A stretch of 64,000 nucleotides of DNA from contig NW_025766936.1 of the NCBI RefSeq assembly GCF_003918875.1, positions 1,054,001-1,118,000 on the forward strand, in the 5' to 3' direction. The DNA is from Haliotis rubra. Lineage: Eukaryota. A model generated the notes under the pieces. That model saw only the letters and a list, made by a program, of their open reading frames with translations. It searched no databases and was not told where the DNA came from. The position numbers were made by a program, and so were the translations under genes. Positions 1 to 64,000 of this stretch are shown here, one piece after another (positions within the stretch are counted from its first letter, which is position 1; each line of letters opens with the position of its first letter).

Positions 1-1277
1 TAAACTGGAACTCAAAAGGATAAACGTCGTTCAAGCAACGACGTCGTCATGCAGTAGGCGACACACCTGGGGATCTTGTAGACCAGGGTAGTACATTAAC
101 ATTGCTCTGAGACAGGATCGTGACTTATCAGTGAATGACCCTTTTTTGACTGACGTCCTGTTCAAGACAGTTCCCTTACCGCTGACAACGTCGAGACTGA
201 CGTTTAGCCTGCGGTTCGAATTCATGCGTCTTGGTGTCTGGTTGACTTGACTATGACATGGCTTTATTATCAAATGGAGAGTGTTATCGGTGAAATAAGG
301 CACCAAAGGCTCGCATAATACAATTTTTAGTCCTAATATATGATATTAATGATACGGAAACACACTCGGTTAACACCCTCTATGTCCTGTTGGTGCGACC
401 GCCATGAGGTGTACCTGCAGGCTTTGGACTGGCGTGGTACCGGGTTTCAGCGTTCCCACGGCTCGCCATCAGTCCTTTACTATTTAGGTGTGTCATGGTA
501 AAATATTGTCTGCACTTTAGAGTGGCAATGATATGTAATTGGGTATCTATTTAAACATTTGAAGCTTTTTCTCGAATATTCGATGTTTCTTGAAAACCTA
601 CAACAAAACAAGCAACATTATCCTCACATCAAGAAATAGAAAGGTTCGTAGGTCAATACATGCATTGCTTCAACTTCCGAACACTAAGCATGCATTCGGG
701 TACACTAACGTACGGATACTGAGGCATTACAATGTGAGGATGTGGGGCCTGCAAGCCTCGTGAGGCGCTACTTCCGGTACTTAGCTGTTTTGCGCGCGCC
801 AACTGGCGATATGCGAGGCGGCGCCCAGCTTACTTCCGGTACCAGATTTCCGGTGACAAGCTTATAGTCAAGAACCAATACTGGTTCAAATTGCGCGATC
901 GCCAAATATGACTTTACTAGACCGGACCAAGTGAACACCAATGCTTGGCTGTCACAGCTGTTGACAGTCGTAATACTTTGGGGATGGTTAGATCGGAAAT
1001 TTGTTATTCCTGCAAGGATCATCGGTTCTTTACTGTCAGCCATGAGACCATTCGAAAAGGTCTGCAAGGTTGTTTATCACCGGAAGTACTAAGGTCTCGC
1101 GAAGTGCCGTGACCTACTTCCGGGCGATGTACTGACAACAGATAATCCGTCGGAGCTGTGAGGTAGTACACAAAATCGTACACTTCCGGCGATGTACATA
1201 CAGTGACTTCGAGGTAGTACACAAAACGTACACACATACAGTGACTTCGTTTTTTATTGGTCTCAGATGTGGTTTGA

Positions 1278-4200
1278 TCAACTAAAAACAATCCGTTTGA
1301 TTTCATCATAACAGAGAACCGGGGCTTCCAGAGCCAAAATGAAGTCCAAATGTTCCCAGTGAGGGATCACGTGATCTCCCACAATGTTCTTCAGCTGAGA
1401 CCGGATCCACGTGACATCTTCCGGGTCTGCCAGGAAGTCTTTGCCCCCGCTGAACAACACCACGGGCACGTCCATCTCATCCGGGCGGTAGTTAGGAGGC
1501 GTGGCCTGGAAGAGATGTCATTAGCCTGTAGAAATCTGTGTTAATAGTGAGGTCTGAGGTCGAGATGTCACCATCGTGTAGTGTCTGTGTCAGTGTCCAA
1601 CAGTGTGGTCTGAGGTCAAGATGTTACTATCGTGTAGTGTCTGTGTCAGTGTCCAACAGTGTGGTCTGAGGTCGAGATGTTACTATCGTGTAGTATCTGT
1701 GTCAGTGTCCAACAGTGTGGTCTGAGGTCGAGATGTCACTATCGTGTAGTGCCTGTGTCAGTGTCCAACAGTGTGGTCTGAGGTCAAGATGTTACTATCG
1801 TGTAGTGTCTGTGTCAGTGTCCAATAGTCTGGTCTGAGGTCGAGATGTTACTATCGTGTAGTATCTGTGTCAGTGTCCAACAGTGTGGTCTGAGGTCGAG
1901 ATGTTACTATCGTGTAGTGTCTGTGTCAGTGTCCAATAGTGTGGTCTGAGGTCGAGATGTTACTATCGTGTAGTGTCTGCGTCAGTGTCCAACAGTGTGG
2001 TCTGAGGTCGAGATGTTACTATCGTGTAGTGTCTGAGTCAGTGTCCAATAGTGTGGTCTGAGGTCGAGATGTTACTATCGTGTAGTGTCTGCGTCAGTGT
2101 CCAACAGTGTGGTCTGAGGTCGAGATGTTACTATCGTGTAGTGTCTGTGCCAGTGTCCAATAGTGTGGTCTGAGGTCGAGATGTCACCATCGTGTAGTGT
2201 CTGTGCCAGTGTCCAATAGTGTGGTCTGAGGTCGAGATGTCACCATCGTGTAGTGTCTGTGCCAGTGTCCAATAGTGTGGTCTGAGGTCGAGATGTTACT
2301 ATCGTGTAGTGTCTGCGTCAGTGTCCAACAGTGTGGTCTGAGGTCAAGATGTTACTATCGTGTAGTGTCTGTGTCACATGGCGTCACACAGCGGAAACGT
2401 AGCACCGGCCTCCAGGTACTGTGGTGCAGGGTCCTGGTTTGCTGGACTCACCTGTCCGTAGTGGGCCGTGTTGGCCGCCGCAGACCCGAAGTCGAACATC
2501 AGGAACTTGTCGGAGTTGACACCCTGCAGAGAAAAGTGACAGATTGGTGATATACCGTTGTAGTTCATGTTTATATACGAGTGCCTCACCTGACAATGTC
2601 TTCATGTCTCACCTGACAATGTCTTCATGTCTCACCTGACAAGGTCTTCATGTCTCACCTGACTATGTCTTTATGTCTCACCTGACAAGGTCTTCATGTC
2701 TCACCTGACAAGGTCTTCATGTCTCACCTGACAATGTCTTTATGTCTCACCTGACAAGGTCTTCATGTCTCACCTGACAATGTCTTTATGTCTCACCTGA
2801 CAAGGTCTTCATATCTCACCTAACAATGTCTTTACGTCTCACCTGTCCGAAGTGTATGATGTTCTGAGTGGAGGTGCCCGCCGGGGTGTGCGCCATGTAG
2901 ACGGGAACTCGAGACTGTAAACATGATACCTGGCCATTGTTTACATGGTAGATACACCACCGTGTACTTTGGTATTATCCCCTATCATATCATCTTACCA
3001 TCCTTGTAGTAAAAATGTTACCTAGCTTAGAAATGTGATCAATGTTTGGTAGTTACCTGGTTGTTAATTGTCATGGCAGAGTGGTGATTAGGGAGGTTAT
3101 GAAGGTGACTATTATTATACTCGAGTATGTATCTATTAGAGTGAGTGAGTGAGTAGGAGAGGGGGGAATGTGTGTTTCACGTCGCAATGAACAATATGCC
3201 AGTTATTTTAGATCAACATACTGTACAAGAAAAGTCCGAAATAATCGCAAACCGCGATTCCAACCCACAAGCGCATGTTGCTTCAGTGGGACGTAACTCT
3301 ACACACAGAATTGTAACTGGGCCACCCGCTCCCTGTATCAGCCAGAATGGATATGATTCCTGGATAACCTGGTGATATAGTCCATGATCTCCAGAAATAG
3401 TTTATAGCCTGATCGACTAACACGTACGGAATTGAGTGAGCGGTAGTCGAAGCCGTTCAGAACAAAGAACAGACTCTCGCAGAGGACAGACGCGTCATTA
3501 CACACGGTCCTCGCCAGCCATTTGGTGGTATTCTTACTCGGCAGCAGCTCTCCATGGCCAAACAACGCAAACGCTCGCTGAAAGATAACCAGTTATACAA
3601 TTTATATATAAACGATCAGCCAGGTAGGGATTTCGTTCCAGATGTAATGTTGTTCCAGTTAGCACTTTAAGCAATACAGATATAAAACATATCACTTCAA
3701 GCCAAAACATTCCCTGTAGGCCAACAACACTGGCCAGTACATTCAGCATGCCCAGTTAAAGAAGTATTTATACTTTTCGTAAAACCCATGGATAAACTAG
3801 TTCGGGAACAGATTACTTTTCCACAGAAATACCAAATGGTATAAGACCCTATCAACTCGGGGAGTTAGCTCGCCTTAAGCTCCTTGGAGAACGGTGCCAA
3901 GAGTCTGATGGGGCTCTTGATGTGTCCGACTGTCGCTACTGGGGCCAGAGCGATGAAGGTCTTGACCAGCCGACCCAGAGTCTTGTTCTGACTGAAGCCC
4001 GCGAAGCCGATAAGTGTCCCCTGAGAGTGACCGACATAGTGGATCTGGGGCTGCCCGGTCGTCCGTACGATGTAGTCAATCATGGCGGGCAGGTCGTACT
4101 TCGCCATCTCGTCATAACTGCGGAAACGAAGTACATGTATGTCTGTGTGCGGTCAGCGTACGTGTGTGGTTCGCGTGGACCGTGATCATTAACTTCATCA

Positions 4201-5852
4201 GTATATATTTTCAGTTTGGACGTCTGTATATACACACCTCCATTCCCAAAACTTGTTGTCCGATGGTTTCAGCGTCTTGTGAGCACGTGAGTAAGTGTTT
4301 CCCCGAGCGTTGCCAAGCCACACGTCAGCGCCTGCGTCGGCCAGGATGAAAGCGAGGCTCTCGTTGGCGAGATTCACCAGAAAGTTAGGTGAGCTACCCA
4401 GAAGACCATGTTGTAGCATCACAACACGCTTGGCTTTAAAAATAAATCGAGAGATTTCACCCTGATCACTGGATATACATGTATGTATGTTCTGTGAGTA
4501 TGTACTACTCTTCACTGACTTTTCATTTAGTTTGTATACGATATGTATGATAACATCTCCCCTATCAACTATCAGTATGTACCAGTATCCGAGGGACCGA
4601 CCAGTTGATATTCTTAAATTGTGTTGCTTTTTATAAAGAATATGATGAAACAGATTGTATGTTTTTTCCGCAAGTGTTCCGTGGTTCAGATATCCGGAAA
4701 TTCGTTTATGCGACAATTTCAAGAAAACCGCAAGTGTCCGGATAAACGGGGCACGACTGTATTCTGTATGAGGTTTACCGATAAGGACGATGTTACCATG
4801 ATAGGGAGCTTCCCGACGGACCTACACTGCTGGCATTCTCTACCAAACCATCGCATTCGTGTTCAACTTTATCCAGAAACAGTATTCATCACAATGTTTA
4901 TGCCTGAAACACATTTTCCATGAACCTCAGAAAACTTGAAAAGGAAATACATGAGTACCACTTCAGTATATTGGTTTTCTCACTTGACTTCGAGTACTCA
5001 CACAATGAACATCAAGACGTATCCTACGTACAGTATCTGTGTTACCTGTCCCCCACATAATACACACAGACGGGTTACCTGTCCCCAGGGTGTCGTTCCC
5101 CCTGCCGTGGGGGATTCGCTGCATGTTGAGGATGAAGCCGTCCTCTGTCGTGACGTAATGGTTCTCACACGGGAAGCCCTTGCTAGTGATCAGCTCCGTC
5201 TGGAAACAACGAGGCGGTTCCGGAAGTCGGGGGAACATAGAGGGTATAAATATTAGATACAAATAACCATCAAAACGTATAACTATTGTATCATCTGACA
5301 AATGGCCATATTTCCACTGTTTTGATTCAGCTTCGCATTCCTACTGACGACGTTAATTAACCTTCGACGTCAATGCTCCCCTACTGTGCACGAAAACCTA
5401 CCTGATAAGCACCATATAGCTGTCCCAGGAGCATCGTAGCTGTATATCAGGGCTAAACATGCAGTGTCGTTTTAATGCAATCATACAGGTCTAAGACGTT
5501 GCAATTTTCATAAATTTCACAGACAGCGTAAAATAAAATCAGGTCAAATTTGGGATTCCAACCCACAGCGATCTGAATTTCCTAAGGGAGGTAACTCTGC
5601 ACTGCGAAGTGTTGGCCTCATCCACCTGGGGCACCTTTGCACTTACTGTGTGACCTAGCCTCGATTCTGTAGTAGGTCAGCCGGGAAATACATGTCTATT
5701 TCAATTGTGCTTGGACACAGTTTTTTACTTACGGCATCCATATACACTTCCGGGTCGACGTGCACCCGGAAGTGCGGTACATTGATAGGGACATGCTGCG
5801 AGGAAACAGTGCGGAGGACAGTTGCCAAGGTGACGAGACTCAGCAACATCAT
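1278..5852 (-). CDS. Acid lipase, lysosomal acid/gastric lipase family (LIPA/LIPF-like), 8 exons, 400 aa
   Basis: Exons 5733-5852, 5079-5199, 4238-4433, 3874-4117, 3428-3577, 2843-2914, 2452-2523, 1278-1505 join in phase (1203 nt). Signal-peptide-like start [13 protein letters not shown]; family motifs [43 protein letters not shown] (catalytic Ser), [15 protein letters not shown] (Asp), WEHLDF (His). AATAAA on - strand at 1253-1258. Confidence 0.95.
1545..2375. repeat. Minisatellite, 56-bp unit, about 15 copies, in last lipase intron
   Basis: Unit GTGGTCTGAGGTCGAGATGTTACTATCGTGTAGTGTCTGTGTCAGTGTCCAACAGT repeated head to tail. Confidence 0.97.
2586..2846. repeat. Minisatellite, 23-bp unit, about 11 copies, abutting the lipase exon 6 donor
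   Basis: Unit ATGTCTCACCTGACAA(T/G)GTCTT(C/T); on the - strand each unit contains CAG|GTGAGA. Confidence 0.97.
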
Positions 5853-8458
5853 GGATGTTCTCCTGAGTCCAGTCAGATCCACGTTGTGACCCACGTGTCG
5901 CCTCATATCAGTCCGAGCACAGGTGTTCCGTAAAAACAGAAGGTTGTTGTGTTGTTCCTTCTCACGTTATCTGTGTTGCTTACAACCCAGATTGTCAACA
6001 GGCACCATTGTAAATACCACGGGGTCCGAGGTAAACCTTTCCATCAAACACATGGCTTTATCGAAATATATATTTCTACTGAGGGGTCTTGACAAACACT
6101 TTAAATGATAAAGTCGAATGAGGTTCCTCTTTAGCCAACAAGATCTGCATAATTTCAGCATTTGACTAAGTCGGAACCTGCCCAAAGCGTACAAGAAGAT
6201 ATATTTGGTGCCTGACTCAGAGGGTGTGGGTTCGAATCCCGAATGGGACCCCACTTAAAAAGTACTAGATCTGTATTTTACTAAGAAAGTGTAATCCCAA
6301 ATATAACATATGTTACATTCGATCACTTTCTAAAATGGAATTGTGTATTTCAAAGAAGATCAAGCAGCTATGTCAGCATGCATGGCAGCGTTTACATTCA
6401 TATTGCCAGAGGAAGGAGCTTTAGCGGTCTAACACATGGGGCACGAGCGTGAGTGGCTTTCCGGTTGAATAACCGAAGTGAACACCTAGTGTCATCACTA
6501 TTTGATAGTGATTCATAAACACATGCTATATCATCGTATCTCATGATGTCAATCACTGGATTGTCTGGTCCAGATTTGATTTGTTTACAGAACGCCATCA
6601 TACAGCTGTAATACGTTAAACAAACAAACAAACACGAGCTTATATATGATACAGACGGAACTGTATTACAATCGGCTCTGCTGTTGGCAGGGATTTCTTA
6701 TGGCTGTAGAACTGGGTTTGTTGCTTGCATTTACAGATTTGGTAGTCATTTGAAAGAAATGTGACACCAAGGGACTACCCCCACATTAGGCTATTAGGTG
6801 TACGGAATTCTAACAGTAATATGACATATTTACGATCAACCAAGTATACCTTACGTGCCCAGACTGACTGTTCACAACTACACAGTATTTAGAACAGAAT
6901 GCCGTTTTATTTGCAGCAGGTGGGAGATCGATGCGTTGAGATGTGTTCTTTTTCTTTCACGGAATGGTGAGCGAGTAGTTTTGTTAACGCCGTATTTGAG
7001 TACTTTTACTGGTTTCAAACACATACTTTCTAAACCGAATAGGGGTCAATGTACTAAGCAGACGTTGATCCTTCGTCTGAAGGATCAACTAAATGTGATA
7101 AATGACAGAGATGGAACGCTTTCGGAACTAAATCCCAACGCCCACACACACCCGAAACTCCCAACTTTGGTAGGGAGTCATTTCTTAGTTTGATGTGTTG
7201 AAAGGTCGTCAAATGAACTAATATTATTTTTGCCTTTCATTAACCAGTTTTACGTAAGCTCTCTTGCTTGAATGATGTGTTTGTGATCAACGAGATGAAC
7301 GGCTAGGGGCTATTGTTTAGAGGAATGGAGCCTGAACAGCGTCCAGGTGATGTGAAACTGGGGACACCTCATGGTGTCGTGTAGTGTTTCTTGATTGGTT
7401 CAGATACGCTCGTGATTTTCCAGAGGGGCGTAGATGTCTCTGGGCCCGTCGTAACCAACGTTAACGTAAGACAGCGTGAAAGTATTTGGGACTTAACTGA
7501 CATAGGGCGGGATCGCCAAGACTTCCAGAACGCCACTGCATCATTTTCCATGGAAGGGCCACTTAACAGTACCACCAAGACAAAATACTGGCGTCAACAG
7601 GGCTGCGGGTCAAGGTGGCCCACGTTTGTCCGTCAACACGATAACGCTAGTATCCATCGTGCATATATTAACACTGGTTACTTTCAGAATTGGTCTCCAG
7701 CAACCCATGCTCGTGAGAGAGATGACAAATGTCAAACAGGGTCTGGTCCAGACTCGATTATTTACACGTCGCCATGATGGAGCTGGAAATTGCCGAGTCC
7801 TAATGGTCGACAGCTTTTTCATCACCATAACTAAGAGTATTATTTCTCAGAAAATATCATTCTGTAATTTCTGGTTTTTATCTCGATGAGCAGCTGTTGT
7901 CTGTAAGTGAAACGACTATCATTTTCGAGGAAGCTATTTAGATTGCAGACTTTTCAGAAGACTTGGATCTTGACATGGATGCTGATTTTGTTGTAAATGA
8001 AGACATATCAGTCACGGGAGTTAAATTAAACTCTTTTAACTCGGTTTGCTAGTTGTCAGCTTTGTTCTGTTATATACTGGTTTCTCTGGTAAGAATGAAC
8101 TTGGGTATTTCCTTGCACCTAAAGAAGGTACACTGTTTCCACTGCCTTTGAACCAAGTGTCGAATACCTGCCGAGTCTGTGTTCAGCATGATCTATCTGC
8201 TTCATCTGTCAACATACATGGTTGAAAACCAATCTGTTCTTGACTGCTACCGTTCATGGACACGGTTGTTTCTCAGGAAACTGTTGTTCGTGTCCCACAG
8301 ACAGATTTAGCTTCTCAAAGTGGAAAATTGTATAGTCTTTGAGAATTTTTGACAATGTTCGAAAATAACACGATTGTATCAATAAAAGACAGAACGTGAT
8401 GTACACACAACCAAAGAAGACCGGGATATTTGGTAAAGACGTGTTTTTGGTGACTTGA

Positions 8459-8814
8459 GGTGAGGTGAGGTGAGGTAAAATTGGGTTTATCGTCGTGCTT
8501 GAGAATATTTCGCTCATATGACGACGTGCATGCGTGTGTATGTGTATGTGCGGCTGCTTGTACTAGCCCAGACTTAAGCTGGTTTTATAGTGCTAGCCCA
8601 CTGAGATACCATGCCGCAGTGAAGCATGAATACCACACTCAGACACATTATACTGACTCCGAGCCGACCAGTCCTTGTACCCATTAATGCCGAGCGCCAG
8701 GCAGGGACCAACAAGTACCATATTTTAACGTCTTTTGGTATGACGGGGTCGGGGATCGAACCAGCGACCTTCCGCTCTCCCGGCGGACGTTCTAACCACT
8801 ACACCACGCAGGCG
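8459..8814 (-). mobile_element. tRNA-derived SINE, family A (Meta-domain-like core, (TCACC)n tail)
   Basis: - strand head with A box (TGGTGTAGTGG) and B box (GGTTCGATCCC), core GTCATACCAAAAGACGTTAAAATATGGTAC; approximately 16-bp TSD GTTTTTGGT(G/A)ACTTGA; close second copy at 35671-36026. Confidence 0.85.
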
Positions 8815-11149
8815 GTTTTTGGTAACTTGATAGATACTAGGTCATAACTGGAGGGGGCATTGTCTGGCCTAGCTGGCTGATGTAGATCGATGGTCATGGA
8901 CGTTGGCGATGACCTCTACCGATCAGCGTTTGCCCCTCACCCTGAAAAACTGCAGGCCCTAAGAACCCAGAACCATAAAAAGTTGTGGGTCCTGATCAGA
9001 ATGTGTAGGCCCTATATTTTAGCTACAATATAAGTAATTCCCAGCAAACAAAAAAGATAGTAATTTCTTCATTGGGGGAATATGAAATTCCAACTTCAAC
9101 TCAGAGAATCCTAGCAATCCTCTGTAAACTGTGTTCACAGTTACCTATACCCTACCTTGGGAGCAGCGTGAAGGGTACGTAGTTGGGAACAGTTCTTCTA
9201 CTGGAACAAGTGGGTACAAGTCTCGCTTGGTTGATTGCCAGTCTACAAGCACCTCCAGTGGAGGAGTTTGCATAACAATCACAGGATTGTCTGATTCAGA
9301 AATCCTGCGATCAGTGTTATTATTACCCAGTGTGGTGTTAAAACAATGACACATGATGCAGTCCCCTGTTCTCTTCATATTTTCTGCTTTTCACCAGAAA
9401 ATAAATAATAACTAAAGCATTAGAAAGATATTGTATATATTTTATACAAAAGATATTGGCTACATACAATTTCTATGTACATAATGTACAATGATGGCAG
9501 ATAGTCTGTCAACTCATTATGAAGAAATGATAGATAAATAAGTTTATGGGATGGAATTTCTGGATGAGCACCTTGCATTAGCTAACATGTAGATACAAAT
9601 GACTGTACAAGACCCATCAAACTATCTTCTATCTAGTCCCAGTACACACTCCATGGTACGACCAGCTTGGTGGTCGGCATCCCTGCATCAGTACAACATC
9701 CACATGTGGATGCAGTGGATGCAGATGATGCGGGGAACAACCAAGACAGTCAGTTCATGTGTGAGAACCAACCTCCTCTACCATTGCTGATTGATATTAA
9801 TTGTACTCCCTCGGCAACATGAAACATCTTCCTACCTGGATTTGCTCAACACAAAATACTACAAATATGGGACACTGATTTCATAAAGCCTGTGCACACA
9901 AGACTGGAGCAGGAAGTGCTCTGAAGCGTCCTGAAGTGAAGACTGATGGCCACTTAGTGCATGAGTTAGGCAGTGATGTTGCCATTTGGTTTGTAGCTTC
10001 AATATGGACATGCCATGAGCTCTAGTGGAGGGAACAAGCGTACAAGGACATAGCTTTCACGGAATTACAGACAACAGCTTTCATCTGAGAAAATGGACCA
10101 TTTCTGTTGTACAAGTTTATCTGCCTTGTGGCAAAATAAAGATAATCTCACATGGAACAACATTTCTCATGTCTCAGTTACTCAAAGTATATCTCAAAAG
10201 GATTGACAGACAACACCCTTTAAGAGGGATGTTAATACTGCTTAAAGTAAAAAAGTCCCACTGTCATCTAATTCAAATGGTAAATCTCCAGTAGCGACCG
10301 CAGTCCAGCCCAGTAATGACTGTATTGACCATGAGAAGCTGCATCCTTGACTGACACAAGGGTACGTCAAGCTGACATGGTTACAGGGGGTGGGGTCAGT
10401 CGAGATTCCTCTCACATACATACAACAACGGAGCTGAAGACAACGAAGCCAGTAATAACAGGGAACTAAACAACATATCTGTTACACAGAACAACATATC
10501 TGATACACAGAACAACATCTAACATCTACATACATAAACAATATGAATGGCACTTGTGAACAATAAATGAAAACATCTTGATAAAAGTTGAGGAAGAAAA
10601 AAAGAGATAAACCCAATCCTAGACTGACCAAAGCTCAAGAGGTGGAGTAGGAGAATTACTCTAGGATGTTTCCACAATACGGAGGAATATCACACATATT
10701 ATGTCAACACTAATACCAAACCTTGACACAAAGAAACTGTAGAATCAGTACATAATGAAATAAGACAGCAGGTTGAGTTTGACTATAGCCAGCAACTATG
10801 TTCACATCCAAAAACTGACATGTCAGTCACAAAGTCTTATAACTTCTCATTCATTTAAAAAACCTGACAGTTCTTGAAAAAAGATCACTGATTGGTCCAT
10901 GACCACCTCACTTGTTTCATCAATCTAACAAGGCCAGGACAATCTGGCACTAATGGGGAAGCTTGTGGGTATGTATTGCCATAAATGAACTTGAAAGACA
11001 TCTTACATAAGGTAGTTCTCTTGTACTCCATGTCAACAGATCAGGGAAGAACAGAAAAACAGATTAACACATGATCTGTAGCAAGTCTGAGTGATATATA
11101 ACACATAATCTTTAGGAAATCTGCTGAAGAAATATCATGATTTGTAACT

Positions 11150-12130
11150 GTCGTGATAACATGCCCTGTATCAAATCTATGTACGATATATAACACAAGA
11201 TCTGCAGCAAATCTGCATGTGACATAAAACACCAAGTTAGGAGCAAATGTGTTATATAGAGCACACAATCTGTAACATGCCAGTGTGTGATACATAACAC
11301 ATGATATGTGGCACAACAGAGTGTAATACATCACATGTTCTGTAACGTGGTGGGATATACAGCACATGATCTGTAACATGCAAGTGTGTGATACATAACA
11401 CATGATATGTGGCACAACAGTGTAATACATCACATGTGCTGTAACGCAGGGATATACAGCACACAATCTGTAACATGCAAGTGTGTGATACATAACACAT
11501 GATATGTGGCACAACAGAGTGTAATACATCACATGTGCTGTAGCGTGGTGGATATACAGCACACAATCTGTAACATGCCAGTGTGTGATACATAACACAT
11601 GATATGTGGCACAACAGAGTGTAATACATCACATGTTCTGTAACGTGGTGGGATATACAGCACATGATCTGTGACAAGACAGTTTCTGACATATAACAGC
11701 AGGCTTGCAGCAACAGAGTGATATATAACACAATCTGTAGGACAACAATTGTGATATCTAGCACATGATCAGGAGCATAACAGGGTGTTATATATAACTA
11801 CTATGTAGCATAGCAAGGTGTGATATATATCACTACTAGTAGCATGACAGTGTGTGATATATATCACTACTAGTAGCATGACAGTGTGTGATATATATCA
11901 CTACAAGTAGCATGACAGTGTGTGATATATATCACTACTAGTAGCATGACAGTGTGTGATACAGAGCACAAGACCTGCAGCACATGTGTGATACAGAGCA
12001 CAAGACCTGCAGCATGACAGTGTGTGATACAGAGCACAAGACCTGCAGCACATGTGTGATACAGAGCACAAGACCTGCAGCACATGTGTGATAGATGACC
12101 GATCTGTAGCCTGTAGCACAACAAGGTGTG
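11150..12130. repeat. Compound degenerate minisatellite (units of about 120, 33 and 30 bp)
   Basis: Repeated blocks such as GTGTGATACATAACACATGATATGTGGCACAAC, TAGTAGCATGACAGTGTGTGATATATATCACTAC and ACAGAGCACAAGACCTGCAGCAC. Overlapping Cys/His/Tyr-rich ORFs are repeat artefacts. Confidence 0.9.
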
Positions 12131-14214
12131 AGATAAGTCTATTACAACACTATGTCATATGTAACATGATCTGTAGTATAACAGATATTGGGTGATCTAT
12201 AGCACTGTGTTTGTAGCAAGTCTTTGTGAGATGGCAATGGAACAGGTAGTAATCTGGAGGAGACCACATACTCAAGACCACACAGAGGTGAATGACATTA
12301 TCCGGAAGGGAGCAGCATGAACACGTCCCTTGCTGGGAGCTTCCTAGGGTCTGTGATCCAGGCAGATGAGAGAAACAATGTTAGTCAGTCTTCAGATGGC
12401 TTGACATACAATACATACCATTTATACTTGGAGACAGTTGGTAAGCAAGCTTATAGGTAACATTGGCACTGAACATACTAAGAGCATGGGCGGAGGAAAC
12501 ATTCAGTGTATATGGGACATGAAACTCGCCTGTACTCTACTCGCATACATGAATGACAGCTTCCACCACTACACAATAAAGAGCAAGCAGACATACACAC
12601 GTCAATCAAAGATACTATCACTGTCTATGTTCACCTAACACTGCATTATCACCATCTGTGAAGGCTCCCAATCAGACTGGACAAAGAACTGTGTGTCATG
12701 ACACACGATATACCTGAAGTTTTTATGGCTTACAGCATGTTCCCTTGAGAATAATTTGGGTGATCCCAACTCCAAGCACAAACTGCCAACAGCTCAGAAC
12801 CACAGTTACTTCAATCATATTTGTTATCATCAAAGAATTCTGTAACAAAAATCGGAGAGTCTCCATTTTTAAGATATTATCTCGTTGACCACTATCAAAA
12901 TCCAAATATCTTTATCGTAACACCAAATAAAAAACTTTCTCCACTCTTTCAGTAATGAACAAAAGTCTACATTCTAAAGAAGGAATAAATATTCCATCAA
13001 ATGCCATCAACTTTACACACACCCCATCAGGATTACAAATTATCACTCAAGCTGTCAACACTTTGGTCCTGAGACTCTGCCAGAGCTTCACACTGACAAC
13101 ATCACTATTTGTGACCTACTGGGGTGTGCCCATGCCTCAACTAGGCAGTCCACAAAAACTGAGCCCCGCTCATCAACAATAAACAAAACCAAGCATAAAA
13201 TAGTTACAGCCATATTGACTGGCTACAGCAGACTAGCAACACAATTCCATAGTAAAATCAACAAGGCATGCACGGTTGGTCGGTGAGGCATGACATGTAG
13301 CTATCTACCACTTGCGACGGTAGTGCTGCACATGTCGAAGGCCAGAAGGTGACATTTTGGTCATTGGCAGAATCTATAGTAATCTGACAGACGTATACTA
13401 CCTTCCTTTCTGTCACATTCAACAGCAGAGATGTGCTATCCAGAGGACACCGGATATGATGTCACTATCAACAATAGGATGTGACATCAAAATCAACAAC
13501 AGAAAGTGTTGTTTCCCCTAGAAGACAGGTTCTGATGTCACAATCAAACACACGGTGTGATGTCACAATCAAACACAGGTTCTGATGTCACAATCAAACA
13601 CACGGTGTGATGTTACAACAGAAGACAGAGAATGATAGCTATTGGATGGCTAATTCCAACTGAATATTCCACTATGGCTAACAAGCACTATGTTAATGAT
13701 ATGCTGTTTTCAAGGATGACTAGTTAGCAGCATGTACTCATGTTCAACATCAGTAAATGCAACATTAAAGCATATCAGATTACTTTGGCAAGACATACAG
13801 TATGCCCTTTCCAATTTCTTGATCAGTAACCCACTGAAAGTCAGTTAAAACCTTATCACCAATAATGGACATACTGAAAGATTACAAAATAGCCTCAAAC
13901 CAGAATGGAATCTTTTGTCAATCTCTAATCATAAGGGTGTAACCAATAGTTCATGTATCAATGCCTAAAATTATTGCAAATTTATTCTTGTAGCAAAAGT
14001 TCCACCACTATGGGTCAGTTCTAACAGCTGAGAGTAGAGCACAATTGACAAGGTCTTTATATTAATGTGCATCAAGTCTCTTACCCCAGTATATTAACAT
14101 TATCTTCAGTGGAAATAGTTAACTCCCAATTTTACCACTTCTAAACAAACTTATCATAGTCAAACATCAAATGGCATCCTATGGATACTGCAATCCTTCC
14201 ATCACTTAAACATA

Positions 14215-15510
14215 CCGTTACATCCCTTACAGTTGATTATTCAGACATATCAGTACATCCCTAGCAGTTCCTTATTCAAACATATTGTTACATCCCTAGC
14301 AGTCAAAATTAAAACATATTGTTACATGCCTAGCAGTTCATTATTCAAACATATTGTAACATCCCTAGCAGTTCATTATTCAAACATATTGTTACATCCC
14401 TAGCAGTTCATTATTCAAACATATTGTTACATCCCTAGTAGTTCATTATTCAGACATATTGTTACATCCCTAGCAGTTCATTATTCAAACATATTGTAAC
14501 ATCCCTAGCAGTTCATTATTCAAACATATTGTTACATCCCTAGCAGTTCATTATTCAAACATATTGTTACATGCCTAGCAGTTCATTATTCAAACATATT
14601 GTTACATCCCTAGCAGTTCATTATTCAGACATATCAGTACATCCCTAGCAGTTCATTATTCAAACATACTGTTACATCCCTAGCAGTCAAAATTAAAACA
14701 TATTGTTACATCCCTAGCAGTTCATTATTCAAACATATTGTTACATCCCTAGCAGTTCATTATTCAAACATATTGTTACATCCCTAGCAGTTCATTATTC
14801 AAACATATTGTTACATCCCTAGTAGTTCATTATTCAAACATATTGTTACATCTCTAGCAGTCAAAATTAAAACATATTGTTACATCCCTAGCAGTTCATT
14901 ATTCAAACATATTGTTACATCCCTAGCAGTTCATTATTCAAACATATTGTTACATCTCTAGCAGTCAAAATTAAAACATATTGTTACATCCCTAGTAGTT
15001 CATTATTCAAACATATTGTTACATCCCTAGCAGTTCATTATTCAAACATATTGTTACATCCCTAGCAGTTCATTATTCAAACATATTGTTACATCCCTAG
15101 CAGTTCATTATTCAAACATATTGTTACATCCCTAGTAGTTCATTATTCAAACATATTGTTACATCCCTAGCAGTTCATTATTCAAACATATTGTTACATC
15201 CCTAGTAGTTCATTATTCAAACATATTGTTACATCCCTAGCAGTTCATTATTCAAACATATTGTTACATCCCTAGTAGTTCATTATTCAAACATATTGTT
15301 ACATCCCTAGCAGTTCATTATTCAAACATATTGTTACATCCCTAGCAGTTCATTATTCAAACATATTGTTACATCTCTAGCAGTCAAAATTAAAACATAT
15401 TGTTACATCCCTAGCAGTTCATTATTCAAACATATTGTTACATAACTCGCAGTTCATTATTCAAACATATTGTAACATCACTAGCAGTCAAAATTAAAAC
15501 ATTGTTACAT
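14215..15510. repeat. Minisatellite, 35-bp unit (33-bp variant), about 37 copies, just downstream of the MOB1 stop codon
   Basis: Unit CATATTGTTACATCCCTAGCAGTTCATTATTCAAA, with variant ...GCAGTCAAAATTAAAA. Confidence 0.97.
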
Positions 15511-15601
15511 CTCTATCAAGTCACAAGATGACTGTAGACTCTGCAGAATCACTGTAAACATTGAAAACCATTAGAGCCAGGTGGTTCCTGGGGATTGGCA
15601 T

Positions 15602-18600
15602 CTATCGGTCCTTGCTGGTGAGTTTATCAATCAGCTCCTGTAAAGGGGCTAGTTCCTTTCTGTCTATGAGGTTGAACTCCTGCACAAAGAAGATGAAGTG
15701 CTTGAAGGATGTGTTGAGGTGGGCCTCCTCACTCAGCTGGACCACCTCCTTGAAGTGCTGGTGGTAGATATGTGCATACACACGAAACAGGCGCTTCAGG
15801 ATCGTTTTGGCAATGGACAGGAAGTTCTTTGGAAATGGCACACCTTGAATAAAAAGAAGCAATTATACTTTGTTTACAGGTAAATCATAATGATAAAATT
15901 ATTAAAATCTAAATATTTTAGATATTTAAATACTTACCTTACCATAGGTCTTATGCTTATTACCTGAAGCTCCGCTTAAAAGAGATCAGACAGTCGTTGA
16001 TTCGCCATTCTCTAGAATGGCTGCCTCAAGTATCGACGAGTGTACAGGAACGGAAGTGACGTGATCTCCCCTCTCTGCGCTCAAGCGTGGTCTATCCAAA
16101 AATTACTTTTACTGACCACGTCCGAAGAGCCCAGAGAAGGGAGGAGCATCAAGCGTTGGGAGGGAGTTACCGCCCTATTGTAAGGTAAGTATTTAAATAT
16201 CTAAAATATTTAGATTTTAGTAAATTTTTAACTCACCTTACCATAGGTCTTATGCATATGGATTCGACAGTAGGATGGCGGTGTCGGTGTCGGGTGTCGT
16301 CCCATGAAGAAAAACAAGACCACATGCCAAGGGAAACCAAGGAAACTAACTGAAAGCAGACTGTCGCAGGAAGCGCCTGGAACAAGAAACAGATAGTGAC
16401 CCAAGGAAACCCTAAGGAAAACAATACACCCAGGGCGTAAGTTATCCTAAAGACCAGAAGGTAAGGAGAAGTAGTTACCTAATGGGCTGTAGGTCGGGTG
16501 GGTTGCTGGGCAACCCTCAGTGGACCAAAAGATTGCAGACCTTCAACATCCTCGACGGCCAGATCCCGCAGGTAGTGGCTAGCGAAGACAGTAGAGGACT
16601 TCCAGGAGCATCCCTCCATGATGGCTGGAACGGTGCAGTTCCTATGGAGAGCCATGGTGGACGCCAGGGCCTTAATCTCGTGCGGGTTATTGGCTGTAGG
16701 ATGAGGCAGATCTAGTGCATCGTAGGCAGCCAGGATGGTCGTACGTAGCCAGAGCGCAATAGTATTCCTATTAACTTCACCTTTTGCCGCACAGGAAAAC
16801 AGGATGTACAGTCTCTTACGAGAGTGCCTCCTGGATGATGATTTGGCAATATACATCTTAAGCCCTCACAGGACAAAGCAGCTGTTCCTCAGCGTTGTGG
16901 GGTCCTAAAATGGAAGCCAATGGAGGAATGGAGAACATTCTGTCTAGTTGTCCTGGCAGCTGGTTCTTAGCCACGAAATCCCAAAGCAGTCCCAAATGAA
17001 CAAGCCCATGCTGTGACTTCTCAAAATGCACCCTGGTGACATCCAAAGTGTGGATCTCGCTGACTCTAGCTGCCGTGGCCAAGGCCAAGAGAAACGCTGT
17101 CTTCCTGGAGAGGTTCTCGAATGAAGCAGTGTCTAAAGGCTCGAAAGGTGGATCTTTCAGATGCCGGAGAACAATGTTAAGGTCCCAAGGAGGAGGACGA
17201 AACTTTGCCTTCTGGTCCTCCAGCTTGAAGGCTTTGAGTACGGCAATGAGCTCCGGCACCTTGGAAATCTTTTTGTCGCACTTGACCGCCAAAACAGAGT
17301 TAAGAGCCGATAGTGTTGCCCTTGAGACGCCGGGACTTCCGAAGGAAAAGAAGGAACTCTGCTATAAACTGAGGAGAAGCTTTCAATGGGTCCTTGGACT
17401 TCTGTGCACAAAACTTCTCAAAGGAAGTCCACTTATCATCGTAGAGTGATCTAGTGGAGACTCGATGAGCACGAGCAATAACCTTGGCTACACCTGTGAA
17501 GAAGCCCTTGGCCTTCAGTGCCTTTTGCAGATGATCCAGCCATACAGATGAAATCGAGTCGGATCAGGATGCAGCTGTCGACTGCGGATGCCTGAGCAGG
17601 TGAGGCCACTCTGGTAACTGTTGCGGACTTCCTTCAGCGAGACGGCGCAGATCTGGGAACCAGGTTCTGGTTGGCCACCAAGGCGCGACCAAAAGCAGAT
17701 GAATCGTCTCTGTCTGCTTAACCTTTGCTATCACTGCTGGCAGCAGAACTGGTGGTGGAAAGGCGTATGCGTCCAGACCCTCCCACGACAAGGACATGGC
17801 TTCGACTGCCCATGTCGCCGGATCTGGAACCGGAGACACGTACAACGGATTCTGTTTGTTGAACCGAGTCGCAAACAGGTCGATCAGAGGACGGCCGTGA
17901 CTGTGACATAGAAGGTTGAAAGCTTCTGTTGGCGACGGCTTGCTTGGCCTTGAGAGAGCGTCTGCTAGGACATTCTTGCACCCTGGAATGTACCGGGCTC
18001 TGACTGTGATGCCATTGTTGTCCAGGAGACTGGCCAACAGGAAGGTCTGCTCCAACAACTGCTTGGACCTGGTCGTTCCCTGGTTGCGAATCAACCACAC
18101 CACCGTAGAATTGTCCGACGCTATCAGAACCTTGGTGTCCTGCAGCAGAGGCGTCCAGTGTCGAACCGCTAGAATGACTGCTTGGAGCTCCAAATTGTTG
18201 ATATGCCAGCCTAGGTCGGCGTCGGACCACAGCCCCGAGGTGGTCTGGTCGTTGAGGTGTGCACCCGGACCCTGAAGAGACGCGTCAACGAAAAGTTCGT
18301 GATCGTGAACAAACTCTGTCAAGGAGACTCCTACGCAGACGTTCGACTTTACAGTCCACCAGCGGAGGTAAGCGTGGAGATGCAGAGGTAGAAGGAACCT
18401 CGACTGGAGGTCGTCGGCTTGGATGTAAGACAATAGGAAGCGCTGTAACGGTCGGAGCATCAGACGACCTCTGAGCGCCAAGTCCTGGGCTGCGGTGAGG
18501 AGACCTAAGAGGGACTGCCATTACCTGAGCGTGAGCGGCTGGGACAGACCTCGACTGGCGAAACTGACAATTTTCCTCCAGCGATCCTGTGGAATCCTGA

Positions 18601-21600
18601 CAAGGTCGCAGTGAGTCAGGAACAAGCCTCCTATAAACGTCAGTTCCTGGGACGGCTCGAGGTGGGACTTGTCTGATTTGATAATCCACCCCAGTTGTTC
18701 TAGGAGACGAATGGCAAAGTCCATCTGTTTGCAAAGCAACTGAGGGTCGAGGTGGTTCATGAGACAGTCGTCTATATAAGGGTCGAAATCGATGCCCCTG
18801 AGATGGTGAAACCGGGTGATCGGCGAGGTTATCCGAGTAAAAAAGTTTCAGAGGCCAATGCAGAAACAGGCTTCAACATCCTCTTGAGCTCTGCGTCAGT
18901 AGCCAACATCTTAGAGTCCTGCACTCGGTGAGAAGACTGTGGAGACCCGTTTAAGGGATTCATCATGAGCCGTGCCTCCATCAGCGAAATCCAGGCTATG
19001 TATCTTGTAGTCCCTTTGCGCGCGACTTAATAGTAGTATTGAGAGACAGTTTAGCAAAGTTGGCATCCAAAGAGGCCACCGCATCGGCCACCAGGTAACT
19101 GTAGGGGAACGTGGTCGTCGCGGCGAGCGGCACAAAGGAGGTGACCTTGAACGGTAGCGACTCCCACGAGTCGGCGACCTTCAACGTCTCTCCCTATCAT
19201 TGGGACGTCTGGGAGAGCGAGACCTGGAATCAGACCGGCGACAGCGATGACTAGTATCAGAACTTTGCTGGAGACTTCGAGAACGATGGCGCTGTCGAGG
19301 AGACCTAGAGTGAGACCGCTTAGAATGACGGAAACGCTCGGCTTCCTGGCGTCAGGAACTCTCTTCCAATAACTGACGCTGAAGATCCTCCTCTCGAGAC
19401 AACGTAGACACAGGAGCCTTCCTGGGGATATGGTAGTCTAACAACAGCGTTGGCATCAAGGGAGGCGCTTGTTGACACACCAATCCAGCAACATCAGAAC
19501 TAAGTGCCACGGCCGTCGGCGCTGGCTTGTGCTTCAACTGCTGCAGGCAAAAGGAGCGTCCTTAGAAGCTTCTGTACCTCCGGATGACATAAGGCATCTG
19601 ACTGAGATAAGTCCACAAAGGCATCAGACGGGCGCTGGGCATCAGCCTCCTTGGTGCAGGTGTAGACGTCTGTTCAGCTAAAGGAGAAGAGCGTCCGTCC
19701 GGCGTCCTTGGAAGAGAAGACCTGGAGCCTAACTACGAAGCAGGTGAAGACATCTTCCTCTTATGGTGCGACAATCGTTTCTTCTTGGCGGCGGTGTAAG
19801 CCTGGAAATCGGCGACCGATAACGGCGTACAAAAATGACAGCGCTCAGCAAGAGAACAGGCTACATTAGTGCAGTCCGGACACCAAGGGTGGGGATCCTT
19901 GGCAGACTTTTGCACCTTGCAGATACAGCAAAAGTGCCAGGTCATGCACACAAAGGCTGGAACACACGAAAAAAAAAGTGAAACGTAAAAACTATGTAAA
20001 CACACAGAAAAAAAAAACCTTCAGAGAAAAATGGAAACACCCCTGCAGCAAGAATGGGCACAACCAAGATGGCTGCCCCAACAGATCCGAAAAAGAGCGT
20101 GAAAAACAAGCACAACTTAGGCAACAATATCAAGAAATACAAGACCAAGCATGAATATTATGGTGAAAAAGACATAAGAGAATACAAAACACCAAACATG
20201 CCAAGTGGAGCGACACTCACGACGTGGAAACACACCCCACACCGAAGTGAGAAACACGAGGCAGCCAGGTAAGTGAAGTTTGCTTTAATTATGTTCTTCA
20301 CCCACACAGAGAAGAATATAGGATATAAAAAGCATACATACCTGAAACAAACAAGAACTTTAATATCTGAAAGAATCAGTAAGTAGCGAGCTAGCGAAAT
20401 CAAAAACCTCTCACACACAGTACGCTTGAAGTAAAAGTGATATTTGGATAGACCGCGCTTGCAAGGGGAGATCACGTCACTTCTGTTCCTGTACACTCGT
20501 CGATACTTGAGGCAGCCATTCTAGAGAATGGCGAATCAACGACTGTCTGATCTCTTTTAAACGGAGCTTGAGGTAATATGCATAAGACCTATGGTAAGGT
20601 AAGTTAAAAATATATATAAAAAATAAAAAAATAAACAGCAGTGGCTAAAAGGTTCACCTGCAAACCTTATTGTATGGTTTTACACTATTTTAGTACTAGC
20701 CAATCAACATAATGACACAGAACACCAGATATTGGGTGCACACATTAAACCCATGTGAAGAATCAAACCCATGTAAATGAGTGAGTGAGTGACTTTAGTT
20801 TTAAGCTGCACTCAGCAATATTCCAGCTATATGGCGGCGGTCTGTAAATAATCGAGTCTGGACCAGACAATCCAGTGATCAACAGCATGTGCAACGATCT
20901 GCGCAATTGGGAACCAATGACATGTGATCAACCAAGTCAGCTAGTCTGACCACCCGATCCTGTTAGTCGCCTAACCTTAGGGTTACTGAAGATCAATATT
21001 CTAACCCGGACCTTCAAAGGTTCCCAGGTAAATGAGTTAATCTTAATGATGATTCCAATACTATTTCAGTAACATCACAGCTTGTAAGCTTATTGCAGGA
21101 GAACAGCGTCCAGTAATGCCCTCAAGCAAAGACAGTACTGACAAACAAGGAAACAGAATCAAATAATACAGTCACTGTCCGATACTGACCTATTTTCGAG
21201 GGAAAGAGTGTTTCATCATCCAGCTGGTCCTGCACCCAGGTCATCAGGTAGTCGATATACTTGGGAGCCGAGCATTTGATGGGCTTCTTGATGGTCTGTC
21301 CATCAGCCCAGTGGTACTCATACTTTGGGCCCGCAGACATGACTGAACATGACTCCTCTGAGCAGAACTCCGTGATTGTGCCATACAGCATGTTGATTTG
21401 GTTGAAGAAGTCAACAGCTGGGGATGAAGTGAATAATGTCAGATCCTGATGCTTTCGGGGACGGAAATAAATTTTTGCCAACTTTGCCACAGATCACTCA
21501 TAAGGATGCTTAGGCATGTCCTTTAACATTAAAGTACACTAAGATTAGAATATTACCTTGGATCCATCATCCGACAACGTGGATGTCAATCTATCAAGAC

Positions 21601-24600
21601 TAGATAATAAGCAGTTCAAATTTTGTAAGTTTGCCACCCGTCCTTTTCTACACTAAGACTGATCATTGCATTTTTCATTCCTGAACACTCAGACTTTTCT
21701 TGTGAATCATTTTCCATGCTCTTGTGATATCATACAATAAACACTGTCCAAAGGTCCTGTAACTCACTAGACAGTGTAAGCTTCTAGGTACTGTTACTTA
21801 TCAATGCCTGCATTGGTAGAAGGCACACAATCAAAGCTGGGACAGTAGTTGGTTCCCCTTCAAAAATGCCACTGGGCACTGATTGTAACCACCAATACGT
21901 TAAACCCAGGAATTTATCTGGACAAGTCAGCCACAAGTCGTTGCAAATGTAACTAAAAATGTCCTAACTTGATTAAAATAAGTTGGGTTAGACTGGTAAT
22001 TCACTGATGACTGGAACAGTAGATAAGTAAGATCCCACAACACTTAATCCACATAATTACAGTAAATGCAACTTTTAATATCTGAATTATATGTTCTTGA
22101 AAATATTCCCAATTTTGAACAAAATGACAAGTTTCCTAATTTAGTTGTGAAGAGTGCTTAGTTTGGAATCAAATATACATGCAATTCCGTTTTTCTGCAT
22201 TATCATTAGGCTATTAAAGTTTTGATGTTAAATTATTACCAATTTTGACTTATGGATCAGAAGTTTGAGGATTCCATTCATCGCCGAATGGCGAAAATAT
22301 ACACACTAAATTCTGTAAGATAACTTGTGGATTGAGTAGAAATACTCCAAATAATTTTGTAAAATCTATCTTGGCTAGAAATTCTGGCAAAGTGTCCCAT
22401 TATTTAAAAATTGTCAAGTTTTGGCTTAGATTATTAACTCAAGAAAACTACCTGATATTAAAAAAAGCTTATACTTTCCAATATAAAAGGGCAGAGAACC
22501 GTAGAGCTTGCTGGGCACTCAAGGTTAAATCATGTTATTTTCTTTCGGATTCGCAAAGGTTTGGATTCAACAGAGTGTTGGATGGGCTGATGTATTCTTA
22601 AACCAGTTTAGGCAAAGATGTGTAGACATTGAGAATCAAATATGTCATGAAAATATTCAATCTTGCTCTAAACTTGAACTGTTCTTTGCTGTAAGAGATC
22701 ATTCTCAATATCATAACTGGGTTCGATTTATCGATGTAAAATTATTTCGGAATTAATATTTTAAATTTCCTTGGATCTAATCACCGTCTTCTAATTGAAA
22801 CAGGCAGATATTATAGAATTCCACAAAATGAACGTGTTTGCCCATTTTGTATTATACCAGTTGTCGAATATGAATTTCACTTTTGCCTCGCGTGTCCATT
22901 TTACCTTGATCTGGCAAAAAATATATTTCTTGCCACTAAGAAACGTGATTCCTTTTTCAAAGGGATATCTGTGAAATGATCTCTTTGTTACATTAATGTA
23001 CGTGTATTTAGATACAGCGCCCATGTCACAATTGTACTTCATCATGCTCTGTACTTGTATAATGGGCCGGTGGCCCCATAACTGGAATAAAAGCAACTAT
23101 TAGGCTAGCCAGTGGGCTACTCACTGTTAACTGCCACCCATTCGTTGAGGTCCTCCCCCCTCAGGAAGCATGACGGCCAGACGGAGGTTACCACTTCCCA
23201 GGGTAACCGCTGCATGTTTCATCAAGTCATACTGATGAGTTCCTTCTGGGATGTTCTTCTTAGGTTTGAAAGTTTTGTTGTTTTTACTTCCACTATAAAC
23301 AACAAAGAATGAACACCATGAATAAAACTGCCAAGGTGAAGTTAGCCTGATGTACAACTTCATTTGATTTAACATTACACTCCCCTGCCTCATTATCCCA
23401 CCAAACAATAATACTCTCTCCCCCCAAGCAACCATACGTCATTTATTCCCATGATGTGACTAATTAGCGCGTTCATGATGTCGTATTTAGCATATTCAAC
23501 TGTCACATCATTCGGCTGCGTGCAACAACAGCGACTCTGCTCAAGAAAACATGCCTGCCTCCAAAATGAAAGGTGGCACTGGTCCACTGGCTTGTAAAAG
23601 GTCTGATGGCTAGTAGGACAGGGGCTACCAAGAACCAGACAGTAGGAGCTCAAAAGGGAACAGTATACAGGACCACCAGACCCAGCAGAGGAAATAGGAA
23701 GTCACAATACACAAGGTAAGTTCGATATTGAAATCGTACGTACCAAATATTACCGTAGATAAGCCGATCTCATAGATAAGCCAACCCCCATACTCGACCC
23801 TTAAAATCACTATCAAAATGATAGGTTTCTTACATAAGCCGACCCCACGCGATGGGGTCCCAATCGCAGGCAACTCAGACCCACAAGACAAGTGGCAGTT
23901 ACCATCTTGGACGTAAAATGTAAGTATGTTTGGTGAGGATAGAATCTAATAAAGTTTTAACTGACCCCTAATTGTTCCATGCATAAAACCTATCTGGCAA
24001 TACACCAAAGTGCTGTCACATAATAGGTTATGATTATAAATATTTAAATTTGTAGAACAAAATCTGCAATTAAAATGACACCATGCTAGAATATATTTCT
24101 CTTGGTAAAATAATAGTTTCAGATACCATATTTTCCCGATCACTGCATCAGAATTCATCTTGTTATATTACTGGGTACGTCTTAACTAAATCACCAGTAG
24201 ATCGGGGTAACGTGTGCACAGCTGATTGCTATTTCCGGTTCTGTATACGAGACAGATACACACGGTAATCTTAATCCCTGCATATAAGACAATGCCTAGC
24301 AAAACAAATTAGAACTGAAAAGGTAAATAATCTTGTCTATTGATGTTTAACTGCAAATTTGACATCTGTACTGACAAAATCGTCTTCTTTTGTTCGTTCA
24401 CGTGAAGCGATATGATGTCGTTTTCTTACCAACTGACAAAAAGGTCTGACGAAAGCGTAACCCATAGATACAGTACAACCAGAAATTATTGAGAATTTAA
24501 GACTGTAATTTTTTTTTCCCTCATTCCTCACATATTAAACATGAATATTAGCAGAACATAACTCCAGATTCAAAGACAGGTGAACAGTTAGTATTTTGTC

Positions 24601-27600
24601 AAGTCACCATGGGCAGCAATGCAGGCTTCAATGTGGCGGGGCATACTACTGATCAAAGTAGTTAGAAAGTTGTGGTCCATGCTGTCCCAATATCGGACCA
24701 CCTCTTCTTTCATTTCAGCAATATTTGTCAGATTTTTCTTATTGACACTTTTCTTCATAAGTCCCCAAACATTTTCTATTGGATTTAGGTCAGGGCTATA
24801 GCTTGGCCAATCTAATAATGTCATATTTTGGGTCCGAAACCAGGCCTGTGAATGCTTTGAGCGATGTTTTGGGTCGATGTCCTGCTGGAAAATCAAAACA
24901 TTTCCATAGAACACGTGAGCAGATTTGGGTGGCATTTGAGCAGATGGAAGTAAATGTCCCTCGAGATTATCTATGTACCGCTCACTGTTCATATTCCCTT
25001 CAAATACACAGAGGGGCGTTGCCCCTAACACAGATATGCCACCCCACACATTAAATTTCGAACTGTACTGTGGGTGCTGATACAAAGGTTTTTCAGTTTG
25101 TTTGGTCCAGAATTTCAGTGTATTAGGAAACAGCCACACAGAACTTTCATCTGAGAAAATCACATTGTCCCAGTTAAAATTTCTATGCTGTAAGCACCAG
25201 TTCAACCTTCGCTCCTTTTGTTCAGGTTTCATTATCGGTAATGGAATTCCTCGACTTTTCTGCCAACCCATTGCATGCAGCTCAGTTCTAATTGTCTCCT
25301 TACAGACAGCCACAGTTCCTCTATCAATCATATCCAGCCTTAAGTTTTCTAAACTCCTTCGTTTGTTTTTAGAAACAAGAATACCAAGCCAGCTCCTGTC
25401 ACTGACAGTCAATTTCCTGGGCCTACCTGCGCCTCCCTGGTGCTCAATGCCATATCCATTTGCAATATTTTTCAAAACACGATAAACAGTTGAAATCACT
25501 TTAGCTGATCTGATGTCCTTGTTATAATACTCTAAAATCAACTTCCTCTTCTCTAAATCATCCATACTGAGGATCACTGAAAATGCCGTCTGCTAGCAAG
25601 TAAACGAAGGGGGATAACTCTTCAGAAACTAATGAAAAAGGATTAACGGAGTTGTCTCTCTTGAATGAAACCAAGCACTTGATAGCTGGTCATGGTTGTT
25701 TATACTAGAAATCCAATTAAACATATTCCTAAAATTCTCAATAATTTCTGGTCATACTATAAGACAAACCCCTGCTACAGTCTGCCTTTTTTGGTCCTCA
25801 AAATTTGGCTTATCTATGGTAGTATACGGTATTTAGGAGATGTTCAAATACTCAATAACACCCGGAAATTGGAATATTCCGTGGCCAACTCAATAACACC
25901 CGAAATGATGTTTATCGACATTGTAAACACAAAAGTAAACCAAAAGGTCCACACACGTTTTTGTGTCTGCATTCATTGACATAAAGTACGGGTACAGCAG
26001 TGCAATGTCATCAGCCGTCCGTTTCGGCTGTCTCCCATGGTAGCATCTAGGACTGCTCATTTTTGACGTCATTCGGACTTTACGTCACAATATGATTTGA
26101 ATGACGTCATCTCAGCTGACGACGTAACAATACAATGGTGTGAGCGATGTTTGTATGTATTAATTAATACACTGCGAATTTCCTGGAATCGAATACCATT
26201 TGATCACGTTTTTCAACCAATCAGATTTAAGAACACGGTGAGCATCTAGGACTGCTCATTTGTGACGTCATTCGGACTTTACGTCTCCCATGGTAGCATC
26301 TAGGACTGCTCATTTGTGACGTCATTCTGGCTTTACGTCACAATATGATTTGAATGACGTCATCTCAGCTGACGACGTAACAATACAATGGTGTGAGCGA
26401 TGTTTGTATGTATTAATTAATACGCTGCGAATTTCCTGGAATCGAATACCATTTGATCAGGTTTTTCAACCAATCAGATTTAAGAACACGGTGACTTTTG
26501 GTTTACAATAATTTGTGCGACATTCATGACCGATGCAGTTCAGTTGCCCATAAATTGCCCAACAAACGAATCTAACATAACTCTCACACAGGCAGCAATG
26601 CTTCACGACAACACGGCCCTGTGCAGGTGGGGTCTGTAGTGAAACATTGGGTGGGTGTTGGTATCATGATACTTGGTTGCCTGCTAACTACAGCTGAGGC
26701 CAAATTCTTCTGCCCGCTTCTTTCGTATGGGAGTGTTAGTATCGTTACTGAGGTCATGTCTTCCAAGCACAGCAGAGGGACAGCTTGACCTATGATAGGG
26801 TGTGTAATTTGCATGGGGGTCTGAGGTAGGACTGTGGCTTTATTGCCCCTTCCTGCATCATCCACACTGAGCCCATTATTTCCCAAAAATCGTTGTTGTT
26901 TATCTTTACTTCCATGGCAGTCTGGCCATAATGGATTAATTAATCATAGGTAAGTTCAGATACCCCTCAAAAAGTAACTCAACCTTCCAAACAATAATTG
27001 CCTTGTGTTAGATGACATCACCTTCCAAATATTTCATTGATGGCTTTCCAAAACAGTTTGGTATACCAGAGTGGATGTGCCGACATATGGCGTCTGATTA
27101 GACATTGCTTTTGAAACAGCTGTACAGGCGGAGTGACAGTTGCTAATTTGGCAAAAGTAATGGCAATTTGTTTTAGCATCACATATTGAGTACCATGGAA
27201 ACATTACAATCACAAGATCACCAGATAAAAACCATTAATATTATATTTAGAAATGGGCTATTTCTGTAGACAGGTCGAATGTACGATTATCGCATGTACA
27301 CTGTTCATGTCCCTACGTAAAGCTGCATATGTCAGCACGTACATATCCGTCCGATAGTTCATAGAGCACCAGGATCATATATACATGGCTGTTCTGGTAA
27401 CTTCTACACTACCAGCTAAAATGTGAGAATTTCTCTCTTCGATATATTCAAAACAAGTTTATTGTGTACAAAAGTTATTTACACATCATTTAATAACAGA
27501 CCTTGTTTGCTGTCAACCAAAGAAAGAAGAGGTGCGTTTTGACATTGACACTTAGAAACCGGAAGCATTTGTCAAACTGCTACGAAACCATTTGTGTAAC

Positions 27601-27800
27601 AAAGACACACCAAATTATACGTATACCATTCTCAGAAATTGTCATCTATATAACATAACAATACATTTCATGGTCCAGCTGCTGTCATTATTAAATGCAA
27701 TCAAATAACCTGTGCAGGAGATGAGAACTCTGACTAATGTTTGTAAACAAACAAATTGAAAAGAATAGTTAGCTCAGGAAACTTACAAAAGGAAGCTCAT
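15602..27800 (-). CDS. MOB1: MOB kinase activator 1 (Hippo pathway; MOB1/mats), 4 coding exons
   Basis: Exons 27787-27800 (ATGAGCTTCCTTTT|gtaagt), 23125-23292, 21190-21417, 15602-15843. Protein [50 protein letters not shown]([11 protein letters not shown])[18 protein letters not shown]...[33 protein letters not shown] is nearly identical to animal MOB1. Exon 2 has one extra G in the run at 23155-23160. Confidence 0.95.
16479..17560 (-). pseudogene. DIRS tyrosine recombinase (frameshifted)
   Basis: [27 protein letters not shown] (catalytic Arg box), [17 protein letters not shown] (HxxR position reads HEIK), [10 protein letters not shown] (catalytic Tyr). Split across ORFs 16479-16856 and 16858-17292. 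Confidence 0.9.
17564..18840 (-). pseudogene. DIRS pol remnant: C-terminal RT, RNase H and phage-like DNA N6-adenine methyltransferase domain
   Basis: PYIDDCL (RT YxDD, about 18760-18782), [22 protein letters not shown]; RNase [29 protein letters not shown]; methyltransferase-like IDLFATRFN...YAFPP...[13 protein letters not shown]. Frameshift near 18520; RT N-terminus missing. Confidence 0.9.
19200..19946 (-). pseudogene. DIRS gag-like ORF1 remnant
   Basis: N-terminal Cys/His finger [20 protein letters not shown]...[10 protein letters not shown] followed by basic and Ser/Arg-rich stretches, interrupted by stops. Confidence 0.7.
20777..21020 (-). mobile_element. SINE-like interspersed repeat, family B ((TCAC)n tail)
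   Basis: Core GTCTGTAAATAATCGAGTCTGGACCAGACAATCCAGTGATCAACAGCATG recurs at about 46730-46965, 58670-58885 and 40690-40800, and in the opposite orientation at about 6545-6630 and 38260-38345. Confidence 0.75.
22195..23098 (+). mobile_element. 5'-truncated, decayed non-LTR retrotransposon (LINE) 3' end in MOB1 intron 2
   Basis: Broken frames give [38 protein letters not shown] and ERVCPFC...EFHF..ACPFY (CCHC finger typical of LINE ORF2 C-termini); ends at AATAAA near 23086. Confidence 0.8.
24471..25759 (-). mobile_element. Tc1-family DNA transposon in MOB1 intron 1
   Basis: About 30-bp imperfect TIRs CAGTACAACCAGAAATTATTGAGAATTTA / TAAAATTCTCAATAATTTCTGGTCATACTA, flanked by TA at 24469-24470 and 25760-25761. 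Confidence 0.93.
24588..25577 (-). CDS. Tc1-type DD34E transposase (open ORF; first ATG at about 25565)
   Basis: GRPRKL linker, [10 protein letters not shown] (D1), FQQDIDPKH (D2), [15 protein letters not shown] (E, with 34 residues between D2 and E), C-terminal GDLTKY. Confidence 0.92.
   Translation of the reverse strand: MILSMDDLEKRKLILEYYNKDIRSAKVISTVYRVLKNIANGYGIEHQGGAGRPRKLTVSDRSWLGILVSKNKRRSLENLRLDMIDRGTVAVCKETIRTELHAMGWQKSRGIPLPIMKPEQKERRLNWCLQHRNFNWDNVIFSDESSVWLFPNTLKFWTKQTEKPLYQHPQYSSKFNVWGGISVLGATPLCVFEGNMNSERYIDNLEGHLLPSAQMPPKSAHVFYGNVLIFQQDIDPKHRSKHSQAWFRTQNMTLLDWPSYSPDLNPIENVWGLMKKSVNKKNLTNIAEMKEEVVRYWDSMDHNFLTTLISSMPRHIEACIAAHGDLTKY
26030..26493. repeat. Direct duplication of about 210 bp with a partial third copy, rich in TGACGTCA
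   Basis: About 26030-26240 matches about 26284-26493; an approximately 45-bp partial copy lies between them. Confidence 0.85.
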
Positions 27801-27939
27801 CTTCGGATGCCACACAAAAGATTCCTTGAAGGGTAAATTAGCTGTATTCTTGGCCCTTCAAAACTATAAGTAAATTCAATACTTCTACATAAGTAAAGCA
27901 GATGATTGTTGATTTTGATGGCTATCCCTCGACTAACAA

Positions 27940-28175
27940 TGTCACCAATATGGCGATCGAATGTTTATGCCCTAACCGGAAGGAAGTTTAGCGTCCATAA
28001 ACGTTAACAATACAAAAATAGATGATTTTTCGTATTGATGCTTATTACAAATCTATCTTAACAAAACTGTAACCTTTTCTGAATAAAATAGAAAATAAAA
28101 TAAAATGAAAATGTAATGCAGTTCGGTCATTTCCGGCAAGCACATGCTGGAGAACGCGGCGTAGCCATTTTGGAA
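27940..28175. promoter_or_regulatory. Putative bidirectional promoter shared by MOB1 (-) and hnRNP F/H (+)
   Basis: MOB1 ATG at 27800 and the probable hnRNP 5'UTR exon (donor TCG|GTATGT at about 28225) diverge. ETS-like CCGGAAG at about 27976 and TTCCGG at about 28131; YY1-like CGCCATATT (-) at about 27948 and GCCATTTT (+) at about 28164. Confidence 0.6.
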
Positions 28176-28773
28176 AGTTCGACATTTTCAGCAGAAAGAA
28201 GCAAGACTTAAATATCATATTGTCGGTATGTCAGCTTGTATCCAGTGCATTCATACGCAAAATGCGATAGATTACATTCCATGATGTATATCTATTTTGT
28301 AGTAATTTACGTGAGCTGAAGGCTTTGGTACAGCTACAATTTTGCGATTTGCGCGTAAACGTGACAAAGAGTTGCAAGATTCGTGCCTGCTCGTGGCCAT
28401 TTTAAATGATTCCTTTATGATTGCTCCATGGTGATAGGCATCAGGTTTTATGCACACTGACTTTGTGTTTGCTGGATGGATTTTTTATTCTTTATTTAGA
28501 TATATTCATTATCTGTTTGTTTAAAATCGATAGAAACAAAGCTACAGTTAGTTGCTTGTGCTGCAACTCAACAATAGGATCTCTACAAACTGGGTAATCC
28601 TACATTGTTTCTGCTTTCGTTATGTGTTTCAGAGACATAACCTTCTTTTATATTGCCTTTGCCTGGTTGTTGTGTGAACAATCACCTATGTTCAACTACA
28701 GATTTAACTATGTCTTTTGTGTTGTGGCCATAATTGCACGAGTTATTAACAGTGATATTTTGTTCTCAAAGGC

Positions 28774-31700
28774 ATGGGTTCTCACGAGGATGACGGCTTC
28801 GTTGTAAGACTGCGAGGTTTGCCATGGGCAGCTACACCTGAAGAAGTTGTCCGATTTTTTGCAGGTTTGTAATGTAAACGTTGGTCTTCAGAGCTGGCTA
28901 AATATTTGTTTCAGTAGGATTTTTTTTGTCTTGCTAGTGCTGACTGTCTACCCAAATAATATAAATTTTATCATTCCAGCCTGAAATAGTTGCTCATGCT
29001 CTGGTAACTAGTTGCCTGTTTCATCCATTATACCACTTTTACTGATTGTTGATATAACTTGTAACTAGTCTTGTTAATTACTGAATTTCAGAAAATATTC
29101 AGAGACTTTCAGACCAGAGTGAAATACTGTTAGTGTAACTTAAAATTAAACTATTTTGAGGTCAGATAAAATCCTTAACCAACTCCTGTTAGTGTTGTCA
29201 TTGAAAGGTTTTGTTCTTAATATTATGAACTATACACATTTTGTTTTGTAGGGGAAGAAAACCCAGATGTTAAAGTTGGTAAGTAAAGAAAAAGGATCCA
29301 ACATTTTCATCAGGAAAAAAGTTTGTCAGGTTTCCATTGATTGATGATAGTTAAATGTTTTGAGGTGAGAGAAAATGAATAGACTTGTTTTGCCAGTTCA
29401 AAATTTTGAGCAAAATCGGTCCTCCAAGCATATTTCTGCTCATGGCTGCCACTGACTCCCCATCAGTAATGTTTTAGATGCCATATAAAAGTAAAGATCC
29501 TGAAGGAAATTTAGGAGGTCATTTGAATATGCATGAAACAGAATTGTAATTTTGAAACTTCATTCCAACTGGGAGATATGTTGTCCATAACTACCTGTAG
29601 ATTAGTACCATATCTATGTTGAATGTCTTCACACACTTCTTTGGGCAGGGTGTAGTGACGCAAGTTACTGTCATGGTCATTCAATATATGTTGTGACATT
29701 TTCAGTATTTGGGGCAGAAATCACAAAGTTTTAGCCACTTCAAATGGGGTGAGGAAGGATTTGTAGCTGCGTGTACATGTAACGGGGAAAATGTGTATAA
29801 ATTAGGATATGACTGTTTTCCTCAACAATAACTTTGTTTTTCCTTCAATTGAAGATCCGGAAAGCTGTGGAATACGCAACGTCCACTTCACATTTTCCCG
29901 TGAAGGACGTCCCAGTGGAGAGGCATTTGTAGAGTTCATGAATGATGACGATGTAGAGCAGGCTGTCAAGAAGAACAATGAACACATGGGACAGAGATAT
30001 ATTGAAGGTGAGATAAGGGTACACATACAGGTAACCACCATTGTATAGCTTTCTCACAGTTTTTTTGTCATAGAAATTTATCACTTGCTGTAGTATTTGA
30101 ATCTCCGGTCCCTAAAAGTTACATTACATACATGAACATGACAGTTATGACGAGACGTTTTGGAGAGAATTCCTAACTTAGAACACTGATACCTTATGGT
30201 ATGAATCTGTAGTGTATGGGAAGTATCACCTCAGCATTTGTTTTCAGTATTTCGGTCTAAGAAGAGTGAGATGGACTGGGTGATCAAACGGGCAGGGCCC
30301 AACCAGCAGGCACCCACCGAGGCAGTTGTCAGGCTACGAGGGCTCCCATTTGGCTGCTCCAAAGAAGAAATTGCTCAATTTTTCACAGGTATGTCTCTTA
30401 CTGTCATATACATTGCATTCAAATTTCTGTAAAGTGAATAAATAAACTTTGCAATTGTTAAAAAGTATTTTGTTAAAAAATATGAAGCTAATTTTGTAAA
30501 GTGTTTTAACCGAAGATGAAATGGGATTATGGTAAACACGTAATTGTCTGCTTGTGTAATATACAACTATGTATGTTAAATGGTGATAAGATCGATTCAG
30601 CGATGGAAAGCACTAAAATGAAGGGTAGTATTTCTTGATTGAGATGGATAATGAGGATCCATGAATAATACCATTACAACTCAGTTCATGGACAATGGAT
30701 TGAAGAATGAACAAACATGTAGTGCGAACTGTTAAGGATTGTGAAGGAATGGTTTTAAGAAATGATCTTTTGGTAATGGTTTTCTACGAGACTGTTTGGA
30801 AAGTACTGGCAATTGTTGTCTTTTGACTACCATGTCAGATGCATTGTTTGGGCTTGTTTGTTTGTGACTGCCTTCATTAGTCAGTGTTTCAACTGAACTT
30901 GTGATGTCCTGGCACTGCCGGCTGCTGACAAGATTCAAGGGATGTAATTGTAAACAACACATCAAACACCATTGAGGACAAGCTGCTTTGTAAACAATTG
31001 TCCTTTCTTAAATCGATCTTATCACAACAATACTAGAAGTTATTGTCATAAATGGTATCAGATTATGGATAACAAAAATTAAAATCTGTTGTAGGTATTG
31101 TCAGCCTTTTATCTCATTGGATTTGACAGACATGATGCATTTGACAATAATTCAGCACTTCAAAGAACATAACAAATTTTTGGTTTCAGCCTTGAGAAAA
31201 TTGTAATGAAGAAAAATGTTTTTGGTTATATAATTTAAAAAATCACACATTTGCATTAAATAAGTATATGAGAATCCAGATATGAAACATACTTCTGGCC
31301 AGTGACATTTTTGACAAATTGCATAAAGTTGATTGAAACTTTTGAAACCACTTCCAAATGGCTGGGTATCCTATTACTGAACATGACAAACGTTAAGCAG
31401 CAAAACAGTTTGACAAATGAAAGATAATTTTTCTCTCAGTACTCTCTGACTGGAGATATTTTGATTGGTGCTGCCAAATTAAAGTAACAGGTGCATACTG
31501 CGGACAGTTTACACACAACTACATACATGCTACTCTGATGACTACTTCATGTTCTATGTTGCACTACCATCGGACTGAGATTGCTATGCTCTGTTTTTGT
31601 TGGGTGGGTCTGTAGGGTTGGAGATTGTACCCAATGGGATAATGCTACCTGAGGATCGACAGGGGCGCAGCACGGGGGAGGCGTATGTCCAGTTTGCATC

Positions 31701-34380
31701 CCAAGACATAGCAGAAAAAGCCCTGGGTAAACACAAGGAAAGGATAGGGCACAGGTGGGAGGCTGGGCTGATGACAGCAGCGGGAGGGACAGTCGCGTTC
31801 CACCGTCTGCAACATCGCTAACTTTACTTCTTTCTCTTGGATGCTACTGGGCAGAGTGGGTATGGATGGTTGGGGTCCCATTGGGCCGGGTGGATGGTGG
31901 ATACAAGGAATCTTCTGTTGATGTTTGGAGTGATGGCAATAAATTTTAGACACTTGTGTTACTGTAGCCATTTGTAACTATTACCATTCTGTGTGATTGA
32001 TGTGTCCTTGTGTGATGTTTCTGATATATTAGGTTTGTCATGTAAAAGTACATGGAGAATAGTAAATACTGAAACTTCAATATATGTACTGATGAGAGAA
32101 GGGTTGAGTGGTGAGAAAGTTGTGTGAATGTTTTCAGTCTCTTTATTATAATGTGTAATGGATTCTTATTGAAATCCAGTGGTAAACAATTGATTATCCT
32201 TTGATAGTTGTGTAACGTGAAATTAAGCAATGACATCTATGTGATTAAACTGAATGTGCTAAGCTATGTGTTACAGCAAGGAACGCATTTGTTATTGTAA
32301 TAGATCATGTAACCAAGGTTATTGATTCTAATTGGGGAAAGCCATTGAAAGGAATCAGAACAAGAAGTCCCTGTTTAATATACAATTGCTAATTCTGTTA
32401 CGATGCTAGGATGTACATATATATTTTGTCCACAACTGCAGCATGTTGATTGGCACCTTTCAGGTACATAGAGATCTTCAAAAGCAGCATGGGTGAGGCC
32501 TACAACGCCATGGGCCAGCAACGGATGAGGCCTATGATGGGAGGGTCCATGGGACGCCCAGGGCCCTATGATCGCAATGACCGCTTTGGCGGCATGGGCA
32601 TGGGTAACATGGGAGGAGGTGGTGGAGGCGGCGGTGGTGGTGGCGGCGGCGGCGTCGGCGGAGGTATGGGAATGGGAGGATATGGCCGTGGACGAGGTGG
32701 CAGAAATGTTAAAGGTAAATAAGTCTGACGTATTTTCTGTTGCTGTAGTAATGGCATTATCTTAGTAAACAAAAGCTCAAAACTTTCACATTTGGGTGTG
32801 TATTTCTTATTATCATTGTTTGGTATTTCTTTTCCTTTTTTCAGGTTACTTTGAAGATGACTTTGATGATTACAGTGGAGGATATGGTGGTGGAATGGGA
32901 TTTGGGGGTGGAAACCGTCGAGGGGGTGGCGGTGGAGGAGGTGGTGGTGTCGGCGGCGGTGGCGGCATGAGGGGCAATAATCAGCGGGGCCGGATGAATA
33001 TGGACAGACCCCGTGGAGCCACTCCTGGCAGTCATTACATTAGTGACACTGGACATTCTGTACACATGCGAGGCCTTCCGTTCCAGGCCATTGAACAGGA
33101 TGTATATGATGTGAGTTCATAGAATACTTCACTGTACCAGTCACAAGCTTGGAACATCTTTTTTAGTTCTTTATTAGCACATGCAGTTCATGGAATTGTC
33201 TTCCATAAAATGTACAATGCTTTGCTTTGGCATAAAATGTAAAGCGATTATTTTGGATTTCAGTTCTTCAGCCCAATCCGCCCTGTGAAGGTTGAATTTG
33301 AATATGCCCCAAATGGTCGACCAACTGGTGAAGCAAATGTTGACTTTGCCTCTCATCAAGAAGCTGTTGAGGCTATGAAGAAACACAAGTCAAATATGCG
33401 TATGTATTAATTGGGTAGATGAAGGTTGTTGGAATAATACTGTCCTTTTGTTTAGGATAAATTAAGGTGTGAATTGGAACTTTACAAGTAATAACATTGC
33501 AGTGTTTTGGAAAGATACATGAACATTTGAACTATAAGTTGTAAACCAGTGGTAAAGGAGTATCTAGGATGTAAGACTCTGAAGTGTTGACATATAATTT
33601 CATGAAAGGTCTGAAACCAATAATCAGAAAACTGAAGTGTTAATGAATTTGTGTCATTTACTGTTACTTATAATGATGCATCCTTTTGTTACAGAGCACC
33701 GCTACATTGAACTGTTCCTGAACTCAGCTCCAGCTGAACGTGGGGGCGGTGGAGGAGGATTTGGCTCTGGGCAGATGGGTGGGAGTGGTTTTGGTGGAGG
33801 TGGCAACATGGGCAGTGGCTTTGGCAACTCCGGAGGTTATGGTGGGGGTGGTGGTAACTATGGAAACAATGGCAACAACTTTGGAGGAGGAGGAGGAGGC
33901 GGCGGTGGTTATCAAGGTAAGTCATACAAAGGTTCTTTAGTATGAATGACACAACAATAGAGATTCTGTTGGGTCCTATAATAAGGGGCAGTTTTTAGGA
34001 GCAGTCTCGCGTTACTGACAAATAATTGAGACAATAGGTTGTTTCAGTACAGACAACCTTTATGGATAACTACTACTTTTATTTCGTGTATGTGACGTTT
34101 CGGTACAGTCTTGTACCATTGTTCTAGCTTAATGTCATCTATACACTCTAAATTGCAACTCTAAGAAGGTTGTGTCAGGTTTGCCATGCTTAGATGATCC
34201 TCAAACTAAACACTAAATATTTACTGTGATTTACTCTTCCTCATTTTTGTTACAGGAAACATGAATAGTTACATGGGAGGTGGTGGAGGCGGCGGCGGTG
34301 GTGGTGGCGGCTATGGCAACAATATGGGTGGCATGAACAACAATGTAATGGGAGGAAATCCAAACTACACAGCATTCTGA
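28774..34380 (+). CDS. hnRNP F/H family protein (three qRRMs, Gly-rich linker and tail; glorund/HNRNPH-like)
   Basis: Exons 28774-28864, [29252-29278 candidate microexon], 29855-30007, 30248-30388, 31616-31754, 32464-32714, 32845-33110, 33264-33399, 33695-33916, 34256-34380, all phase-compatible. Motifs [96 protein letters not shown]. Confidence 0.95.
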
Positions 34381-35670
34381 AGTGAACGGCTGCTTATTGT
34401 GGAAAGTTTTATTTGTGACATGGACACAACATTAGCATAAACACTGCGAGCAGATATACAACACTTGACTGTCAAGTAATAGATGCGTTGCCTCTGATCA
34501 TTGATCCAGCTTCTCCCCCAGGCGTCAGTCAATGCTTATTCCATGTGTCAGTGGGAAGAATGACGGGAACATTGTCTTCACTTACGTGTTTGTCATGACA
34601 TCACCTTTTCTACAGTATACTTTTATGGGACACTTCCATGGCTTCAAATGGTGTTGCAGCCCTGTAACTGACTGGATTGACATCGTTTCATACGTGGTTT
34701 ACTTTTATGTGTACATAATATCAGGAACCTTTCTTAAATTGTAAGGGATATGAAACGTTTTAGGCCAGTCTGACAACTTGTATGATCATGTGTTGGAAAT
34801 TATATTGATGGAATTCTAAGTGTTTTATCTACTTAAAGTATTGCTGCACACATTGTGTTGTGTATGATCTTGTATTAAGGACTCAGCCTTGAACTAATCG
34901 CATCAGTGTATATTGACCATGTTGCATCACTTGCTGTACATCAGATAAACTGTATCTCAGTAAACACCTCTCTTTATGTAACCGTTTTTGTTGTTGTCTG
35001 TTACGGGGCCACCTCTTTTGTTATACAGTGGATAGAAAATCTGTTTGGAGAGCAGGCTTCTCTCGGCCATGGCATACCAGAAGCTAACAAAATATGGTCC
35101 TTGATGTTACAGTGTCAGGTGTTTGGCATTAGGAATATGTATAATGTGTCTGAGTGGCATATCCAAGTCCAACTTTGGCCTGGCATCCATAGCATTGCTC
35201 TCTAACTGGTGCAAATTGAATCAGTTAATGCATCCGCACACTAGGCATGAAGCTATTTTGGTCAACTGTGGTGTCTGTTGACAACAAATTGTATGTATTG
35301 TATCAAACAAATGCTGATGGTCTACTGGTTTCAGTAGTGCTGTTTTCATTATAATAATATGTAAATTATTAAATATCTTAGTTTTAAATATTTTGCCCAT
35401 ATGAATTGCTCAAAATATTCCCAAACATGTATTTTCTGCAAATATTCTTGGGAGATACACACAGAGAGACAAGAGTCTAGTGGCATTAACTTCATTTGGA
35501 ACAAAAAATGTAACGTATGTTATGGATTTACAACTTCTTTACAATTTACAACACAATGCTTCTGGGCTACTTCTTGCCCCTTCATCAGGTGAATGACAAT
35601 ATGAATATGAGCAAAGTATATAGAATGAACAGGAAGCCAGAGAGATAATATTACTGATTGAAATGTACAG

Positions 35671-36026
35671 GTGAGGTGAGGTGAAATTGGGTTTAACATC
35701 GTGCTTGAGAATATTTCACTCACATGACGACGTGCATGCGTGTGTATGGGTATGTGCGGCTGCTTGTACTAGCCCAGACTGAAGCTGGTTTTATAGTGCT
35801 AGCCCACTGAGATACCATGCTGCAGTGAAGCATGAATACCCCACTCAGACACATTATACTGACTCCAAGCCGACCAGTCCTTGCTGTACCCATTAATGCC
35901 GAGCGCCAGGCAGGGACCAACAAGTACCATATTTTAACGTCTTTTGGTATGACGGGGTCGGGGATCGAACCCGCGACCTTCCGCTCTCCGGGCGGACGCT
36001 CTAACCACTTCACCTCGGAGGCGGTC
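35671..36026 (-). mobile_element. tRNA-derived SINE, family A, second full copy
   Basis: Closely matches 8459-8814; 12-bp TSD TGAAATGTACAG at 35659-35670 and 36027-36038. Confidence 0.87.
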
Positions 36027-36814
36027 TGAAATGTACAGAGATCAAGCAGATAAAGTGATTGTGTTTTGATTGAGATGCCAAGAAACGTGTTGTAAATATG
36101 GAAGTTGAAATTCCATACCATATGCTGTTATGTTACCTTCTAACTTTTAAATGCCCATCAAGCATCTGAACAAAAAATATCATTTGAATTAAAGAAGTTA
36201 ATGCAATTCAAACTATACAGGGTACAAAGCATGGAAATGCTAGTTGCAGTATTATTGTGTAGGATGTATTTTTCCCCCATCATGTGCTTTTCTTGTATTG
36301 TTGCTAAACCGGCTTAAAACCATACTCACTCTGGAAATCCTGGATCTGTGGTCATATATTTGGGTCAGAGAAATTAAGTTTGTGTGGTGGTGGCTATTTT
36401 TTCCAGTTAGACTAGATAACTTATAGACTGCTTTCCTATCTGGACCATGCAATCCAGAGCATTGATCTGTGCAATTGCTGCATGAACCAAGTCAGCTTGC
36501 CTGATGATACAATCGTGTTGGATGCCTCTTACAGCAAGCATTCAAACAAATGGACTTAAGTTAAAGCTATGTGTCACTCAGAAATACAATTCGGGTTTTA
36601 CCGAATAGATCTCATATTGACCAATCTATTGTTCAAATAAGCCATTTTTAGGTCTTGCCAGCAAAGCACATATGAACTCATGAAGTTCATCCATATGCCA
36701 CCTATCCCCTGACTAAACAAATAGTAGACTGTGGTAGCTCATGCCCAGCTGTGAAAAGGATGATTGTTTTTGTAATCTGATCCTGAGGTATATTGACAGG
36801 GATGGCTTCACCTG

Positions 36815-37987
36815 GGCCCACTTGCACAGAACGATCTTAACGCTACAATTATTGTAAATCCTTAAGATCACGATCTTAGGCTTCGGCTACAATTGCCATC
36901 CACTTGCAATTGTAGGCATCCACTTGCACAAAGCGATTGTAAGGAGCTAAGATCATTGTAGTCTGTGACAAAAGGGCCTTCACGATAGTGTCTGTTACAC
37001 GCAAATAATCAGCTTTATGTTTGGAGACTGCTTTTATATTGCATAAAACTCTGTGGTTCGCCTCGACACTTCAACAACACAGAGAATGCACAACCGAGTT
37101 AACGTCGGATACATTGTTTTTAACTGTAGTGAACCTCAGAACTTTTGAGTCGATATCACAAAGTACTATTCAGTGTTGGAAAAGGGTGAAACAACATACC
37201 TTTTTGATAATCAAGGAAAGGATACTAGCGAATGGTGTCCGCGTGCGATCAACAATGGCCGTGACCTTTTCTTTAACTCAAGAGCAGATAATTTTAGTTA
37301 ATACGCAAGATGGGAGTGGTTTCCCTTGGCATATGCTGTTGCCGTTGTCTGTAATGCACAATCTCAGAGCTCTTGAAACATATATTTCTTTTCGGTCATG
37401 GAGTTATTTTGTCTTAGTTGTCCCCCGCCGCAACGCGGAACGGGGGACTATGTATTCAGCGGCGTCCGTCCGTCCCGATTCTTTTTAACGTGATATTTCA
37501 TGAACTGTTGTACCCACTGTCTTCAAATTTGGTGACAATCTACATTGGGAGATTATGCAGACACCAGTCGGTTTGGGTGACCTTGACCTTATTTTCAAGG
37601 TCACCTCAACACTTTGACCACTTTCAAACTCTTGTTAACGCGATATCTCATGAAATGTTGTACCCAATGTCTTCAAATTTCGTGACAGCCTACATTGGGG
37701 GATTACGCAGACACCAGTTGATTTGGGTGACCTTGACCTTATCTTCAAGGTCACCATGACACTTTGCACGCTTTTAACTCTTGTTAACGTTATATTTCAT
37801 TGACTGTTGTACCCAATGTCTTCAAATTTGGCGACAGCCTACATTGGCGGATTTCACAGACATCAGTTTATTTAGGTCACCTTGACCTTATTTTCAAAGG
37901 TATGATTAAAACTTGTTCGCATGGTGATTGTAAAGTTGATTGTAGGAGCCAAAGATTGTAACTAAGATTGCTCTGTGCAAGTGGGCC
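36815..37987. mobile_element. Non-autonomous PIF/Harbinger-like DNA transposon with a nested repeat element
   Basis: TIRs GGCCCACTTGCACAG / CTGTGCAAGTGGGCC with 3-bp TSD CTG. Internal 37415-37900 segment has a (GTCC)n microsatellite and about 3 tandem units of roughly 150 bp containing TGACCTTGACCT. Confidence 0.8.
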
Positions 37988-38794
37988 CTGGTATATATAA
38001 TTTATAAACAGATGTGTAATATAGCTGCCGGTAGCATTAAACAAGGCTCTATGGATTATGAAACTTCAGTTTGATGCTTATGTGCACAACTGAGTGTGCA
38101 GAGTTGCTTCCCTTAGTTACTAGTTCCCTGTGGTTGTCTCTTTAACACTTTACCCTAATATTTGGTATGTTGTATGCTAACTGCCGTGTTGAAGACCAGC
38201 TTAGCTTTCTTCCCACATCATGCGAACAAGTTTTAATCATACCTTTTCACACCAATGTTGGTAGACTGATGCTCATGTCAATTCACTGGATTGTTTAGTT
38301 GAGATGTGTATTTACAGATGCTCATTGAAGAGCTGGAATATTGCTCCCTGAAAGCATTTGTGTGAACAATATCTGCATATGGAAGAAAATTTAAATTTGC
38401 ACATTCAGGCAGGTTTCCAGTCATAAGACAACCCAATAGTTTCTCCCCGTCATCACCCCATTTTAGTGTTCAGTATGTGTGATACCAAGAATTTTGTTCA
38501 CACTTGTGTCAACTTGAATATAGCCAGTCATCTGAAAGCTGTTAGTTTCATATATTGGCGCTTTCCACAACTTTAATCAAAGATGCCAACCCAAAAGTGT
38601 TGCAAATAGTAGATTCAAGGATCAAAAATAGTAGTTTGACCATAAAAATTAGTAAGCAACCAAATACTTACAATCATGATGGATTTTGAGAAAAATATGA
38701 CACTAATCAAGAGTGAAGCTTTAATTTCACATACCTCCAACAGAAGATTTCCAAATTATCAGCGTGTTACAATTCTTCTTGTCTCGTTTTAGCA

Positions 38795-38954
38795 GGGCTG
38801 TGTGGTAGCCTAGTGGTTAAAGCGTTCGGTTGTCACGCCGAAGACCCAGTTCAATTCCCCACATGGGTACAATGTGTGAAGCCCCTTTCTGGTGTCACCC
38901 GCCGTGATGTTGCTGTAATATTGCTAAAAGTGGCGTAAAACTAAACTCACTCAC
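38795..38954 (+). mobile_element. Short tRNA-derived SINE, family C ((ACTC)n tail)
   Basis: A box TAGCCTAGTGG, B-box-like GTTCAATTC; TSD-like CTCGTTTT(A/G)GCA; other copies at 40816-40985, 56138-56210 (-, head only) and 61710-61790 (3' part). Confidence 0.85.
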
Positions 38955-39738
38955 TCGTTTTGGCAAAAATGTATTTTATCATTGCGGGGGATATTGATGA
39001 CTTTGTCTTGTTTATGATAACTCTGCAATCTGTGAGGCAGTAGTGCTTCGTATATTCAAAAATGCCTACAACACAATACAACAAACACTTATTTTTGGAT
39101 AACAATTTTATTATAGATAGGTATGTATCACAGTAGATAGATGAAAAGTATTCTTTTTTAAATCTGTGGTGTCTGAAAATGGTAACATTGGAATACTCTC
39201 TCAAGAGAAAAAAACCCTCTCTACTTGAATACAGTGTGTTTCACATCTAGAATCATGATAAGGGTTCAATATCGAAGGAGGAAGAAAAATCCCATAAATG
39301 TTAACTTGCTATGATCAGGTGCTCCCAACAGTAGCACTGCATACACAAGGTCCTCTGTCTACAGGATGAGCATCTTTCTGGGCGTTAACCCTTCTACCAA
39401 ACACCCTGAACCTTCCTCCATGCTTTCTGTCGCACATTCAGGTTCTGCATCACGAAGCATGAAGGAATATCACTCAATCACTAGTGTTCGCATGGACTGG
39501 CAGAGCTGTGATTATCACACCCTGACAAACCACTACATTGTTTAGCTACCTAAAGTTCATACCAATTGAAAAAGGTGAGATCAATAAGTAACAAGTGAAA
39601 GGTGTGCAGCGAAGTCAAGAGAGTCAAATATCCAGGTCATTTCACCATGTTCCATACCCGTGCTGACACCAAGGAAAGGGCACGTGGTGGAGTACCCTCT
39701 GAGGGGGTGATGCCGAAACAAGATGGAGAAGCAGCCCT

Positions 39739-42700
39739 TCAGTCGATGAATGTCTGGGTCTGTGACTTGCCACACTTCCACATAGCATTAAGTAGTTTGA
39801 TGAGGCCGGTGTCCTTGGGTTTCTCCAGGCCCCGCATCACACGCTGCTTCATCACTGACACAAACTCCTTGTTACTCAGCTGGCCATCGTCTGGGTGGAA
39901 CAGGAAGGGAGTAAGTATGGTATAATGGTAATTATTGCAATTTTCTAGCAATTTCACACTGAGGGCACAAGAAGTGCGCTTTGCATATTGTGCCTGTAAT
40001 ATCATGCTGGCCCCAAAATGACCTACACCGACAATCAGAAAATTAGGATAGTAGTCCTGTCCAATTCAACAAGGAAATATGTGACTGCTTAATTTTCACA
40101 CATTTAACATTTATTGTCATTACAAATATGTTTAAAAAAAAGAACATAACGGGGAATCAAACATTAACACCTCTATTGTATGGCTGACATATTTTGGCTC
40201 GGCCAAAGCAGATTCAAGTTGTGTGTTCTATAGATAGTTGCCTGTGAAGTGGACTGACAATGTCATAGTGTGATGACAATCAAATACAGGGTCGCGGCAC
40301 TGACTTGTCATAACACGTTCAGTTACTTTTATCAATACATCTGTATCTTAAAATATATGCTCTCATACAAGTACGTAAATGTCCGCTTGTGTTTCTCATG
40401 CTCACAAGAATATGACCTCTTTACTTAACTAGTGCATTAGAACGTAGTTACTTGTACAGAGAGACATAGCTGTACAGGACTATAGTGAATAGCCTTGGGT
40501 AAAGTAGACATTGACTTCTTACTGTTTTCATCGAAAAGTGTGAAGACAACATCGATGACGTGATCGGACAGCTCAACATGGGCCACGGTGCGGGCAACAT
40601 GGCGAAATGTCTCTGAAAATGACAGAAATCAACATATATCTCATGTATTTCACAGACATTTGTCTCTTAATGCTGTACTCCTGACGGTGCTCTGTATATA
40701 CTGGAGCAGACAATCCAGTGATTGATATTATGAGTAATGATCCCCAATCTGGGTACAATGACATGCAATCAAGTCACTGATCAACCAACCCTTTACAATC
40801 ACTTCTAACAACCTGCGGGGAGGTGGGGTAGCCTAGTGGTTAAAGCGTTCGCTCGTCACACAGAAGATCCAGGTTCGATTCCCCGCGTGGGTATAATGTG
40901 TTAAGCCCATTTCTGGTGTCCCCCGCCGTGATATTGCTGGAATATTGCTAAAAGCGGCATAAAACTAAACTCACTCACTCACTCCAACAACCTGTACAGG
41001 CTACCAGTTCTAGTGAGTGAGTGAATGAGTGAGTATGGCTAGGCTACCACTAGGCTACACAGGCCCTCGTGTCTTTGTGAAGATTAAAGATGTTAAGAAA
41101 ACATAAAACATTTGAGATGAGATAAAGGTACACCGAAGTGCCCGGCCCTGTCATAATGTATAGTATTGTGTAGCATTTCGAGTCGGGGGTCAACTGAAAA
41201 AATATCTTTAATCTTCGCAAAGACTGTGCTAGGCTACCCAAAAGCCCTGCTACCAGTTCTAACACAGATCCCCACTGTTTACTTCATGGATGGAAAATAT
41301 GAATATACTTAGAAAACACCCTGATCAGATGAGAAACAAAGATAGATGTGTTTCAGTCTGACACAACAGGGCTGCAACTGGATTGAGCAGTGGACATCTA
41401 CAGTGTAAATAACAGTAGAATACCAATAAATACACCTACAATAATTAGAGGTTTCAAATAGATTTGATAAATGTAAAAAGTGGAAGGTGTGCTGATAAGT
41501 ACAATCATGGATAAAAGATTTTACCATGAATTTGTGAAATACTCAATTCTGATTAATCTTTGTGGCGTTCTAAAGGAGACAAACATCTTCAATGAAGAGC
41601 CATACAACCTTTAGATTCAACCATGATGAATATAACATCCTAATTGTATTTAACATAATTAAATCTACAGATACACTGAAAATTTTGTTCCTCATTGATA
41701 CCCCTCAAGCATCAGTCAGAATGCAGTAAACTAAATATTCCATGGCAAACTGGAAGATACATACCCATATCAATGGAGACACCCGCAAGGTGGTAGAAGC
41801 TGAGGGCGGTGTCCACGTCGTTGATGCTCTTCAGGAACAGCCAGAACGCTGTATACTCACTAAATCCAATACCCTGAAACAGCCAGATCACTGTTTACTT
41901 AATAAATGTGATACTACAAATCAGCCGGAATGCTGTGCACTTACTAAATCCTGTACCCTGAAACAGCCAAAAGGCCGTGTACTGACTACTCCCAATACCT
42001 GGGAACAACCAGAAGGCCTTGTACTGACTACTCCCAATACCTGGGAACAACCAGAAGGCCTTGTACTGACTACACCCAATACCTGGGAACAACCAGAAGG
42101 CCTTGTACTGACTACACCCAATACCCAGGAACAGCCAGAAGGCCTTGTACTGACTACACCCAATACCTGGGAACAACCAGAAGGCCTTGTACTGACTACA
42201 CCCAATACCCTGAAACAGCCAAAAGGCCGTGTACTGACTACACCCAATACCTGGGAACAACCAGAAGGCCTTGTACTGACTACACCCAATACCCAGGAAC
42301 AACCAGAAGGCCTTGTACTGACTACACCCAATACCCAGGAACAGCCAGAAGGCCTTGTACTAACTACACTCAATACCTGGGAACAACCAGAAGGCCTTGT
42401 ACTGACTACACCCAATACCTGGGAACAACCAGAAGGCCTTGTACTGACTACACCCAATACCTGGGAACAACCAGAAGGCCTTGTACTGACTACACCCAAT
42501 ACCTGGGAACTGCCAGAAGGCCTTGTACTGACTACACCCAATACCTGGGAACAGCCAGAAGGCTGTGTACTGACTACACCCAATACCCAGGAACAGCCAG
42601 AAGGCCTTGTACTGACTACACCCAATACCTGGGAACAGCCAGAAGGCCGTGTACTGACTACACCCGATACCCAGGAACAGCCAGAAGGCCGTGTACTGAC

Positions 42701-45700
42701 TACACCCAATACCTGGGAACTGCCAGAAGGCCTTGTACTGACTACACCCAATACCCAGGAACAGCCGGGAGGCCTTGTACTGACTACACCCAATACCTGG
42801 GAACAGCCAGAAGGCCTTGTACTGACTACACCCAATACCCAGGAATAGCCAGAAGGCCGTGTACTGACTACACCCAATACCTGGGAACAACCAGGCCGTG
42901 TACTGACTACACCCAATACCCAGGAACAACCAGAAGGCCGTGTACTGACTACACCCAATACCCAGGAACAGCCAGAAGGCCGTGTACTGATTACACTCAA
43001 TACCTGGAAACAGCCAGAAGGCCGTGTACTGACTACACTCAATACCCAGGAACAGTCAGAAGGCCATGTACTGACTACACTCAATACCCAGGTACAACCA
43101 GAAAGCCTTGTACTGACTACACCCAATACCCAGGAACAGCCAGGAGGCCTTGTACTGACTACACCCAATACCTGGGAACAACCAGGCCGTGTACTGACTA
43201 CACCCAATACCCAGGAACAACCAGAAGGCCTTGTACTGACTACACCCAATACCCAGGAACAGCCAGAAGGCCGTGTACTGATTACACTCAATACCTGGGA
43301 ACAGCCAGAAGGCCGTGTACTGACTACACTCAATACCCAGGAACAGTCAGAAGGCCGTGTACTGACTACACTCAATACCCAGGTACAACCAGAAAGCCTT
43401 GTACTGACTACACCCAATACCCAGGAACAGCCAGGAGGCCTTGTACTGACTACACCCAATACCTGGGAACAGCCAGAAGGCCTTGTACTGACTACACCCA
43501 ATACCCAGGAACAACCAGAAGGCCTTGTACTGACTACACCCAATACCCAGGAACAGCCAGAAGGCCGTGTACTGATTACACTCAATACCTTGGAACAGCC
43601 AGAAGGCTGTGTACTGACTACACTCAATACCTGGGAACTGCCAGAAGGCCGTGTACTGACTACACCCAATACCTGGGAACTGCCAGAAGGCCGTGTACTG
43701 ACTACACCCAATACCCAGGAACAGCCAGAAGGCCTTGTACTGACTACACCCAATACCAAAGAACAGCCAGAAGGCTGTGTACTGACTACACCCAATACCA
43801 AAGAACAGCCAGAATGCCTTGTACTGACTACACCCAATACCCAGTAACTGCCAGAATGCCATATACTGACTACACCCCATACCCAGGAACAACCAGAAGG
43901 CTGTGTACTGACTACACTCAATACCCAGGTACAACCTGAAGGCCGTGTACTGACTACACCCCATACCCAGGAACAGCCAGAAGGCCTTGTACTGACTACA
44001 CTCAATACCCAGGTACAACCAGAAGGCCTTGTACTGACTACACCCAATACCTGGCAACAGCCAGAAGGCCTTGTACTGACTACACCCAATACCCAGGAAC
44101 AACCAGAAGGCCGTGTACTGACTACACTCAATACCCAGGTACAACCAGAAGGCCGTGTACTGACTACACCCAATACCTGGCAACAGCCAGAAGGCCGTGT
44201 ACTGACTACACTCAATACCCAGGAACAGCCAGAAGGCCTTGTACTGACTACACCCAATACCTGGGAACAACCAGAAGGCCGTGTACTGACTACACCCCAT
44301 ACCCAGGAACAGCCAGAAGGCCTTGTACTGACTACACCCAATACCAAAGAACAGCCAGAAGGCTGTGTACTGACTACACCCAATACCAAGGTACAACCAG
44401 AAGGCTGTGTACTGACTACACCCAATACCTGGGAACTGCCAGAAGGCTGTGTACTGACTACACCCAATACCTGGGAACTGCCAGAAGGCCGTGTACTGAC
44501 TACACCCAATACCCAGGAACAGCCAGAAGGCCTTGTACTGACTACACCCAATACCAAAGAACAGCCAGAAGGCTGTGTACTGACTACACCCAATACCAAA
44601 GAACAGCCAGAATGCCTTGTACTGACTACACCCAATACCCAGTAACTGCCAGAATGCCATATACTGACTACACCCCATACCCAGGAACAACCAGAAAGCC
44701 TTGTACTGACTACACCCAATACCCTGAAACAACCAAACACTGTGTACTTAAATTCCTCCCCACCACCAAGATTAAATGAACAGGTCAAACCCAACCACAA
44801 GGGTTCCCATTACTCACCCTTGGGTTTTCCTTGAACTTCTTCTTCACTCTCTTCAACATGCGTAGTTTTTTCTTCTCTGGCATTCCAGCATATGTGATGA
44901 GGACATTGCCGAAGTCTTTCTCTGATATCGTGTCATCATCCTGCTTGTAGCGATTGAACTGAAACAGTCATTTAAGGAGCCTCATGACATCAAAATGAAC
45001 AGTACATGGAACACAATTGCCTTGCCTTCAAATGTATAATCGCCATTCAATGCATTCCTGTCAAATTATCCATCATTATTTAAATCCATAACAAGGACAG
45101 GGGAGACAACCTACCTCTATCTTGAGGATCTCTGTCTGGAGCTGTCTCTGGAAGTCAAGGAAACCTTGCACAGTCAACTTTTTCTTGCTGTCCACACCAA
45201 AGAAGTAGGTGAGGAGTGAAGAACTCATGCCCTTGTTGACACTGCCAGTGTTGGCATGGTCTCGGTGCCGCATCCCGATCGATGTCTGACTCTGTACCAC
45301 ATCGTGTACCTGCACACACACAGAGGGGCAAATACAATATACCCACAGTAGCCCCAGGATACATTTGTCAGTTTATCACAATGTTTAATTACTGGCCCTT
45401 GATTTGCTGTACCAACCAAGGATACACCAACACATGGGAATGGGCAAGGGAGGCAACTCATATTCCCTACAAACCATAGAAACAGCTAGTTTCAGAGGGC
45501 TTGCTTCGACCATCCTCCCCCCTGTGTTTTGAGCACAGATATCGTCATCCATTTGTGTCAAGATCGTTTAGTTGAGAGTCAAAATCGGGTTTCAATTGAC
45601 TTGCAGAAATAACAATAAAGAATTGGTAGGTTTCATGATAGGTGATCAATAGGCCTATCATCCATGATTATGTTCACATTAAGCTTTAATTGATTGCATG

Positions 45701-48700
45701 CGACGGTAGCGTAGCGATCGGCAAAGCAGGCGGGTGGGGTATACCGAAGTGTCCGGCCTTGTCATAATGTATCGTACTGTGAAGCATTTCGAGTCGGGGG
45801 TCATCTCAAATGTTTTACATTTTTTTTAACATCTTTAATCCTCGCAAAGACACGAGGGCCTGTGGTTTCAAAGGACATAAAGACATTCATTTTCTCTTAG
45901 AAGCTCAAACTGGGGCAGGTTTGTAACTTGCTTTCTGATCGGTATGCTGGACCCAGCAATATAACCAATCAAAGTGGCAGATGGAAATCAAGGGCAGACA
46001 ATTTGAGATTGTGTGAGAACCACGGGAATGGATCCAGGTTTTCATGCAGATGTACCAAAATGTTTGCCCTGGAGATATAGTTGATAGTATACCGTCTCAA
46101 CATGAACCCTTCCCTTAAAACCCTTCAGAGCTGAGAGGAAACGTGGGATTTCCCTGTAATGTGTCTTCAGATGGTGACTCTTGTAACAGCTAGCATTGTT
46201 ACTGGGCCATAACAGGAACCCCATCCGTATATTGTAGTCAACATGTGCTACGGTTTTTTGTGTTTGGTGCAGATTGGTCTGTTGTTCAGTCATTGGAGAG
46301 TTGCGACGTTTGTTCCTAAGTAACCTACCTACAAACACATTATCTTTTCTTAAATTATGAGCAGAAGTATACAGTAATCGATGACATTGAAATGATAGTC
46401 TGACCACCTTACCTTCTGGAATTCTGTGTATTCAACTTCCCCGTCACCATTTAGGTCAAACATTCGAAATCCAATCTCAAAGTTGCGAGGAGGTGCTATA
46501 AATAGATGTACCACACTGAAAATACTGTGAATCCAAACAAGCTCTTAGTAACAAGGCAAGTATACACAGAGCAATGTCAACAGTTTAACAATCGAGATGG
46601 TCACCTCGAGATGGTGGCTATCCAATAAGATGGCAGACCACCACACAAAATAGTTGACCTACAAACAAGATAGCTGAGTAATGGATAAGATAGATGACAA
46701 ATAGACAAGATGGCTGACTAATGGTCGACTGGTTTGTTGTTTTAAGCCACATTCAGCAATTATCCATCTATATGGCGACAGTCCGTAAATAATCGAGTCT
46801 GGACCAAACAACCCAGTGATCAACAGCATGAGTTGCAATCTACACACTTGGGATACGATGACATATGTCGGCCAAGTCAGTGAGCCTGACCACCCGATCC
46901 CAATACTCGCCTCTTACGACAAGCATGGGTTGCTCAAGACCAATTCTAATCCGGATCTTCCCAGGTTGGATGACTAATGGACAAGATGGACGGCAAAGAC
47001 AAGATGGATGACTTACTTGACAACACTGTGAGGAGGAAGATATAGTCAGAGAAGGAGATGAGGCCTGTCTGCCCCAGCCTGTAGAAGATGCTGTCGTGAC
47101 TCACTTCACACATGTCATCTAACTTCTCCCGCTGTAACATGTCACCACCAGGTTTTCAGTTAATGTGCGTCTGCTGCCCTCACTTTGACTACACTAGTAC
47201 ACTAATGCTAGCAGAACCTGCTGCCCAGAAACTATGGGAATGATGGACGCCAAATGAACAATGGTGTCTACATGTCCAATCATTGAACAAATGCTAAAAA
47301 ATATTATTGATGATTTCTTTAAGCAGTGAAACTAAACTGATAATTGTTCTATGCTAAACATGCTAATATGGTTAAATGTTGTCTTCAAAGCACTTAAAGT
47401 ATGACAATGTTAAACTGTTATCTGACATTATTACAACACAAAAATATAATATTAACTCCTTTTTTTTAAAAAAGCTAGAAGTAAATAATTGATCATTGAG
47501 CATAAATATTACTGTTATGCTGTTAAGAAGGTCAGTCAAATGTAATAATGGACAGCAGGGATCCGGAATCAAGCTTGTCTGATGAGCGACAAACCACACC
47601 ATCTACTACAACAATACACGTCGCCATCACTACACCTCAGCAGACAAGGCTGACTCGGGTCCCTGCCTGTCATTGGGGGGTCAGTTTCTCTCATCAAGCT
47701 CATCATATATACTGAACAAAAAAATTACAGATCATGAATATGTTTTGGATGATTTTTGTAGTAAAGACCAAGCAGACAATTTCATAAAAGTCCCAACGAT
47801 GTTTATGATCCTGACATGTTTTTGTTAAGTGTACACGACAAATTTTAATATAGCATCTACATAACAGAAGATGAACAGTTTCTATGGACACTAAATGGAC
47901 ACAACTGTTTCCGTGTCATCAATATAACAAAGTCACACAGTGGAAATGTCCAAAACGAAAGATATTAGTTTCAAAACACAATAATATGACTGAAAAAAGA
48001 ACTTAAAAAACTACAACACCACATCTAGACTAATAATTCAGTCAAAATAAACACATTACACACACTAAATGAGCACAGGAAAGACTTGTAACTGTTCCAG
48101 TGACAGAAATGAAAACACAAAGATTGTAAAGAGAAAATACGGGGGATGAGGTCGCCATTTTGAATACTCTCTAAATGATGTGTTTCACGATTCTTCGAAG
48201 TTGCACAAACGCTCCTCTACCAAATCAGGTAAACTTCACTGAGTACTAGGATTCAGATAGGAGCACACGCTTCACTGAAGACCATTCTACACCCTTTATT
48301 GCTCAAAAAGAAAGTTACAGGAAAATAATTTCAGTCTGGTAAACAGATAATTAACAGTAATTTCATGCATAATTGTTAGAGCCATGGGAACCACAACATA
48401 TTTTCCCATGAAATGACTTATTGAGAATTAACAGTATCAAGATGGCCGTTCCTCATGCCCAGCTTCCCGCAACACAACAGAACAGGAACATGTTTAGAAG
48501 CCCTACTTCGGTTCGGAAGGGGTATTGTACCCTTGTACCCTTGTACCTTGTAAGTCACTTGTGGAGGTTTGGGAGGGATATTGTACCCTTGTACCTTGTA
48601 AGTCACTTGTGGAGGTTTGGGAGGGGTATTGTACCCTTGTACCTTGTAAGTCACTTGTGGAGGTTTGGAAGGGATATTGTACCCTTGTACCTTGTAAGTC

Positions 48701-51700
48701 ACTTGTGGAGGTTTGGGAGGGATATTGTACCCTTGTACCTTGTAAGTCACTTGTGGAGGTTTGGGAGGGGTATTGTACCCTTGTACCTTGTAAGTCACTT
48801 GTGGAGGTTTGGAAGGGATATTGTACCCTTGTACCTTGTAAGTCACTTGTGGAGGTTTGGGAGGGATATTGTACCCTTGTACCTTGTAAGTCACTTGTGG
48901 AGGTTTTGGGAGGGTATTGTACCCTTGTACCTTGTAAGTCACTTGTGGAGGTTTGGGAGGGATATTGTACCCTTGTACCTTGTAAGTCACTTGTTGAGGT
49001 TTGGGAGGGATATTGTACCCTTGTACCTTGTAAGTCACTTGTGGAGGTTTGGGAGGGGTATTGTACCCTTGTACCTTGTAAGTCACTTGTGGAGGTTTGG
49101 GAGGGGTATTGTACCCTTGTACCTTGTAAGTCACTTGTGGAGGTTTGGGAGGGGTATTGTACCCTTGTACCTTGTAAGTCACTTGTGGAGGTTTGGGAGG
49201 GATATTGTACCCTTGTACCTTGTAAGTCATTTGTGGAGGTTTGGGAGGGGTATTGAACCCTTGTACCTTGTAAGTCACTTGTGGAGGTCACTTCTTGCTA
49301 TAACTGTTACCGATCGATCATCAATTTAGGTACTGTCAACTGGAGCAACTAATTTGCAAATAGCATGATACACTATCTCTACATCAAGAGTAAATGATCT
49401 CTGAACTCAACCGAAGACCTGAAAATCCTCTGTCCATAATCCTCTGTTTGTTCAGTGTGAGCTGATATATTTCAATATGACAGATACACCATGCTGCTAC
49501 AATGTGTAGAACAAAGCACTGATGAAACTCAAGTGAATCAAAGCAGTTGTTGTTAACAGTGACTGCTGGTACACAAAAAGTTACCTCAGTTTGACATATA
49601 AACTCATAATAAAATGACTGAATCATCTTAAATCTAATATATCTAAATTTACAGTAAGCAGGTACTTTTCTTAACTTCTGTAGCTCAGCACAATGTTACA
49701 GTCACATGTGTGGGCTAATGGTGCTACGTCAGATGCATGTGCCGAGTGTATATATCTGATATTGCACCTTCAGGCAGGGAATATGCAGTGGTGAGGGTTG
49801 AAAGATATGTTTATACACTTGTTACTAGTTGTGAAGCTTAATGATTGTGATCAAATCAGTCAAGTGTTTTTAAGGATAATACAAAATGGGTATAAAGATG
49901 CTACTATTGTATCCAACATGGCATAAAAACTAGCACAGCTACTTCCAAAGCTGGTTGCATTCTCACAAACATATCCAAGCATCTACAGTATGTATCATAT
50001 ATCAGAAGTCAAAAGGTGCATTTCAATACATGTATAACACTGGGGAACAAAGGGTTTCTGTACAACACAATAGCTGTGGTTAAAGATGGTGAATGTGCCA
50101 CACGTAAAGATGGCAGACGACAGCGCCATGCGGCGTTCACGCAGACAGGCTGCTGTAAACCAGGCCATAGAGTCTCATATGCACAGTCTGACAGGTAGGC
50201 AAACAGACATACAGATAGGCAGTCTGACAGATAGGCAGATAGGCAGTCTGACAGATAGGCAAACAGACATACAGATAGGCAGTCTGACAGATAGGCAAAC
50301 AGACATACAGATAGGCAGTCTGATAGATAGGCAGACTGACAGGTGAGCAGACAGCAGATGATGGTGACTCAGCATAAGGGTATAGTCAGCAAATCTTTAA
50401 GATGAAAGACTGCCTGGAAAATTGGGCTGCTTCCCTTGGTCAGATTCCCACAATGACAAAAACAATGCATGTAGAGAACCTGGTTATTAAATAGTATGAC
50501 AGCATGAAAAGGTTGAGTCAAGATTGAGAAAGTAATTATTATTGGTGACGGAACAGCAACAATGACGTTCCATTATGGTGATGTCACCTGGCATGGTCTA
50601 ATTAGGTATACATCCCTGAAACAGCATCTGGCCTTATGTAACTATGGCAACCTGAAGCACTGTATACCATGGAAACATACATCATTCAGCTGCACCAAGA
50701 GGGTCAGGTGTGGACATTCTCCAGCTGCCAGCACTCTCCCTGCAGGGAGGCCATCACAAGTTGCACACACTGTCTCCAGCTGGGGAACAAAAACATCCAG
50801 GTCGGTCTTCAGTGGAAGCTCCTATTGGGCCCAACGTATATATTGTTTGGTTGGTTAGGGTTATGCCAACAGGAAGAGGTGAAACCAAGACGGGTTTGAA
50901 AAACACACCTGACATACTACTGTCCAGGACAACATAGTCGTGGTGTCCGTGAATACATTAAGGCATACTCAGAGACATAAACAGGGGTGATGCCTGCAAT
51001 GTATGTCCAGACGGAGGGTAAACGCTTCCTGTGCACATATTGCTCTAAGGGGTTGTGAAACCACGAGTCACCCCCTCAAAATGTCACGTGATACACGAGT
51101 GTCATTCAATAAGGGTTTTGTAGAACGGAACTACTGTCAATCAGTGTGCCCATCATCACCATTACATAGATATCGTGTGACATAACTCAGCACACTGTTG
51201 GATACACCTTGCAGCATGTATGGGAGTAGTGCCTGGCTCCTTGCACAGGTGTGACCCAGCCATGTTTGCTGGTCCAGTAATAAGAAACAGGTTGCCATCC
51301 CTTGGTGGTGTATCAGTTACTGAGCCAGCTGTCAGCTAATTAGCTGATCCGTTTTACTACAGACAATAAAATGGGGACAACTAACACCAGCAAGAAAAAA
51401 GTCACTATTCGAAAAATTGAGGCAAAAACAATGACAATAAATATCAAATATCACTACTACGATTGAGAAAGATGGAGAAAATGGAAAAACAGGCAAGAAA
51501 CATGATTGTCCAAGTTGAAAAGTGTAAACATGCATAAAGACATTTCAATTTCTCTTACAGTTGCCATTCAAAGTAGGACTGAGAAAATGAGCCAACTACA
51601 ACAAGGAGCCATTCCCTACCACTCGGTGCCCTCTAAGACCTGTGACTTGATGCTCTATATGACAGCGGGAGAACCTTGCGAATATCCTGACGTTAAATAT

Positions 51701-54700
51701 ACCTGCGAGTCACAGCATCATTCATTCATATCCAGCAGTCAGGAGCTTACTATACAAAAGCCAGTTGTCTTCTAACATGCAGGACTGATTCTAGAATAAG
51801 CAGACCCATAGCCAGCTGAAGGTTCTGTCCTCTTGACATTAACTACTTTACTGAGATCAAACTGTTATATTTTCACACATACTTGATGGCTCCACTAACA
51901 GGCAGCCAAGCAAATTAGATTCATGTTCTTCAAATGGACTTTATGATAACCTCTTATGCAGAGAGACAATAATAAGTTACACCAGTGGTATTAACACGTC
52001 TCCTCCTACTGTGCAAGCCTGCTGGTGATAACGTTAACCCTAGTCCACAAATATGGGTTCATGGAGGCTTTGTGGAAAGGTTGGAGTAACTACAGGGTCA
52101 TGTAGCGCCATAGAAAGTATTCACAATCACGTTTGATGCTGTGTAGAACATGACCATCTGCCTTAGTACTGATCTATCTATAGTATGTATACAGTATGCC
52201 AGAAGTTTCTTTCATGTTTATTCTCCCGCTTATTAATAATATTCCCGCCTCATTACAAAAGGGCCAGACAGACCTGTGACTACAGAAAAGAGCCACATCC
52301 TATGCCGGTCAGTGAGTCTAACCACCAGATCCCCACAGTGGCTGCACAGGATCAGCACAGGATCAGCATAGGTAACAGGGAACCAGTACTTACTTAGAAC
52401 CCTACCTGGATCAGTAACACAGGACATCTGAGACCAGGTCACTACAAAGACTCTGAATCAGCTGACCTGCCTTTACTTAGACGAGCCCCGTCTCCCCATC
52501 TCTACTGCTTCATGTACTACACAGTACACATGTACTACACACAGCGTTTGTTTGCTATACAACCCCAACATCAAGCTTGCCAGAAGAGTATCAAAGTCGT
52601 TTTGTATTTGAGCTGCTTCTTCAGTAAATATTCAGTAAATGTACCTGTTGTGAATAATCTAAATTTTGAATCTAACAATTGAATAGGGGCAGTATTTCCT
52701 GTAGAAGCAATATCCTAGAACTAAAGTCCTGGTTGTCACAACATACAGAAGTAAGTAGTCAAGGTTCATTAACAATAACAAATTTGTTTCAGTCACAAGA
52801 TTTTATCAATCAATAAAACCATCTGAATAAAATTTGAAAACTAGTATTCAACTCAACTTAAAACTAAAACACAGGAAGGGGGCATAACAGGCCATATCAA
52901 CCTAAGAATGGAGAAATACGTAGAAATTGTTCTAAAGAAATGCACTGCCATGCAGAAAGGAGAGAGACACTCTAGAAATGTTAGTAGGGCATCAGCAGCA
53001 GCAGCAAAGGAGAGGAAGAGGCGCACTCACCATCTCAAACAGGTTATCCTTCTACGTTCAATACAAAAACAGCCATTCATTAGATGCGTATCTTATACTA
53101 CACAAATACATATCAGCAGTTAGGCGGGGGAAGCCGCTTTCAACAGTATTTCAGTTACAAGCTGTCAGTTTGTGTGGGAGACAAAGGTGATGCAGGCCCT
53201 AGTCAATTACCACGTTGGTGCATCTCACAGGCATGGTACTGACTGACCTGGATCTGGCCTGCTAGCTAAGGGAACTAACTCTGTATAGTCAGTGAATCTA
53301 CAGATCACTTTCATCACCTTCCATTGACATTACACGTTATTAATTTTTGCAATAAATCTATTCACTGAACCGTCATTCTTGAAAAAAACCCATAGCATAG
53401 TGTTTGTTTTTTAAATTAAACTTGACTGCCACTTCTAAACAGATTCCCTAAGCTACTAAAACTGGTCATTTCAGGACAAGGAAACAATGGGTGTGACACA
53501 ATGGGTGAATTGACAATAAAAACATAGCATACATTTCCTTCTCTACTGGTAGTCTGGCTCTGGAACAAAAACATCATATTTATTGTGCTCGTGACCATAG
53601 TTGCCATGTTTAAGTGTGCATGTACATGATTCCTTCACTGTTACCACGTTTCAATGACTCCCCAATCATCCAGTGCATTACGTCTCCAGTCCATTCATGT
53701 TAATTTTGAGAAAAATTTAATGAGCTTCAGATAACTGTACATCAAATTACAGATATCAGCAAAATATTCTGAGCTCATGTATAAAACAGATAAAGTTGGA
53801 ATTTTACTACCGAGCTGCTGACAAATTGTGAATAATCATATAGAATGGAGATATAAAACACTTAATATCAAGGGTGATGTAAATGTTATTTCTTCCCCAT
53901 TTATCAGAATGACCAGAAGATGCTTTGCTAACCAGTATTAAACTCAGAGAGTAAGAAAATTGAGATTTCCCGATGACAGAAAAGCTTGAAGCCTCCCTGT
54001 AGCCGAGATGGTGCACGTTCCCCTTCATCATTACATCATTAGTTCTACATGAACATCTCTACGGTTAGATCCAGGACTAATCAATGGTTTACACAACATG
54101 TAAGAGGCTGCTTTCATTATTTGGTTTATAGATAAAAAGCAAATCCACTGGGTCCGCAATTGCAAAATAAATACAAATTTAAAAATATTCAAATGATTCT
54201 CAGGGTTTTTTGGAAAGCAAAATCAAAAGGGCTTTATCTCCAGTCCTGTATCAAACTAACTTGGGAGAGTGTGCTATCAACAGTTTTCAAAAATCTGAAC
54301 ATCAGGTTAAATTCAGATTAATTTGAAATAAATCTAGAAATATTTAAATTTTGCAAAATGTTGGTAGATCTATAAACCAATCACAAAAAAGCTTTGCCTC
54401 CTTTTACTTTAAGTAATATATTGTTATTAATTACAATATGCAGCCACTGTCTTGTTCCACAAAGCATATCAGCATACTGCATACACAGCACACTGTAGCT
54501 TCGTATGTTACCATCCCGTGCAGGCCTCACATACCACAGGCACTTAGTGATCAGTTCAGATATACTCTAGAAAATCATTCACTTGTGTTCATGTTCTCAT
54601 TTTGTGAATAAACAATCATAGAAACAGCTTTACCAATTATCTAAATACATGCCAGTCATATTATGAAACTAGAAACAGCTTTACCCAATATCTAAATACA

Positions 54701-57700
54701 TGCCAGTCACATTATGAAACTAGACATTTTGTGGCATGGCCGTAAGCATTTTGTTTAAACATTTTGTAAACCCACAGCTGAACCTTGAACGTAAATGACT
54801 TGACAGGGAAGAACACCATGAAGAGCCAGAACAAATCCTTGTCAGGCCCGATCCATTAAGTATTTGTAGCTACAACAGTTGTAAGTCAATTTCCAAACTT
54901 ACAAGAGTCATAGTATTAATACTTCTGGATCAGGACCATGAAAACAAGGATTTTAAACTATATAAAACACAGCTGGTGTATCCACAAACAAGCAGGAAGT
55001 ACCAGACATGTTCCCACTTTTAGACTACGTCTGAATGTTCCTGCTACATGACACTTGTCTTGGCTTACAATCAGTTTGTTCAATCTATAGCAGCAGCCCA
55101 GAGATTACAGATAGTGAATCTCCGACATTGTTGTCTTGGTCAGAAGTCAGTGTAGCTACACGTAATATGATAAAGATACTTGCATCTATTCAAATGCCAG
55201 AATTCAAAAGTTTTGCAATTTTGCAAATCGTGGATAGAGACCACAGAAGACATTCAATTCAAGACATGACCTGACTTCTACTTTGCCATAAATTAAATCA
55301 GTTGGAGGAATGACGAATTTCACAACATGACTGTACAATAGACATACCCAAACTTCCTGATAAAGAAATATTTTATGTGAATAAATTAATTCTATTATGC
55401 ACAGTGACAGCATGATAAGTTATATGAGTACTGCTACATGTATTTGTGACAGTAAATAGTTCTATGTGTGGACTGATGTTTGCTATGAGATATACTACAG
55501 TTGGTTATCAAGCATGTTTACTATTCTACAGGAGTCAAACTCATCTAGTATGTCTAGATTTCTAAAGTTGCACAAACATTTTCACACATTTATAAAAACT
55601 GACTTCATTTCACATATTTTTAGATCTGTGATTCATATTTTCTGAAGTTAAACTGTTAATGTCTAACTCAATGAATGTCCAATTCAATTAAAGTTTTCGT
55701 TTAAATTATTCATATGATTTACTGAATTATATTTATGAATTGTGATGAAAGTACCGCAGCAACAAGCTCCACCTACCTTAGGGTCGAACTTCCTAAACTG
55801 GTCGAGTCCGAGGCCTGTAAACACCAGACACACAATGGAGAAACAAAGGAATACAGAATCGGGATCACTTCATAGGTTTCAAGACGTTTCAATCCAAGAT
55901 CAGTTACTACTTGACAAGGAATCATAATAAAACACACACTGAATACAGGCCAGATAGGACAATCTATACAATACACCCATCTGGATAAACGTATCAATGT
56001 ATTGTATTGTATAAGCCAGTTCATATGTTACAGAAACTGTCACACACAGTTTCCTAACACCCAAAAGTCTAGTGATAGTACATGATACACATGTACACAC
56101 TAATATATGCTGTGCTGATAAGAATGTGTACATATTTTACCCATGTGGGGAATCGAACCCGGGTCTTCAGCGTGACGAGCAGACGCTTTAACCATTAGGC
56201 TACCCCCCACCAACAAACATGAGGTACAGGGGATCTATTACCAGTCACAAGGCACCACTGTGTATGTTGTGTATTACACTGTTACCAGTTACAAGGCACC
56301 ACTGTGTATGTTGTGTATTACACTGTTACCAGGTACAAGGCACCACTGTGTATGTTGTATATTACCCTGTTACCAGTTACAAGGCACCACTGTGTATGTT
56401 GTATATTACACTGTTACCAGTTACAAGGCACCACTGTGTATGTTATGTATTACACTGTTGTATATGTTGTGTACACTGTAACCAGTTACAAGTTACAAGT
56501 TACAAGGCACCACTGTGTATGTTGTATATTACACTGTTACCAGTAACAAGGCACCACTGTGTATGTTGTATATTACACTGTTACCAGTTACAAGGCACCA
56601 CTGTGTATGTTGTATATTACACTGTTACCAGTTACAAGGCACCACTGTGTATGTTGTATATTACACTGTTACCAGTTACAAGGCACCACTGTGTATGTTG
56701 TATATTACACTGTTACCAGGTACAAGGCACCACTGTGTATAGTCAGTGACGCAGAAATGGTCCTCCTCCGACCTACCTTCGGGCTGTTTGATCCCAGGCG
56801 TGATCGAACGCACAAAATCCTCTGGGGTCATGAACACTTCCCACACGCCAGAATTAATCTGCACCTTCAGGGTGGCAAAGTACCGGAAAATCTTGTCCGG
56901 GGTTGAGTAGGCTCGGATTCTGTCTTCATACCCAATGATCTGATCAACAAAAGATTATTATCTTAAGTCAGACAATTTAGCCCACAGGTGAACTGTGTTC
57001 TCTTTCATTGAAAGAGTACAGTATAGATGATAATTTGAAAGAGACACTGTCCAGTTTGTGTCCAGGTACAAATCAAATACATGACGTGTGACAGTTTTGT
57101 AAGTTTTTGAGTGTAATTCTCCATGTTCCTTGTGGCCCTGCTAACAGTTAGGCTCTAATACTCTGTGATTACCTTGCATGATTCATTACTCAAGACACAG
57201 GCTTGCTAGACAACTTTATCTGACATCTTGTAAAGTTGTTTTAAACCAAAAACACTCATTCCCACCTTCCGGTCTCTGAAGCCGATCTTCTTCTTCTTGG
57301 TCTTCTTGCCTTCGTCATCGTGCTCGACGGCCTCACTGGACTGCCCCTCCACAGCAGCAGCATCCACCTTCAACCACTTTGCCAGCATCGTCATTCTGAA
57401 ACAATGTCCCAGCAGCTGTTACATACATAGTTCTATGTATGTAGTTGTGGTAAAGTAGGACAGCTTTAAACTGTTTCAGTGGTGTCCCTGTCATATCCTG
57501 GGATGATGGCCTGGGCTTATGTAAAAGAACAACGAAAACCAAGGCCTACTTCCACCTATAGGGATGCTTGCAAGTGTATTCATGAGTGAGCACTTAGAGT
57601 AAACCTCCTATGTGACATGTTCCTAACTTGTCAAAGTGTACAACATAGGCCACAGACTTCAGACAAGAAACTGTACATGTTGCCTTGATGTTAGACAATG

Positions 57701-58362
57701 TTAGAGTTCACAAAACCTGGATTCAGGGAATTAGTTATTCATGGCCTCTTTTCATCTGCTGAAAAAAAACTTTATGAAAATAGTAAAAACAATGAGGAAT
57801 CAAAACTCTCTTTAAAAGATTCTATGAATAGGTACTACACACCTCTCTTTACACTGAGCGACGTTAAACCCAATTTCACCTCACCTCACCTCTTTACACT
57901 GAGCATAGTAAGTGATCATAAAATTAGGAGACAACTGATTGAAATGATATGAATTAAAGAAACTATGCTAACTTACCCATCAAATCCAAAAAACAAAAGC
58001 AAGGATCCTCCTAAGAGAGCAAAGTAAAACTTTGAGTAGCCACTGGATGGACGAGTCTTGTGACCGAAATTGGAATATGGTGTTTGTTTGGCTGCCAGGC
58101 TGGCGTATGTGTGGAGAGAGTTGACAGGCAGCGTCCCCGCTGACACAGATCTATATAGTGGCAGACGTACAACTTGAACAGGTGGCGGTGACAATGATGA
58201 AGAAGATGATGGATGCTTGTATGGTTGGGTACCACCATTTAACACTCTGGCAGCTATGCAAGCAGTCCTCACCGTCGACCCTCTCTGTTGTAGTAACTTT
58301 GAAAATTCCATGGCAAGCATCATGCCATCTCTCTTGATCTTCAACGAGCCCAATTTCAACAT
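39739..58362 (-). CDS. MICU1: Mitochondrial calcium uptake protein 1, 11 coding exons, 533 aa
   Basis: Exons 57977-58362, 57266-57395, 56777-56939, 55777-55814, 47017-47131, 46413-46495, 45115-45309, 44818-44958, 41765-41873, 40523-40612, 39739-39890 join in phase (1602 nt). Polybasic [52 protein letters not shown]-hands [13 protein letters not shown] and [23 protein letters not shown]...WKC. Probable 5'UTR exon with donor at about 60015; AATAAA (-) at 39107-39112. Confidence 0.95.
40816..40985 (+). mobile_element. Short tRNA-derived SINE, family C, full copy
   Basis: A box TAGCCTAGTGG, B box GGTTCGATTCC, (ACTC)n tail, TSD AACAACCTG. Confidence 0.87.
41058..41225. mobile_element. Small MITE-like element; related copy at about 45740-45865
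   Basis: Inverted ends GTCTTTGTGAAGATTAAAGAT / ATCTTTAATCTTCGCAAAGAC; internal CCGAAGTG.CCGGCC.TGTCATAATGTAT...TTTCGAGTCGGGGGTCA shared with 45740-45865. Confidence 0.6.
41874..44735. repeat. Minisatellite, 42-bp unit, about 66 copies plus 2 degenerate ones, filling a MICU1 intron
   Basis: Unit CCCAGGAACAGCCAGAAGGCCTTGTACTGACTACACCCAATA; its reverse complement is homologous to the first 42 nt of MICU1 exon 41765-41873. Confidence 0.97.
48522..49287. repeat. Minisatellite, 48-bp unit, about 16 near-identical copies
   Basis: Unit GTACCCTTGTACCTTGTAAGTCACTTGTGGAGGTTTGGGAGGGATATT. Confidence 0.97.
50183..50345. repeat. Degenerate (CAGA/TAGA)-based short tandem repeat
   Basis: Repeats of GGCAGTCTGACAGATAGGCAAACAGACATACAGATA. 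Confidence 0.85.
56237..56740. repeat. Minisatellite, 44-bp unit, about 11 copies, 36 nt from a MICU1 donor
   Basis: Unit TTACCAGTTACAAGGCACCACTGTGTATGTTGTATATTACACTG. Confidence 0.95.
57860..57889 (+). mobile_element. Extremely 5'-truncated family A SINE (or partner LINE) tail, 30 bp
   Basis: GACGTTAAACCCAATTTCACCTCACCTCAC matches the tail of 35671-36026 with one mismatch; 15-bp TSD CTCTTTACACTGAGC. Confidence 0.8.
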
Positions 58363-61300
58363 GATTAACCTGAAAAACACAATAGTGCCCTGTAAGCCTG
58401 CTGTACACTATCTGTCAGTATCTATGCTATAATATATTATTGAATAAAAAATTACATCTGACATGAAATGTTAGCTCTTAGAAGTGACTGAACAGATCAA
58501 GGGGTTAAGCACAGGTTCACTGTGACACCACTCCAAGACAACATGGATCAGTCAAGAATGAAGATATGGGGAGACACTTCACAGTCAAGGCATTGCTTTC
58601 TACAGAGAATAAAACAATAATTGATCTAATGCTATTTTACACCACAGTTATCAATATTACAACTTGGCTATGGTTGGTTTTTTGTTTAACTTTGCAATAC
58701 TCAGCTATACGATTGCAGTCTGTAAATAGGCAAGTTTGTATCACACAATCCAGTTATTGACTTCATGAGGAGTGATCTACACAGTTGGGATACGATGACA
58801 TGTGTCAACTATGTCTGACCACCTGATCCTGTTAGTTGTCTCTTATGACTAGCATGAGTTGCTAAAGATTGATTCTTACTTGGATCTACTACTAAAAAAT
58901 ACTGTAAGTAATTGAGTTTCATAGCAGTACTCAAGATGGCATGTCTAGCTGTTGTAACCAACATCATGAGTGAAACAGACATTTGTAAACATTATGATTT
59001 ATCACAAGGTCATAAGTTTTGAGTTATAATACACAGCAGGTATTGACAGATGAACATTGCATTGAAACTTTCTAGTAATACTGATTAACCTCAGACAACT
59101 GACACAAAGCATATTACATACTGTTACCTAAATCTCTGACCCACCTATCAACTCTTCGATCAGATTACATATTTAACAAGTATAAAGTTGAACTACTCAT
59201 AATATATGTCAGAATAAATGAGGAGATATAAAGTTATCTTATTTAAAAATATGTGTGTACTACAACAAACAAAATAATAATATCCATCAGGAGCATAGAT
59301 CAATTGATATATGACATAATCAGTCAAACCCGCAATGTAGCTAGCTACCCAATCACCACTGTAAGTATTTAGTAAGTAAACAGACAAATATGAGTACTCA
59401 TAAATTAGAATGTGCTACAACATATTGACTCAGTGAGTTGGATGACTGAGCATGTCAAGTTGAATGATCAAAACATACAGCCTAAATACTCTGTGGTGAG
59501 GGCATATATTATGTTTTGCATTTTTTTCAGTGAATTATGATTCCTGTACATTATGGCAGTGTATAAAATGCGGTATGTTCCCAATCGTGAATCTGTATGT
59601 CACAGCCCGTACCTTGAAATCATATCACGATAGACAGCAGTGTCGAGATAGGGTTACCGCTGCTAATTTGGCAGATGATCTTGCCAGGAACATAACGACA
59701 GGCTATTTCGCAATTGGGCAATTTCCACCTGGATAAAACTACTTTATCGTGGATATCGGATGTGTGTACATAAAGGTGATGTCACTGAGATCTGTCACTA
59801 CACTAGCCTAGATGTGATCAATACATCCTCGTGGGTCCCATCAAAACAGTTGACCATTTTGCCTTGACTTGCATACGATCCCACTCACAAGTGGACAAGG
59901 CCCATCAGGATAATTCCTGGCCGAGGACATGAGATTCAACAATTACATGTGTACTTACACCATACAAATACTAGTTTAATACACAACGGCAAGTGGGGTG
60001 CAACAGTCACTAACCTTAATGCACTATTAATTACACACTTGACAGGGGTTAAGTTCGTCCCGTAAGCACAGCCACTAAGTGGCATCCATCTTCCTATGGT
60101 CGACTAACATTTCGCGTGTTTTTCCTTCAATACCGAACGATAACGTTACTCTGTGATTGGCTGCCGCGTGAAAATGTTTCCCCATAGCCAATCATTTACC
60201 GGTACATTCTAACCGGTTTCAAATAACGGGTGCATTTAGTAGTGTGTGTTCGGGCGACTATTCGGAATGGGATTTTTCACTAACAGTTCACACTGCAGCA
60301 ACACGGACGCCTCATACTAGTTGGGGGTTTCGTTGATTCGTTCACTGAAAAGAAACCAAAGTATATGAATGACATTAAGAAGTGATTCTTTGATCCGCAT
60401 TCAGAGATGGTAAAGAGTAGGGGAATCATAAATGTCAACTTATTGTTAGGAACAAAGTTTCGTTTATAAATATGCCTACTCCTTCATCAGACCCTGGATT
60501 TTTAACCCGTCAAACAAATGTAAAGTGAAGTTAGTATATAAACGAAATCACGAGTTGAATTGTTCCAGACACGACAGGTTCAACGATATACACCACAAGT
60601 GTAAAGTGAACGAAAATATATGGAACAGCAATAATTTCCTGAAAAGGCCAGCCAAGCACGGCTATGTCAAGCTGTAGACTAAGCCTGAAAAACACACAAA
60701 GAAAAACTGCTGAATTAAAACCCAGTTAACTAAATATTGAAACATTCAGTCAATCAATATGTTGTCAGCTATCAATCTTCGCCTATGCGTCTTTCAAAGT
60801 GATTGAGTGAGTGAGTGAGTGAGTGAGTGAGTTGAGATTTATAGTCACATCGGCAATATCTCAGGTCTACATATCGTGACTTAGAAAGTTATAAATTGAT
60901 AATAAATGGAATTAAATTACTAAAACCTGTCGACGAAGGACTGTAAAATAACTAGATTACCACAAATGGAAACGTAAATTACTAAAACCAGTAATCAGAT
61001 CTAAAACATTTTAACTATAGAGGACGACACAATATAAAAGCAGGCTACATATTGCCAACAACTGAAGGCAGAGCACCATGCTAGAGACCATGGGCACTTA
61101 AGGTACTTTTGCTACCTGAATGGACCCTGGTTGGATTTATCCCATCCCTTCAGCCGCTGTCGATTGTAGGAAATATTTAGCCGAAATTTAAAAGAACAAA
61201 AATACTACGTTTAAAAATCTGGTAAACTTAAATTTAACTTTGAAAGTTTTGGGACTTACGTACCCTCTCAGGAGGACAATAATTTTATAGTACTTCATCC

Positions 61301-61859
61301 CCTTTTGAGGGTACAGCCACTGACAATCTCAGTTATTAATCTAAACTACCAATAATAAAATATTTACTTATTTACAAACTATAGTCATCAAAATTTACGC
61401 GTCTTTAAAAAAAACAAAAAAGCGAGTAAGCATAAAATGAAACTTTGAACGCATTATCATGAATATAAGTTACAGAAATTGCTATACGAATAGAACTAGT
61501 ATCTTAATTTACCTGCATCAATCTTTTTCATACGTACATATTTTCGGCAAGTTTTCAGCTGTATTAATCGTTGATGGACATGTTTTAACAAAACTTCAGG
61601 GCCTTATTCTGGAGATTACAAGTTTTTTTCAAGAATCTTAACCTATAACAAGATGTCTCGGTGTGGTAAATACATATAATAAAACCAAGGCGTCATTAAA
61701 GTTTCCTGTTAAGCCCATTTCTGGTGTCCCCCGCCGTGATATTGCTGGAATATTGCTAAAAGTGGCGTAAAACTAAACGCAGTCAGTCATTAAAGTTTCC
61801 TAAAACGCGTTTCTGTACAGCTAAAAACATAATCACCCAAATACCATCAACGGTTCGTA

Positions 61860-62000
61860 TGTTTCCGCTATTTTTCCGAATGTTACCGAACGAACGATAA
61901 TGAAATACCGGAAGTAATATTTTGATAGCCAATCACATTTACTGTGTCGTAGGATTTGGCGCCTTTTGGACGTAATTTGGCGGGAGTCTTCATTCGTTTG
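61860..62000 (+). promoter_or_regulatory. PCNA promoter with E2F, CCAAT and ETS motifs
   Basis: TTTGGCGC (61955-61962), TTTGGCGGGA (61976-61985), AGCCAATCA (about 61927), CCGGAAGT (about 61908), all within about 250 bp upstream of the ATG. Confidence 0.7.
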
Positions 62001-62055
62001 AGGGAGACAGGTCGAGATACACAGTAAGAGGGAAATCTGCACCCATCTCAACTGA

Positions 62056-63535
<1,480 letters not shown>

Positions 63536-64000
63536 TAACCACTATTCAAAATCTGAAGAGCAGATTTCTTCTCAAGATGTACAACAATTGACTGTAAAAG
63601 AAATGTTGTTTTTAACATGCCATGTGACAGAGCTTCTGCTTAGGAAATATCCTCAACACCTGTTACTGACAAGTTTTGTATCTGAACTAATTCCAATTCC
63701 AAATGGTTTCCATGTCCCAGTTTGGGACCATCTGTTTGTATTTACAAGTTGCTAAAGTTCGCTCTGTTTCTGTCAGTGTGTTGAAATGTTTGTTCAATTT
63801 TTCTGAGATTAGTATAGAGACACTCACACTGATTGGTTGAGAAATGTTGACTGAGGAGAGCTACATGGCAGGATTTATGAGATAGGAATCGTGTCGTAGA
63901 TCATTTATAGGGCTGTGTATGACATGCAGTGCCAGGGTATTTGTTATGAACCTCTGAACGTATGAACTGATACACACATTAAATGTACCATCTGCATAAA

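What the first reader, a model, noticed from the sequence alone, without database searches (positions are those of the whole stretch)
31590..32475. hnRNP F/H 139-nt exon surrounded by G-runs: probable conserved autoregulatory AS-NMD switch
Seen: exon 31616-31754 is 139 nt (not 3n). Its pyrimidine tract is broken by GGG runs (TTGGGTGGGTCTGTAG|GG), its donor is weak (CAG|GTGGGA), and about 9 GGG runs lie in the next 140 nt of an otherwise AT-rich intron. Skipping gives ACA G|GT ACA TAG, a stop at 32469-32471, more than 240 nt upstream of the next junction. Retention stops at 31819-31821. Known: hnRNP F/H qRRMs bind G-tracts, and vertebrate HNRNPH1 autoregulates through skipping of the equivalent GLEIVPNG...HKERIGHR exon. 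Inference: the same feedback loop exists in this invertebrate, which would date it to the bilaterian ancestor.
Basis: partly seen in the sequence, partly recalled or inferred. Interest (0 to 1): 0.7.

Follow-up and report, generated by a model that had tools for sequence, protein, structure and literature searches.

The report
Conserved G-run-flanked hnRNP F/H exon
In the abalone gene for a splicing protein that binds runs of G, one frame-breaking 139-base exon is hemmed in by G-runs at both splice sites, a layout kept in many distant animals and matching the human self-regulating HNRNPH1 exon, though the predicted exon-skipped RNA was not seen here.

Summary
Window 28774-34380 (+) encodes a 516-aa hnRNP F/H orthologue with three qRRMs. 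Exon 31616-31754 is 139 nt. Skipping it gives TAG at 32469-71, 243 nt before the next junction. The first 140 nt of the next intron hold 9 G-runs, the densest spot in the 64 kb.

New here:
- In 17 lineage clusters from public genomic contigs, the orthologous exon is 139 nt in 15.
- Its donor is CAG|GTGGG in 14 of the 17 clusters.
- One or more G-runs sit at -25..-4 of the acceptor in 12 of 16 clusters (background 0.12).
- Downstream G-runs exceed the far-intron rate in 17 of 17.
- The sample includes a mite; the literature reports poly-G motifs around the human exon.

RNA contigs from two abalone species confirm every junction of the gene model. They show no 30388>32464 skip joint, but contigs drop rare forms. 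They do carry both introns flanking this exon, while four other introns have no cover.

Verdict: this is a real, deeply conserved cis-architecture of the HNRNPH1 exon-4 kind. Autoregulation is plausible (about 0.55) but untested, and the output may be intron retention as much as skipping. This is a new member of a known kind. The scan's earlier notes hold no matching finding on other DNA.

The parts
28774..34380 (+). Coding region of the hnRNP F/H orthologue. It has 10 coding exons and gives 516 aa with three qRRMs and Gly-rich linkers.
   Evidence: Model built and translated. Eight of the nine junctions are confirmed by RNA contigs in four runs; the last, 33916>34256, appears only as a loose end in X5. 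Pfam RRM_1 hits on three exon pieces.
30248..30388 (+). Upstream constitutive exon (141 nt, first half of qRRM2, ...[19 protein letters not shown]).
   Evidence: joints 30007>30248 and 30388>31616.
30389..31615 (+). Upstream intron (1227 nt), present as a continuous contig from exon to exon in RNA assemblies.
   Evidence: table 8: contigs 30360/30396-31643 in X1, X2 and X22. X5 covers it in two pieces.
31602..31608 (+). Two G-runs (GGGTGGG) inside the polypyrimidine tract, 8-14 nt upstream of the acceptor.
   Evidence: One or more G-runs at -25..-4 in 12 of 16 lineage clusters, two or more in 9 of 16, against backgrounds of 0.12 and 0.012.
31616..31754 (+). The 139-nt frame-shifting exon (GLEIVPNG...HKERIGHR, second half of qRRM2). 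It holds 5 internal G-runs.
   Evidence: The exon is 139 nt in 15 of 17 lineage clusters.
31755..31760 (+). Donor GTGGGA. It contains UGGG and GGGA, the two published minimal hnRNP H/F motifs, across the positions that pair with U1 snRNA.
   Evidence: GTGGG in 14 of 17 clusters. Minimal motifs from PMC1540728.
31755..31894 (+). Cluster of 9 G-runs in the first 140 nt of the downstream intron.
   Evidence: window maximum. Relatives L006, L007, L009, L012 and L085 have 7-10. No Rfam family and no unusual fold.
31755..32463 (+). Downstream intron (709 nt), present as a continuous exon-to-exon contig in RNA assemblies. The in-frame stop on retention is at 31819-31821.
   Evidence: table 8: contig 31727-32490 in all four runs. 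Stop position.
32464..32714 (+). Downstream exon (251 nt). TAG at 32469-32471 is in frame only when the 139-nt exon is skipped.
   Evidence: The stop lies 243 nt before the 32714 junction.

Best explanation
This is the abalone (Haliotis rubra) copy of the regulatory cassette known from human HNRNPH1 exon 4.

The exon codes for the second half of qRRM2. Its length of 139 nt breaks the reading frame if it is left out. Both of its splice sites overlap the gene product's own binding motif: GGGTGGG sits in the pyrimidine tract, UGGGA sits at donor positions +2 to +6, and more G-runs follow downstream.

Proposed working (inferred). When hnRNP F/H protein is abundant, it occupies these G-runs. That hinders U2AF and U1 at this exon, so the pre-mRNA is spliced slowly or wrongly. 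Either the two flanking introns stay in (stop at 31819), or the exon is skipped (stop at 32469, a predicted NMD substrate). Either way less protein is made, which gives homeostatic negative feedback.

Shown here: the anatomy, its statistical exceptionality, its conservation across distant animals, the selective presence of both flanking introns in RNA, and conservation of the protein's G-tract-binding residues.

Inferred only: binding by the gene's own protein, the direction of the effect, the existence of the skipped form in abalone, and its decay.
For: Anatomy and stops.

G-run density: it is the maximum of the 64-kb window, and the gene's other introns have 0-2.

Unbiased comparative sample. 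Loci were picked by the exon's coding end only, plus 9 fetched genomic loci. They form 17 clusters.
- Donor GTGGG in 14 of 17 (two more have GGG shifted by 1-2 nt).
- Exon 139 nt in 15 of 17.
- Downstream G-runs average 3.9 against 1.0 per 150 nt, higher in 17 of 17, Wilcoxon p=4e-4.
- Acceptor G-runs in 12 of 16, binomial p about 1e-8.
- Introns of relatives align only at these G blocks.

RNA. In four runs, two species and three studies, contigs span both flanking introns, while introns 2, 3, 4 and 9 have zero cover.

Protein. The best PDB matches are hnRNP H/H2/F qRRM2. RGLP[W/F] and RYIE are kept in all three qRRMs; these hold the aromatic residues F120 and Y180 needed for G-tract binding (PMC1540728).

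Precedent.
- Human exon-4 skipping, NMD, poly-G motifs and feedback (10.1101/686956; PMC13001508).
- C. elegans hrpf-1 and Drosophila glorund have NMD-targeted isoforms.

Control. The ESRP-like qRRM gene of the same genome has no intron at this place.
Against: - No 30388>32464 joint appears in any of four RNA contig sets. Contigs drop rare variants, so this is weak, but it is the only direct test I could make.
- G-runs downstream of a donor are classically splicing enhancers, so the sign of the effect could be the opposite.
- The dense downstream cluster is absent or weak in several lineages: L011 2, L013 1, L014 mite 3, annelid-like clusters 2. Two lineages lack G-runs at both splice sites (L060, L023) or have them only shifted.
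- C. elegans uses an exon that leaves two RRMs intact, so it is apparently a different exon.
- Intron cover rests on contigs, whose depth the tool says cannot be compared reliably.
Confidence: 0.55

Rival explanations
1. The G-runs are ordinary intronic splicing enhancers. They help define a small exon with sub-optimal splice sites inside long AT-rich introns. The exon is constitutive and there is no homeostatic switch. If the gene's own protein binds, it promotes productive splicing.
For: All four RNA contig sets show inclusion and none shows skipping. G-tracts near intron ends are described as aiding intron definition (PMC1540728 discussion). G-quadruplex or G-run elements promoting inclusion through hnRNP F are published (PMC5769772, listed).
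Against: The most conserved G-runs lie inside the pyrimidine tract and on donor positions +3 to +5, where they weaken the sites rather than flank them. Keeping weak sites plus compensating enhancers over such distances is less economical than strong sites. In human, destroying these motifs raises inclusion. Both flanking introns persist selectively in RNA.
Confidence: 0.28
2. The cassette is a regulated switch, but it is read by other factors or conditions (developmental stage, stress, temperature) rather than by the gene's own protein. C. elegans hrpf-1 is switched off at the L1 stage in this way.
For: hrpf-1 exon inclusion changes 65% to 0.1% between embryo and L1 and depends partly on the paralogue sym-2. 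Cross-regulation of HNRNPH1 by HNRNPH2 is suggested.
Against: Only one hnRNP F/H-type gene was found in this genome; the other qRRM locus is ESRP-like. The conserved motif is exactly the family's own binding motif.
Confidence: 0.12
3. The G-run cluster is compositional chance, a repeat, a hidden RNA gene or a structural element, and is unrelated to splicing.
For: None beyond the general G-skew of this part of the window.
Against: The cluster is the window-wide maximum and is conserved in position across lineages whose introns are otherwise unalignable. There is no Rfam match, the fold is no better than shuffles at z=+0.47, and canonical G-quadruplex motifs are not consistently present in relatives.
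Confidence: 0.03

Closest known systems
Human HNRNPH1 exon 4 autoregulatory skipping coupled to NMD (Pararajalingam et al., preprint 10.1101/686956; PMC13001508)
   Same: It is the same protein family and the same part of qRRM2. The exon is frame-shifting with a downstream PTC, and poly-G motifs lie upstream, within and downstream of it. Vertebrate-type fragments show the same exon borders and a GTGGG donor. That the human exon is also 139 nt is from my memory, not tested here.
   Different: In human the skipped isoform, its rise under cycloheximide, iCLIP binding and the effect of motif mutations are all shown. In abalone none of these is shown, and the only non-productive forms seen keep the flanking introns.
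C. elegans hrpf-1 exon 5 skipping to PTC and NMD (PMC2265522)
   Same: It is an invertebrate hnRNP F/H orthologue controlled by skipping of a frame-shifting cassette exon. The skipped form is stabilised in a smg-1 mutant.
   Different: The worm's truncated product keeps two of three RRMs, so the exon lies after qRRM2 and is apparently not orthologous. No G-run architecture was described, and the regulation is developmental.
Detained-intron control around a switch exon, as in mammalian CLK1 exon 4 (from my knowledge of Boutz et al. 2015 and Ninomiya et al. 2011; not read here)
   Same: The two introns flanking one frame-shifting exon of an RNA-processing regulator persist selectively in RNA, while the gene's other introns are removed.
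   Different: Nuclear detention and later splicing on demand are not shown here. The cis-elements there are not G-runs.
G-triplet intronic splicing enhancers (McCullough and Berget; from my knowledge; discussed in PMC1540728)
   Same: Clusters of GGG sit within about 150 nt downstream of a donor.
   Different: Those act in short GC-rich vertebrate introns and enhance splicing. Here the introns are 709 and 1227 nt and AT-rich, and the most conserved runs overlap the splice signals themselves.

Membership tests
hnRNP F/H (qRRM) protein family | Three quasi-RRMs with the loop motifs RGLP[W/F/Y], GEA[F/Y]V and [R/H]RYIE[V/I/L]F. | tested here: met
   The translation shows all three motifs in each of the three domains. 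Pfam RRM_1 hits exon pieces. The best PDB matches are hnRNP H, H2 and F qRRM2, E down to 4e-26.
hnRNP F/H (qRRM) protein family | Aromatic residues needed for G-tract binding (F120 and Y180 of human hnRNP F qRRM2; W20 and Y82 of qRRM1). | tested here: met
   The equivalent positions read RGLPW / QRYIE in qRRM1 and RGLPF / HRYIE in qRRM2. Their role is taken from PMC1540728.
hnRNP F/H (qRRM) protein family | Binds G-tract RNA. | not testable with these tools
   Needs EMSA, NMR or CLIP with the abalone protein.
HNRNPH1 exon-4-type autoregulatory AS-NMD cassette | Orthologous exon whose length is not a multiple of three. | tested here: met
   The exon is 139 nt and codes for the residues aligning to hnRNP H 128-172. 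The same borders occur in 15 of 17 lineage clusters.
HNRNPH1 exon-4-type autoregulatory AS-NMD cassette | Skipping creates a stop more than 50-55 nt upstream of a later exon junction. | tested here: met
   TAG at 32469-71 lies 243 nt before junction 32714, and four more junctions follow.
HNRNPH1 exon-4-type autoregulatory AS-NMD cassette | Poly-G motifs upstream of, within and downstream of the exon. | tested here: met
   There are 2 upstream, 5 inside and 9 downstream. The pattern is conserved.
HNRNPH1 exon-4-type autoregulatory AS-NMD cassette | A skipped isoform exists in RNA. | tested here: inconclusive
   No 30388>32464 joint appears in the contigs of 4 runs. Contigs drop rare variants, and raw reads were not available.
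HNRNPH1 exon-4-type autoregulatory AS-NMD cassette | The skipped isoform rises when NMD or translation is blocked. | not testable with these tools
   Needs an experiment or such a data set from abalone.
HNRNPH1 exon-4-type autoregulatory AS-NMD cassette | The gene's own protein binds the motifs and lowers inclusion. | not testable with these tools
   Needs CLIP, a minigene and manipulation of the protein dose.
Detained or retained introns flanking a switch exon | Flanking introns selectively present in RNA while the gene's other introns are absent. | tested here: met
   In one search, contigs span 30360-31643 and 31727-32490 in 4 of 4 runs, while introns 2, 3, 4 and 9 have zero cover. These are contig-level data only.
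Detained or retained introns flanking a switch exon | The transcripts are nuclear, polyadenylated and spliced later. | not testable with these tools
   Needs cell fractionation and a time course.

The most novel reading that the evidence does not exclude
The trio of a 139-nt qRRM2 exon, a UGGGA donor and a UGGGUNGGG acceptor is a self-sensing module. It was already present in the last common ancestor of molluscs, annelid-like worms, arthropods and vertebrates, and has been kept for over half a billion years. In molluscs its main output is detention of the two flanking introns rather than exon skipping. This would make it one of the oldest traceable autoregulatory splicing elements of an hnRNP gene, with the binding motif written into the splice sites themselves.
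Probability: 0.4. Interest if true: 0.65.

Novelty: new member of a known kind. Interest (0 to 1): 0.5.

Why it matters
Homeostatic control of splicing regulators by unproductive splicing is well studied for SR proteins, where the poison exons are ultraconserved only within vertebrates. Across kingdoms the mechanism is thought to be evolutionarily flexible.

Here the regulator's own binding motif is built into both splice sites of one frame-breaking exon. That layout can be followed across phyla in introns that are otherwise unalignable. It gives a compact, testable case for how old such a feedback loop is and which of its parts are essential. The donor and acceptor G-runs are widespread; the downstream cluster is lineage-dependent.

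It also bears on the human gene. The motifs mutated in mantle cell lymphoma appear to be the ancient core of the element.

Tried and rejected
- Rfam scan of 30300-32800 at E<=1 found nothing.
- The RNA fold of 31590-31910 is no more stable than shuffles (z=+0.47). Inverted repeats between the two flanking introns are short and AT-rich. I dropped an exon-looping or structure model.
- Canonical G-quadruplex motifs are present in the window only with loops up to 12 nt, and are not consistently present in relatives. G4 is therefore not a conserved requirement.
- The own-genome search for a second hnRNP F/H gene found only an ESRP-like qRRM gene on another contig, with no intron at the equivalent place. 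I used it as a negative control.
- ARAGORN on the tRNA-like stretch at 35.9 kb found no tRNA.
- Literature searches for an explicit report of this exon or G-run architecture in invertebrates found none in the held library. The published Blood paper (PMC7440974) is not held, so I used its preprint.
- I could not test the skipped isoform further. The one run search and the one read-laying run were used, and only contigs were on offer.
- I could not query full-length spliced proteins, because no reference exists for a spliced product. Named full-length orthologues from model invertebrates were therefore not fetched.
- Sequences set aside:
  - Mammal- or human-looking fragments (P0052, P0053, P0068, P0080, P0082, P0096, P0099, P0114) were not analysed further.
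  - Five mammal-type loci, possibly including one from a human gut metagenome, were also not analysed further.
  - Five other vertebrate-type loci were set aside after noting only their first intron bases.
Full report
**What is there.**
The window is a piece of the blacklip abalone genome. The tool reports G000 as 1,378,282,171 bases in 2,855 contigs. The published Haliotis rubra assembly has 1,378,265,264 bp in 2,854 scaffolds (PMC6774278). Earlier notes of this scan also call it abalone.

On the + strand, 28774-34380 holds ten coding exons that translate without a stop into a 516-aa protein. It has three quasi-RRMs and glycine-rich linkers. RNA contigs from four public runs show eight of the nine coding junctions of this model, including a constitutive 27-nt exon. 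The last junction (33916>34256) appears only as a loose end in X5.

The exon in question, 31616-31754, aligns over its whole length to residues 128-172 of human hnRNP H, which is qRRM2. The best solved relatives are hnRNP H, H2 and F. The motifs RGLP[W/F] and RYIE are kept in all three domains. In human hnRNP F these carry the aromatic residues whose mutation abolishes G-tract binding (PMC1540728).

**Check of the observation.**
- The exon is 139 nt.
- The acceptor reads TTGGGTGGGTCTGTAG|GG and the donor reads CAG|GTGGGA.
- Nine runs of three or more G lie in 31755-31894.
- Skipping gives TAG at 32469-71, 243 nt before the next junction.
- Retention of the downstream intron stops at 31819-21.

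This is more than chance would give. Nine runs per 140 nt is the highest value in the 64-kb window (top 0.06% of positions). The first 140 nt of the gene's other eight introns hold 0-2 runs. The rest of the same intron holds 2 in 569 nt. The donor is better called sub-optimal than weak.

**Comparative evidence.**
A word search with the open frame around the exon returned about 120 ORF fragments called on genomic contigs of many organisms. In nearly all of them the reading continues past ...HKE[R/K]IGHR with W followed by E, G, D, V or A. That corresponds to an intron beginning GTGGG.

To remove ascertainment by the intron, I scanned metagenome contigs with a pattern covering only the last 23 coding bases of the exon. 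After removing 15 chance hits and 5 mammal-type loci, 60 loci carried a qRRM exon. I added nine loci fetched around ORF fragments, one of which is labelled as the mite Tropilaelaps mercedesae. After also setting aside 5 vertebrate-type loci, the genomic examples number 56 loci in 17 clusters at 85% peptide identity. Ten further loci are spliced copies.

Results across clusters:
- The exon is exactly 139 nt in 15 of 17. One exception is cut by a contig end, and one is probably 136 nt.
- The donor is GTGGG in 14 of 17. The others are GTTGGG, GTTTGGG and GTTAGG.
- GGGA or GGGGA follows the GT within 3 nt in 13 of 17.
- At least one G-run lies at -25..-4 of the acceptor in 12 of 16, and two or more in 9 of 16. 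The background in distant intron sequence of the same contigs is 0.12 and 0.012 (binomial p about 1e-8 and 7e-14).
- G-runs in the first 150 nt of the downstream intron exceed the far-intron rate in all 17 (mean 3.9 against 1.0; Wilcoxon p=4e-4).

The dense cluster of 7-10 runs is limited to the abalone group and some others (L006, L007, L009, L012, L085). The mite, the TARA contig and the worm-like clusters have 1-3.

An alignment of the abalone region with five relatives of the same peptide type shows that the introns have diverged beyond alignment except at these G blocks.

The only other qRRM gene in the genome is ESRP-like. It has no intron at this position.

**RNA evidence.**
The four runs I laid (three from one species, one from a second about 91% alike in introns) contain spliced contigs, so they are RNA.
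- None shows a 30388>32464 joint. The tool warns that contigs drop rare variants, so this does not show absence. It is still the only direct test I could make, and it did not find the predicted isoform.
- What the contigs do show is unexpected. In all four runs one contig runs from the upstream exon through the whole 1227-nt intron into the 139-nt exon. Another runs from that exon through the whole 709-nt intron into the next exon.
- Introns 2, 3, 4 and 9 have zero cover in all runs, which rules out genomic DNA as the source.
- The word depth of the intron contigs is roughly 0.2-1.4 times that of the junction contigs in the same run. The tool cautions against comparing such depths.

The non-productive RNA that is actually visible is therefore the form that keeps both flanking introns.

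**How it most likely works.**
Published work on human HNRNPH1 shows the following:
- Poly-G motifs lie on both sides of and within exon 4.
- HNRNPH1 iCLIP signal lies on them.
- The skipped isoform rises under cycloheximide.
- Tumour mutations that destroy the motifs increase inclusion.

This fits negative feedback (10.1101/686956; PMC13001508).

In abalone the most conserved G-runs sit where they would compete with the splicing machinery: inside the pyrimidine tract and on donor positions +3 to +5. The donor UGGGA contains both published minimal motifs, UGGG and GGGA.

I therefore think the protein occupies these sites on its own pre-mRNA and slows or diverts splicing of this exon. The result would be intron-retaining or exon-skipped RNAs that carry early stops. 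Binding, direction of effect and decay are inferred, not shown. I give this explanation 0.55.

The main rival (0.28) is that the runs are enhancers compensating for weak sites on a constitutive exon. A switch read by other factors gets 0.12. Chance or an unrelated element is excluded for practical purposes.

I found no support for an RNA-structure mechanism, for a conserved G-quadruplex or for a known RNA family.

**Comparison with what is known, and novelty.**
The kind is known: autoregulatory unproductive splicing of an hnRNP F/H gene. It is shown in human, and NMD-targeted isoforms are published for C. elegans hrpf-1 and Drosophila glorund. The worm exon leaves two RRMs intact, so it is apparently not the same exon.

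I found no paper in the held library describing the orthologous 139-nt exon with G-runs written into both splice sites outside vertebrates. That is absence in a limited library, not proof of novelty.

I file this as a new member of a known kind. The added observation is that the core of the element can be traced across a mollusc, a mite, worm-like and insect-like metagenomic contigs and vertebrates. That core is exon length, a GTGGG donor and acceptor G-runs. Only the mollusc, the mite and the human literature case carry taxon labels I could check. The other lineages are unnamed contigs.

**Handling notes.**
They are listed by id under Tried and rejected.

Noticed in passing
window 29252-29278: A 27-nt exon (GEENPDVKV, frame-preserving) lies inside qRRM1 of the same gene. 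It is included in the RNA contigs of all four runs and both species, and no skipping joint is listed.
   Followed up: partly
window 31872-31890; L006, L007, L039 and L055 downstream introns (alignment A1): A short motif of the form GGGTCCC, 2-4 nt, GGGGCC recurs in the downstream intron of the abalone and four relatives. It sits at different distances from the donor (about +118 in the window and L006, +13 to +30 in the others). Its C-run could pair with neighbouring G-runs. The meaning is unknown.
   Followed up: partly
window 33908-34400: In run X22 only, one high-depth contig covers the last intron (33917-34255) together with the last exon. This could be retention of the last intron or an alternative 3' end in that library.
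   Followed up: no
window about 35880-36030, minus strand: This stretch looks like a tRNA-derived SINE remnant: the + strand reads GGGGATCGAACCCGCGACC, the complement of a T-arm. ARAGORN calls no tRNA there.
   Followed up: partly
L002 (G000 contig C1502, about 1301023-1301139): This is an ESRP/Fusilli-like qRRM gene of the same genome. Its ...HREIMGTRYIELF stretch is coded without an intron at the place where the hnRNP F/H gene is split.
   Followed up: yes
L060 and L023: Two divergent lineages keep the 139-nt exon but lack the architecture. L060 has donor GTTAGG and no acceptor G-run. L023 has donor GTTTGGG and no acceptor G-run. They are candidate losses that could serve as natural controls.
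   Followed up: no
proteins P0052, P0053, P0080: Mammal-type ORF fragments join the upstream exon correctly to this exon and then read on into the downstream intron. P0053 stands for 36 member sequences. This suggests that transcripts retaining that intron are commonly assembled in mammals too. They were left aside as possibly human.
   Followed up: no

Follow-up and report, generated by a model that had tools for sequence, protein, structure and literature searches.

The 'mirage' minisatellites of amphioxus, documented in Adh3, the globin genes BflGb6 and BflGb9, TnC, and PGBD5, leave splicing undisturbed (PMC3087553, PMC3902484). In human F7 IVS7, the first element of a 37-bp VNTR spans the exon 7 donor, and site choice at this locus has been shown experimentally, with scanning in the 5'-to-3' direction (PMC1557585). 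The Rogers model, as discussed in PMC3087553, proposes that introns are gained or extended through tandem duplication of exon sequence containing AGGT.

The array described here occupies an intron of the MICU1 gene of the blacklip abalone Haliotis rubra, within an analysed stretch of DNA of 64 kb (the window), and represents a further, molluscan case of an already known class that has so far been documented mainly in amphioxus. Its unit size falls within the range of this class (about 10-160 bp), it spans a boundary, it carries copies of splice signals, and the authentic sites are the ones spliced in contigs of related species. As in amphioxus, where either splice site may be involved, the repeats run in tandem across an exon-intron boundary, AG/GT signals are kept in many but not all units, regular splicing appears undisturbed (for MICU1, in contigs of relatives and in RefSeq isoforms), and the centre is in concerted evolution while the edge units escape homogenisation. 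In contrast to the amphioxus cases, the host is a mollusc rather than a cephalochordate, the array is of much greater size (68 units and 2.85 kb, versus 2-6 units in the amphioxus globins), the 42-bp unit is in frame and nearly free of stops, and in sister lineages an unrelated array sits in the orthologous intron.

Like the F7 VNTR, the MICU1 array sets up a series of identical pseudo sites that are functional in principle yet silent, F7-type pseudo sites being silent because the site adjoining the real exon wins. However, the F7 repeat lies on the donor side and has few copies, whereas the MICU1 array lies on the acceptor side, where the selection rule would involve the branch site and exon definition. 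The Rogers model is similar in that duplicated exon sequence turns intronic and the duplicated junction supplies the splice signals, but in MICU1 an ancient intron at a conserved position (as in Patella) appears to have been lengthened and none created. In recursive splice sites, which lie in long introns, a 3' and a 5' splice site directly adjoin each other; 25 units of the array resemble them in reading pyrimidine tract-CAG/GTATTG (the slash marks the splice position here and below), although the donor half is weak (6/9 matches to the donor consensus and no G at +5, versus 8/9 at the real donor) and the intron measures only 2.9 kb.

Anatomy and origin of the MICU1 intron array

The assignment to MICU1 is based on exons A and B (Table 1), each of which matches MICU1 when searched individually, the full-length comparisons being those of proteins. 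Both exons border the joint present in RNA contigs of related abalones, exon A on its donor side and exon B on its acceptor side. The coding sequence of exon B is kept in Patella, Gigantopelta, and human MICU1, and exon B is ancestral: human MICU1, Patella, and further molluscs have the same residues and the same intron position.

Table 1. Coordinates of the exons, intron, repeat segments, and decoy acceptors at the MICU1 locus
Feature	Position in window	Strand	Remarks
MICU1 exon A	44818..44958	-	141 nt, 47 codons; donor end AGG/GTGAGT; matches human MICU1 and RefSeq H. rubra protein
GT..AG intron, phase 0	41874..44817	-	2944 nt, of which the array makes up 96.8%; 2944-nt skip in RNA contigs X8 and X17
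Intron 5' leader, non-repeat	44766..44817	-	common to H. asinina (alignment)
Degenerate 'unit 0'	44724..44765	-	ends in TTTCAG (decoy 1, would-be exon start 44723); kept in H. asinina
Core array, 66 units	41958..44723	-	mean pairwise identity 89.4%
Six-unit block	43632..43883	-	repeat of units 2-7 (44681-44430); lag 19 units
Seven-unit block (291 bp), two tandem copies	42882..43463	-	units 31-37 and 38-44; one 39-bp unit per copy
Decoy acceptor TTTCAG	42210..42215	-	would-be exon start 42209; -14..+8 context almost the same as at the real site
Decoy acceptor TTTCAG	41958..41963	-	would-be exon start 41957, 84 nt upstream of the authentic start; readthrough meets TAA 41897-41895
Two old diverged proximal units	41874..41957	-	A/T-rich; exon-state bases at diagnostic positions; end is the real acceptor
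MICU1 exon B	41765..41873	-	109 nt; E = 1.4e-9 to human MICU1

Between 44723 and 41874 on the minus strand, 68 intronic units lie in register (66 of 42 bp and two of 39 bp), and the first 42 nt of exon B (41873-41832) continue this register as a 69th unit. TRF places the 42-bp array at 41836-44750, with 69.6 copies, 89% matches, and zero indels, so that it extends 38 nt into exon B. The unit consensus and the start of exon B are identical at 35 of 42 positions, a level reached in none of 20,000 shuffles with every rotation tried (shuffle maximum, 25), and the best score of the consensus elsewhere in the window is 24. An earlier sequence-only reading of this DNA had proposed a tandem array whose unit is homologous to the exon in the same length and frame, and both the register and the shuffled alignments bear this out. 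The same reading took the unit to be a splice acceptor followed by the first 14 codons of the exon. The homology to the exon stands, but this phasing is one of two possible, the other equating the unit with the exon's first 42 nt, because the acceptor-like tail of the unit aligns equally to nt 27-42 of exon B and to the last 16 nt of the intron.

The 68 units comprise 42 distinct sequences, and blocks duplicated within the array are what unequal exchange typically leaves, the seven-unit block being called from a run of seven units at 41/42 identity or better with a lag of 7. At both edges, units are closer to the exon than the core is, and core units share derived bases; unit 0, for its part, has a local alignment score of 14 to exon B versus 9 to the core consensus, and the two proximal units have orthologues in H. 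asinina. Across the 1.38-Gb H. rubra genome, a 22-nt unit pattern (up to 2 mismatches) has 66 matches, all at the MICU1 locus, and a dispersed satellite or transposon origin was rejected, since DNA search and pattern alike match only this locus genome-wide. Neither of two other MICU1 intron arrays (56238-56740 and 48533-49288) looks junction-derived by eye. No known RNA family was detected in the MICU1 intron up to E 0.1.

In an independent chromosome-level assembly of H. asinina, homologous array units occupy the same intron. They resemble one another (38.9/42) more than they do any unit of H. rubra (33.6/42), a pattern of concerted evolution, and homogenisation is species-specific, with 68 units in H. 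rubra versus about 23, by a by-eye estimate and in two blocks, in H. asinina. The array is old, as it is common to both species.

With considerable confidence, the array can be regarded as an exon-derived, junction-spanning 'mirage' minisatellite that is spliced out whole, and it is most likely a tolerated by-product without a function of its own. Its history would have begun in an ancestor of H. rubra and H. asinina with the tandem duplication of a 42-bp stretch at the MICU1 3' splice junction. This stretch would correspond to the first 42 nt of the exon, and the resemblance between the intron's last 16 nt and exon nt 27-42 forms a direct repeat that may be either the cause of the first duplication or its remnant. 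One diverged copy would subsequently have been amplified to 68 units via replication slippage and unequal exchange, the edge copies staying old and the centre becoming homogenised. The sequence-only reading had envisaged the inflation of an ancestral short intron; the exon as the source of the repeat is supported by the ancestral state of the exon and by the exon-like edge units, whereas a short ancestor is plausible within Haliotis, on the ground that almost nothing but repeat lies between the shared ends, the orthologous intron of Patella being 738 nt long and repeat-free.

Decoy acceptors and splicing of the intron

Three units carry TTTCAG/GG, with would-be exon starts at 44723, 42209, and 41957, the first lying 94 nt from the upstream donor, and all decoy reading frames meet in-frame stops, ending at 43347 or 41895. 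YCCAG/GTATT occurs in 25 units (22 with TTCCCAG, two with TTGCCAG, and one with TTTCCAG), and in 25 others, whose tail reads TTCCTG, an AG is missing there. The unit listing thus reproduces the three intact decoys and the many AG/GT units of the sequence-only reading, and its stops and donor distance also proved correct.

In their local sequence, the three TTTCAG decoys equal the real acceptor in quality, and they are no more structured. Masking by hairpins was rejected as the reason for their silence, the values being -2.6, -7.0, and -3.2 kcal/mol versus -7.0 kcal/mol at the real site. The hairpin at CCCAG junctions reaches -14 kcal/mol, equalled in 4 of 1000 shuffles. Among the four TTTCAG sites, only the real acceptor has a yUnAy within 50 nt, in the two proximal diverged units, although this is a loose motif with about 0.7 occurrences expected per 46 positions. 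The silence of the approximately 28 acceptor-like copies may be due, first, to a usable branch site, probably located in the last diverged A/T-rich unit and hence downstream of all decoys; second, to the conserved exon that follows only the real site and has a donor of its own at a distance of 109 nt; and third, to the burial of the 25 CCAG-type copies in hairpins. Splicing removes the whole array within a single intron of 2944 nt, between donor 44818 and acceptor 41873, as shown for the dominant RNA of a close relative.

This GT..AG joint is the sole one in spliced RNA contigs of two related abalones (organisms B and D, the latter carrying the other array type), as far as assembled contigs from relatives rather than from H. 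rubra can be read, given that such contigs drop rare isoforms and NMD-sensitive products. Unit-derived peptide is absent from all 14 RefSeq isoforms examined from four Haliotis species, in which direct exon joining was checked by script for seven and in alignment for the rest.

An alternative explanation is that the array tunes MICU1 output by its copy number, with decoys diverting pre-mRNA to stop-containing NMD targets or with CAG/GTATTG acting as recursive sites. The near-authentic context of decoys 42209 and 41957 and the stops in every decoy frame are compatible with an alternative-acceptor AS-NMD switch, yet no alternative joint or decoy use was found in the contigs of two species or in the annotated isoforms. 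Also in favour of such tuning, 25 units set an acceptor directly beside a partial donor match. Amphioxus mirages and the F7 VNTR, on the other hand, leave splicing undisturbed. One contig from inside the array is present in an RNA run at low depth (2.3 versus 48), but pre-mRNA or DNA carry-over would account for it just as well. The same intron of H. rufescens and H. cracherodii, moreover, holds an unrelated 39-41-bp minisatellite with an identical mRNA junction, and the exchange of one array for an unrelated one at an unchanged junction implies that no sequence-specific role has been conserved. The effect on MICU1 output suggested by the sequence-only reading therefore found no support, as the real junction stands alone in the RNA contigs and no RefSeq isoform bears a unit, and such a regulatory role appears unlikely.

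Turnover of the intron among abalones

The sequence-only reading had suggested comparing intron length and copy number across related species. Among these, H. asinina has a homologous array, and that of H. rufescens and H. cracherodii is unrelated. For the unit of the unrelated array, homology with the exon, with its H. rubra counterpart, or with the 5' leader joined to the end of exon A was rejected; its scores do not exceed those of shuffles, and a similarity noted by eye was dropped for this reason. No copy of this unit occurs in the genome of H. rubra when 30 nt are matched with up to 3 mismatches.

Under a bolder reading, exon-intron junctions of abalones, and perhaps of molluscs, would be preferred, junction-linked birthplaces of minisatellites, the MICU1 intron would have been inflated at least twice independently, and the length of the array would have a measurable effect on how efficiently this gene for a mitochondrial calcium gatekeeper is spliced, or on its NMD load; in this full form, the proposal seems quite improbable. 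It is very doubtful, too, that some local property, such as a hairpin- or recombination-prone junction, makes the intron itself a hotspot in which minisatellites keep arising and of which the exon-derived unit would be only the most recent occupant. The orthologous intron does hold two unrelated minisatellites, one in each of two abalone lineages, but the window holds at least 8 minisatellite arrays in 64 kb, and at this density two in one intron may be a matter of chance; replacement of one array by the other is also possible. Also in line with a local cause are the inverted repeat at the real junction, of -7 kcal/mol and raised to -14 kcal/mol in the amplified core variant, and a 75-bp duplication (x2) at the donor end of the same exon in one further mollusc. 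Although the array exceeds the span of short-read contigs, it is extremely improbable that its length and structure are an artefact of long-read assembly, as organism B DNA shows both array edges in the same form, with unit contigs at 100-1100 word depth versus 52-55 in the flanks, the independent H. asinina assembly has homologous units in the same place, and 42 unit variants with ordered block duplications are unlike collapse or stutter.

By itself, the MICU1 array, read as a tolerated exon-derived minisatellite, reveals no new MICU1 biology. It does provide a very large and clean natural set of dozens of near-perfect pseudo-acceptors that are apparently ignored by splicing, and thus a usable test bed for the part that branch-site position, exon definition, and RNA structure play in 3' splice site choice. 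The speed at which such introns turn over is evident from the four abalones compared, two of which have homologous arrays and the other two an unrelated one.

The array and the exon at its 3' border

Exons A and B of MICU1, each searched as a single exon, both match the human protein, and the match of exon B to MICU1 is far stronger than that to MICU3. Their translations are identical to the RefSeq Haliotis rubra MICU1-like protein, and tblastn with mollusc MICU1 proteins as queries places the complete gene on the minus strand, spanning about 58170 to about 39742. Within the intron that separates them, Tandem Repeats Finder delimits a 42-bp array at 41836-44750 (69.6 copies, 89% matches, no indels). 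Cut in register, the array yields 68 units within the intron (44723-41874), 66 measuring 42 bp and two 39 bp, so that frame is preserved throughout; these units occupy 2850 of the 2944 nt of the intron, while the 69th is the first 42 nt of exon B itself.

The sequence-only reading had described a unit consisting of a splice acceptor and 14 codons. Its homology to the exon was borne out, and the description can be refined: the 42-bp unit corresponds to the first 42 nt of exon B, and the acceptor-like tail of each unit aligns both with exon nt 27-42 and with the last 16 nt of the intron. In the shuffle test, the consensus is identical to the start of exon B at 35 of 42 positions, compared with a maximum of 25 among 20,000 shuffles over all 42 rotations; in the rest of the window no match exceeds 24, and a gapped unit-exon similarity test gives z = 16.6. 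The unit cut also recovers the splice signals listed by that reading, namely three TTTCAG/GG decoys (exon starts at 44723, 42209, and 41957), the first of them separated from the donor by 94 nt, in-frame stops ending at 43347 and 41895, and AG/GT units, with YCCAG/GTATT present in 25 units. Searches of the 1.38-Gb genome with a 504-nt piece and with a 22-nt pattern (up to two mismatches) matched the MICU1 array alone, the pattern 66 times; because the unit sequence is thus confined to this locus, the array is neither a dispersed satellite nor a fragment of a mobile element. A stretch of four units also folds as RNA, the pyrimidine tail of each unit pairing with the head of the following one (see table).

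Coordinates of MICU1 exons, orthologous introns, and tandem arrays (plain numbers, window positions; L020-L024, loci of other species)
Feature	Location	Strand	Size	Description
Exon A	44958-44818	minus	141 nt	ends AGG/GTGAGT; human MICU1 match E = 4e-5
Exon B	41873-41765	minus	109 nt	preceded by TTTCAG acceptor; human MICU1 match E = 1.4e-9
Four-unit fold	42504-42671	minus		-69.8 kcal/mol; z = -4.0 versus dinucleotide shuffles
H. asinina intron	L022 18644-20309		1666 nt	two blocks of homologous 41-42-bp units, with inserts
H. asinina first insert	L022:19357-19765		~410 nt	non-repeat
H. asinina second insert	L022:20121-20228		~110 nt	non-repeat
H. rufescens intron	L020 15182-16344		1163 nt	unrelated 39-bp minisatellite, ~27 copies
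H. rufescens array	L020:15197-16287
H. cracherodii intron	L021 17045-18895		1851 nt	unrelated 41-bp minisatellite, ~43 copies
H. cracherodii array	L021:17095-18827
Patella vulgata intron	L023 22877-23614		738 nt	tandem repeat looked for, none found
Duplication in another mollusc (ERZ25069870)	L024:1581-1730		75 bp x 2.0	92% matches
Minisatellite near another MICU1 donor	56238-56740		44 bp x 11.6	CTG/GTAACA in each unit
Minisatellite in large MICU1 intron	48533-49288		48 bp x 15.8	97% matches; mid-intron, away from junctions
Minisatellite	2585-2845		23 bp x 11.3	CAG/GTGAG in every unit (minus strand)
Other minisatellites	1546-2376, 11263-12093, 14208-15515, 37480-37960			periods 56, 32-34, 35, 150 bp

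Descent of the array and the same intron in other molluscs

Sequence comparison identifies exon B as the source of the array units, because the exon residues are kept across molluscs (Patella, Gigantopelta, and many others) and remain recognisable in human MICU1, and because the Patella intron has the same phase-0 position. The same position is evident in several mollusc contigs, where read-through ORFs stop at the Q before the G. The 66 core units have derived bases in common at unit positions 9, 11, 16, 21, and 27, and exon-state bases are kept in a degenerate unit that precedes the first full one and in the two exon-adjacent units. Old edges around a homogenised centre typify array turnover, as do two internal block duplications (seven units, lag 7; six units, lag 19). 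In the four Haliotis species, exon nt 27-42 and the last 16 nt of the intron agree at 13, 11, 15, and 14 positions out of 16, compared with 8 of 16 in Patella; this direct repeat may have seeded the first slippage or may itself be the last partial unit. The proposal that a short ancestral intron was inflated by amplification of its own 3' junction fits the Haliotis introns, which contain almost nothing except repeats between their conserved ends, but this is not proof, and the Patella intron is 738 nt long.

Orthologous loci were obtained via the longest RefSeq isoforms. H. asinina and H. rubra have in common the 5' leader, a degenerate unit 0, and two proximal degenerate units, and H. asinina units match each other at 38.9 of 42 positions versus 33.6 of 42 for any H. 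rubra unit. Since the H. asinina units are closest to one another and the edges are common to both species, the two arrays point to a shared origin, with concerted evolution afterwards. Two inserts interrupt the H. asinina array; by eye, the first opens with an almost perfect inverted repeat some 20 nt long, suggesting that a small mobile element landed within the array. The H. rufescens and H. cracherodii arrays extend from about 15-50 nt past the donor to within about 60 nt of the exon, a gap that in H. rufescens is, by eye, degenerate unit except for its last 25 nt. Comparisons of their unit with the exon, with the H. rubra unit, and with the intron leader gave no significant similarity, and no occurrence was found in the H. 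rubra genome.

Splicing across the array

Four public runs, all assembled contigs, were compared over 41500-45100, with RNA from two related abalones (organisms B and D). A joint from 44818 to 41873, skipping 2944 nt with GT..AG borders, is the only one both in a 1514-nt RNA contig from organism B (depth 48) and in a 537-nt RNA contig from organism D (depth 228), a result compatible with low-level or NMD-degraded decoy products because contigs drop rare variants. Both contigs extend as loose ends precisely at the outer exon borders and therefore represent mRNA after splicing. The organism B DNA, which shares about 96% identity with the window, contains both array edges, and its unit contigs reach word depths of 100-1100 versus 52-55 in the flanks, indicating that this multi-copy array is present there too. 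In organism D, the DNA matches only the exons and 14-18 nt of the intron, and its loose end at 44800 resembles the H. rufescens-type unit (by eye), so this organism carries an H. rufescens-type array. One 154-nt contig (depth 2.3) from within the array in the organism B RNA run could be pre-mRNA or DNA carry-over. No unit-derived peptide was found in the RefSeq isoforms of H. rubra, H. rufescens, H. cracherodii, and H. asinina.

Immediate sequence context is almost identical at the real acceptor and at the three TTTCAG decoys. Several other features could explain why the decoys would stay silent. A yUnAy motif within 50 nt upstream occurs at the real site only (TTTAT, A at -30) and not at these decoys; it sits in the final unit, which is diverged and A/T-rich, and no such motif occurs in the core units. 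If the branch point were in this last unit, all decoys would lie upstream of it and be unable to compete, although the looseness of the yUnAy motif makes this weak evidence. The real site alone is followed by conserved exon sequence, with a donor at a distance of 109 nt, and donor-like sites in the array are weak, scoring 6/9 versus 8/9 for the real donor of this intron.

At each unit junction, the pyrimidine tract can pair with the start of the following unit to form a hairpin. The CCCAG form has a predicted energy of -14 kcal/mol, equalled by 4 of 1000 shuffles, versus -7 kcal/mol with exon-state bases; the derived core bases thus strengthen the hairpin, which makes no distinction between the three TTTCAG decoys and the real acceptor. 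Such folding could bury the 25 CCAG sites, and it could also favour slippage, which may be why this particular unit variant was amplified.

Relation to known junction-spanning minisatellites

Mirage minisatellites, tandem arrays spanning exon-intron boundaries in amphioxus, are known at Adh3, globins, TnC, and PGBD5, on both donor and acceptor sides; numerous units, though not every one, retain AG/GT signals, splicing of the mRNA is undisturbed, and homogenisation bypasses the edge units (PMC3087553, PMC3902484). In human F7, the pseudo-sites of the IVS7 37-bp VNTR are functional in principle yet silent (PMC1557585), a parallel to the MICU1 array, but on the donor side. Polymorphic intronic minisatellites have also been reported in abalone (PMC6905558). 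The MICU1 array displays four of the five defining features of the mirage class and is therefore placed in it; the fifth, length instability, is seen between species.

In ERZ25069870, a two-copy tandem duplication at the opposite, donor-side end of the same MICU1 exon comprises its 3' part and the donor CCAG/GTAAGG. The 44-bp minisatellite in the window begins 35 nt past another donor of MICU1 (56775/56774) and, by eye, is not derived from the exon end. At least eight minisatellite arrays occur in the 64-kb window; the H. rubra genome is therefore very rich in them, a density that bears on any claim that junctions are affected above chance. The MICU1 array stands out for its size, for a reading in the frame of the exon that is nearly free of stops, and for the unrelated array that sister lineages carry in the orthologous intron.

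What the first reader, a model, noticed from the sequence alone, without database searches (positions are those of the whole stretch)
51883..51894. Candidate 12-nt MICU1 microexon (WSHQ) in the intron that hosts the vertebrate MICU1.1 microexon
Seen (sense strand): ...atCTAATttgcttggctgcctgttag|TGG AGC CAT CAA|gtatgt. It is in phase 0 like the flanking exons (...FDPK| and |REKL...), has a branch-point-like CTAAT, UGC motifs next to the 3' splice site, and downstream TGCATG at 51776-51781 and 51529-51534. Known: mammalian muscle MICU1.1 inserts a 4-residue microexon (EFWQ) after the equivalent ...FDGK exon and changes Ca2+ uptake; UGC near the acceptor marks SRRM4/eMIC-dependent microexons; downstream UGCAUG is an Rbfox enhancer. 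This 8.6-kb intron is the longest in the gene. Inference: an ancient or convergent tissue-specific switch of the calcium uniporter gatekeeper in an invertebrate.
Basis: partly seen in the sequence, partly recalled or inferred. Interest (0 to 1): 0.75.

Follow-up and report, generated by a model that had tools for sequence, protein, structure and literature searches.

The report
Unsupported MICU1 microexon; real ones nearby
The proposed 12-base "WSHQ" exon in the abalone MICU1 gene looks like a chance splice-site pair that related abalones do not keep. The same intron holds two real, conserved and already annotated microexons at the spot where mammals insert the muscle/brain MICU1.1 exon.

Summary
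The letters are exactly as described: minus strand, AG|TGGAGCCATCAA|GTATGT at 51894-51883, in the 8,645-nt phase-0 intron between the FDPK and REKL exons of MICU1. The window matches Haliotis rubra. The exon itself fails every test I could run.

- **Isoforms:** RefSeq isoforms of four Haliotis species never contain WSHQ.
- **H. asinina:** the orthologous AG..GT stretch is 20 nt, so the frame is broken by an 8-nt indel.
- **H. rufescens and H. cracherodii:** the acceptor and exon are absent.
- **Conservation:** it lies at the 38th percentile of the intron. It is one of 247 of 400 in-frame AG..GT decoys kept in none of the three other species.
- **RNA:** contigs from one study fit the direct FDPK|REKL junction.

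The intron does hold two real cassette microexons: 27 nt (SQTTSREGN, 53559-53533) and 21 nt (KDNLFEM, 53051-53031). Both are 98-100% conserved and give RefSeq isoforms X1-X4. One lies 77 nt downstream of the 21-nt exon.

The proposed exon does not.

The parts
51883..51894 (-). Proposed 12-nt WSHQ microexon; judged a chance pseudo-exon
   Evidence: Sequence read. Not conserved: 20 nt in H. asinina, absent in H. rufescens and H. cracherodii. Keeps AG/GT/frame in 0 of 3 species. Absent from all isoforms.
47132..55776 (-). 8,645-nt phase-0 MICU1 intron between the FDPK and REKL exons; positional equivalent of the vertebrate exon 5/6 intron
   Evidence: Orthologous introns are 9,249-11,854 nt in three other Haliotis species.
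55777..55815 (-). Upstream constitutive exon encoding [13 protein letters not shown]
   Evidence: tblastn of H. rubra XP_046573429 gives 100% identity.
47017..47131 (-). Downstream constitutive exon encoding [38 protein letters not shown]
   Evidence: RNA contigs join 46495 to 47017 and run to 47133.
53533..53559 (-). Real 27-nt cassette microexon (SQTTSREGN), ttccag|...|gtatgc
   Evidence: Sequence. Present in RefSeq isoforms X1/X2 of H. rubra, H. rufescens and H. cracherodii, and X1 of H. asinina. Conserved with splice sites in 4 species, with one synonymous ACT>ACC change. The 40-nt window 53558-53519, covering most of the exon and its donor, is 98% conserved.
53031..53051 (-). Real 21-nt cassette microexon (KDNLFEM), acgtag|...|gtgagt
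   Evidence: Sequence. Present in isoforms X1/X3 (H. asinina X1/X2). Exon plus flanks are 100% identical in 4 species, the most conserved 40-nt window of the intron. Similar 21-nt KD..L exons occur in Patella, Mytilus and Pecten.
52949..52954 (-). Conserved TGCATG 77 nt downstream of the 21-nt microexon; candidate Rbfox site
   Evidence: (+67 to +77 in all four Haliotis).
51776..51781 (-).
   Evidence: Conserved in all four species although the pseudo-exon is not.
51529..51534 (-).

Best explanation
The 12-nt WSHQ 'exon' is a chance AG...GT pair (a pseudo-exon) in an unconstrained stretch of the long MICU1 intron of Haliotis rubra. It is not a regulated microexon.

The real alternative splicing of this intron uses two other cassette microexons, 1.1-1.7 kb upstream in the sense direction. 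One is 27 nt (SQTTSREGN, 53559-53533) and the other 21 nt (KDNLFEM, 53051-53031). Independent inclusion of each gives four isoforms that differ by 0, 7, 9 or 16 residues in the loop after FDPK. That is the site where mammalian MICU1.1 inserts EFWQ.

The following steps are inferred, not shown. Inclusion is tissue-regulated. The conserved UGCAUG motifs act as Rbfox-type enhancers: one 77 nt downstream of the 21-nt exon and two further downstream. The inserts tune the Ca2+ threshold of the uniporter as EFWQ does in mammals.
For: - **Species:** the window is H. rubra MICU1, with the main exons 96-100% identical to XP_046573429 and E=7.7e-143 to solved human MICU1.
- **Isoforms:** RefSeq sets of four Haliotis species show only [SQTTSREGN] and [KDNLFEM] between FDPK and REKL. 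H. rubra has X1 575, X2 568, X3 566 and X4 559 aa, with no +4 form. WSHQ is absent from all 419 related proteins checked for it.
- **Orthologous DNA:** H. asinina has AG|20 nt|GT, so an 8-nt indel breaks the frame. H. rufescens and H. cracherodii have no acceptor or exon there.
- **Conservation scan:** the candidate window scores 0.67, the 38th percentile. The two real microexons score 1.00 and 0.98, among the top four windows.
- **Decoy test:** of 400 in-frame AG..GT candidates, WSHQ is among the 247 that keep AG/GT/frame in none of the three other species.
- **RNA contigs:** in three samples they run from the REKL exon two letters into 'AG'. That matches ...CCTAAG (skipping) and not ...ATCAA.
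- **TGCATG:** 3 of 4 hexamers are fully conserved against an 11% background (P=0.005).
- **Other genomes:** every annotated microexon sought in the fetched Patella, Mytilus, Pecten and Lineus loci was found as an AG..GT cassette in the homologous intron.
Against: - **Absence is not proven.** RNA data were four small runs from one study, held only as contigs. Tissues are unknown.
- **Annotation limits.** RefSeq pipelines can miss 12-nt exons, although they did-12-nt ones in Gigantopelta, Biomphalaria, Mytilus and Procambarus.
- **Favourable local features.** The candidate ranks 5th of 247 by splice-site score, has two UGC next to its acceptor (5% of AGs), and has a UGCAUG about 100 nt downstream.
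- **A young exon is possible.** A lineage-specific exon in H. rubra would by definition show no conservation.
- **Regulation is untested.** Tissue regulation, Rbfox binding and any Ca2+ effect of the real microexons were not tested here.
Confidence: 0.88

Rival explanations
1. WSHQ is a young, lineage-specific microexon of H. rubra or close relatives. It would be used at low level or only in a tissue not sampled, such as ganglia or muscle. It would have arisen when an 8-nt difference from the H. asinina state produced a 12-nt in-frame AG..GT unit next to pre-existing UGC and UGCAUG motifs.
For: It is in frame in H. rubra, with usable splice sites ranking 5th of 247. Two UGC lie within 25 nt of the acceptor, and a conserved UGCAUG lies about 100 nt downstream. 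The intron clearly supports microexon splicing. The RNA evidence available was thin.
Against: No H. rubra RefSeq isoform has it, while both neighbouring microexons were called. RNA contigs fit skipping. There is no constraint on the exon in three congeners. The absolute splice-site scores are weak. The downstream UGCAUG is conserved where the exon does not exist, so this exon does not explain it.
Confidence: 0.05
2. The AG..GT unit is a non-coding splicing element: a decoy, a recursive-splicing intermediate or a poison exon. It would help process the 8.6-kb intron or lower MICU1 output rather than add WSHQ to the protein.
For: In H. asinina the unit is 20 nt and would shift the frame, as poison exons do. 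The acceptor region and donor are identical in H. rubra and H. asinina.
Against: The unit is absent in H. rufescens and H. cracherodii. Local identity between H. rubra and H. asinina (85%) is only slightly above that pair's intron background of 78-81%. There is no transcript evidence.
Confidence: 0.03

Closest known systems
Mammalian MICU1.1 exon 5' (12 nt, EFWQ; RBFOX2-driven; skeletal muscle and brain)
   Same: Same gene family. The same phase-0 junction after FD[GP]K, in the loop before the first EF-hand lobe. The same length (12 nt), and UGCAUG downstream.
   Different: The WSHQ unit has no transcript or isoform support and is not conserved even within Haliotis. EFWQ/DFWQ is reported as highly conserved (PMC8909990) and appears in isoforms from fish, coelacanth, frog, birds and mammals. 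WSHQ shares only the final Q in register.
RefSeq-annotated Haliotis MICU1 isoforms X1-X4 (27-nt SQTTSREGN and 21-nt KDNLFEM cassettes)
   Same: Same intron, strand and phase.
   Different: They lie at 53559-53533 and 53051-53031, not 51894-51883. They are 98-100% conserved with their splice sites in four species. They are already in public annotation.
Intronic pseudo-exons (chance splice-site pairs in long introns)
   Same: AG and GT at a short in-frame distance with moderate flanks. It is one of hundreds in this intron: 247 of 3-30 nt and 400 of 3-60 nt. There is no conservation and no transcripts.
   Different: It ranks near the top of the decoys and sits near conserved UGCAUG motifs, which is why it drew attention.
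SRRM3/4 (eMIC)-dependent neural microexons; zebrafish micu1 microexons respond to srrm3 eMIC loss (PMC13281805)
   Same: UGC motifs lie close to the 3' splice site. The host gene is a known eMIC target in a vertebrate.
   Different: Dependence on an eMIC factor cannot be tested here. The two real Haliotis microexons have no UGC in the 25 nt upstream of their acceptors.

Membership tests
MICU1 (mitochondrial calcium uptake protein 1) gene | Full-length similarity to solved MICU1, with EF-hand domains | tested here: met
   H. rubra X1 against human MICU1 chains gives E=7.7e-143. The main window exons are 96-100% identical to H. rubra XP_046573429. EF-hand Pfam hits are listed.
Expressed cassette microexon | AG and GT flanks, length a multiple of 3, no stop codon | tested here: met
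   This holds in H. rubra only.
Expressed cassette microexon | Transcript or isoform evidence for inclusion | tested here: not met
   No +4 isoform in four Haliotis RefSeq sets. RNA contigs fit the FDPK|REKL junction. No Haliotis transcript fragments are in the protein collection. Raw reads from defined tissues were not available, so low-level use is not excluded.
Expressed cassette microexon | Splice sites and reading frame kept in related species | tested here: not met
   20 nt in H. asinina, absent in H. rufescens and H. cracherodii. Kept in 0 of 3 species. 38th percentile of intron conservation.
Orthologue of vertebrate MICU1.1 exon 5' (EFWQ) | Lies in the phase-0 intron directly after FD[GP]K | tested here: met
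   Vertebrate isoforms insert DFWQ(TE) after FDGK or YDGK.
Orthologue of vertebrate MICU1.1 exon 5' (EFWQ) | [DE]FWQ-like peptide conserved across species | tested here: not met
   WSHQ shares only the final Q in register. It is not conserved within the genus.
Orthologue of vertebrate MICU1.1 exon 5' (EFWQ) | Muscle/brain-specific inclusion and raised Ca2+ sensitivity | not testable with these tools
   Needs tissue RNA and functional assays.
SRRM3/4 (eMIC)-dependent microexon | UGC motif close to the 3' splice site | tested here: met
   Two TGC within 25 nt upstream of the AG. This is true of 25 of 498 AGs in the intron.
SRRM3/4 (eMIC)-dependent microexon | Inclusion depends on an eMIC-domain factor in neurons | not testable with these tools
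   No perturbation or tissue data were available.
Rbfox-enhanced exon | UGCAUG within a few hundred nt downstream, conserved together with the exon | tested here: inconclusive
   The motif is present about 100 nt downstream and conserved in four species. It is also conserved where the exon is absent, so it cannot be assigned to this exon.

The most novel reading that the evidence does not exclude
The junction after FD[GP]K of MICU1 may be an ancestral bilaterian site of regulated microexon insertion. Under this reading the molluscan 21-nt K-D-x-[LIF]-x-x-[LMW] exon (Haliotis KDNLFEM) shares an origin with vertebrate exon 5' ([DE]FWQ), under Rbfox-type control through conserved downstream UGCAUG. 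Similar exons occur in Patella, Biomphalaria, Mytilus, pectinids and caenogastropods. Aromatic or acidic microexons also occur in a nemertean (DELDDW) and in Daphnia (LLSFNDFQ). No paper in the held library describes this, although the isoforms are in RefSeq.
Probability: 0.3. Interest if true: 0.55.

Novelty: not a real feature. Interest (0 to 1): 0.2.

Why it matters
If WSHQ were real, it would be an invertebrate counterpart of the MICU1.1 switch that sets the Ca2+ threshold of the mitochondrial uniporter in mammalian muscle and brain. It is not supported, so the proposed exon has little value in itself.

The useful outcome is a correction. The same junction carries annotated alternative microexons across molluscs, a nemertean, crustaceans, an insect and vertebrates.

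That makes the origin of the MICU1.1-type switch directly testable. Whether it is ancient or convergent can be addressed with tissue RNA-seq and minigenes in invertebrates.

Tried and rejected
- **Splice-site scoring:** a crude matrix with frequencies from memory ranked the candidate 5th of 247. It could not separate real exons from decoys. The real 27-nt exon scored lower than WSHQ.
- **Sequencing runs:** only four small 'RNA?' runs from one study and three DNA-like runs were found, all held as contigs.
- **Laying reads:** a 12-nt piece cannot be shown. Only the two-letter overhang at 47132-47133 was informative, and the loose-end letters at that place were not listed.
- **Protein word search:** it cannot take a spliced model by reference, so the large representative search was run with one exon to obtain full-length MICU1 ids.
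- **Search with a 111-residue piece across the junction:** this was aimed at Haliotis transcript fragments. The best hit was 69% identical, so it was uninformative.
- **Literature:** no paper in the held library combined MICU1 with mollusc terms.
- **Rejected ideas:** that conservation of the two cited TGCATG motifs supports the WSHQ exon, because they are conserved where the exon is absent. Also that WSHQ resembles EFWQ, because only the final Q is in register.
- **Deuterostome invertebrates:** not reached, because the hit lists filled up with other taxa.

Full report
**Observation**

On the minus strand the window reads ...atCTAATttgcttggctgcctgttag|TGGAGCCATCAA|gtatgt, with the 12 nt at 51894-51883. 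The upstream exon ends ...TTCGACCCTAAG|gtaggt at 55777 ([13 protein letters not shown]). The downstream exon begins acag|CGGGAGAAG at 47131 ([14 protein letters not shown]...). Both junctions are phase 0. The intron is 8,645 nt and is the largest gap between mapped exons. TGCATG occurs at 51781-51776 and 51534-51529. The description is therefore accurate.

**Is it more than chance?**

I scored the sites with a crude splice-site matrix whose frequencies I recalled from memory. The intron holds 247 in-frame, stop-free AG..GT pairs of 3-30 nt. The candidate ranks 5th by summed score, with weak absolute scores of 0.9 and 1.9 bits.

- Two TGC within 25 nt upstream of an AG occurs at 25 of 498 AGs.
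- Two or more TGCATG in a 400-nt window occurs in 1.8% of windows.

These features look favourable together, but they were chosen after the fact. Two other entries in the same decoy list turned out to be the real exons.

**Identity of the gene and species**

One exon (window 56939-56775) was searched against protein representatives. A full-length hit was then used for the word search. The REKL exon peptide is identical to Haliotis rubra MICU1. tblastn of XP_046573429 (P0166) onto the window gives 96-100% identity for the main exons. H. rubra isoform X1 matches solved human MICU1 at E=7.7e-143, and the alignment opens its gap exactly after ...FDGK. Mammalian MICU1.1 inserts EFWQ after residue 181 and is driven by RBFOX2 (PMC8909990). 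Zebrafish micu1 microexons are mis-spliced when the srrm3 eMIC domain is lost (PMC13281805).

**What the annotation shows**

RefSeq isoforms of H. rubra, H. asinina, H. rufescens and H. cracherodii differ at this junction by only two cassettes:

FDPK|[SQTTSREGN]|[KDNLFEM]|REKL

In H. rubra the isoforms are X1 575 aa (both cassettes), X2 568 (+9), X3 566 (+7) and X4 559 (neither). No +4 form exists in any of the four species. WSHQ occurs in none of the 419 related proteins checked for it.

Both cassettes are in the window:

- **27-nt exon:** ttccag|AGCCAG...GGAAAT|gtatgc at 53559-53533.
- **21-nt exon:** acgtag|AAGGAT...GAGATG|gtgagt at 53051-53031.

**Orthologous DNA**

The MICU1 loci of H. 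rufescens (L001), H. asinina (L002) and H. cracherodii (L003) were fetched, and the introns align at about 70-82%.

- **H. asinina:** the candidate is AG|TGGAGCTACTACTATATCAA|GT, which is 20 nt. An 8-nt indel sits inside the 'exon' and breaks the frame.
- **H. rufescens and H. cracherodii:** neither blastn with short words nor a global alignment finds the acceptor or the exon.

A four-species alignment of the whole intron was used for a conservation scan.

- The candidate window 51915-51876 scores 0.67, the 38th percentile.
- The most conserved 40-nt window of the intron is the 21-nt exon with its acceptor (1.00).
- The 27-nt exon with its donor scores 0.98. Its only change is a synonymous ACT>ACC.

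I also ran a systematic test. Of 400 in-frame AG..GT candidates of 3-60 nt, 41 keep AG, GT, frame and openness in all three other species. These include both real exons with identical peptides. The WSHQ candidate is among the 247 that keep them in none.

**RNA**

Only four small runs guessed to be RNA, all from one study, and three DNA-like runs hold this locus. All are kept as contigs. They were laid on 46300-52000.

- Contigs in three samples (depth 29-35) join 46495 to 47017 and then run to 47133. That is two letters past the exon edge.
- Those two letters read 'AG' on the sense strand. This fits an upstream ...CCTAAG (the direct FDPK|REKL junction). It does not fit ...ATCAA (WSHQ), ...GAAAT or ...AGATG.
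- One low-depth contig (4.5) covers 51893-51540 unspliced across the proposed donor, as pre-mRNA or DNA would.

This is weak evidence. Searches for Haliotis transcript-derived proteins found nothing beyond the RefSeq sets.

**The TGCATG motifs**

Three of the four TGCATG hexamers in the intron are fully conserved in all four species, against 11% of hexamers overall (P=0.005).

They are conserved in the species that lack the WSHQ unit, so that unit does not explain them.
- The third (52954-52949) lies 77 nt downstream of the 21-nt exon, and at +67 to +77 in all four Haliotis. Patella has one at +151.

An Rbfox-type enhancer role for the real microexons is an inference from position, conservation and the mammalian precedent.

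**Wider picture**

The same junction carries annotated alternative microexons in many animals:

| Taxon | Inserts |
|---|---|
| Patella | KDSIPIW; a 39-nt exon |
| Biomphalaria | KDSLDDL; DETK |
| Mytilus | KDDFRTL; MSKMKK; DPRV |
| Pecten | KDDVHSL; a 42-nt exon; GSK |
| Babylonia, Littorina | KDSLKDL, KESLKDL |
| Chiton | KDTLS |
| Octopus | (K)DSL; NPRTSK; DMSTELVEGLE |
| Nemertean (Lineus) | DIMTQ; DELDDW |
| Daphnia | TMTQ; LLSFNDFQ |
| Decapods | SAEE |
| Moth (Helicoverpa) | a 45-nt insert |
| Vertebrates | DFWQ; TE |

In the fetched loci of Patella, Mytilus, Pecten and Lineus, each annotated microexon I looked for is an AG..GT cassette in the homologous intron. The 21-nt K-D-type exon has a similar tag|AAGGA-type acceptor and GTGAGT/GTAAGT donor. 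Whether these exons share an origin with vertebrate [DE]FWQ is open. A search that paired MICU1 with mollusc and splicing terms returned no paper mentioning MICU1 among those listed.

**Verdict**

- The sequence is as described, but the WSHQ unit is best explained as a chance pseudo-exon (confidence about 0.88).
- A young, H. rubra-specific, low-level exon cannot be excluded without tissue RNA (about 0.05).
The exons that carry it out are 1.1-1.7 kb away in the same intron and already annotated.

Noticed in passing
window 53424-53463 (minus strand): A 40-nt block between the two real microexons is 97-100% identical in the three other Haliotis species (mean 0.99). It contains an AG|CTTAGGGAATCT|GT unit (LRES, 12 nt) kept in all four, but with a weak GTTTAG donor. 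It could be a splicing regulatory element or an unannotated microexon.
   Followed up: partly
window 55495-55534, 50005-50115, 52850-52889, 48460-48499 (minus strand): Further intronic blocks are 97-99% conserved across four Haliotis species, against an intron-wide identity of 63-72% over H. rubra positions. Their function is unknown.
   Followed up: no
window 48421-49297: Tandem repeat inside the MICU1 intron, read as long open frames of a repeated unit. One contig of run X1 skips 720 nt (48536 to 49257), which suggests copy-number variation of the array.
   Followed up: partly
window 46682-47063: Contig depth summed to thousands in all four RNA-like runs, with many partial and rearranged matches. 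This suggests a highly repeated, expressed element in the intron just downstream of the REKL exon.
   Followed up: no
window 41765-44817: A 14-residue stretch of MICU1 (residues 451-464 of P0166) matches repeatedly at 42213-42962 in tblastn. A 962-codon open frame of repeats spans 44809-41924.
   Followed up: partly
loci L004-L007 and proteins P0210-P0419: The MICU1 junction after FDP[KQ] carries annotated alternative microexons in many molluscs, a nemertean, Daphnia, decapods and a moth, as it does in vertebrates. The 21-nt K-D-x-[LIF]-x-x-[LMW] exon recurs across gastropods and bivalves.
   Followed up: partly
   Followed up: no
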